Origin: an uncultured Methanosarcinaceae archaeon
Lineage (GTDB): Archaea > Halobacteriota > Methanosarcinia > Methanosarcinales > Methanosarcinaceae
Direction of reading: 5' to 3'
Length of the DNA stretch: 64,000 nucleotides
Assembly (NCBI GenBank): GCA_963727895.1
Contig: CAVSHT010000009.1
Coordinates: 256,001-320,000, forward strand
Numbering within the stretch: the first letter of the stretch is position 1; every line of letters begins with the position of its first letter. The translations under genes were made by a program, and so were the position numbers. A model generated the notes under the pieces. It searched no databases. It worked only from the letters and a program-made list of their open reading frames with translations, and was not told where the DNA came from. Below, piece by piece: positions 1 through 64,000 of this stretch.

Positions 1-614
1 GAATCTCCCTTACAGATGCGACTTTAGAGCTTGCATCCTTGCTTGGAATTAATGCAAAGATTTTACCTATGTCTGATGATCCAGTTTCCACTTATATCGA
101 AACTCCAGAAGGAATTATGCATTTTCAGGATTTCTGGGTTGGAAAACATGGAACTCCTGAAGTGCTGAATATTGACATAAGGAGAGTTTCCGAAGCTTCA
201 ATTTCTCCAAAGGTGCTCGAAGCCCTGGAGAACGACGACAAAGTTCTTATTGGGCCAAGTAACCCAATTACAAGCATAGGACCTATTATTTCTCTTCCAG
301 GCATGAAAGATCTTCTTCAAAAGAAAAAGGTCGTGGGAGTCAGCCCAATAATTGGCAATGCCCCTGTAAGTGGACCTGCCGGAAAATTGATGCAGGCATC
401 GGGACTTGAAGTCTCTTCAATGGGAGTTGCGGAATATTACCAGGATTTCCTTGATGTTTTTGTTTTCGATGAGCGAGATCAAGCAGACGAATTTGCATTT
501 GAGAAACTTGGATGTCGTGCTTCACGTGCCGATACTTTAATGACTTCAACTGAAAAAAGCAAGGAACTGGCAGAATTGGTAGTAGGGCTTTTTGATACTA
601 TTTCCTGCCCGTAA
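1..614 (+). CDS. cofD: 2-phospho-L-lactate transferase (F420 biosynthesis), 5'-truncated by window edge
   Basis: HFQDFWV, IGPSNPITSIGPI, VSPIIGNAPVSGPAGKLM motifs typical of CofD. Confidence 0.92.
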   Translation, partial: ISLTDATLELASLLGINAKILPMSDDPVSTYIETPEGIMHFQDFWVGKHGTPEVLNIDIRRVSEASISPKVLEALENDDKVLIGPSNPITSIGPIISLPGMKDLLQKKKVVGVSPIIGNAPVSGPAGKLMQASGLEVSSMGVAEYYQDFLDVFVFDERDQADEFAFEKLGCRASRADTLMTSTEKSKELAELVVGLFDTISCP

Positions 615-972
615 TTTTTTCTTATTTTTGGATTTTATTCGCGCCTTAGAAGTTTATAGAGACCAGTTTAAATTATTTTTTAATAGTGTGAGTTCGTCAT
701 TTTTTACTAATTTTCGTATTTATACTCATACTTCTTTTCATTACCCTGCTTTGCTCAGGTCTCTATGGATATTCTTTGCGTTATATATTTAGTAGAATAT
801 TCTCAATGTTAACAAAATCCGAAAGTTTTATGTAATACCTTTTCAAAAATAAGTAATACAAAAATGGATTTAAAATAAATTTTTTCTTATTTATTACATT
901 GTATTGTCTGGAAAGTGTTATTTTTAGAGTCAAACTATGAAAAATTCAGTTTGATTAATGTGGAGTATAAGC

Positions 973-2078
973 ATGATAAAAGCAAGTATAACGAATCAAA
1001 GACAAGTGAAAGTAAAATTCGTTTATCTTTTTTTGCTGGCAACCCTTGTTTTTCCCTTGGATCTATTCCAGGAATGGCAGCTGAAAATTGTAACTCGAAT
1101 TTGATGGGTCAGGTATTTTATGCAGCCGAGGCAGATCTTGGTGCTATTGGACCAAATAATACACTTATTATTACGGATATAGGTTCTCTTGCAGATTCTT
1201 ATGTTTACCTGGACGATTTCTACTCACAGTTTTATGGCAGGGACCTTCTGTACACAAAGAATCTCCTCACTGTCCAGAACTCAAGGAACAGCCCCCTCTG
1301 GTTTGCATTCTTTGATAAATGCAGCGGGAATTGTACCTATATCGAAATTTCTTATGAAAACGAAAGTAAAATCAGCTGTAAGGTAACGGAAAACATAGAC
1401 TTTGATAAACTTTCGAAAAATCAGAAATCAAAAGATGCGTGGAGTGAAAAAGCAAATAATAGTGTATTTGACGGACACGAATTTGCTATTCTTACAATAG
1501 CTAATGCCTGGGCTACAGAGAAGCTTGATTATGAGCTTATGGAGTGCCTTGAAGTTCACAATCATTTCTGTCCCGGAGTCTCCAGTGGATATGTGCTTGC
1601 AAACTGGATGGAAAAAAATTATCCTCTTAAGGACGGCGTAAGTTACACGGTTTTCGCCTGTCCTCCTAGGTGCAAAGACGATGTTTTTGTAAAATGCTGG
1701 GACACTACTCCAGGTAAAGGAGGAATCTGGGTATCTTCACTAACAGATAACGAGACCGAAGCTCTAGGAGGTTCTCCTGCAGGTATTTTCGTGGTCACGG
1801 ATAAAAATGCAGGAACTATGAAAGCTGTAGCTCTTGGATTTAACTTTGACGTTGTCAGTGAAAAATGCGGAATAAAAGCAGATGATCCAGCATGGGTCTC
1901 GAAGTATTTAGAGGATCTCTGGCTTATGAATAAGAATAATTGGGATACAAAAGGACTTGTTTCGGTAATTTCAGTGAAGAATATTGATGCAGATACCCTG
2001 AAAAAGATGGAGCTGGCAGACAATAATCCTTATGTAGTTCTCGGACTGCTTAAGCCGGCAGGAAATTCAAGTACTTAA
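973..2078 (+). pseudogene. Secreted FmdE-family protein; -1 frameshift in signal peptide
   Basis: GGAG RBS + ATG 973 reads MIKASITNQRQVKVKFVYLFLLATLVF; adding one T to the T5 run at ~1049-1053 joins it to SLGSIPGMAAE... with HNHFCPG and CKDD..TPGK FmdE motifs. Confidence 0.7.
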
Positions 2079-2297
2079 AAATGAGAATACCCGAGAAACA
2101 ACTGACTAACTAAAACCATAACGAAAATTAATCACGTATATTGAGGATTCAGTAATCCTCATATTTTTCCTTATTCTCTTCCTTTTTTATTTTTTGGTAA
2201 CTCTGAGATTTTCCGAAATAAATCTACTTTCTTCCTAAATATCCAGATATCCAGTTTTTGACTGTCATATGCATCTGGATTACACGATAAGGTTATA

Positions 2298-2381
2298 GAA
2301 TTCTTTATTACTTGAAACGAATTCCTTATTAATAGCACAGAATTTTTTATTCTCAGAACAGGATTCCTTATTAATAATATC
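2298..2381. repeat. 4 x 21-bp degenerate tandem repeat
   Basis: gaattctttattacttgaaac / gaattccttattaatagcaca / gaattttttattctcagaaca / ggattccttattaataatatc. Confidence 0.6.
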
Positions 2382-2429
2382 ATTCTTTACATAGAGAGAT
2401 ATCGCAACAGCCAAAAAAGAGTTAGTACC

Positions 2430-3002
2430 ATGCTTGAAAAACTGAAAACCTCACTCATTAATTCTCCTGTAATCAAGAGAGGAGAATATAATTATTTTAT
2501 CCATCCAATTTCTGATGGTGTGCCATCCATAGACCCCCATATGATTGAAGAAATCGCCGAATATATTCTCCAGATTACCGACATTAAAAAAGTTGACACT
2601 ATTCTTACAATAGAGGCCATGGGTATTCCTGTAGCAAATGCACTTTCTCTGAAAACGGGAATTCCTTTAACAATTGTTCGAAAGCGACCTTATTTCCTTG
2701 AAGGAGAAGTAGAACTGTCTCAAAGCACAGGATACTCGAAAGGAACACTTTATATAAACGGGCTCAAGAAAGGGGATAAAGTAATTATCGTGGACGATGT
2801 CATCAGTACTGGCGGAACACTAATAGCACTTGTAAAAGCCCTGAAAACAATGGGTGTAGAGATTCAGGATGTAATTTCGGTTATTGGGCGAGGGACCGGA
2901 GGAGTACAATTGAAGGAAATCGGAATTGAACCCAAAATTCTCGTTACTATCGATGTAAGCGAGAAAGGTGTGGAGATAAAAAATGTCTTTGGGAACGATT
3001 GA
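2430..3002 (+). CDS. hpt: Hypoxanthine/guanine phosphoribosyltransferase (archaeal Hpt)
   Basis: [11 protein letters not shown] and PRPP motif [13 protein letters not shown]. Confidence 0.88.
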
Positions 3003-3990
3003 AGCTTTTGACTTAAGGCCTGACTATATTATCAGTGTCATAAAAAAACTTGGGGCTAAAATCGTAGGTTTCCAGTTTCCGGAGGGACTTAAACGGAAAG
3101 GCCCAGAGCTCGCAAAAAAAGTTGAAGAAGCTACAGGCGCTGAAATCATTATTTCTGGAGACCCATGCTTTGGAGCTTGTGACCTGGATAAAACCCTGCT
3201 TGAACAAGTTGATATTCTTTTCCACTTTGGGCATGCTGAACTTGAGGACACTAAACTTTCCGAAAAGGTATATTTCATAGAGACACGTTCTCCAGTTGAG
3301 ATTCGGCCTGCCGTTGAAAAAGCTGTATCTCAACTCAAAGGTCAGGTTATAGGATTAATTACTACTGTCCAGCACGTCCATAAACTTTCAGATGCTTGTG
3401 TAGTCCTCGAAGCAAATGGAAAGACCTGCATAATTGGGCGTGGGGATTCCAGGCTTGCATATCCAGGTCAGGTGCTCGGCTGTAATTTTTCGGCAGCAAG
3501 GAGAGAAGTCTGCGATGAATACCTGTATATAGGAAGCGGAGATTTCCATCCTCTAGGTGTAGCCCTTTCCACAAAAAAAAGAGTTGTTGTAGCTGATCCT
3601 TTTTCCAAGGAGGTTCGAGAGGTAGATCCCTCAAGGATTCTTCGTCAAAGGAGCGCGGTAATTGCAAAGTCTCTGGATGCAGAAGTTTTTGGGATAATAG
3701 TTTCAAGCAAGAATGGACAAGAAAGAATGAAGCTAGCTTCTTCTTTAAAAGCACTTGCAAAACAACATGGAAAGGAAGCGTATATTATCCTGATCGATCT
3801 AGTAACTCCAGATCAGCTTCTTCAGTTCAAAGTAGATGCTTTTGTAAATACTGCCTGTCCCAGGCTTGCAATTGACGAAGTAGGACGTTTTCCATCTCCC
3901 ATGCTTACGCCTCAGGAATTTGAGATCGTGCTCGGAAAAAGAGAATGGGAAAACCTCGTACTCGATGAGATTACCGAGGAGCCTGTATAA
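2983..3990 (+). CDS. dph2: Diphthamide biosynthesis enzyme Dph2
   Basis: QFPEGLK, PCFGACD, GQVLGC, TACPR. Confidence 0.93.
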
Positions 3991-4075
3991 TATTTACTAT
4001 TGGTCAGTTATAAGTACTGTATTAAAATATATAAACAAAGAATTAATCTATGTAATAAAGAATTAAGTCAATGAA

Positions 4076-4669
4076 ATGAAACAAAGAAAACTTGAGATGC
4101 TGCTTGAAGAATTGGAAAATTTTTCCGATCCTGAACTTGAGCTGGAACAGTACCAGACACCTTCTCTTCTAGCTGCGGAAATTCTTCACTTTGCTTATAT
4201 GCAGGGAGATCTTGATGACTCAGTACAGGATCTGGGTTGTGGCACTGGGATTCTTGCAATAGGGGTGAAACTTATAGGAGCTAGAAAGGTTGTTGGATAT
4301 GATTCAGATCAAAAAGCCCTTGAGATCGCAAAGAAAAATGCCAGGAAACTTGGAGTAGAAGTCGAGTTTGTATTATTGGATGTTACAGACGTTACAAACC
4401 ATGTAAAAACCACAATTATGAATCCTCCCTTCGGGGCAAGAGTTAAAGGTAGAGACAGACAGTTTCTTTCGTCAGCATTAAGAACAAGTGAAGTTATATA
4501 TTCAATCCATAACCGCGGAAGCCTTGCTTTTATCCAAAAGTTCATTAAGCCTGCGGTCATTACACATTCCTATGTCGCGAAATTCCCTCTAAAACGAACC
4601 TTTGATTTCCATAAAAAAGAAAGAGAGGTTATTGAGGTCGAGATATACAGAATTAAAGTCTCAGGATAA
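4076..4669 (+). CDS. METTL5-family RNA methyltransferase
   Basis: LEQYQTP, DLGCGTG, NPPFG. Confidence 0.88.
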   Translation: MKQRKLEMLLEELENFSDPELELEQYQTPSLLAAEILHFAYMQGDLDDSVQDLGCGTGILAIGVKLIGARKVVGYDSDQKALEIAKKNARKLGVEVEFVLLDVTDVTNHVKTTIMNPPFGARVKGRDRQFLSSALRTSEVIYSIHNRGSLAFIQKFIKPAVITHSYVAKFPLKRTFDFHKKEREVIEVEIYRIKVSG

Positions 4670-4969
4670 TTCAAACACAATTAATGTTGTTTAAGGCATC
4701 AAATTCTATAGCGCCAGTGTAAGGGCTTTACCTTAAGGCAGCAATAAAGCCACTTACAGGATGCCTGTATATTATCAAATTATACGATGCGTCGGGAAAA
4801 ATGGCAGATAATAAGAACTTGATAATTTATTCTCTTCTGAGGTTGATTATCTGTTAATTGAACGGTTACCAGGGTTTGATTGAATAGTTGCCAGTATTCT
4901 AACATTGTTGATATTGCTGCCATTAATTTGTACTGATTATTAACTTAACGATAATTAAAATGAGGGATT

Positions 4970-5914
4970 ATGATTAGAATTCGAAAAAGTAAAACTACGA
5001 GAAAGAAATTGACTGGACCGAGCGAAATAAAACCAGTTACCGAGAAGGTTACTCAAATCACTTCAGAAAGCAGGGATCAATTCAAGGGTCAATCTAGGGA
5101 TCAGTTTAAACCCCAACAACCCCATTCCAGAGAGCAATCCCGAGATCAATACAGGAGTCAATCAAGAGATAACTTAAGGGGATATTCCAGAGACCAGTTT
5201 AAAGCTCAGTCCAGAGATCAATCAAAGGACCAGTTCCGAGGAAACCAGAGTAAAAAAAGAAGAGTTCCTTATTCGAAAAAAGGTTCCAGGGAAAGAACGG
5301 AAATGTCTGAAATCAGATCTCCTTATGAAATAAAGAGCCCGGAAGAAGAACTTGAAAAGGGAGGTTTTGTTATCCCAGGGGAACTTGTTGGAACTACAGA
5401 AGAGTTCAAGCCCGGAGAAGGAACAACCATATCTGGTGGAGATATTTACTCTACAGCTACTGGAAACGTAGTTATCGACAGAAAAGCGAGAGTAGTCACA
5501 GTCAGGCCAAGCACGCTAACTCCGAATATTCTTAAAGTAGGGGATATTGTATATGGAAAAATAACTGACACGCGTGAATCTGGAGCAATGGTTGAAATTG
5601 CAGGAATTGAAGGTAAAGAAAATAGAGAAATTGTCAATGTCAGGTCTGGAGACATTCATGTATCTAATGTTCGGGATTCTTATGTAAAGAGACTTTCAGA
5701 CGAATTAAAATTCTTGGATATAATCAGGGCCAAAGTTATCGATACAGATAGGATGCGTTTGACAATAGCTGAAGATTCCCTTGGAGTTGTAAAAGCCTAC
5801 TGCTCAAATTGCAGAGGAGAACTTGTATTAGAAGGGAAAAAGCTTAAATGCCCTGTCTGCAATATGACTGAAACTCGCAAGATCTCAACCGCGTATGGGA
5901 AAGGAATCCAGTAA
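4970..5914 (+). CDS. csl4: Exosome RNA-binding protein Csl4 with long N-terminal repeat extension
   Basis: FVIPGELVG, S1 domain, C-terminal CSNC/CPVC Zn ribbon + ETRKIS; upstream of rpoL. Confidence 0.92.
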   Translation: MIRIRKSKTTRKKLTGPSEIKPVTEKVTQITSESRDQFKGQSRDQFKPQQPHSREQSRDQYRSQSRDNLRGYSRDQFKAQSRDQSKDQFRGNQSKKRRVPYSKKGSRERTEMSEIRSPYEIKSPEEELEKGGFVIPGELVGTTEEFKPGEGTTISGGDIYSTATGNVVIDRKARVVTVRPSTLTPNILKVGDIVYGKITDTRESGAMVEIAGIEGKENREIVNVRSGDIHVSNVRDSYVKRLSDELKFLDIIRAKVIDTDRMRLTIAEDSLGVVKAYCSNCRGELVLEGKKLKCPVCNMTETRKISTAYGKGIQ

Positions 5915-6001
5915 TTTCTTTCTCCCTGCTGGTATGGATTTCTGCACAATAGATTCTCTGTAGTTAATATATTACTCACCATTTTACAGGTGATCACCAA
6001 T

Positions 6002-6280
6002 ATGGAACTGAACATTCTTTCCAAAACAGACAACGAGTTTGAAGTCGAGCTCAAAGGCGAGACACATACCCTTCTCAATATGCTTAAGGACCTTCTGATT
6101 AGAGATGAAAGGGTTGAGATCGCTTTTTACGATATGAAATATGTAAGTATCAGTGACCCGATTCTTTACATCAAAACCGATGGTACGAATCCTATTGAAG
6201 TCTTAAAGGACGCTGCTTCGAAAATAATTGCTCAGTGTGATGAATTTACTGATGTTTTTGGCAAAGCAGTAAACGCCTGA
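6002..6280 (+). CDS. rpoL: RNA polymerase subunit L (Rpo11)
   Basis: GETHTLLNML motif; csl4-rpoL synteny. Confidence 0.93.
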   Translation: MELNILSKTDNEFEVELKGETHTLLNMLKDLLIRDERVEIAFYDMKYVSISDPILYIKTDGTNPIEVLKDAASKIIAQCDEFTDVFGKAVNA

Positions 6281-6609
6281 AACCTCTGAAAAAATAGCTG
6301 CATAGCGTCTTTATAAAGACGTTTTGTTTTCTTTTTCCTAGAAATCCGGAATTTTTTGTATAGAAAGTTCCAGACAGCTATTAAATTGAGCTTTTGCTAT
6401 ATTCAAATCTCATAAATTTTTGGAATACTTTTTTATGAATTCTCTGCATATCCAGGATAAATAAGAAATATTAAACGCGAAATTAAGCTAAAAGCATTAA
6501 ACTGGATAGAATCATACCATTATTTTTAGTTCAAAAACCATATTCCGGAATATAATTAAAAAATTATAAATTAAAATTTAATTAATACGTAACTAATATT
6601 GAGGTATGA

Positions 6610-7776
<1,167 letters not shown>

Positions 7777-8095
7777 TATCCGCTGAAATCAAATTTTTTC
7801 TGATGCCCTAGAACAATTAATAATTTGTTCCTTCTACTGGGCATTTTGATTCCTTTTTTAATCTTTTTTTGGAAATATATCTTGGATTTTCATTATGAAT
7901 GATGGTAGCTGGAATAGCTGTTTGTTTTTACTAGCTGAACCTGATTTTTTGCTTGCAATTTCAAAAACGCAGTTTAAATGCTATATGGCAGCCCTGGACG
8001 GAAATATATTAAAAAAGATTTTGAGGTTGTATGTTTTGTTTTTCAACATTTTTTGAGTAAAAAACAAATTCTTTTTTTCGGGGATTTGCATGTTT

Positions 8096-8434
8096 TTACT
8101 TCTTCAACTCCACGTTTTCCACATATCCTTCTCCCCGCGGGGTTGGGACATAAAATACTTTTCCCTTCTCTTCTATTTTTTCGATGTAAAGTGCATCTTC
8201 CAGCATGTTAAGGTGGAAATTTTCCATGTGATCGTTCAGGTTGAATTTTTCTTTTATTTCCTCAAAAGATTTTTTTTCACTTCCGAGCGATATCAGGATC
8301 TATCTTCTCACGGTATTCTGAAGAACCTTGTGTCCAAATTTATGATATTCGGTCGGATTTCTTGTCAGTTTACCTTCACGTTTCATTCGCTCGAGCCATT
8401 CTTATTTTCTGTTATTAGATTCATCGAGAGTCAT
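8096..8434 (-). pseudogene. ArsR-like winged-helix regulator, disrupted
   Basis: Minus strand reads MTLDESNNRK*EWLERMKREG...LQNTVRR*ILISLG...FEEIKEKF/(fs)NFHLNMLEDALYIEK...TPRGEGY; two stops and one frameshift. Confidence 0.7.
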
Positions 8435-8905
8435 GGTGATCACTAATATATTTATTTGAATATGTAAATAAGTTTGCGGAATTGGCCACTTTCCCGGATT
8501 TACCTATAAATAACATGATTCTCAATTCCTTTTCCATGAAACTGAACCCTGAACTTGAATCCTTAATTGCTTACAAAATTATCCTCACTGTCAATCTTAT
8601 AAATATGAATGTAGCTGTGAGCCTTCGTTGAGCATTATAGGAGAGAATATATTCTTTGAAGGAAGCCTACGAGAAAAATTGAGTAATAAGAATCTATTTT
8701 TTCCTTATTAGAACCTAGAACTTACGAAGTTTAACTGAAAAAACATTAATATCAAGCCTTTAACCACTAAAAAGATAAATTTTACAACAGTTTTCATTTC
8801 TTCATTGTACCTGATCGAATACTAAGACAGTTTAGACCTTATGATGAATTAAATATCATGGATCTCTAATTATACTGTGAGGATTATTATTGTGGAGGGA
8901 TATGT

Positions 8906-9271
8906 TTGGAAGACGATAGTGGAGATATGTTTAAGCATAAACTTGGGAAGTGGGTTCTAAGTATAGATGAATGTGCTTTTATGGATCTTATGGAGATTGG
9001 AAAGAACAAGTCTATGCGTCAATATCTGATCAAGTCAATTGATAATTGGGTAAACAAAAAAGAACCACTTATAACAGATGAATTTATTTCGGAAATGTGT
9101 GACTTTATTAAAAGCGAAAATGAAGTTATTTATGACCGTTTGATAAAGAAATGCGCTCTAAAAGGAATAAGTGTGGGTGAAGGTATATTTGAATCACTGA
9201 GCCTTCTGAATTGCGGAATGATAAATGCGCAGGAGTGCAGACAGTATATAGATGACTCCTCTGAGGAGTGA
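8906..9271 (+). CDS. Hypothetical protein
   Basis: 121-aa ORF with GGAGG upstream; no recognised motif. Confidence 0.55.
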   Translation: MEDDSGDMFKHKLGKWVLSIDECAFMDLMEIGKNKSMRQYLIKSIDNWVNKKEPLITDEFISEMCDFIKSENEVIYDRLIKKCALKGISVGEGIFESLSLLNCGMINAQECRQYIDDSSEE

Positions 9272-9450
9272 TACTCCCACTTTATTTTATCTCCTGTACT
9301 TCATATAGTAAATTCAAAATATATTTTGTACAAAAAAGGATATTCAGGTACAGCAGAAAGATCTTGCAATGAAATTTCTCTGCTATTTACCTGTCTTTAG
9401 TTTTTTAGTAAATATTAGGAGATTTTTCCAATCTTTGCAAAAACATATTT

Positions 9451-10713
9451 TTACTTGAAATCCTTTAGAGATTCGAAATCCAGGGTTGAAAAGTAATCCT
9501 CAATAGTTTCGGCTCTCCTGATCTGCACAACGCTTCCATCTTTCCTGAGAAGAAGTTCAACAGAGCGAAGTTTTCCGTTATAATTGAAGCCCATTGCATG
9601 TCCGTGAGCCCCTGTATCATGTATTACAAGGATATCTCCAATTTCAATTTCAGGAAGTGACCTGTCAACTGCGAACTTGTCATTGTTTTCGCAGAGAGAA
9701 CCGGTTACATCATATTTATGGACAGGAGATTTTTTTTCCTTTCCGAGTACAGTTATATGGTGGTATGCTCCGTACATACCTGGGCGCATAAGGTTTGCCA
9801 TACAGGAATCCATCCCAACATAGTCCTTGTATGTGTGTTTGATATGCCTTACCTGAGAAACCAGATAACCATACGGACCTGTAATTACACGACCGCATTC
9901 CAAGAAGACTTTTAGCGGATAAAGTCCATTAGCCTTGATTGTAACGTTGTAAGCTTCTTTAGTGCCTTTTGCCACAGCTTCAAAGGAAACAGGTTTCTCA
10001 TCAGGCCTATAGGGTATACCTATGCCTCCTCCAAGATTCACAAATTCAAACTTTATGTCGAGTTCCTTTGAGATTTCAACTATGAGTTCAAAGAGAATTT
10101 TTGCAGTTTCCACAAAGTAGTCAGGATTTAATTCGTTCGAGGCTACCATTGTATGCATTCCAAAACGCTTTATTCCCTTGTCTCTGAGTATACGGTAGCC
10201 TTCAAAAAGCTGGTCTCTAGTAAAACCGTACTTTGCCTCTTCCGGTTTTCCAATGATTGCATTTCCCCCTTTAAGAGGACCAGGATTGTATCTGAAACAG
10301 ACAATCTTCGGAAGTCCGGCATTCTTCTCGAGGTAGTCAATATGGCTTATGTCATCAAGATTTATATATGCTCCAAGCTCTTTTGCCTTTACAAACTCTT
10401 CAGCAGGAGTATCGTTTGAACTGAACATTATATATCCCTCAGTCATTCCTGCTTTTTCGGCAAGAATTAACTCGGGCAAAGAGCTGCAATCTGCACCAAA
10501 ACCTTCATCTTTGAGGATTTTAAGAATGAAAGGGTTTGGAAGAGCTTTTACCGCAAAAAACTCTTTAAAGCCGGGAACTTCCCTAAAAGCTGTTTTCATT
10601 CTCCGTGCATTTTCCAGAATTGCTTTCTCATCGTATATATGAAACGGCGTAGGATATTTTTTTATTATTTCCAGAATGTCTTCTTTGGTGAAGGGAAGAT
10701 CCTTTGAAACCAT
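9451..10713 (-). CDS. lysA: Diaminopimelate decarboxylase
   Basis: FAVKA, NLGGG, ECGR, GSLCENND, DTGAHG. Confidence 0.95.
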   Translation of the reverse strand: MVSKDLPFTKEDILEIIKKYPTPFHIYDEKAILENARRMKTAFREVPGFKEFFAVKALPNPFILKILKDEGFGADCSSLPELILAEKAGMTEGYIMFSSNDTPAEEFVKAKELGAYINLDDISHIDYLEKNAGLPKIVCFRYNPGPLKGGNAIIGKPEEAKYGFTRDQLFEGYRILRDKGIKRFGMHTMVASNELNPDYFVETAKILFELIVEISKELDIKFEFVNLGGGIGIPYRPDEKPVSFEAVAKGTKEAYNVTIKANGLYPLKVFLECGRVITGPYGYLVSQVRHIKHTYKDYVGMDSCMANLMRPGMYGAYHHITVLGKEKKSPVHKYDVTGSLCENNDKFAVDRSLPEIEIGDILVIHDTGAHGHAMGFNYNGKLRSVELLLRKDGSVVQIRRAETIEDYFSTLDFESLKDFK

Positions 10714-10788
10714 ATTATTACCTTATTCTCATTTTTGTTTAATGGGTTTTATACCAATTTGAACTTTTATTCCTTTATTATTCTTTCG

Positions 10789-10948
10789 CAAGCTTTTTTT
10801 GAAAAGGCTTGAGCGAAAACCTCCAACTAGCGGCGTGATAAACCGGCGCAACGGTTTCGGCAAGCCTTTTTTGAAAAGGCTTGAGTGAAAACACAGAGAA
10901 ATGACGGGATCAATTGATGCAAAGAAAATCTTTTTCAAAAAAGGTTTG
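10789..10948. repeat. REP-like intergenic palindrome cluster (CAAGCCTTTT-n-AAAAGGCTTG x3)
   Basis: Palindromes at 10789-10811, 10861-10883, ~10926-10948; related copies at 17658-17707, 32386-32407, 37242-37264. Confidence 0.75.
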
Positions 10949-11288
10949 AGAGAAAACGCATATCAGTGTTGTGATCAATAGTATGGTTGTCTGTATGAAG
11001 GTGAAAAAAACTAAATGTACAGTTTATACTACAGCATCAAATTCTTCAAAAACTCCAAGCCCTATGAACTGAACCATTAACCACTCTCCAAAAATGATTT
11101 GAAATATATCTTTATACTTTCATTCAATCTTCAAGCCTTTATCGCTTTTCACCCTCAAATTTTAAAAATAGTATTTTCCTCTTTTTTCGCATAAAACAGT
11201 CATCCATACCGTTATCTCTTAGTTACCGAAACATTTAATATCTAAAAGATGCATGAGAAGAGTACATAGCTCTTATTTGTAACTTTAT

Positions 11289-11360
11289 GCGACTGTGGTT
11301 TAGTGGCTATGACCTGAGCTTCCCAAGCTTAGAACCCGGGTTCAAATCCCGGCAGTCGCA
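11289..11360 (+). tRNA. tRNA-Gly (CCC)
   Basis: GCGACTG/CAGTCGC acceptor stem, TT-CCC-AA anticodon loop, GTTCAAATC T-loop. Confidence 0.95.
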
Positions 11361-11674
11361 TTGAGAAATCACTTAATAAATTTTTTTTAATAAATATTAA
11401 ACTCGAAATTAGGTCGTCCATCATTATGCAGTTGATGTTTTCTTGATTAATTTTCCAGTGCTAGAAATACCTTATGTTGCATTACATACTATTAACCTTA
11501 CTAAATTAAAAAAGGTATGATGTGCCACTAAAAGTGTTTTGGAAATGACATTAACTAACTAATAGTGCACGATCAGATTTTGGCTAAATATTTTAAAAGT
11601 TCTTGTGATTAATTATGGCATTTATATATAAAGATATGAAATATGTTAAGACATAAACAATCCATAACTTAAAC

Positions 11675-12079
11675 TCAGGAAAGATCATCGAGTAAAACCT
11701 TTTTTCGGTATCCCATGCCTTGAAATATTGCTACAAGATCCCCTTTGTCATCAGTTATATTTACAGTAGATGTTGAGATTTTAGGGTTTATTGACGTTTC
11801 CTTTGCCTCGGCTGTTAGAAATTTGCCTGTCGCAGCTTTTACAAAAGAGATATTTGCATTGATAGCAACAGTGACGGTACCATATGCGTTTGACGCTGCA
11901 GCAAAAGCTAGGTCTGCAAGGGTAAATAATGCACCTCCCTGAACGGTTTTAAGAGCATTAAGATGCTTTTCTTCTATTTTCATTATGGCTTTTGCATATC
12001 CAGGAGAGACTTCTAAAAGTTCGATTCCTGAAAGTGCAGCAAAATTATCATTCTTAAAAAATTCTTTAATATTTTCCAT
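11675..12079 (-). CDS. PaaI-family hotdog thioesterase
   Basis: HLNALKTVQGGALFTLADLA. Confidence 0.88.
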   Translation of the reverse strand: MENIKEFFKNDNFAALSGIELLEVSPGYAKAIMKIEEKHLNALKTVQGGALFTLADLAFAAASNAYGTVTVAINANISFVKAATGKFLTAEAKETSINPKISTSTVNITDDKGDLVAIFQGMGYRKKVLLDDLS

Positions 12080-12355
12080 TTAATAACTCCGATTATTATC
12101 ACAGTAAACTCTTACTTTATTCTTCTTATTTTTAATTATAATTATTCTTCTAAATGTAAACTTAATCCTGAATTTTTTGTGTTTAGAAATTACATTCTTT
12201 TCTAGCTTTCTTTCTGCTGTTAGGCGACTTGCAAGAGCAAGTTTTTATTTGACTTTTATTTTATCTCTTTTTCTTCAATATGGCTATTTTTCTCAAGTCT
12301 ATCTTTTTTATGGTTTTTAGGTATGATTAATCAATATCTGTTTATAACATATGAT

Positions 12356-12485
12356 AAGCGCATCCCAAAACCAATTTTGTTTTCAACTAACAGTAATTTT
12401 ATAACTGTTTTAATAATTAAAAAGTTTAATTAATAATTCAGAAGATAAAATTCACGGAAATGATTTTGAGTTTTGGGACATGTCC
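12356..12485. mobile_element. MITE-like element, family A (~130 bp)
   Basis: Ends CATCCCAAAA...TTTTGAGTTTTGGGA shared with copies at 25332 and 26090. Confidence 0.7.
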
Positions 12486-12680
12486 AATAAATTACAATAG
12501 AAATTTATTTTTAAAATGCTCGCTGATCCTTAAAACTTGACTAATTTTCATAGTTAATAGAGATTAACTATTTATAAGCTAGGGTATATTATTTTATGGA
12601 TGAAATTATATAAAATTATTTTTTATTTATATAAGTAGATATTTGGCTCAATGATCGAGCTTCATATATGGGGGTAAAGA

Positions 12681-13787
12681 ATGAATCTGAAATTAATAGT
12701 TCCACTGTTAGCGTTATGCCTAATTTTATCTGCTGTGTCTGTACAAGCTCAGACTGACACAAATATGATCGGAAATATGAAGAACATGAATGTAATCGTG
12801 GCTGGAAACATAGATGAAACCATTACTTGTAATATTACCGGAAACGCATCTATGGTAGGTATGGGTATAGGCAGAAAAATCGAGAACATGCCTGGAGCCA
12901 TGGAAAAAAATAAAATGGGAATGATGACCGATAAAATGCAAAATATGACCAGTAAAATGGGGAATATGACTGAGAAAATGGGGACGATGACCGATAAAAT
13001 GGAGAATATGACCGGACCCATGACTTTCAATGTTTCCGGAAAAGTAATCATAGTCAAAGATATTGGAAATATGACTGAAAAATCACTTATGATCGGTAAA
13101 ATAGATAATATGCCCGGAAAAGTGGTTATTTTTGGAAAAATGGATAAAATGGGCGAAATGTCTGAAAGAATGAATAACATGTCCAGAATGACCGAAAAAA
13201 TAGGGAACATGACTATAGTCACTGCTGGAAACATGACTGGAACCATTACATGTAATATGACCAGAAATATGGAAAACGACAAAAACATTGACAACATGAC
13301 TGGCAGAATGAAATACATGACTGTGCCTATGGCTGGAGATATGTCGGGAACCATAACATGTGATCTTACTGAAAAAATGGTCATAATCAAAAACATGGGT
13401 AGTATTGATGAAGTAGCTGGAAAAATCTACAATATACCTGAAGTGACCGAAAAAATGGAGAACATGACCGGTAAAATGAATAACATAACCAGGCCCACGA
13501 CATGTAATATTACCGGACGCATGATTATATTCAAAAATATGGAAAATATGGGTTCGATGGCCGAAAGAATGGATAATAGGGGGTCAATAGCTGAAAAAAT
13601 GTATTATCTTCTTGGAATGAACGAAAATGAAGCCATAATAGAAGACATGAATAACACCAATAAAATGGATGAAAAAATAGACAATATAGATGAAATGGAT
13701 AGTGTAACTGGAAAGATAATACTAATCCGAAATATGGATGATGCGCCTCAAATAGTGACTAAAAATATTACCTGCAACGTTACTTGA
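12681..13787 (+). CDS. Secreted Met/Asn-rich repeat protein, function unknown
   Basis: Signal peptide ending VQA-Q; KMxNMT heptads and ITCNxT motifs. Confidence 0.8.
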   Translation: MNLKLIVPLLALCLILSAVSVQAQTDTNMIGNMKNMNVIVAGNIDETITCNITGNASMVGMGIGRKIENMPGAMEKNKMGMMTDKMQNMTSKMGNMTEKMGTMTDKMENMTGPMTFNVSGKVIIVKDIGNMTEKSLMIGKIDNMPGKVVIFGKMDKMGEMSERMNNMSRMTEKIGNMTIVTAGNMTGTITCNMTRNMENDKNIDNMTGRMKYMTVPMAGDMSGTITCDLTEKMVIIKNMGSIDEVAGKIYNIPEVTEKMENMTGKMNNITRPTTCNITGRMIIFKNMENMGSMAERMDNRGSIAEKMYYLLGMNENEAIIEDMNNTNKMDEKIDNIDEMDSVTGKIILIRNMDDAPQIVTKNITCNVT

Positions 13788-14132
13788 AATAAGGCCATCG
13801 TTAGAAAAATAACTAACACTTGATAGTCAATTATTGACGGTAAAATGTCTTAGATTAAGCATTAAATAATGAATTACCATTATTTAATGCATCTTTACTA
13901 TTTCAATTAGAAATTATTCAGTTTAAAACTGAACCTGCGAATACATATTGTAATACGTAATTGTGATTCTTTCCTGTTTTTTTCAGTTATTTATAGACTC
14001 TTAAAGCTCTGTATTTGTATGCTTACTGGTTTACTAGTGTATATTCTTTCTGTGACTGAAAATACTTTTATGCCACAAGACAGAAAACTGAAAGATGAAT
14101 AATTGGAGTATTAAGTTGGGGGGTTGCAGAAT

Positions 14133-14522
14133 ATGGGAAGAAATGTACAAATCGAAGAGAAAAGCTCCATAACACCTAGAGACAGGAATATATCTTTTCA
14201 GGGAAAGATGGAATTTGTAGTTCCATATGTAGAGGAAAATATTAGCAGGTGTAGATGTTCGCAGTGTCCTGTTCAGGCTAATAGTCTATGTGCGCAAAAC
14301 AAAATTAAAAGTGTAAAACAGGCATTGGAAAATGCGCCCGAAGGTGAGGTTCCAGATCCAGAAAATGTTCCAGGGGTTTATTGTTCGGAAGGCACGGCTG
14401 CCTGTAAGGATCTTGATTTTGACAGAAAATGTATATGTGGCTCATGTGATGTATGGAAAGAATATAATCTCAAAGATGCAAAACCAAACAATCACTTCTG
14501 CCAGCAAGGCAGAGCAACCTGA
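14133..14522 (+). CDS. DUF2769-type Cys-rich small protein
   Basis: CRCSQCPVQ..C, YCSEG..C, CICGSCDVW, FCQQG. Confidence 0.75.
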   Translation: MGRNVQIEEKSSITPRDRNISFQGKMEFVVPYVEENISRCRCSQCPVQANSLCAQNKIKSVKQALENAPEGEVPDPENVPGVYCSEGTAACKDLDFDRKCICGSCDVWKEYNLKDAKPNNHFCQQGRAT

Positions 14523-14860
14523 GATTTCACATAAAAAGTATAATGTAGTATAATAATATAGAGAAATATAGAGAATAAAATCTTCTTTTAATAACTGTTT
14601 TTTACTTTTTTATAAATTTCTAAACTCCTTTAAGATCTTTTTACGTTTTTGAGTTAAGATTTATTGTTTTTCATAGAAGTATAAGACTTAGATCTTCCAC
14701 CGAAAACACTATATCTTTTCAAAATATTGGTATTTGACAGTATTAAATAATTAGAGTTGTCATGCGTAGCCCTAATACTCCATGCTCGGGTTTTTCTTAG
14801 ACTCTATAAGGTTTCAGAAGGTTAGATAGCCTTATTTCAACTCATTAAGGAGCAAAATAA

Positions 14861-16876
14861 ATGGTATCCTCTTTACTAGCAAACGTTGATGTACTTCTTG
14901 GTTTTGCTATTTTAATTCTTACTATTTTCTACAGATTTCAAGTTCCTCCTGTGCTGGGTTTTCTTGTAACCGGAATGTTAATCGGTCCCTATGGGCTTGG
15001 AATTTTCAATGGTGGACAAAATGAACTGAATGCCGACCTCGGTATAATCTTTTTGCTCTTTACAATTGGAGTTGATCTCTCTTTAAAAGAGCTCTGGAAA
15101 ATGAAAAAAGCTTTATTTATGGGAGGGACTCTCCAAATTCTCTTAACTACATTCCTGACCCTCCTTGTTTGTTCAGCTGTAGGCTTCAGTTCCACTACAT
15201 CTGTCTTTTTAGGTTTCTTGATTTCGCTTAGCAGTACTGCAATAGTACTCAAAGTCCTTCAGGATAGAAACGAAGTTTATACAGCACATGGAAAAACCTC
15301 ACTTGCAATTCTGATATTTCAGGATCTTGCTATCGTTCCCCTAATTCTTCTTACCCCATTACTGGCTGGAGATTCTCTAAACTTTGAAGGTTCATTTTCA
15401 ACTGTTTTTATCAAAGGCTCACTAGTCATTCTAGTTTTTATTCTGAGCGCCAAATTCCTGATCCCCTGGATATTCTACCATGTGGGCAGGACAGGAAATA
15501 AAGAATTATTCCTCGTCAGTGTTGTTTTCATTTGCCTTTCTACCGCTCTCTTTACCTCAAGTATCGGACTATCTCTTGCTCTTGGAGCCTTTTTAGCTGG
15601 CATTGTTATATCTGGTTCCCAGTACAGTCAACAGGCAATGGGCAATATCGTGCCTTTAAGAGATATGTTCATGAGTTTCTTTTTTGTGTCCGTAGGCACA
15701 CTCCTGAACATAAGGTATTTGCTTGACAATCTCCCTACTCTGATTCTTGCTTCGGTTGCTTTAATTATAATAAAATCAATAGCAGGAGTAACTGTAACTT
15801 TTATTTTAGGTTATCCACTACGTACAACTATATTAACAGGACTTGCATTGTCTCAGGTAGGAGAATTCTCTTTTGTCCTTTCCAGATTGGGAGTAGAGTA
15901 TTCTCTCCTGACAGAAAATATTTATCAGGCTTTTCTTGCAGTTTCTATTGTTACTATGGGAGTTACGCCTTTTTTGATTAATGCTTCCTACAAACCTGCC
16001 GATGTCATTATTAAAAAAGTTTCAGGTACGACTTATGGTCTGAAACTGGTACATGGCTTATATTCAGAACCCATCAAAGAAGAAGAACAAGCTGAACCCG
16101 AAATGAAAGATTATTTAATAATAGTGGGATTCGGCTTTTCCGGAAGAACAGTCTCTAAGGCTGCAAAAACGGCAGGTATTTCTTATATAATTGTGGAAGC
16201 AAATCCGGAAATTGTTAAGCAGGAAAAGCAGAAAGGGGAAAAAATTCACTATGGAGATGCAACTTTTAAGGTTGTACTGGAACATGCAGGCGTAAAAAAT
16301 GCAAGAGTTCTTATTATCGGGATATCGGATGCATCCGCCACAGGTAAAATTGTGGAAATTGCAAAACAACTGAATCCGAATATATGCGTTATTGCAAAAG
16401 TAAGGGATTTACAGGAAATGAAACGTCTTAACGCCCTTGGTGCAGATGAAGTGGTCCCTGAAGAATATGAAACTTCCGTAGAAATCTTTGTCCGCTTGCT
16501 TGAAGAATATCTGGTTCCAAGAGAAGACATTGAAAAGCTCGTAAACGATGTTAGAGCTAATGGTTACAGAATGCTTAGAAAGTTATCCGTTAATACAAGC
16601 ATTGATAGCGAGTTTAGTATAAAGGATGGGCTTCCAGGTGTAGATATTCAGGTTTTTAAAGTAGGAAATGGTTCCAGTTTTGATGGAAAAAACTTAAAAA
16701 ACCTGGATTTTAGGAAAAAACATGGAGTTACAGTACTTTCTATTCGTAGAGGTCCAGATCTGATCTACACTCCAGAAGGCGATTTTCTTCTTCAGGCAAA
16801 AGATGCCTGTGTCCTTCTAGGAAAACCCGAGGATCTTTATAGTATTAGAAGTTTCTTTGAAGGTGTTCATGGATAA
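14861..16876 (+). CDS. Kef-type CPA2 K+/H+ antiporter with TrkA-N and TrkA-C domains
   Basis: Multi-TM N-half with LSSTAIV, FQDL, SQVGEF; GFGFSG Rossmann; C-terminal RCK_C. Confidence 0.9.
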   Translation: MVSSLLANVDVLLGFAILILTIFYRFQVPPVLGFLVTGMLIGPYGLGIFNGGQNELNADLGIIFLLFTIGVDLSLKELWKMKKALFMGGTLQILLTTFLTLLVCSAVGFSSTTSVFLGFLISLSSTAIVLKVLQDRNEVYTAHGKTSLAILIFQDLAIVPLILLTPLLAGDSLNFEGSFSTVFIKGSLVILVFILSAKFLIPWIFYHVGRTGNKELFLVSVVFICLSTALFTSSIGLSLALGAFLAGIVISGSQYSQQAMGNIVPLRDMFMSFFFVSVGTLLNIRYLLDNLPTLILASVALIIIKSIAGVTVTFILGYPLRTTILTGLALSQVGEFSFVLSRLGVEYSLLTENIYQAFLAVSIVTMGVTPFLINASYKPADVIIKKVSGTTYGLKLVHGLYSEPIKEEEQAEPEMKDYLIIVGFGFSGRTVSKAAKTAGISYIIVEANPEIVKQEKQKGEKIHYGDATFKVVLEHAGVKNARVLIIGISDASATGKIVEIAKQLNPNICVIAKVRDLQEMKRLNALGADEVVPEEYETSVEIFVRLLEEYLVPREDIEKLVNDVRANGYRMLRKLSVNTSIDSEFSIKDGLPGVDIQVFKVGNGSSFDGKNLKNLDFRKKHGVTVLSIRRGPDLIYTPEGDFLLQAKDACVLLGKPEDLYSIRSFFEGVHG

Positions 16877-17004
16877 ATATGAATTTCTCTACAATTTTTT
16901 AATATGAAGTTTTATTACTTTTACATAATATTTAAATTGTTTAAATAATCCCTATATTCCTTTATTCACAATACAAATATATTCTATGAATCCAGCTTTT
17001 TTTA

Positions 17005-17738
17005 ATGCGCCATATCACTCTTGCTTCTGCATCTCCAAGGCGAAAAGAATTGCTTAAACAGCTTATAGGAGATAATTTCCTTGTCCATGTAAGTTATGAT
17101 AAAGAATCACCTATTCCTGATTTGCGTCCTGAGGAACTTCTATTAAAACACTCTATCAAAAAAGCCAGAGATGTAGCTAAATATTTCAATTCCGGGCTTG
17201 TAATTTCTGCAGCTACTTCCGTGCTTTTTAATGGGAAACTTCTAGGAAAACCTCAATATCCCGAAAAAGCAGAAGAAATGCTGAAAATGCTAAGCGGACA
17301 GAAATTCAGCGTTATAACAGGACTAACAGTTCTTGACCTTGACAACGGAATAGAAATCAGTGAACTGGAATTCACGACTGTCTGGATGGATGAAATAAAT
17401 ACAGAAAAATTTCAGCTTGTGTAAAGACAGGAGAACCCCTTAATAAAGCAGGAGCTTTTGCGATTAAAGGACAAGAAGCAGCCTTTGTAAAAAGAATTGA
17501 AGGAAATTTTTATAACATAGTGGGCCTTCCCCTTTTCCGATTAGGAAAAATCCTGCAAAAAACTGAAGTATCTATATTTGGGAAGATTTATCCTGAATTA
17601 AGATTCTTAAACCGCAACCATTGCACCGATTTATACGCCACTGCTAAGGTTTTCGATAAAACCTTTTCTCAAAAGGTTTTCACTCAAGCCTTTTCAAAAA
17701 AGGCTTGCGAAAGAAATAAAGCACTTCTGACCAATTAG
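17005..17738 (+). pseudogene. maf: Maf-family NTP pyrophosphatase, frameshifted
   Basis: LASASPRR; frameshift ~17405-17410, then [10 protein letters not shown]...NIVGLP; catalytic ADT changed to AAT. Confidence 0.8.
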
Positions 17739-17859
17739 ATAACAATTGATGCTAACATAAATGAGTTAAAATAATAGTGGAATTAAAAGTTAAGAAACTA
17801 AAAATCATTCTTGTTTCTAATACGTATTTTTGGTAATTAAATATTCAGAGGCGTTCAGG

Positions 17860-19281
17860 ATGCTTAAGGTTTACAATACCCTTACAAGAAAGAAAGATGC
17901 TTTCAAGCCCTTAAAGGAAGGCGAAGTTTCTATTTATGCCTGTGGGCCTACAGTTTACAGTATGCCACATATAGGCAACTATCGTACTTTTCTAATGGCA
18001 GATAACATTGTGAGAACTCTTGAATACCTCGGCTATAAAGTAAAGCTTGTAATGAATATTACTGATATAGATGACAAAACTATCAGGGATTCAAAAGCAC
18101 TTGGAATGTCGCTTAAGAACTTTACCGATAAATACACTGCTGAATTCTTAAAAGGCCTTGATATGCTGAATATAAAAAGAGCTTCAGCTTACCCAAGGGC
18201 GACGGAAAATGTTGGCGGCATGATTAAACTTACACAGATATTAATGAATAAAGGATTAGCTTACGAAAAAAACGGTTCTCTATATTATAAAATTTCAGGT
18301 TTTCCGGATTATGGCAAACTTTCAAAGCTTGACTTTGATAACATTATAATTGGTGCATCTGTCGATGTAGATGAATATGATAAGGATAACCCACGTGACT
18401 TTGCTCTCCTGAAAGCTTCAACTCCTGAAGAAATTGAAAGAGGAATATATTATGAAAGCCCATGGGGAAAAATCCGTCCGGGCTGGCATATTGAATGTTC
18501 AGTGATGGCTATGGATAGTTTTGGACCAACTCTGGATATGCATTTAGGAGGAGTGGACCTTATTTTCCCTCACCATGAAAATGAAATTGCTCAATCAGAA
18601 GGAGCAACTGGAAAACCATTTGCATGCAACTGGATCCATGGGGAACATTTGATAGTAGAAGGAGAGAAGATGAGTAAATCCAAAGGAAATGTCTTCACAC
18701 TGCCTGAGATTGTCGGAAAATACGGTGGAGAAGTTGTTCGTTTTATGTTTCTCTCAGTTCACTATCGTAAAAAACTGGACTATTCAGATGCCTTTGCAGA
18801 AAATGCTAAAAATAATTATTTAAAGCTTAAAGAAACGCTTGAAAATTTTGAATTTGCTCTGGCAAGCGCAGAAGATACAGATTATCCCGAAGATAAGGAA
18901 ATTATTGAAATCCTTCCAGAACTTGAAATGCAGTTCAGAGAAGCTCTTGAAGATGACTTCAATACCCCAAAAGCTATAACGATTTTCAAGGATCTTTCCC
19001 GTACATCTAATAAATATCTTGAATCTGGAAAAAATAGATTGGTTCTTAAAAAACTCCATTCTCTCTACAGACAGTTTTCTGATGTTCTGGACCTTTTTGC
19101 AGAATCAAGTAAAAAGAGAATTCCAGAAGAAGTAATGAACTTAGTAGAAGAACGTGAAGTTGCTAGAAAAAAGAAAGATTGGATAACTTCAGATGTTATC
19201 AGAGCAAAAATAATATCAATGGGCTATATTGTGCAAGATACGAAAGAAGGACCAAATGTAAAAGAAAACGAAGAAAGTTAA
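17860..19281 (+). CDS. cysS: Cysteine--tRNA ligase
   Basis: [23 protein letters not shown]. Confidence 0.96.
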
Positions 19282-19574
19282 TAAGATGCTGAGGGTATAA
19301 ATTTTTATTCAAACTGAAATTTTTATAAAAACTGAATGAGATAATCTCATTTTACATATTTAATTTCGGCTTCTTGAAGCTGGTTGAGATAGGTTTTTTA
19401 CAAAACCGTAATTTTCCTTTTTTCCGCTTCCTTAAAAAGCGTTCAGACATTTTTAATTTATTACAGATCCATATTTTAAGTTCAAATGAATTTGAAGCTT
19501 ACAAAAGTCTTATACCTCTCCAAAGATAAAATTATGTAAAATCATTACAGAGCCCCATCTAAAGAAAATTAATA

Positions 19575-20510
19575 ATGGCTGGTGGTATGAAATCCAAATT
19601 TCTTGTTGTTCTGTTGATTCTTTCGCTTTTTGCAAACGCTTATTTTGTCATGCTTGAAGAACAGCCTTCCTTTGAAGGAAAAAAAGTTCAAGAGATGCAG
19701 TCTCGGATAAATTCTCTTGAAACAGAAAATGAAAACCTTAAGTCAGAGATAAATCAGAGTAATGAGTCGCTTCAGTCTTATGCTTCTCAATTAGATTCTT
19801 ATCGCAAAAGAATTTTTGAGCTTGAGAATAGCTCTCAAACGAGCCTTGCAGGAGTTGAAGGATTTGCCACTCTTCAAGGACCTGCAGTTTTTCAGACTGT
19901 TGAGAACGAGCAGAGAGGCCCTTTTATCCAGCAATCCGTCTCTGAAAAAGGTGCTCTACTTAACATATCAGTTGAGATTAGACCAGGAAAAGGCCGTGTA
20001 CTCGTTCAGACAACTCCTCTTATGGGCGTAGTATTCCAGGACGCCGCAAACACTGCAGTTTTCGTTGCCGAAAACAAAACCGGGAAACAGCTGTCAAGTA
20101 GCGATATTATCTTCAGTATTAATGCTTCGAATAAAACCCCGAATATTGATGGTCCTAGTGCAGGAGCTCTAATGACGCTGCTTACAATTTCAGCTATTGA
20201 TAACAGTACCAGGTTAAATGACAGCATAACTCTCACAGGTACAATCGACAATGAAGGTAATATTGGACCGATAGGTGGAGTTGTAGAAAAAGCGAAGGCA
20301 GCAAAAGCAGGAGGTAAAACTCTATTTCTAATTCCAGAGGAAAATAGCCAGCTTGTTACATACAAGTATGCAGAAAAGAAGCTTGGCGGTTTTACTGTTG
20401 TTGAGAGAGAGCCGGAAACAATAGATGCTAAAGAATATATCGAAAAGAATGTAGGAATAAAGATTGAATACGTGGATACGATTGACGATGTATTGAATTA
20501 TGAGAAGTAA
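19575..20510 (+). CDS. Membrane-anchored Lon-like S16 protease lacking ATPase
   Basis: N-terminal TM + coiled coil; DGPSAG Ser and IGGVVEK Lys dyad. Confidence 0.85.
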   Translation: MAGGMKSKFLVVLLILSLFANAYFVMLEEQPSFEGKKVQEMQSRINSLETENENLKSEINQSNESLQSYASQLDSYRKRIFELENSSQTSLAGVEGFATLQGPAVFQTVENEQRGPFIQQSVSEKGALLNISVEIRPGKGRVLVQTTPLMGVVFQDAANTAVFVAENKTGKQLSSSDIIFSINASNKTPNIDGPSAGALMTLLTISAIDNSTRLNDSITLTGTIDNEGNIGPIGGVVEKAKAAKAGGKTLFLIPEENSQLVTYKYAEKKLGGFTVVEREPETIDAKEYIEKNVGIKIEYVDTIDDVLNYEK

Positions 20511-20670
20511 AACCTGGATATTGATTATTACTTTAATCACAATGTTTTTGGGGATTTCTTTTTCACCATAAATGGATCACCCAGTAAAAGTTGGTTTCTC
20601 ACTTTTTGAAATAATGATTATAGCTTTGAGAATTAGGTATAACTACAAAAGAGTTCTATGTATAATTTTT

Positions 20671-20799
20671 AGCTCTGTAAAAAACCTATCAAATCAACTA
20701 TCAGTAGGTTAAAACCGGCAAATCTATCCAATAAGTAATTCTTTTTGAATTCTTTTTAATCTTGATTTTTGCCTGAATATTGAGGATTTTTACAGAGCC
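20671..20799. mobile_element. MITE-like element, family B (~129 bp)
   Basis: 12-bp perfect terminal IR GCTCTGTAAAAA/TTTTTACAGAGC; non-coding interior. Confidence 0.6.
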
Positions 20800-21080
20800 G
20801 AATTTTTATTTATTGTTAGTTTTCTCGGAGATTTTGACTTTTGTTCATCATACATATGACATGATTATTCTGATATTTTTGCAAAGGAACTTAACTACCA
20901 ATGTATCCAAATAGTATTTACTTATTTATAGAATTTAAAACTCATTTTTGAGATAATATGAAAAACTGCAAAAAATATATAGAGATCATATACAATTGTA
21001 TATATTTAATAGTAAATTTATATAGTATAGAATGTATATAATAAATTAATTTTTTGCGTATGATTCTGCCTAATAACTTT

Positions 21081-21197
21081 AGGACTTACGCAGTTGAACT
21101 AAAAAATTAACAGTATCAGGTCGTTAACGATCTAAAAAGTGACTTTAATTTATAGTGTTTAATGCAATTGATTTTGCTTCTCAAGTGCATAAGGTCT
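21081..21197. mobile_element. Degenerate MITE-like element, family C
   Basis: AGGACTTACGCAGTTGA vs reverse complement of right end, 13/17 match; similar left end at ~8717. Confidence 0.45.
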
Positions 21198-21259
21198 AAA
21201 CTTATTGATTTTATGATTTCCCTAAAAACATAGTTATATTTAAACAGACTAAAGGGGGG

Positions 21260-22292
21260 AAATAATACTGATAAGTGACAAAAGTATAAAAAGATGTGCT
21301 TGATGTGTATTACCCGAAACAACACCAAACATTATTTTTGATGAAGATGGTGTATGTAATTTTTGCCACTTTCATAAAAAAGCCCAATATGAAGATGAAT
21401 CAAAATTAAAGGAGTTACTATACTCATATCGTAAAAAAGACAACAAGTATGATTGTATTGCAGGGATAAGCGGTGGAAGAGATAGTAGTTACACACTTAT
21501 TAAACTTGTAAAAGATTATGATTTCAAAGTTTTGGCAGTAAATTATCAAAGTCCTTTTACTGATCCACAAGCTAACACAAACATTGACAACGCTGTCGAA
21601 GCATTAAATGTTGATATTGTAAGTTTTAAACTGAAGAACAATATGCATGAGAAAATATTTAAATATAATTTTAATTCGTTTCTTTGCAACCCATCTCCTG
21701 CAACTATACCTATGATATGTATTTCTTGTAAAACTATTTTATATTATACAATAAAATACGCAAAAAAATATAATGTAAAATGTATCGTACAAGGAGGAAA
21801 TCCTTATGAGGATACTTCTTTCAAACAAGAATTGTTAAACTTTTCTGGGGATGGAAGCTGTCAGGATAACTTCAAAAAATGTTTAGGAAGGGTTTATGAA
21901 CTAAATGTTAAAAAACCCGCGTTACTGCCATCCAAAGTGTATACCCACAATGATAAAAGGATATTTATATGGAGATCCTTATGCTTTTGGACCTCGTATA
22001 TTTTCATCGGATATTAGATTTATAGATTTATTCCATTATATTCCATGGCGAGAAGAGGAAATTTTGTCGAGAATTAAGAAAGAATTGAAATGGGAAAGTC
22101 CGCGTAAATATAGCTCAACTTGGGGATCTGATTGTAAAATAGGTCATTTAAAAGATTTATTGTATATGAAGACACTTAACATGACCGAAAAGGATGATTT
22201 TTATTCTAAAATGGTAAGAGACAGCCTTATCACTCGGGATAAAGCACTTACAAGGTTAAATGATGAAAATAAACTATATATAAATGAAATAC
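21260..22292 (+). pseudogene. N-acetyl-sugar amidotransferase (WbuX/PseA-like PP-loop), disrupted and IS1-truncated
   Basis: KRCA*CVLPET...GVCNFC, CIAGISGGRDS; TGA at 21301, frameshift ~21900, cut by IS1 at 22293. Confidence 0.8.
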
Positions 22293-22566
22293 GGCATTGG
22301 TAAACAAAAATAGTTATATACTATTAGAAAGTATATTTCTTCATGAACTGCCCAAAATGTAATAGTTCTAATCACAAAAATAATGGTATAGTTGGCGGGC
22401 GTCAACGCTACAAATGCCATGATTGTGGATATAACTATACAGTAGAGCTAAAATCAACTGCTTTTTCCGCTTCTGTAAAAAGACAGGCTTTACAACTCTA
22501 TCTTGAAGGATTGGGCTTTCGCTCAATAGGACGATTTTAGCATGAAAGTACATGAGGAGATTATCC

Positions 22567-23831
22567 TCACGTGCTCTCTTGATCCTTTTTCCCCATAATC
22601 GCAAATATTTCACTAATTATTTTAATCCGTTCATCAACCGAAAAAATCTCAGTCTCAATAATCTTTCTCTTTTGGATTTCTCCCTTTTGATATCCGGTTT
22701 CATCTTCGTCCATCTCATCGTTTGTAATAAGATGCCATAGTATCGTTGCAATTTTCCTTGCTAAGGCAATAATTGCTTTTGCATGTCCAATCGACTTCTT
22801 TTTTCTGTTAAAAAACTCTTTTAACCTGCTATTCTTCTTTCTTGCTGCTGCTTGAGCAATCTGTGTCAGAATCCACCTTGCTACTTTTGATCCCCTCTTT
22901 GTGATTCTGCCGTTATAGTATTTATCTGCAGATTGATACACATTAGGAACTAGACCAAGCCAAGAAGCAAGCTTATTTCCAGAAGAAAAATCCTTAAAGT
23001 TGCCTATTTCAGCAAGTAAAATTGCCGCACCAAGTTCCCCTATACTTGGAACTGACATTAAAATCTCCATTTCTCGCTTATGATTTCGAGAAGCATAATT
23101 GAAAATTTCTGTTTCTAAAGCTTCGAGTTCATCATCAAGACTTTTTATGAGTTTCAGACAGATCTGAAGTCTGAATGCAGCACTTTGAGAAATTTCTCGA
23201 TCAAGAATTTCTCTTATCTGAGCAGCTTTTTTCCGAACATTTGGAGAGAGGCTTGCAATAATCTGATCAACACTCTTACCTGAAGAGATTCCTAATAAGA
23301 TCATTCTGCCATTCTTGCCAAAAACGTCTGTCAGCACATTATTCAGGTGTAGCATTTCAGATGCAAGAATTGAATTTCAGATGCAAGAATTGAGTGAGCT
23401 TTATTTTTTAAATCTGTTCTTTTTTGTACAAGTGTTAACCGAAGTCGAACATATGATCTAAAATCTATATGATCCTTTGGAAAAACTCTTGATGGCTGAA
23501 TCATATTATTAAGTGCAAGTTGTGCAATGACTTCTGAGTCAATCTTATATGTTTTTGTATGGGTAAATACCTTCATATCTCGCGCATTTCCAACTATCAC
23601 AGTTAGATGCTTTACCAATGAATCATGAATCGGAACCCGAAAGTAGCTGGTTGATTCATATGCAACAACATCACATTTTTCTGATATTACCCAATTTTTA
23701 AGGGCTAAAATTCCTTCATCATCTCTGTTGAAACGTTGCTGTTGTTTTTCACCAGATCTACTGAAAATTGTAGCAATGAAAAAGAGTTTGTGAATGTCTA
23801 AACCACAAGCTTTGTTTATGACTTAAATCAA
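22567..23831 (-). pseudogene. IS110 DEDD recombinase/transposase
   Basis: ACGLDIHK, VAYESTS, KT(Y)KIDS, GLVPNVYQSA, ALARK; TAA at codon 3 and 20-bp duplication (23354-23393) causing a frameshift. Confidence 0.9.
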
Positions 23832-23850
23832 ATTAGATCACCAAATTTAT

Positions 23851-23984
23851 TTGGGCAGTGGAATTGCCTAAAAGGCCAATTTAGCATCCGTGATCAAAGT
23901 CACACTTGAGCCTTCGATGGCAATTCACTGATTAGTTTTAGAACGGTTTTGAATAACCAAAATCAAGACAACCTTACTGCCCAA
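23851..23984 (-). ncRNA. Candidate IS110 bridge RNA core
   Basis: 9-bp and 8-bp closing stems; two loops with segments matching the target and donor junctions. Confidence 0.6.
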
Positions 23985-24787
23985 GGTAATGAGGGCTTAA
24001 TAGTCCAAAAAAAGAACGGAGAGTACTTTCATTAGTTGTGCTTGTTATTCGAAGAAAAGCATGTGCGTTTTAGGGGTAAGTCATGTTTCTGTCCAAAAAT
24101 GGATAAAGAAATTTGGTCAGGAGTTAGAGAACCTAAAAAGTGAAAGTGAGATATCTATTGTTGAAATGGATGAAATGCACACTTACATCGGTAACAAAAA
24201 AAATATTGCTGGATCTAGATTGCTGTTGATAGAGTTGGGAAAAAGTTCATCAACTGCTCTTTTGGCAGCAGAGGAACGGAAACTGGAAAACTGCTCTGGG
24301 AAAAAGTGAAGAAAAAAGAGATTGGAGAAGTGATGACAGATCACTGGAGAGCATATGCAGAGTTTCGTCCAGAAAAGATCCATACTCAATCAAAAGCAGA
24401 AACGTATACTGTTGAAGGATATAACAGCATATTGAGGCACTTTTTGGCAAGGTTGAGAAGAAATACAAAGTGTTATACGAAAAGTATTGAAATGCTAAAG
24501 TACTCGGTTATTCTATTGATGAAATACAAAAATAAAGAGTTAATTATGTTTAGTTAACAATACCGATAATTATTCAGAATAGTAAGAAAGATCCCGAAGG
24601 TGCTGTATCTACTGTATCCCCCAATACAGTCTCTTCGAAATATTATGCTTCCCCAAACATACTAATTCGAAGAAGGATCAGCGACCTCCAAGAGATTCTT
24701 TTATTTCGGTGGTATCCCGTGATACCCTACTTTACTTATTTCCCAACTCCAGCATATACTAAAAACGTAAATTATTTTAAAATAATT

Positions 24788-24912
24788 GTATCAAAAATTG
24801 TTTTCAATTTAAAATTTTAATATTATATATTTAGTTTATTATATTATATATTATAACGGCGTTAAAATATAATATGTTATATTATATTTTGTTTCAAAAC
24901 AATTTTTGATAC
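24788..24912. repeat. 17-bp perfect inverted repeat around very AT-rich spacer (MITE-like, family D)
   Basis: GTATCAAAAATTGTTTT (24788-24804) / AAAACAATTTTTGATAC (24896-24912). Confidence 0.65.
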
Positions 24913-25331
24913 CAATTATGATATATATATATATATATTCGTGATATTATAAAATTGAAGATTAAGAGTAATAGGGTTTCCTCTTAATCTTTGGGTTGGA
25001 TCACATGTAGGGATTTGAGAATAGGGACTCAAAACTCTACCATCTACTTCTAGAGACTATCCGAAGAGTCTAGGATTCATGTTGAAAAGTCACCAGGTTT
25101 ATTATAATAAGATCTACTCTTTTAAACTTATCAGAGTTGAAACGAATGACAAAATCAATTGGTTTTTTAGTCAATCAGTCTTTTGTTTTAAAGAAAAGTA
25201 ATTGCTTGGAAGGCTGTAATGAATTAAACTATACTATAAAATTTGAGATAATCCACAATACAATTATGAGATACTACTGAGGCAAAAAAATAGACAACTT
25301 TAACATATAAGAGCATTTAGCATTTGACAAT

Positions 25332-25462
25332 GAGCCCATCCCAAAATTCACTTTGCTCTCATATCAATAAGAGTTTTAAAACTATTTTTCATGATCATGA
25401 ACTTGATTGATGATTACAAATTCCAGCATCAGATAAGTAATTTTGAGTTTTGGGATCGGCTC
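25332..25462. mobile_element. MITE-like element, family A
   Basis: GAGCCCATCCCAAAATTCA ... TGAGTTTTGGGATCGGCTC terminal IR. Confidence 0.78.
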
Positions 25463-25504
25463 TATAATTAATATCCTGATATTTTTACAACGGAATTCTT
25501 TTAA

Positions 25505-25987
25505 TTACATATTGATAACCCACAAATAATAATTAAGGAGAGATGCAAAACTGACCCATAATAAATATGGAACTAACAGGTAAGAAGCTATTTTTGAGAT
25601 TTTTCTAAACTGAAGTATTGTCAAAAGGATAGCAATCCAAAGGAAAACGGTTTCAATAAAAGCATAGTAAGGAGACCTTAAAGCAAAAAACAGATAAGAC
25701 CAAAGGGAGTTAAGGAATAACTGAGCCCCAAAAATAACTAATGCAATTTTTACGTCTTTATTTTTCAATCCTTTTTCCCAAACAATGTATAATGAGATAC
25801 CCATAAGTGTATACAGCAATGTCCAGACCGGAAAAAATACCCAAGAAGGAGGATTAAAAACTGGTTTTTCAAGTAGAAAATACCAATCTTTAAGAGAGGA
25901 AGCCGTAAACACTGAACCAACTGAACCTGCAAGCTGGCAGAAAAATACAGAAATTAGAAGTTTGAAGTAATTTATTTTTGGGTGCAT
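25505..25987 (-). CDS. tspO: TspO/MBR tryptophan-rich sensory protein
   Basis: WYFLLEKPVFNPPSWVFFPVWT, LNSLWSYLFF, PYLLWVSFA. Confidence 0.92.
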   Translation of the reverse strand: MHPKINYFKLLISVFFCQLAGSVGSVFTASSLKDWYFLLEKPVFNPPSWVFFPVWTLLYTLMGISLYIVWEKGLKNKDVKIALVIFGAQLFLNSLWSYLFFALRSPYYAFIETVFLWIAILLTILQFRKISKIASYLLVPYLLWVSFASLLNYYLWVINM

Positions 25988-26089
25988 GGATATTATTTAT
26001 GCTCTATAATCCTATAATAGTAACCTTTTGTGAAATCTTTTCTTAACTGGGGTTATTGGATTCAATCACAAATGGTTTCTTTAGATAAA

Positions 26090-26219
26090 GAGCCTGTCCC
26101 AAAACTCATTTTGACCATACTCTTTGATGGTTTTTAGAATTTATTTTCGTATCCGAAACTCAATTGAATATTTCAAATTAGAGATCCATAGAAACAATTT
26201 TGAGTTTTGGGATAAACTC
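26090..26219. mobile_element. MITE-like element, family A
   Basis: GAGCCTGTCCCAAAACTCA ... TGAGTTTTGGGATAAACTC. Confidence 0.78.
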
Positions 26220-26297
26220 AGCATTGAATTAGCGTCCAAAATGTGCAAAATAATTTAAAATGATAACAGAAATGTAGTTAATTTGAGTTGACTATAA

Positions 26298-27429
26298 ATG
26301 CCTAAAATTGTCAAAAATAAAGATCAAATAAGTGCAACAGTATCCCCATATTTAAAAAAACGTTGCATAGAAATAGCTCAAGATCCAGAATTTACAAGTG
26401 TTTCTGATGTAGTTTCTCAAGCTTTGTCAGAATTTATTGCTAAATATGATGTAAGAAAGAATAGTGAAACAAAAAAACATGAAGATGATGCTGCAAAAAT
26501 ACTTATTTGGGCTCTTATGAAAACAAAAGAAGGACAAAATTTTATTGACTCATTTTATAAATCTAATCAAGAATTTTTCTATGAAACTGAAGAACCAGAT
26601 AACTCTAAAAACCCTAAGCTCCAAGAATTAGTTAAAATTATGGCATTGTTAATTAAACATAGTTAACTCTTTATTTCTGTATTTCATCAATAGAATAACC
26701 GAGTACTTTAGCATTTCAAGACTTTTTGTATAACACTTTGTCTTTCTTCTCAATCTTGCTAGAAAATGCCTCAATATGCTGTTATATCCCTCAACTGTAA
26801 ATGTTTCTGCTTTTGATTGAGTATGACTCTTTTCTGGAAGAAACTCTGCATATGCTCTCCAGTGATCTGTCATTACTTCTCCAATCTCTTTTTTCTTCAC
26901 TTTTTCCCAGAGTAGTTTTCCAGTTTCTGTTCCTCTGCTACCAAAAGAGCAGTTGATGAACTTTTTCCCAACTCTATCAACAGCAATCCAGATCCAGCAA
27001 TATTTTTTTTGTTACCGATGTAAGTGTGCATTTCATCCATTTCAACAATAGATATCTCATTTTCACTTTTTAGGTCCTCTAACTCCTGACCAAATTTCTT
27101 TATCCATCTTTGGACAGAAACATGACTCACCCCTAAAAATCGTCCTATTGAACGAAAGCCCAATCCTTCAAGATAGAGTTGTAAAGCCTGTCTTTTTACA
27201 AAAGCGGAAAAAGCAGTTGATTTTAGCTCTACTGTATAGTTATAGCCACAATCAGAGCATTTGTACCGTTGACGCCCGCCAACTATACCGTTCTTTTTGT
27301 GACTGGAACTATTGCATCTGGGGCAGTTCATGAAGAAATATACTTTCTAATAGTATATAACTATGTTTAAGTATCAAAGCCAAAATTATATGCAGCTCAT
27401 ATGATGAAAATTCTTCAACTAAATCATAA
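26298..27429 (+). pseudogene. Ribbon-helix-helix (CopG-like) protein interrupted near its C-terminus by IS1
   Basis: QISATVSPYLKKRC...SVSDVVSQALSEFI; removing the IS and one TSD restores ...ELVKIICSSYDENSSTKS*. Confidence 0.65.
26642..27381 (-). mobile_element. IS1-family element, intact (740 bp)
   Basis: Zn ribbon-HTH InsA + DDE via A8 -1 slip site; 8-bp TSD AAAATTAT. Confidence 0.95.
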
Positions 27430-28188
27430 GTAATATTTGTGCTTTCAAATAATTTATTTAGAACCTCTGTTGGATTATAAATAGTTTATTTTCTTTTTTC
27501 AAATATCATACTTGTTGGAACTGAATAGTGTAACTCTAATGTAGATTTAAAAACTATATATTAAATGAGTTTGACAGTTTGATTTTTATGTTGAAAGATT
27601 GTTTTCATATCCGTTGGAATAATAAGTAATATTATTTCAACAAATTTTTGCCCATTTTTTACAATTCAATTTGACAGATGGTTCTCTTTCTCCTGATGGC
27701 TATTTTCATAATTTTTGATCAAATTTTTGGGATCGAATTTGACAGATAACATGAATTTTAGATGAAATATAGATACTTCCCAAAGATCAGGTGCCAAAAG
27801 TGCGAAAATTGGACAAAAATGTCTACTAATTTACTTTAGAGTGATTGTGAAGTTGGAAAACCAGAGGCAATTTGATGAAATTTATGAATACTGTCAATTG
27901 ATGTTTGACAAAAAAAATTGAAACTTCTCACTAAAGTCAATTTATACTGTCAAATGAAGGTATTAATAGTATGATCTCAATAAAAAATATTAAAATTTGA
28001 TTTTCTATTTAAACTCAACCTACACTTGCATAAGTCACGAAATGTGATTTGAGGCATCATAAAAGAACAAACTACAAAAACTGAATCACATCAGATTGCA
28101 AAATGAAAGATATGCTTATATAATCCGAGTAATTATTATTAATTACAGTAAATAAAAAAGGTACGGAACTGAACAAGAAAATTGAGAG

Positions 28189-28260
28189 AGCCGCCGGAGG
28201 GACTTGAACCCTCGACCTGCTGATTACGAATCAGCCGCTATACCGCTAAGCCACGACGGC
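28189..28260 (-). tRNA. tRNA-Thr (CGT)
   Basis: GCCGTCG...CTGATT-CGT-AATCAG...GGTTCAAGTCC...CGGCGGCT. Confidence 0.95.
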
Positions 28261-28396
28261 AAATATACAAAAAAATAAGCAGACTTACAATAGCAATCAT
28301 GAATTTAATTATTTCGCTCGGGAGAAGCTGTTTGCTTTTGCAACGCTGGAAAAATCATAGGATCATTAAATAGAATCATTAAATTTGTGCTATCTT

Positions 28397-29407
28397 TTAA
28401 ACAATCCTAACTTCTATACAGATATTATACTGGTGAGGGGCATAAGAACGCACTACCCTTTTTTCCAGTACTTCAATTTTCCGTCCTGCTTTTTCCGCAG
28501 CTTCCCTTATAAGTTTGATAGAACTTTCAAATAAATTATCTTCAGGAGTCATTCCGTAATAATGGATTATTCCACCGGATTTTAACAGGAGAACTGCAGA
28601 ATCTAAAAACTCAAAAGCATTATGAGGCAAATTCATAATCACGTGGTCGGCAGTATCTGCAAACTTTCTTGCTTCTTCACGAGCATCGCCTTCTATTGCT
28701 TCAATATTTTTCACGGAATTGAGACTTATATTTTCCTTGAGATAATGAACAGCATCCGGGTTTTTATCGATTGCCAGGACTTTTGCAGGTTTTTTGCTTT
28801 TTGCAATCAAGATACTATATGGACCAACGCCTGCAAACATATCGACAACAGTATCCCCTTCCTTAATCCAGGAAAGAACCCTTGAGCGCTCTGTCGAAAG
28901 ACGAGGAGTAAAATAAGCTCGTGCAAGGTCGACTTTATAGCGGCAGCCATATTCTTTGTGAATAGTTTCAGTTCTGGGGTCCCCTGCAATGACCTCAAAT
29001 TCCCTGACCCGAAATTCACCAATAACATGGGTAAGAGGCTTGAGTACGGTTTTTATATTTTGTTGAGTTATGAGAAGTGCATCGGCAATTTTAGAAGCTT
29101 TCTGCTTATCAAGATAAGGATCTTCCAGAAGAGCAATATCTCCTATTACTTCATATGCAGGGCTAAAACCCAGTAAGTCTTCAGGAACAGGTTTTTTCTC
29201 CTGAAGAGCAAAATCAAACTCAATAAGCTCAAATTTTTCAGGAAACGTTTTCAATTCATCAGGATCAAGATCTTTTATAAGGGGAAGATAAAGAAATGTC
29301 TCATCTGAGCCTATTTTTACGGAATTGTCAAGAATTTCGAGCTGAAGAAGAATTCTTCTTACAGGCTCTCCTTTCTGTTTAGAGACTTTTATACACTGCC
29401 TATTCAT
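28397..29407 (-). CDS. trm5: Trm5-family tRNA (guanine-N1) methyltransferase
   Basis: YFTPRLSTER, DMFAGVGP, IMNLP, RSYAP. Confidence 0.85.
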   Translation of the reverse strand: MNRQCIKVSKQKGEPVRRILLQLEILDNSVKIGSDETFLYLPLIKDLDPDELKTFPEKFELIEFDFALQEKKPVPEDLLGFSPAYEVIGDIALLEDPYLDKQKASKIADALLITQQNIKTVLKPLTHVIGEFRVREFEVIAGDPRTETIHKEYGCRYKVDLARAYFTPRLSTERSRVLSWIKEGDTVVDMFAGVGPYSILIAKSKKPAKVLAIDKNPDAVHYLKENISLNSVKNIEAIEGDAREEARKFADTADHVIMNLPHNAFEFLDSAVLLLKSGGIIHYYGMTPEDNLFESSIKLIREAAEKAGRKIEVLEKRVVRSYAPHQYNICIEVRIV

Positions 29408-29652
29408 GAAAACCGACCTCTTGGACTAAAGTTATCTTTCTATTAAAAAGCTATCTCAAAATACACTAGCTATTTGTTATGCTACTTACGAGAAATTTAT
29501 CTTAAACTGTTAATCGGATGATTTTCCCTGTCATTCATCATCTGCCTGCTTCCTGCTATTTACCAGGCTTTTATCCAGAGTCAGAGGCAAATTCACTTCT
29601 CAATTTTTGAGACTTGCTTATATTTTAATAATTTATCATCCAATAGTCAGGT

Positions 29653-30777
29653 ATGTTAATACTTGCAGCAGATATAGGAACAGGTACGCAGGATATTTTG
29701 CTCTTCAATTCAGAAAAAGAAGTGGAAAATAGTCTACTTATGATCATGCCTGCTCCCACTCAAATAATTGCGAAAAAGGTACGGAAAGCTACCAAAAAAG
29801 GAAAGGCAATAGTATTTACTGGAAACATAATGGGAGGAGGTCCCTCAACATTTGCGATAAGGACTCATTTAAAAGCAGGTTTTCCAGTATATGCTACTGA
29901 AAAAGCTGCTCTGACCATCAATGATAATATTGAGAAAGTAAAGGCTTTCGGGATTCGAATTGTCTCTGAAAAAGAAGCAAAAAAACTTGCATCTGAAGAA
30001 AATACACAGGAAATCGTGATGCAGGATTTCGATCCAGAATCAACTTCAGTTGCACTTTCTGCCTTTGAGGTTAAGATGCCGACAAATTATGCTATTGCAG
30101 TACAAGACCACGGAAATGCCCCTGAGAAGAGCAACAGAATCTATCGTTTTGAACTGCTTCGGGAACTTATTGAAAAAGGAGGAAGACTTGAAAACTTTGT
30201 ATACAGACCCGAAGAGATTCCTGAGGCGTTTACCCGAATGAAAGCACAGGCAGATTCTCTTCTCAAGACTGCCAGAGACCGGAAAACCAGAGCAGTTTTC
30301 ATGGACACAGGACCAGCAGCTATCTTTGGAACACTTACTGATCCTGCAGCTTTACAACCTGCTGTAGTAGTCAATATCGGAAACGGACATACTTTAGGAG
30401 CACTTGTGAATGAAAACAGGATCACAGCAATTTTTGAGCATCATACTTCCCTTATGAACCCTGAAAAACTTCAGGATTATGTAATAAAGCTTGCAGACGG
30501 AGAATTTGCTTTTGAAGAAGTTTTTGAAGATGGCGGACACGGTGTGTATATCAAAGAAGCTTTAGGATTTGAGCAGGTTAGATCTATAATAGTTACGGGC
30601 CCAAAAAGAGAAATGCTTGAAAAGCTTTCGAATTCAGGACTACTCAGACCGGAAATATCAAAAAAACTTCATTTTGCTGCACCTTTTGGGAGCATGATGC
30701 TCTCAGGCTGCTTTGGATTACTTGCAGGATTTTTAGAGAAATACCCCGAACCATCAATAAACCTTATAAACCACTAA
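29653..30777 (+). CDS. DUF1786-family protein (ASKHA-like)
   Basis: DIGTGTQDI, MGGGP, AVQDHG, NIGNGHT, FEHHT. Confidence 0.8.
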   Translation: MLILAADIGTGTQDILLFNSEKEVENSLLMIMPAPTQIIAKKVRKATKKGKAIVFTGNIMGGGPSTFAIRTHLKAGFPVYATEKAALTINDNIEKVKAFGIRIVSEKEAKKLASEENTQEIVMQDFDPESTSVALSAFEVKMPTNYAIAVQDHGNAPEKSNRIYRFELLRELIEKGGRLENFVYRPEEIPEAFTRMKAQADSLLKTARDRKTRAVFMDTGPAAIFGTLTDPAALQPAVVVNIGNGHTLGALVNENRITAIFEHHTSLMNPEKLQDYVIKLADGEFAFEEVFEDGGHGVYIKEALGFEQVRSIIVTGPKREMLEKLSNSGLLRPEISKKLHFAAPFGSMMLSGCFGLLAGFLEKYPEPSINLINH

Positions 30778-30993
30778 GTAGTAGGGAGTAAGTTGCTTAA
30801 GCCCGGAATATCTAAATTTTCATAGGGTTAGAAGCATGAGTTCAAAAACCCTATTAGAAGACCCGGAATGTAGAAGTTTCCTGCAAAAGCCCTAGCAGAG
30901 GCTTTTTACAGATAAATGTAAATAGAGGCAGGTATTTCTATATGCACATATCTCATACTGAATCGTTTGCTAAACAGTTTTGTGCAAACTTAA

Positions 30994-31593
<600 letters not shown>

Positions 31594-31626
31594 CCAGTTA
31601 ATCTGTTAACAAAAAGGAGTATAATT

Positions 31627-32238
31627 ATGTACGATTACGAAGAGCTTTTGAACCGTGCGATGGCAAAAATGCCTGACACCGAGACTACGGATGCTCGATT
31701 CGTAATCCCTGAGCCCAGAATTTTTTCCGAAGGTAAAGCCACAATTCTGGAAAACTTCGGAAATATTGCAGATATCCTTAACCGGGATCCTGACCACCTG
31801 ATGAAATATCTCACAAGGGAACTGGGGACTGCAGGGAAAATAGAAGGCACACGTGCAGTCTTCCAGGGAAGATTTACGAGAGCTCAGATTTCTGATAACA
31901 TTCAGGCTTATGTTGACGAATACGTTATGTGTTCTGAATGCGGACGTCCTGATACCCAGCTTGTCAGGGTGGATAGAGTGCTTGTCCTGAAATGTTCTGC
32001 TTGCGGGGCTCACAGACCTGTCAAAAAGAGAAAGGTAAGCAATGTAGTTGTCAGGGATGCCATCGAAGAAGGTGGAACCTACGAACTCCGGATCGATGCA
32101 GTTGGATCCAAAGGTGACGGGATAGCTAAAATAGATAAGTACACGGTTTTCGTGCCCGGAGCCTCAAAAGGCGACGTGGTCAAAGTAAAAATAAAGAAAA
32201 TCAGTGGAAACCTCGCTTTCTCAGAGAGAGCAGCCTGA
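31627..32238 (+). CDS. eif2b: Translation initiation factor aIF-2 beta with C-terminal TRAM domain
   Basis: [35 protein letters not shown]. Confidence 0.94.
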
Positions 32239-32492
32239 GGTTTAAGCTTATTTATATATATTAAAGCAGCTCAGGCCGATTACTTCCGTTTTCGTGCCCG
32301 AGCAGCTTAAATTCAACCGTTAATCCACAACCATTTAGCTGCAAGCGTTGTGCCGGATTATAATGCTGAAAATATCGTTTTCGATCAAATCTTTTAAAAA
32401 AGGTTTGCTTTGCGCCACATTCTGTTTTTGATTAAGCTTTTTTTAAATATTTTTGATTAGGCCGATATAATAAAGGGCTCTGTGAGGAATAA

Positions 32493-33734
32493 ATGACTTC
32501 TGAAAAAAAGGATATACCGGAAGTTCCATTAAGAAAAATTTCATTAAAAGATTCTCAAACAACGGGAAAAAATATAGAAATTATCTCAATCCCAGGACTG
32601 GCAGTAAATCTTCGGCAAGCAGGAGATGTCCTGGAGCTTACAGCAAACGGAACACTGAGAGTAGCTTTTAACCCCATCTTGAGAATGATAAATTCTCGTC
32701 TGATGGAGGAAAAGCCAGCTCTTGTACTGGAAGATAAAGTCATTGCTTCGGCCTGGCTCCCCCCAATACCAAGTCCGGTTTTTAAGCGCCTGATTTTTGC
32801 AGAAATACAGATTGCTCTTGGAAAATCTATTCCTGAAACTGTATCTATTGAACTTACCCGACAGAACAGTTCTAGATATCAACCCGGGACAATTGCAGAA
32901 GAGCTGGATACGGCCATTATAAAAAAAATTATTGATGAAGCTCTTGACTCTGGCACTTTAATCATCTCATTTACTGAAAACGATCCTCTACTGAGAGAAG
33001 AGGTTTTTGATTTAATCAAGTACGTGGACAAGAAACGTACTATAGTAAACTGTTCCACATGGGGAACGGACTTTTCAAAAGAAACTGCCCTTCGCTTGAA
33101 AGAAACTGGGCTTCACTCTCTGATGGTTGGAATTTATTCAACCGATCCTGAAAAACATGACGCTGCCCGAAAGTCCGAAGGAGCTTATGAAAGAGCCATT
33201 TCTGCAATGAAAATTGCACTTGAAGCCGGAATTACGGTTGTAATGACAACACACACTTCTCCTTCAAACATACAGGAACTTCCTGCTCTCTATTCTCTTG
33301 CATCTGAACTTGGAGTACACGAATTTTCAGTATGGGAAGCAATGCCTAAAAACAGAAACGAGCCTGCAATCACTAACGAAGATAGAAAAAGCATCCTTGA
33401 GATGTACCATAGAATAAATAAAAATCCAGAAGGCCCTCGAATGTTTGCAAACACTTATTTTGAAGGTCAGATGCTGGGTGCAATGGAAGGTAGACGCTGG
33501 ATGCATATAACGGCAGACGGAGACATAAAAGCTGGTCCTTATCCGCCTTTCAGTTTTGGGAATATAAAAGAAGAATCTTTAAAAGAAGCCTGGCAGAAAA
33601 TCAGAAGTTATCCTTATTTCCAGAAGCAGAAAAAATTGAGTCCAATGCATGACCCGGAATTTTTGGATTTCGTTGACAGAATTCCGGCAGGAGCAAAATT
33701 GCCTTATCCTTTTGAAAAAGTTTGCGAAAAATAA
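32493..33734 (+). CDS. Radical SAM/SPASM-fold protein lacking Fe-S cysteine motifs
   Basis: PETVSIELTR, ISFTENDPLLR, PEKHDAAR..GAYERA, HITADGDIKAGPY..FGNIKEESLKEAW; no CxxxCxxC. Confidence 0.8.
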   Translation: MTSEKKDIPEVPLRKISLKDSQTTGKNIEIISIPGLAVNLRQAGDVLELTANGTLRVAFNPILRMINSRLMEEKPALVLEDKVIASAWLPPIPSPVFKRLIFAEIQIALGKSIPETVSIELTRQNSSRYQPGTIAEELDTAIIKKIIDEALDSGTLIISFTENDPLLREEVFDLIKYVDKKRTIVNCSTWGTDFSKETALRLKETGLHSLMVGIYSTDPEKHDAARKSEGAYERAISAMKIALEAGITVVMTTHTSPSNIQELPALYSLASELGVHEFSVWEAMPKNRNEPAITNEDRKSILEMYHRINKNPEGPRMFANTYFEGQMLGAMEGRRWMHITADGDIKAGPYPPFSFGNIKEESLKEAWQKIRSYPYFQKQKKLSPMHDPEFLDFVDRIPAGAKLPYPFEKVCEK

Positions 33735-34001
33735 AGAGAACAAGTTATAAGATATCCTTTTAGCTACAGGATATTCTGTTAACGCATTTTCTAGCATATT
33801 TTCCTAGGCATAGTTCCTATACATTTATAGTTTTTTTAGCCTACTTTTTTCCGAATGAACACATAAACATTTACATATAAGCAAGTATTTCTAAAGAGCA
33901 ATTTAGCTGGAACTGCGTTATTATCTTTAATTATTTTCAATAAAGAAAAAGCCGTCTTTTGGAGGATTCCTTTTGAAAAGTGGCGGCTTACGAGGGATTT
34001 C

Positions 34002-35399
34002 ATGACTAATAAACTTGACCCGTGGAGCTCAAGCGAAATTAATGACTATTCGAAGTTATTTGAAGAATTCGGGATTTCTCCTTTTGATAAAGTCCTTCCG
34101 GAAATCCCTTCTCCACACATGTATATGCGGAGAAAAGTTATTTTCGGACATCGTGACTATGAACAGATTGTAGAGGCTATGCGCACAGGTGCTCCTTTTT
34201 CAGTTATGGACGGTTTTATGCCTTCGGGGAAGGTTCATTTCGGGCACAAGATGGTTATGGACCAGATAATCTGGCACCAGCAAATGGGAGCATCGGCTTT
34301 TGTAGGGATTGCTGACAGGGAAGCTTTTTCTGTACGCGGTTTTTCCTGGCAGAAATGCAAGGAAATTGGAGTAGAAGAATATATATTAAGCCTTATTGCT
34401 TTTGGTTTCAAGCCCGATGGCCTTATTTACTTCCAGTCAGGATGCGAAAGCGTCAAAGACCTGGCATTTGAACTCGGGGTCAAAGTAAATTTCTCAGAAC
34501 TGAGTGCAATCTATGGATTTTCGGGAGAGACAAACCTTTCCCATATGATCAGTGTAGCAACCCAGGCTGCAGACATTCTCCAGCCTCAGCTCGAAGAATT
34601 TGGAGGTCCAAAACCAGTCGTAGTTCCTGTTGGCCCGGATCAGGACCCTCATCTCCGTCTTACGAGAGGGCTTGCAGGCAAGATGAATATGTTCAGGATA
34701 GAAGAACGGGAAGACACAAAAACAGGCAGAAAATACTTGAGTGTCCGGGGAAAAGCCGCTGAAAAAGGTGCTCTCCAGGAACTTAAAAAACGTATTCCTG
34801 GAAAGGTAAAGCTCCATGAAGAACACCTGGATATTTTTGGACTTTCAATCAACGAGTACTTCCAGAATTTAAGTGTGGAAGAAAGAAACTACTTCCAAAA
34901 AATATGTTCGTCTAGCGATCCACAGGAAATTACAAAGAAAATAGTAGAAGAAACTGTAAAGGAAGTGGCAGCTGAATTCGATGGTTACGCCTTTATTCCT
35001 CCTGCATCTACATATCATCGCTTTATGAGCGGACTACAGGGAGGAAAAATGTCGAGCAGCGTTCCTGACAGCCATATTGCTCTTACTGACGATCCAAAAG
35101 ATGGGGCAAAAAAGGTAAAAAAAGCAAAGACTGGCGGATGTATAACCCTTGAAGAGCAGAAGAAACTGGGTGGAAAACCCGACGAATGCTCGGTTTTCGA
35201 ACTTATGCTTTTCCATCTGGTAGAAAATGATGACGAACTGCTGGAAATAAGAGAGGAATGTGTCTGTGGAACCAGAACATGTGGCTCGTGCAAACAGCTT
35301 GCAGCCGAAAAGATGTACGAGTTCCTCAAAGACCATCAGGAGAAGAGGGAGCTTGCAAGGGAAAAGCTCGATGAGTATAATATAATTTACAAAAAGTAA
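34002..35399 (+). CDS. trpS: Tryptophan--tRNA ligase
   Basis: [21 protein letters not shown]. Confidence 0.95.
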
Positions 35400-35436
35400 C
35401 TTTACAAAAAGTAACTTTACAAAAAATAACTTTACA
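35386..35436. repeat. 15-bp tandem repeat (~3.4 copies) overlapping trpS stop
   Basis: TTTACAAAAAGTAAC x2, TTTACAAAAAATAAC, TTTACA. Confidence 0.85.
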
Positions 35437-35496
35437 GGATTAAATTTTCATAATATATCAATAAGATCTTCATAAATATCAGGATGGGATTATTAT

Positions 35497-36978
35497 ATGA
35501 GTGTTCAGGAAAACCTCACAATCAATGAAAAAAAAGTTTTGCTTGCTCTTGAAACACTTGGGTCTGCAGCTCCAGAAAGCCTGGAAGAAAAATCAGGACT
35601 GCAGATAGATGCGGCAATGCAGGCAGCTTTTCTGCTCGAGGAAAAAGGATTGGTTTCAGTCTCTGAAAAGGTACTGGAACGCTATTCCCTTACAAAGGAA
35701 GGAGAAGAATACATAAAAAAAGGGCTTCCAGAACGTCAGATTATTGACTCCCTGAAAGTTCCTACCTCAGTTGAAGAACTGAGAAATCATTTTTCTCCGC
35801 AAATGGTAGGAATTGCAACCGGTTGGCTCGTAAAAAAAGGATGGGCAAAAGTTGAAAACGGTGTAATGGTACCTTCCGGAAATATGAGTACAGGAAAAGA
35901 CGAAGACACTCTTAAAGCTTTCACAGGCAGCAAAGCAAAAACTCTTGAAGAACTCAGATCTGACGAAAAAACAATAAAAGATCTGCTCAAGCGCAAAATT
36001 ATCACAAAACATGCAGAAAAGTTCAGAACTGTTTCCATAACCGATTCAGGAAATGCACTTGCATCTCAAGGGCTTGTTCTTGAAGAGGAAATTGCTCAGC
36101 TTACTCCCGATTTATTGAAAAGCGGAGAGTGGAAAGGGAAAAAGTTCAGGCCTTACCGCCTCGATATTACTCCAAAACCTCTTTATGGAGTTAAAATACA
36201 TCCTTACAGACGCCTTATAGAACAGATGCGTCAGATCTTTCTTGAGATGGGCTTTACTGAGATTAAAGGAGGAATTATCCAGAGTTCGTTCTGGAATTTC
36301 GATGCTCTTTTCCAGCCTCAGGATCATCCGGCAAGGGATATGCAGGATACTTTTCACCTGGATAGCACCTGTCAGCTTCCTGAAGAATACTACGAAAAGG
36401 TAGCTTCAATGCATGAGTGCGGAGGAGATATTGATTCCTGTGGCTGGGGAGGAGTTTGGGACAAAGAACTTTCAAGACGTAATGTGCTTAGAACCCATAC
36501 AACCTCAATTACTGTCAAATACCTTGCCGATAACCCTGAACCTCCTGTAAAAGCTTTCTGCATTGATAGGGCTTACCGCAGAGAAACAATTGATCCTACT
36601 CATACCCCAGAATTCGAGCAGCTAGAAGGTGTTGTAATGGATAAGAACATGTCCTTTGCCGACCTGATTGGATTACTGGCAGAGTTCTACCACAGGATGG
36701 GGTTCGAAGAAGTCCGTTTCCGTCCTGGCTATTTCCCATACACTGAACCAAGCGTGGAACCCGAAGTTTATGTGGAAGGTCTTGGATGGGTTGAGCTTGG
36801 AGGTGCCGGTGTTTTTAGAAGAGAAGTTAGTGAACCTCTTGGGATTAAAGAACCTGTCCTTGCATGGGGGCTTGGAGTCAGCAGACTTGCCATGCTGAAA
36901 CTTGGGCTCAAAGACCTCAGACTCCTGTATCAGTCTGACATTGACTGGCTCAGGAAAAGCGAAGTTTGCAGAACCTAA
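35497..36978 (+). CDS. pheS: Phenylalanine--tRNA ligase alpha subunit
   Basis: [36 protein letters not shown]. Confidence 0.96.
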
Positions 36979-37336
36979 AACCTGAATTTGAACTCGTAAC
37001 CTGAAACTCTCAGGTTAAAACTTTTATTTTTAATCTTAAACTAAAAAACATCTCCATACAGGATGCTTTTAGTAAATAATCTGAACACCTAGAAATTGTT
37101 GTATGGGGAAGTTGCGGTCTGGCACTCAGAAAATACAATTGAAAGACTAATAGTAAAGACAAAATAACTGAGACAAGTGAATTGGCTCTGTTAGGAATTG
37201 ACTCTACCAGGACTTTTTTATTCTTTAAGAAATTTTTCGGTCAAGCCTTTTTATAAAAGGGTTGTCGTTAAATAACTGCAAATCCTATTTTCCAGTACAA
37301 AATATCCAATAATGGAGTAGAACAGAGGGGTGAGCT

Positions 37337-37653
37337 ATGAATAGAAACAGGTACTGGAAAGTCACTCAAAGCGATTGGTGCGAAATCGCTCAGGTATTTT
37401 TTGTGTTCATAGCAGTAATTATGATATTATCGTTTTTCCTGCTTCCGGAGACCTTACCTTGCTTGTAGCATGGCACGCAAAAAACTTTGCTTATCTCTGT
37501 CCTGGGTGCGGCAAAGTTTTCGAGGTTTCAACGCTGGAAGATTTCATCAGTCCAAACAGTGTGAATAAAAAGTACTTAAGGTGTCCAAGGTGTAGAAGAC
37601 GATCCTGGGTGGATATTCTAAGAATTAAAGATCTAACCATCCTTAAGAAATAA
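37337..37653 (+). pseudogene. Membrane protein with Zn ribbon, frameshifted
   Basis: GGGGTGAG RBS + MNRNRYW...hydrophobic segment; frame change ~37450 to CPGCG...CPRCRR. Confidence 0.55.
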
Positions 37654-37742
37654 TTGTTATGAGGACTACACCTGTTTATAGAAAAAAGAAGGGAAGCCGA
37701 ATACCTGGGAAAAAAGGTTTCAGAAAATGAACCTTGAGGAAT

Positions 37743-38287
37743 ATGGAAAAGGAAAGAAAAAGCTCGGAAAACAACTCAGGTCTTTATAACGGAGAAAAAG
37801 TTTCCCTTCTTCCAATTCTTGCTGTTAATTTCATAGGCTCTCTGGGATTCAGCATCGTGCTCCCTTTCCTAGTGTTTCAGGTTAATCGGTTGGGAGGGAA
37901 CGCTTTCATATACGGACTGGCAAGTTCAATGTATCTGGCTTTCCAGCTTATCAGAGCCTCTATTCTTGGTAGATGGTCTGACACTTATAGCCGTAAAAAG
38001 ATTCTGTTTTTAAGTGAGCTAAGGACACTGTTTACATGGATAATCTTTCTTGTAGCTCTTTTTCTTCCGGTTGTGAGCCTTGTAAAAATAAATTCCAAGA
38101 TTATGGGGACTTTTACTGTTACTCTCCCGCTTGTAGTGCTTTTTTTGCCAGAGCTCTTGATGGACTTACCAGAGGAAATATCTCGATAGCTAATGCCTAT
38201 ATGGACGATATTACTACAGAACAGGATAAAAGCCAGAATTTCTTTCCTTATTGCAGGCATGATAATCTACACAGTTTTTTTGCTTAA
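37743..38287 (+). pseudogene. TetA-like MFS transporter fragment
   Basis: FIGSLGFSIVLP, LGRWSDTYSRKK, frameshift to ARALDGLTRGNISIANAYMDD; truncated. Confidence 0.8.
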
Positions 38288-38382
38288 TTTCCGGCTCAGG
38301 CATTTTGAAAAAAAAATGGAAGATGATTAGGATAGAAAAATATCGGAAAATAAAAATGGAGAGATTTAATATATAAATAAAT

Positions 38383-38955
38383 ATGAACAACGCATTCAAA
38401 TTACTAATGCTTGCTCTTATGATTGTGAGTGCTGTACTAATTGTAGAACTTGCTGATAATCCGGCGGGAAAAGATTGAGCAGTAGATCGAGAAAAGATTA
38501 TAGAAAATAATTCTCTTGACATATTCGTAAGTAAGTCCCACAACTATGAAGATCGACTCGTGTTTACTTATAGCCCTAAAAACTCAGATTCCAAAGTGGA
38601 CTGTTACGTAAGCTATGAGTTTAGGGAAGATGGAAATATCCTCAAAAGCATTGATAAAGAATTTTATAAGAATATTTCAACGGAACATCCAATTGTGCTT
38701 GAATTTCCAAGAAAAAAAGCCTCTCTATATGAACTGAAAGTAAATATAAAAGATAAAAGTGGAATCAATCTGTATAAAACTAATATAGAAATTAACCCTG
38801 CAACTATAGATAATAAAACCAGCAATTTAATAAAAAAGCTGAAATTAATTTATTTTTTCTTTTTCTTTTTCTTTTTCTTTACTATGAGCATTGAGATGAA
38901 ATCTATTGCTAAAGAAGCCAGTACAGCTAAAGCAATCATCTGTTGTATGCTATGA
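38383..38955 (+). pseudogene. Exported hypothetical protein with in-frame TGA
   Basis: ATG 38383 signal-like N-terminus, TGA 38476-38478, same frame continues into the 38560 ORF. Confidence 0.55.
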
Positions 38956-38969
38956 AATATTCCCAGCAT
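38850..38969 (-). CDS. Candidate 39-aa membrane peptide with Lys9 tail
   Basis: GAGGGAGTGA RBS; MLGIFHSIQQMIALAVLASLAIDFISMLIVKKKKKKKKK*. Confidence 0.5.
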   Translation of the reverse strand: MLGIFHSIQQMIALAVLASLAIDFISMLIVKKKKKKKKK

Positions 38970-39365
38970 AAAATCACTCCCTCTTTAAATTTTTAGTGTT
39001 TATTGCTACTATTACAGTACTCAAGCTCATAAAAACTTCACCCAACAGGACTTTGCAAGATTCTATATCCATAAAGCATCTCTGATGCAAGAGACTCGCA
39101 AAAAAAGGCGAAGCTAAGCTATTTTGAGCCATATTAAAAGGGAATAAACAAAAAACTGCAATAACTAGCGCTATTTACCTACTCTGTGCCACTCGAATAC
39201 TACGACGCACAGCAAGGACCAAAACAAAGAACATCATAACACTAATGATCCCGATAAAAATAGTATCCCTAAAGGCTATTTCCAGAGGAATATGACTGAT
39301 AGATCCAAAATCTTCAATTGGCAATGAAGACATAATTTAATCTATGCATCTAGATATAATAAATT

Positions 39366-40105
39366 GGCTTTGATACTTAAACATAGTTATATACTATTAG
39401 AAAGTATATTTCTTCATGAACTGCCCCAGATGCAATAGTTCCAGTCACAAAAAGAACGGTATAGTTGGCGGGCGTCAACGGTACAAATGCTCTGATTGTG
39501 GCTATAACTATACAGTAGAGCTAAAATCAACTGCTTTTTCCGCTTTTGTAAAAAGACAGGCTTTACAACTCTATCTTGAAGGATTGGGCTTTCGTTCAAT
39601 AGGACGATTTTTAGGGGTGAGTCATGTTTCTGTCCAAAGATGGATAAAGAAATTTGGTCAGGAGTTAGAGGACCTAAAAAGTGAAAATGAGATATCTATT
39701 GTTGAAATGGATGAAATGCACACTTACATCGGTAACAAAAAAAATATTGCTGGATCTGGATTGCTGTTGATAGAGTTGGGAAAAAGTTCATCAACTGCTC
39801 TTTTGGTAGCAGAGGAACAGAAACTGGAAAACTACTCTGGGAAAAAGTGAAGAAAAAAGAGATTGGAGAAGTAATGACAGATCACTGGAGAGCATATGCA
39901 GAGTTTCTTCCAGAAAAGAGTCATACTCAATCAAAAGCAGAAACATTTACAGTTGAGGGATATAACAGCATATTGAGGCATTTTCTAGCAAGATTGAGAA
40001 GAAAGACAAAGTGTTATACAAAAAGTCTTGAAATGCTAAAGTACTCGGTTATTCTATTGATGAAATACAGAAATAAAGAGTTAACTATGTTTAATTAACA
40101 ATGCC
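39366..40105 (+). mobile_element. IS1-family element, intact (740 bp)
   Basis: ORFs identical to the 26642 copy; TSD AATAAATT. Confidence 0.95.
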
Positions 40106-40212
40106 AATAAATTTATCTAATTTCTGTTAAGAAAAGAATGAATTAAAGTAATCAGGCGTCAAATAAGAACTCAAAAAAGAATTGTGGAAGCTAATAATAA
40201 GAATAAAAATAA

Positions 40213-40953
40213 GGCTTTGGTAATTAACCATAGTTAGTTATTATGAGAACCTCTATTTCTTCATGAACTGCCCAAAATGTAATAGTTCCAGTCACAAAAA
40301 TAATGGTATAGTTGGCGGGCGTCAACGCTACAAATGCTCTGATTGTGGCTATAACTATACAGTAGAGCTAAAATCAACTGCTTTTACCGCTTCTGTAAAA
40401 AGACAGGCTTTACAACTCTATCTTGAAGGATTGGGCTTTCGTTCAATAGGAAGAGTTTTAGGGGTAAGTCATGTTTCTGTCCAAAAATGGATAAAGAAAT
40501 TTGGTCAGGAGTTAGAGGACCTAAAAAGTGAAAATGAGATATCTATTGTTGAAATAGATGAAATGCACACTTACATAGGTAACAAAAAAATATTGCTGGA
40601 TCTGGATTGCTGTTGATAGAGTTGGGAAAAAGTTCATCAACTGCTCTTTTGGTAGCAGAGGAACGGAAACTGGAAAACTATTCTGGGAAAAAGTGAAGAA
40701 AAAAGAGATCGGAGAAGTGATGACCGATTACTGGAGGGCATATGCAGAGTTTCTTCCTGAAACGATTCATACTCAATCAAAAGCAGAAACGTATACTGTT
40801 GAAGGAGATATAACAGCATATTGAGGCATTTTTTAGCAAGGTTGAGAAGAAAGACAAAGTGTTATACAAAAAGTCTTGAAATGCTAAAGTACTCGGTTAT
40901 TCTATTGATGAAATACAGAAATAAAGAACTAGATATAGTTAGGTAACAGTACC
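40213..40953 (+). mobile_element. IS1-family element, inactivated
   Basis: TSD AAAAATAA; slip run A7 instead of A8; 2-bp insertion ~40806. Confidence 0.93.
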
Positions 40954-40977
40954 AAAAATAAATTGATGAGAGTACCT

Positions 40978-41355
40978 TTATTTCTCTTCATCGCTGTCGT
41001 AAAATAAGATTTTAACTTTTTCTTCCGTAATCAATCCTTTACTAATTATCTCATCCAGTTTCGGTTTAATCCTGTTAATGTTTTCTTCAAGATCAACAAC
41101 TTCAATAACAATTGGCATATCAGTTGATAAGCGCAGTATAGAAGTTGTATGAATAAGGCTTTGTTTTCCAAAACCCGTAATACCCCTGAAAACGGTTGCT
41201 CCGGCTATACCTTCTGTCTTTAGCATTTCAACAATATGCATATATAATGGCTTACCTTTGTACCGATCAGATTCTCCTATAAATATTCTCAACAATACGG
41301 CTGTAGACTCTCTTTTCATTTTGTTTTCCTCAACAATTATCTGATCCGTTTTCAT
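40978..41355 (-). CDS. DUF190 (PII-like) protein
   Basis: LRIFIGESD, GIAGATVFRGITGFG, LSTDMPIVIE; follows crcB. Confidence 0.9.
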   Translation of the reverse strand: MKTDQIIVEENKMKRESTAVLLRIFIGESDRYKGKPLYMHIVEMLKTEGIAGATVFRGITGFGKQSLIHTTSILRLSTDMPIVIEVVDLEENINRIKPKLDEIISKGLITEEKVKILFYDSDEEK

Positions 41356-41356
41356 A

Positions 41357-41749
41357 TTATCTCCCCAATAAATAAGTTCCAATGCTCAACGCTACAATCT
41401 TGCCTAGATATACGGCCAGCAAGGAAAAAAATACTGTCGATACTAAGTTTATTGCCAACAGTGTTAATTTTGAGTCGTCAAGTAATCTGAAGGATTCATA
41501 GCCAAATGTTGATAATGTTGTAAAGGCTCCAATTATGCCAATTGTAAGAAATATTCTGGTATCTTCACTAAAAAAGCCCTGATATTCAGAAAGGTACATT
41601 ATTAAGCCTAAAAAGAAACTACCAAGAGTGTTTACAGTTAGCGTACCTACCGGAAAATCGACAAAGCCGTTTTGTATCCATCCACCTAATGTATATCTTA
41701 GAATAGCACCTATAAAGCCGCCTATACCTACCAATAAAATAGTATACAC
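41357..41749 (-). CDS. crcB: Fluoride channel Fluc/CrcB
   Basis: GGFIGAILRY, GTLTVNTLGSF, GAFTTLSTF. Confidence 0.95.
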   Translation of the reverse strand: MYTILLVGIGGFIGAILRYTLGGWIQNGFVDFPVGTLTVNTLGSFFLGLIMYLSEYQGFFSEDTRIFLTIGIIGAFTTLSTFGYESFRLLDDSKLTLLAINLVSTVFFSLLAVYLGKIVALSIGTYLLGR

Positions 41750-41767
41750 AACAAAGCCTCAATAATT

Positions 41768-41830
41768 GATGTAGAAGTCATCAGCTTAAGCGGTTTAGAC
41801 TGAAGAGTCCAGGCGGACTTCATCACCTAT
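41768..41830 (-). promoter_or_regulatory. Fluoride riboswitch (crcB motif)
   Basis: AGGUGAUGAAGUCCGCCU...UAAACCGCUUAAGCUGAUGACUUCUAC directly 5' of crcB. Confidence 0.9.
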
Positions 41831-42039
41831 AGGATATCTATTTCCTGCCATTAAATAAATAAATTACGCAAATATATAAGAAGAAATACAAAAAAGTCAA
41901 GATATCAGTAATCAAAAGTCAAGGTATCAGTAATCAAATATTATTAGTTTCAGAGTTTTATGAAAAATAGGAAAGACTAATAAGAATTTGTAGAAAGAAA
42001 ATTGTTAGTGAAAGTGTATGCAATGTTAATATTAAATTT

Positions 42040-42254
42040 GGTATTGGTAAACAAAAATAGATATATATGCTTATAACATATATTTCTTCATGAATTGTCC
42101 AAGATGTAAGAGTGCCAGTCACAAAAAGAATGGTATAGTTGGTGGGCGTCAACGGTACAAATGCTCTGATTGTGACTGGAACTATTGCATTTTGGGCAGT
42201 TCATGAAGAAATATATGTTATAAGCATATATATCTATTTTTGTTTACCAATACC
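42040..42254. mobile_element. Palindromic IS1 remnant: two left ends fused head-to-head (215 bp)
   Basis: GGTATTGGTAAACAAAAATAG... at both ends in inverted orientation; junction at TTGTG microhomology ~42171-42175. Confidence 0.88.
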
Positions 42255-42556
42255 AAATTATAAAATCCAATTCTTCTAGCAAGTTCATTCACATCCGTGT
42301 CATCAAAAGCTACAATTACTATATTTAGATGATCATCATAAAAAATTATGCATCCTGAATGCATTTCGTATCTATCGATTTTTATTCTTTGCAATTGTTT
42401 ATAATCTGGATTGTTGTTTATTTTGAGAAAATATTGATATAAGTCTATTGATTGAGTGCTCCAGTCACGAAATCTATTTTTTTCAAGGTGATCTCGTAGT
42501 TTTTCAAGCCATCTCGTATTGTGAAATTCCACGATTCTCATAATATCACTGTTCAA
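42255..42556 (-). pseudogene. Hypothetical protein truncated by IS1 remnant
   Basis: ORF runs into the IS end at 42254. Confidence 0.45.
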
Positions 42557-42646
42557 CTATTAAATTAGTGTATTAAACATATCGGGCTTTAAAAATCTGT
42601 TTTTTGCTAATAACCTTCTTAAACAAAATAAATCAGGTAATTTAAA

Positions 42647-42664
42647 TAGACCAGTCTATATATT
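42647..42664 (-). promoter_or_regulatory. LmrA/QdoR-type operator
   Basis: AATATATAGACTGGTCTA, containing the TAGAC-NN-GTCTA inverted repeat. Confidence 0.65.
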
Positions 42665-42691
42665 ACTATTCAAAAAATATAAAGATTTAAG

Positions 42692-43264
42692 TTATTTATT
42701 ATTCAATAATATCGGAATTTTTTCAGCAGCAGCTATCAGCATGGTATTATCATTCCGAATCAAAGATATCGTAATTGCACCTTCTATCATTAATTGAAGA
42801 ATTAGGCTAATTTCTGTTGCTTTTTCTGATGAAAACCCACTATTAATTAATTTCTGAGAATAGACATCTGTCCACAGATCATATGCTTCAACACAAGTTT
42901 TTCGTAAAGACTCACTAATAGTGACCGTTTCTAAGGCCAGCAAACTTATAGAAAAACAATTCTCTTGATCTTTATCATAGAATTTCCGTGCTAAATCCAG
43001 AATAAACTCCTTGATGGCTTGAACTGGGTCGTTATTTTTTGCTAATTCTTCTTCTATGTTGTGTTGAATTCGATCTCCCATCAATTTTATAGTAGCTGCT
43101 ACTAATTCTTCCTTCCCATTTGGAAAATGATAATACAAAGATCCTTTTGGTGTTGCACTTCCTTTAATAATTTCATTTAACCCCGTAGCATGATAACCAT
43201 TTTTTTGGAATAAAAAAGCAGCCGTATTAAGGATTTTTTCACGTGTATTCATTTTGGATCCCAT
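42692..43264 (-). CDS. TetR-family repressor, LmrA/YxaF-like
   Basis: TREKILNTAAFLFQKNGYHATGLNEII..PKGSLYYHFPNGKEEL, ALE, IEGA. Confidence 0.9.
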   Translation of the reverse strand: MGSKMNTREKILNTAAFLFQKNGYHATGLNEIIKGSATPKGSLYYHFPNGKEELVAATIKLMGDRIQHNIEEELAKNNDPVQAIKEFILDLARKFYDKDQENCFSISLLALETVTISESLRKTCVEAYDLWTDVYSQKLINSGFSSEKATEISLILQLMIEGAITISLIRNDNTMLIAAAEKIPILLNNK

Positions 43265-43401
43265 AAATTATTAGTAATGGGCACAAGTCATTGGAAAATG
43301 TAATATTAGGAATATACTGTATATTTCAAACAATAAGAGAATGTACTCTTTTTTCGAAATTAATCAATAACTCACGGACATAACCGAATTATGTTCTACT
43401 A

Positions 43402-43419
43402 ATTATAATGACTGGTCTA
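43402..43419 (+). promoter_or_regulatory. LmrA/QdoR-type operator upstream of tetR
   Basis: ATTATAATGACTGGTCTA. Confidence 0.6.
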
Positions 43420-44069
43420 CCTATTATTTATATTTTACTAATATAACGACTTTGCACTCAAAATGATATTATTATATTTAGGTTCATAATGTTATTTATG
43501 ACTTACTCAATGTTCTTATATTTGTGAAATAAATAAGCTCAACACAACCTGGTATTTCAAAAACAAATTTAATTTTTATATCTCTTTCAAGTCTTTTCTT
43601 CACCAGCCTAATATAACATATACTCAACTGAAGAATTTAGTTATTATATAATTTATTGAAATTCTTAATTTGTAAAAATAATTAACAATAATACTAAATT
43701 TATTAAATTATTCTTTTCCTAATTTAATGATCACTGTATATTTATCAAATAATCCATTAAATCAGCAACCTTCTCTCCAATTTGAATGCCTTTCACAAAA
43801 GAGTTATTTGTAATATTACACTATGTAAATATCGTAATGAATAATATGAATTCTCATAACGAATTTATACGAAGTTTTGAAATTTCATATAAATAGAAAA
43901 TCATTACTTATAAAGTATAGCCAAAAAATGATTATCTGCTATGATTTTTTTCAACATGACAAATTTAAAACTATAATGGATACTTGAAGAGTATAAATTT
44001 AATTTGGTTTTTCAACATACATATCATGAACTCATATGTAATTTTTAAAAAACAGACGGAAGTACCTTG

Positions 44070-44708
44070 ATGGCCACAAGAAAGGGAAGAAAACAAAATT
44101 ATGCTACTGAAATAGTTAAGGCTGTACTATATCTTTTTGTGAACTCAATGCGCTTGCTGTTTAGTTTTTCAATATATTTACTGAAATTAATGTGGCGACT
44201 CCTTAGTTTCTCACTACACTTACTGTATAGGTTTACAAAACAACTTGTTAAATCAATGTTGTTGCTGTTCATTTTTTCAATTACTTTGCTTTATAAAACA
44301 ACAAAAAGATTACTTAAAAAAAATTCCCCCACTCAACCACTATACACATTGGCTGAAATCGATGAAATGGACGGGTACAAATTTGAAGAATTTATGAAGC
44401 ATGTTTATGAACAACTAGGATACTCAGTTTATCATACCCCATATTCATGTGATCAAGGTGCAGATCTTATTTTAACATCAAAACGAAGAACAAAAATAGC
44501 TGTACAGGTTAAAAGATACTCAGGTAAAATCTCAAACAGTGCAGTACAGGAAGTTGTAGCTGCAAAAGGTTTTTACAAATGCACCAAGGGTATAGTAGTT
44601 ACAAATAGTTATTTTACCGACTCTGCTAAACAATTAGCTGAAGCGAACTTCATTGATTTAGTTGATCGAAATGAACTTGAAAAAATGATCAAAGTTATTT
44701 TACATTAA
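44070..44708 (+). CDS. Mrr-like restriction endonuclease with hydrophobic N-terminus
   Basis: MDGYKFEEF, DQGADLI, IAVQVKRY, AVQEV, VVTNSYFT. Confidence 0.88.
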   Translation: MATRKGRKQNYATEIVKAVLYLFVNSMRLLFSFSIYLLKLMWRLLSFSLHLLYRFTKQLVKSMLLLFIFSITLLYKTTKRLLKKNSPTQPLYTLAEIDEMDGYKFEEFMKHVYEQLGYSVYHTPYSCDQGADLILTSKRRTKIAVQVKRYSGKISNSAVQEVVAAKGFYKCTKGIVVTNSYFTDSAKQLAEANFIDLVDRNELEKMIKVILH

Positions 44709-45982
44709 GCTTTAAATGTGAATCCTTTGCTTTTGTGTAACTCGTTAATCTTGCTTATCTGACCATCTTCAAAGCTTAACCAGCCTCTAATTTAAATGAT
44801 CAATCTAAAAAAGTTTATTAGTTATATATTAAGTCTATCTGTTTTCTCAGATTTTCAAGTATTACTTGTTACAAAATTTTGAGTTTAGAAAAGCATAGAA
44901 GAAAAATAGACCAAAAACACTCAATAATAAAAGATTTCTACCATGAGCTTATTTTTATAATTTCCATAATAACTGGTATTATGACTTGCGTTTTTTAGGT
45001 GTAAGATTGATAATGATCATTTCAAATGATATGATATTTAGATTAAGTTATCCATTTAAGTTATAAGTTGTTTTTATATTTAGATTACCTTTCTTTAGCA
45101 GGTACTTATATAATTATTCCATGCAAAAAGGTAAACTTACCCAAAACGAATAAAGTCCGAATATTTCACAAAAAGAAAAATTGAGCCTTGTAATTTATAA
45201 TCTATCAAGAGAGTTTTGTAGTATGCTATATATTTCACAATCTCGAATATGCAAAACTTGAACATATTCCGAGATGTTTACATCAATTATAACTATTACA
45301 ACATTTCATTATTGATTTTTAGAATATATCTACTTACTAAATAATATTTTCAGATAATACTAACATCAAATACTGATTAAGATATACGATTATATCTCCA
45401 AAGATTTTGTGGAGCTGGAAAAATGAACCCGCTACGGTTAAGAAAGAGAATAGATGCACTCAAAAAAGCAATAAATCCATTCACGATTTTATTTTGGATA
45501 TTTACATCTGTGATTCTAGCCTTCATGTTATTGGCATTGAAACGAAAGAAATCACCCTGATGAATATAATTTTCGGTTTTTATATTTTCCTTTTGTCCTG
45601 AAAATTATGTAGCAGATGCCAGAATTATCCTGTTATAAATAATTGATTTTGGTCTTTAGTGTTTTTTAACTGCTATAGTTCCTTAAAGTAAAATTATTAT
45701 AAAATATTTTTTATATAATTTTCTCCTCTTTTATTAATTATCTACATCTTACTTTTAATTTTCTCAAAATCTTATAATTATCTATATTTGACTCTTACTT
45801 TTGTGATCAATCTTCCTACTAAAAAGACAATAGTTAACGTGATTTTTTAATTCTATTAAAATTCTATAGATAAATGTAAATAATTAAACCAATTTTAATA
45901 GTAATATTCAGTCTCGTATAGTGACAAAAGTTACCGAATAACTAGCCTTATGTAACAGAACAATTATTTTTTGGTGTATTTC

Positions 45983-47108
45983 ATGTATGACTTAATCATT
46001 ATAGGTGGTGGTCCTTCCGGAGCTTCGGCAGGAAGAAAGGCAGGAAAACTTGGATTGAATACACTGTTACTTGAAAAAGAAAAATTTCCCCGATATAAGC
46101 CTTGTGGGGGAGGACTCTCAGAACATGCACTGTCTTATCTAGATTTTGAACTTCCTTCGGATATTATAGAGTGGGAAGTTACGGGAGTGAGGGGTGTTTT
46201 CAACGATCAAATCATTGAGGTGCACAAGGATCACAATATATCTTCGCTGGTTTCTCGATCCGTTTTTGATACTTTTTTGCTCAAAAAGACAAAAGAAACC
46301 GGAATTAAAGTACATACAGGAGAAAAGGTTCTGAGCTGTACAGAAAAATCTGAATTTGTGGAAGTAATTACAAAACAACAAACTTATCAGGCAAAATTTG
46401 TCATTGTTGCCGAAGGGGCACATGGGCTCATTAAAACCTGCGTTAGGCCTGCAGATACCAGAAAGGAATATTGGGTATCCGTAGTTGCTGAAATCCCTGC
46501 TGAAGAAAGAGAAATCGAAGAACGCCTAGGAAAAACTGTAGAACTACAGTTAGGAGTTGCAAGTGGTGGGATACGGTTGGATTTTTCCCCATAAAACCTA
46601 CTATTCTATTGGAATCGGCGGTGTTGCCAAAGATTTTTCTCATCCGAAAGCTACAATGGTTAAATTCCTGAAGAATAATAATTTTAATGGAGATTACGAA
46701 CTTTATGGGCATAAAATTCCCATAGGGGGTGTTAAAAGAAGAATTACTGGCTCCAGAGTTCTTCTCATTGGGGATGCCGCTGGGTTTGTAGATGCTTTTT
46801 CAGGTGAAGGATTAGCATATGCCATTAGATCGGGACAGCTTGCTGCCAACGTGATTGCCGAGGTTTCTCAACAGAAGGGAAAACTAAAAGATCTCCATAA
46901 ATATGAATCTATTTGTAGGAAAGAGTTCGGAACTCACCTTAAATATTCCCTCATTTTTTCCAGATTAATTCATAGTTTCCCAGAAAGATCTTTAAAAACA
47001 TTTATAAATAATAGAGAAATTTTGGACAAATATCTTGAGGTTGTAGATTACACGATTGATTACAAAGAGTATCTTCGCTGGGCCGTTCTTAATTTCAAAC
47101 TCAAGTAA
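45983..47108 (+). pseudogene. Geranylgeranyl reductase-family flavoprotein, +1 frameshift
   Basis: GGGPSG, KPCGGG; extra G at 46568-46570 breaks GGYGWIFP; GDAAG..GEG downstream. Confidence 0.85.
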
Positions 47109-47242
47109 CACAACTGTTACTATTTTTACAGTTGCATGGGTTATTTCCACTATATTTTTATCTTTCTAGCTTTTATCTATCTTAAGGCAGAATATTTCTA
47201 TCTGTATATAGTTGCATTTACTCTACAAGCAGGTGTCTTAAT

Positions 47243-64000: not shown

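Follow-up and report, generated by a model that had tools for sequence, protein, structure and literature searches.

The window, by which we mean the whole stretch of 64,000 nucleotides analyzed here, derives from an uncultured Methanosarcinaceae archaeon and contains an IS110-family insertion sequence at positions 22539 to 24067, with its transposase gene and its candidate guide RNA both in the minus-strand sense. The element measures 1529 bp without its core and is nested in an IS1-like host element on the plus strand (22293–24571, approximate ends taken from BLAST extents) that is about 740 bp long when the IS110 is left out. Each half of the host (22293–22538 and 24071–24571) gave about 250 BLAST hits in the genome to which the window belongs (G000, an assembly of 3.67 Mb in 19 contigs that is 84% complete), and 195 uninterrupted sites were found there, bearing out an initial annotation of the window that had placed the target in an abundant IS1. 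The same annotation had described an insertion without extra bases whose excision restores 740 bp; the uninterrupted copies are indeed contiguous exactly at the insertion point, and one of them (G000:C9:6000-6739) measures 740 bp. An empty site is also seen in Logan contigs from RNA libraries of related organisms, which join position 22535 to 24068.

The genome carries 21 full-length copies of the element that are 93–100% identical and share the same start and end bases. On the plus strand the left junction of the window copy is ACGA-TTTT-AGCATG (22531–22544) and the right junction is CATGTGCG-TTTT-AGGGG (24060–24076); read in the transposase sense, the junctions are ...ACTTACCCCTAAAA|CGCACATG... 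and ...TTTCATGCT|AAAATCGTCC.... The core is 3 nt long, AAA on the minus strand and TTT on the plus strand, and is located at 24068–24070 at the left (upstream) junction and at 22536–22538 at the right (downstream) junction. Both assignments are based on the guides, in that AAA is the invariant 3' end of all three covarying guides described below, and on the empty-site variants, as the occupied sites reduce to abundant variants only with a 3-nt core (three A in common). The commonest among the 195 uninterrupted sites are CCCCTAAAACTCTT (114) and CCCCTAAAAATCGT (41). With a 3-nt core demanded by these variants, the target ACGAT-TTT-TAGGGG and the circle junction CATGTGCG-TTT-AGCAT of the initial annotation were right. 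The target site exists in several variants in this genome, which are distinguished by how long their A-run is and by the bases that come next. IS1 sequence flanks 9 of the 21 copies on both sides, another 9 on one side and the remaining 3 on neither, and these mixed flanks suggest recombination between copies together with genome rearrangement.

The transposase gene of the window copy (22567–23831, minus strand) is broken. It begins with a TTG at 23829–23831, meets a TAA at codon 3 (23823–23825) and contains a 20-bp tandem duplication at 23354–23393, and to judge from this reading frame the transposase is dead and the copy defective. An intact copy elsewhere in the genome (G000:C4:394534-393026) has a full 390-aa ORF with the Pfam domains PF01548 DEDD_Tnp_IS110 (E 2.5e-17) and PF02371 Transposase_20 (E 3.6e-26). 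This is the only full-length ORF among the 21 copies, and at a position of its DKID motif where all 7 other aligned relatives have D it has Y; from the DxxD pattern, this D would correspond to a catalytic Asp of IS621. With 20 of 21 reading frames broken and the conserved D replaced in the remaining one, activity in this genome is doubtful. The frameshifting 20-bp duplication is common to 17 of the 21 copies, indicating that the defective form has multiplied, presumably through mobilization in trans or through gene conversion. A long hairpin at the 3' end of the gene (22545–22577, AGAGCACGUGAGGA...UCCUCAUGUACUUU) takes in part of the right-end inverted repeat, which is formed by GTACTTTCATG (22541–22551, minus strand) and its partner ATGAAAGTAC in the left end (24023–24032), located 36 nt inside that end. 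The two partners covary in distant relatives (GTTTTTCATG/CATGAAAAAC). A palindrome also occupies left-end positions 6–28 (24041–24063; left-end position 1 is window position 24068), and its symmetry is kept with other bases in Methanospirillum elements (CATGAGGC-TCC-GCCTCATG). Do the right-end repeat and the left-end palindrome have a role in the recognition of the ends?

About 237 nt separate the left end of the element from the TTG start, compared with about 30 nt after the stop codon, and the candidate bridge RNA core of 134 nt (23851–23984, minus strand) is located in this longer non-coding region, 85–218 nt into the left end. Folded on its own, the 134-nt segment reaches −40.9 kcal/mol (z = −3.40; 1 of 200 shuffles was as good) and adopts exactly the architecture that the initial annotation had drawn. 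The outermost helix, P1, consists of 9 bp between 23976–23984 and 23851–23859 (UUGGGCAGU/ACUGCCCAA), and is followed in the minimum free energy fold by P2, which closes loop 1 with its hairpin H1, and then by P3 and P4, which together close loop 2 with its hairpin H2. In P2 the 5' strand GGUUG (23969–23973) pairs with UAAUC (23930–23934), and H1 has the sequence GGUU-AUUCAA-AACC (23945–23958). P3 is an 8-bp helix between GAAUUGCC (23919–23926) and GGCAAUUC (23861–23868), P4 joins 23910–23914 to 23872–23876, and H2 reads UGUGA-CUUUGA-UCACG (23889–23904), all on the minus strand. This favorable folding is confined to the core, since the whole 258-nt left end did not fold better than its shuffles (z = −1.64).

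The structure was assessed in 56 non-redundant relatives (less than 97% identical; 57 were kept, and L149 was left out for its badly aligned 3' part). The named helices are paired in 92.3% of alignment cells, as against 28.5–47.3% when the partners are slid, a control that favors the named structure because the structure was derived from the same sequences. Individually, P2 is paired in 98.6% of cells, P3 in 91.4%, P4 in 91.8% and H2 in 98.9%. Across the six helices 15 of 36 pairs show compensatory changes on both sides, including seven of nine in P1, three of four in H1 and a U-A to C-G change in five rows of H2, and the covariation score was reached by none of 500 shuffles. The 9-bp and 8-bp stems of the initial annotation (23851–23859/23976–23984 and 23861–23868/23919–23926) are present, in the fold and supported by covariation. 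Run alone, RNAalifold missed P3 and P4 and chose a local GCC/GGC hairpin; the named structure was tested separately. Two pairs are G-U in 54 of the 56 rows and two more in 22 and 12 rows, with P2 accounting for one of the former and for the pair with 22, and these conserved G-U pairs identify the transposase strand as the functional one.

No Rfam 15 family matched: of four weak hits the best reached 18.3 bits, where the threshold is 71.8, and was a chance-level match of RAGATH-31 to the hairpin at the 3' end of the transposase gene (22545–22577). A covariance model of the 134-nt RNA itself found 21 places in its own genome and, in a sample of 151 genomes from the order, matched 23, one of which is G000; matches occurred in 9 of 12 other genomes of the same genus and in 7 of 23 genera. 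Logan contigs from RNA libraries of relatives, at 85–95% likeness, cover the region, one of them with 143 nt at 23837–23977, though such contigs cannot show strand, ends or transcription. A T-tract (left-end positions 57–62) and ACTATTAA (65–72) are conserved 15–30 nt before P1; considered as an archaeal promoter, neither is conserved in the Methanospirillum group.

The relatives used for these and the following comparisons come from two scans. Genome contigs, scanned with the intact protein as query, yielded 54 loci; apart from a few on contigs with bacterial bin labels, these belong to Methanosarcina species, Methanoculleus, Methanoperedens and Methanospirillum purgamenti (5 copies). A metagenome scan with an alignment of 8 proteins added the best 80 of 233 loci. 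The contigs with bacterial labels (L057, L058, L064 and L036, from MAGs of Deltaproteobacteria, Cloacimonadota or Oricola) are most likely mis-binned short contigs. With nhmmer, 131 loci gave a left end and 106 a right end. When the 118 unique left ends were aligned they proved highly conserved except for entropy peaks at positions 3–6, 102–107, 127–130, 160–164 and 185–186, and the peaks at 102–107, 127–130 and 185–186 are exactly the segments that the initial annotation had designated as guides.

Two of these segments form the strands of loop 1. The 5' strand, of general form NNNNNN-UUU, holds the guide CUUGAUUUU (23959–23967, minus strand), which is complementary to the core and the downstream flank AAA-ATCG and is hereafter the right-target guide, whereas the 3' strand, which ends NNNN-AAA-AC, holds the left-target guide UCUAAAA followed by C (23935–23942), in the same sense as the upstream flank CCTA-AAA. 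Most copies in the window copy's own family read CUCGAUUUU and CCUAAAAC at these places, while the window copy and three or four others carry a C-to-U change at one position in each target guide; both changes keep G-U pairing with the same target.

Covariation between loop-1 guides and insertion sites across homologs, a check the initial annotation had named, was found for both strands. In 94 unique pairs with 35 distinct guides, the left-target guide is identical to the upstream junction at frequencies of 0.64, 0.95, 0.94 and 0.94 over its four variable positions, falling to 0.05–0.29 further 5', and the class-level score of 3.88 compares with 1.87 ± 0.17 for permuted pairs (0 of 10,000 permutations as good). 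The reverse complement of the right-target guide, in 56 triples with 23 distinct guides, agrees with the downstream flank at 0.86, 0.91, 0.79 and 0.68 for the first four bases after AAA, at about 0.5 for the fifth and sixth, and at 0.27, 0.09 and 0.54 for the seventh to ninth. The score of 4.37 for this guide (permuted, 2.88 ± 0.19; 0 of 5,000 as good) is the best of three offsets, a choice that was given to the permutations too; at a fixed offset it is 2.99 against 1.90, again with 0 of 5,000. Both segments proposed as target guides, UUGAUUUU (23966–23959) on the 5' side of loop 1 and GUUCUAAAA (23944–23936) on the 3' side, are present and lie on strands that follow the downstream and the upstream flank, respectively. 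The misfits are L030 and L066, which agree poorly with their upstream flanks, and L112 and L040, which agree poorly with their downstream flanks. The guides are also short and rich in A and T.

A complete genome of the same genus that belongs to none of these sets (G140) harbors two subfamilies with different guides and different target motifs. Subfamily 1 (10 copies; guides GAUAAAAC and rc-AAAATAAGTA) has the upstream flank ATAAAA in eight copies and GTAAAA in two, with AAATAAG-like downstream flanks, and subfamily 2 (6 copies; guide UAGAAAAAC) has the upstream flank GAAAAA in five of six.

Loop 2 contains the third guide on its 3' side, AUGCUAAA (23880–23887, minus strand), which has the same sense as the right end of the element plus core, CATGCT-AAA. 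This donor guide takes the form AUG-NN-AAA, and its two variable bases equal the two right-end bases before AAA in 53 of 56 triples, so that its proposed role as the guide for the right side of the donor stands. The types found at the variable bases are CT, CC, CA, TC and TT, and ATGGAAAA, ATAGAAAA and ATAGGAAG occur in guide and right end alike at the Methanospirillum, L058 and Methanoperedens loci. The three exceptions are L040, L112 and L020, with the guide disagreeing with the right end of the same locus in L040 and L112; at these three loci the two ends may come from different elements.

The opposite side of loop 2 behaves differently. The initial annotation had read a fourth guide here, CAAGUGUG (23908–23901), and its 6/8 match to CATGTGCG is literally present, but it shows no covariation, and a role of this 5' side (UCAAGUGUG, 23901–23909, minus strand) as a programmable guide is unsupported. 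Left-end positions 3–6 vary (GCAC, GAAC, GTAC, ACAC, CCAC, GGAC and others) while the RNA segment opposite stays CAA[A/G/C]UGUG, the 3' half of which is one strand of H2 with compensatory changes of its own. Neither mutual information over 89 unique left ends nor a table of combinations disclosed any position of the left-end RNA that tracks positions 3–6; the top mutual-information values fall on target-guide positions and position 50, which we read as shared ancestry. Two other registers were considered and rejected. Against the expected AUG-UGCG-UUU, the register AUG-UGAC-UUU gives 8/11 by eye with an invariant RNA and a varying DNA, and a match between the H2 loop and CTATG in Methanospirillum-like loci is inconsistent. 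From these alignments, no programmable guide seems to read the left end. That guide matches exceed chance accordingly holds at the level of the family for three guides and fails for the fourth.

Taken together, the fold, its strand, the covariation of three guides with DNA, the length of the core and the precise insertion, all observed here, indicate that 23851–23984 on the minus strand very probably encodes the bridge RNA of a Methanosarcina IS110-family insertion sequence. An archaeal bridge RNA is what the initial annotation had proposed, and the Pfam domains, the covarying structure and the guides that covary with the targets and the donor end agree with it; apart from the fourth guide, which fails, this apparently genuine bridge RNA gene had been read nearly correctly. 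We infer that the RNA is made and binds the recombinase and that the chemistry is that of IS621. In the mechanism envisaged, the 9-bp stem closes an RNA made up of two internal-loop modules, and a small hairpin sits in the middle of each. Loop 1 would read the target, its 5' strand NNNNNN-UUU pairing with the transposase-sense top strand over the core and the right flank, and loop 2 would read the donor. The excised circle (CATGCT-AAA-CGCAC) and its target (CCCCTA-AAA-ATCG) have the 3-nt AAA core in common, and it is there that the DEDD/serine recombinase would exchange their strands.

The resemblance to IS621 is extensive. As in IS621, the RNA is placed in a long left non-coding end upstream of a DEDD and Transposase_20 recombinase, has two internal loops each split by a stem-loop, and pairs one strand of a loop with the bottom strand to the left of the core and its partner with the top strand to the right, both including the core; the element inserts precisely and adds no bases. 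In the left-target guide AAA is followed by C (or AC), which equals the invariant first base or bases of the element, so that, as in IS621, a base beside the target guide matches the donor, which resembles a handshake with both sides invariant. In the IS621 reports (Durrant et al. 2024, PMC11208160; Hiraizumi et al. 2024, PMC11208158), the modules are ordered stem, LTG, stem-loop, RTG, and within a loop it is the 5' strand that pairs with the bottom strand on the left and the 3' strand that pairs with the top strand on the right, an order with which the RNA and target printed in the supplement agree. The archaeal RNA departs from this scheme in that the guide order is reversed in both loops, while each guide is oriented as in IS621, the core being at the 3' end. 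The initial annotation had called the order flipped, and it is indeed swapped relative to both IS621 and ISEc21 in both loops. The reversed order equals the IS621 geometry with the DNA turned by 180 degrees, which implies that, with respect to recombination polarity, the genes for the RNA and the transposase face the other way. Further differences are that one 9-bp stem here encloses both loop modules, that the core is AAA (3 nt) rather than CT, that, of the four guides which the IS621 model expects, the one for the donor's left end was not detected, and that the host is an archaeon whose RNA matched no Rfam 15 family.

The swapped guide order itself is already described for IS1111-type seekRNAs. 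In the text of Siddiquee et al. (2024, PMC11187229), the IS1111-family seekRNAs place the complement of the top strand first and ISEc21 has the reverse, and IS1111 elements have their non-coding region downstream of tnp, save for a few, ISMtsp17 among them, in which it is found upstream. This raises the alternative that the RNA is an IS1111-type seekRNA or bridge RNA from an IS1111-like lineage whose non-coding region was relocated to the upstream side of the transposase gene; such a system would work by the same kind of mechanism but would bear another family label and follow other rules for recognizing its ends. We consider this a reasonable reading that somewhat more speaks against than for. 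The order of the guides is that of ISEc11, ISPa11 and ISKpn4 and the reverse of ISEc21 in that report (PMC11187229), the complement of the top strand lying 5' of the bottom-strand match as in ISEc11, ISPa11, ISKpn4 and ISPst6. The element also has short inverted repeats near its ends, at unequal distances from them, that may correspond to those of IS1111 elements: CATGAAA begins 7 nt from the left end (core counted) and TTTCATG stops 2 nt from the right end, where the IS1111 repeats, 7–17 bp long, are given as lying 7 (or 6) and 3 bp from the ends, and IS1111 relatives with an upstream non-coding region, for example ISMtsp17, are on record there. In the window copy this subterminal repeat is degenerate (CATGCTTTT); the family form is CATGAAA(tT) at left-end positions 6–14, facing (Ac)TTTCATG, and the better repeat, of 10–11 bp, is the one 36 nt inside the left end. 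The layout itself argues the other way, since a long non-coding region upstream of the gene is of the IS110 type, and is shared with ISEc21 of the IS110 family, whose guide RNA comes from the non-coding region upstream of tnp, whereas that of the IS1111 elements lies downstream. In tblastn searches against plasmids, too coarse for placement in a family, IS4321-family transposases matched residues 251–320 only, a short C-terminal stretch (18% of the query, E 8e-5), while proteins labelled generically as IS110 family aligned over 85–93% with 27–33% identity. Unlike this element, ISEc21 has the bottom-strand match before the top-strand complement.

With or without that family label, the elements place the RNA gene as IS110-type elements do and order their guides as IS1111-type elements do. 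A further possibility, less likely than not, is that they represent a third layout of RNA-guided DEDD recombination, characterized by an upstream RNA, IS1111 polarity, a 3-nt A-tract core and three programmable guides, in which the left end of the donor would be recognized without base-pair reading, through the invariant AC/CATG motifs, the left-end palindrome or protein. Were this so, less reprogramming would be needed on the donor side, and the source would be a mesophilic archaeon. The mechanism has been known since 2024 and the layout is a variant of it.

A quite different explanation of the conserved structure is that it forms a 5' leader controlling translation or stability of the transposase, the matches to the flanks being by-products of a preference set by the protein. 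The RNA does lie directly upstream of the gene, and a hairpin CCAAA-UAAA-UUUGG (23829–23856) overlaps the 3' strand of P1 and the Shine-Dalgarno-like GGUGAU, which is located 7–8 nt before the TTG start; in relatives this hairpin after P1 carries compensatory changes (CCAU/AUGG). Base-for-base tracking of the flanks, as seen in 35 and 23 distinct guide classes, would not be expected of a leader, nor would a copy of the element's own right end, nor the situation in G140, where two subfamilies that differ in their loops occur together and insert at different sites; this explanation is highly improbable. Under the preferred reading of a bridge RNA, the hairpin might link RNA folding with transposase translation. 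Least credible of all is a functional RNA from the opposite (plus) strand, in which the conserved G-U pairs (54 of 56 rows at two, 22 and 12 at two more) would become C-A mismatches and every guide would have the core at its 5' end, unlike any system described in the sources consulted.

The tree table of Durrant et al. (PMC11208160) contains 27 archaeal rows, including a Euryarchaeota protein cluster of ISMac14, ISMba7, ISMba20 and ISMma5, which are Methanosarcina IS110 recombinases whose RuvC and Tnp domains are, by eye, clearly related to those of the present family. The text and the searchable parts of the supplement of that report assign no bridge RNA to these four elements, and the six bridge RNAs it displays are bacterial (PMC11208160). 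The 662 archaeal IS110 recombinases in the accessible text of a preprint by Vaysset et al. (2024) are treated at the protein level only, and seekRNA elements are reported in the text of Siddiquee et al. to be abundant in bacteria and archaea (PMC11187229). In the searchable text of the literature covered, we found no description of an archaeal bridge RNA with this layout.

The family provides a well-documented archaeal case of bridge-RNA-guided transposition, with 35 left-target and 23 right-target classes of natural reprogramming. It indicates that guide order and the position of the RNA gene can be uncoupled, and suggests that one of the donor ends has no variable guide reading it. It also bears on the proposal, made in the preprint of Vaysset et al. 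(2024) as far as its text was available, that the archaeal Nop5/C-D-box RNPs descend from IS110-like systems. The system is compact, with a 134-nt RNA and a recombinase of 390–414 aa, and could be tried as a tool for programmable insertion in Methanosarcina genetics. Within the present genome, homing into an IS1-like element of some 200–250 copies explains the landscape of nested insertion sequences and some of the rearrangements.

A last observation concerns three loci (L109, L113 and L149) in which the left end of the element comes immediately after the right end and core of another family member. The left-target guide of these loci, UGCUAAAC, which is also found among the guides of L030 and L032, equals that neighboring right end, and the elements at the three loci seem to home beside relatives or to build head-to-tail arrays.
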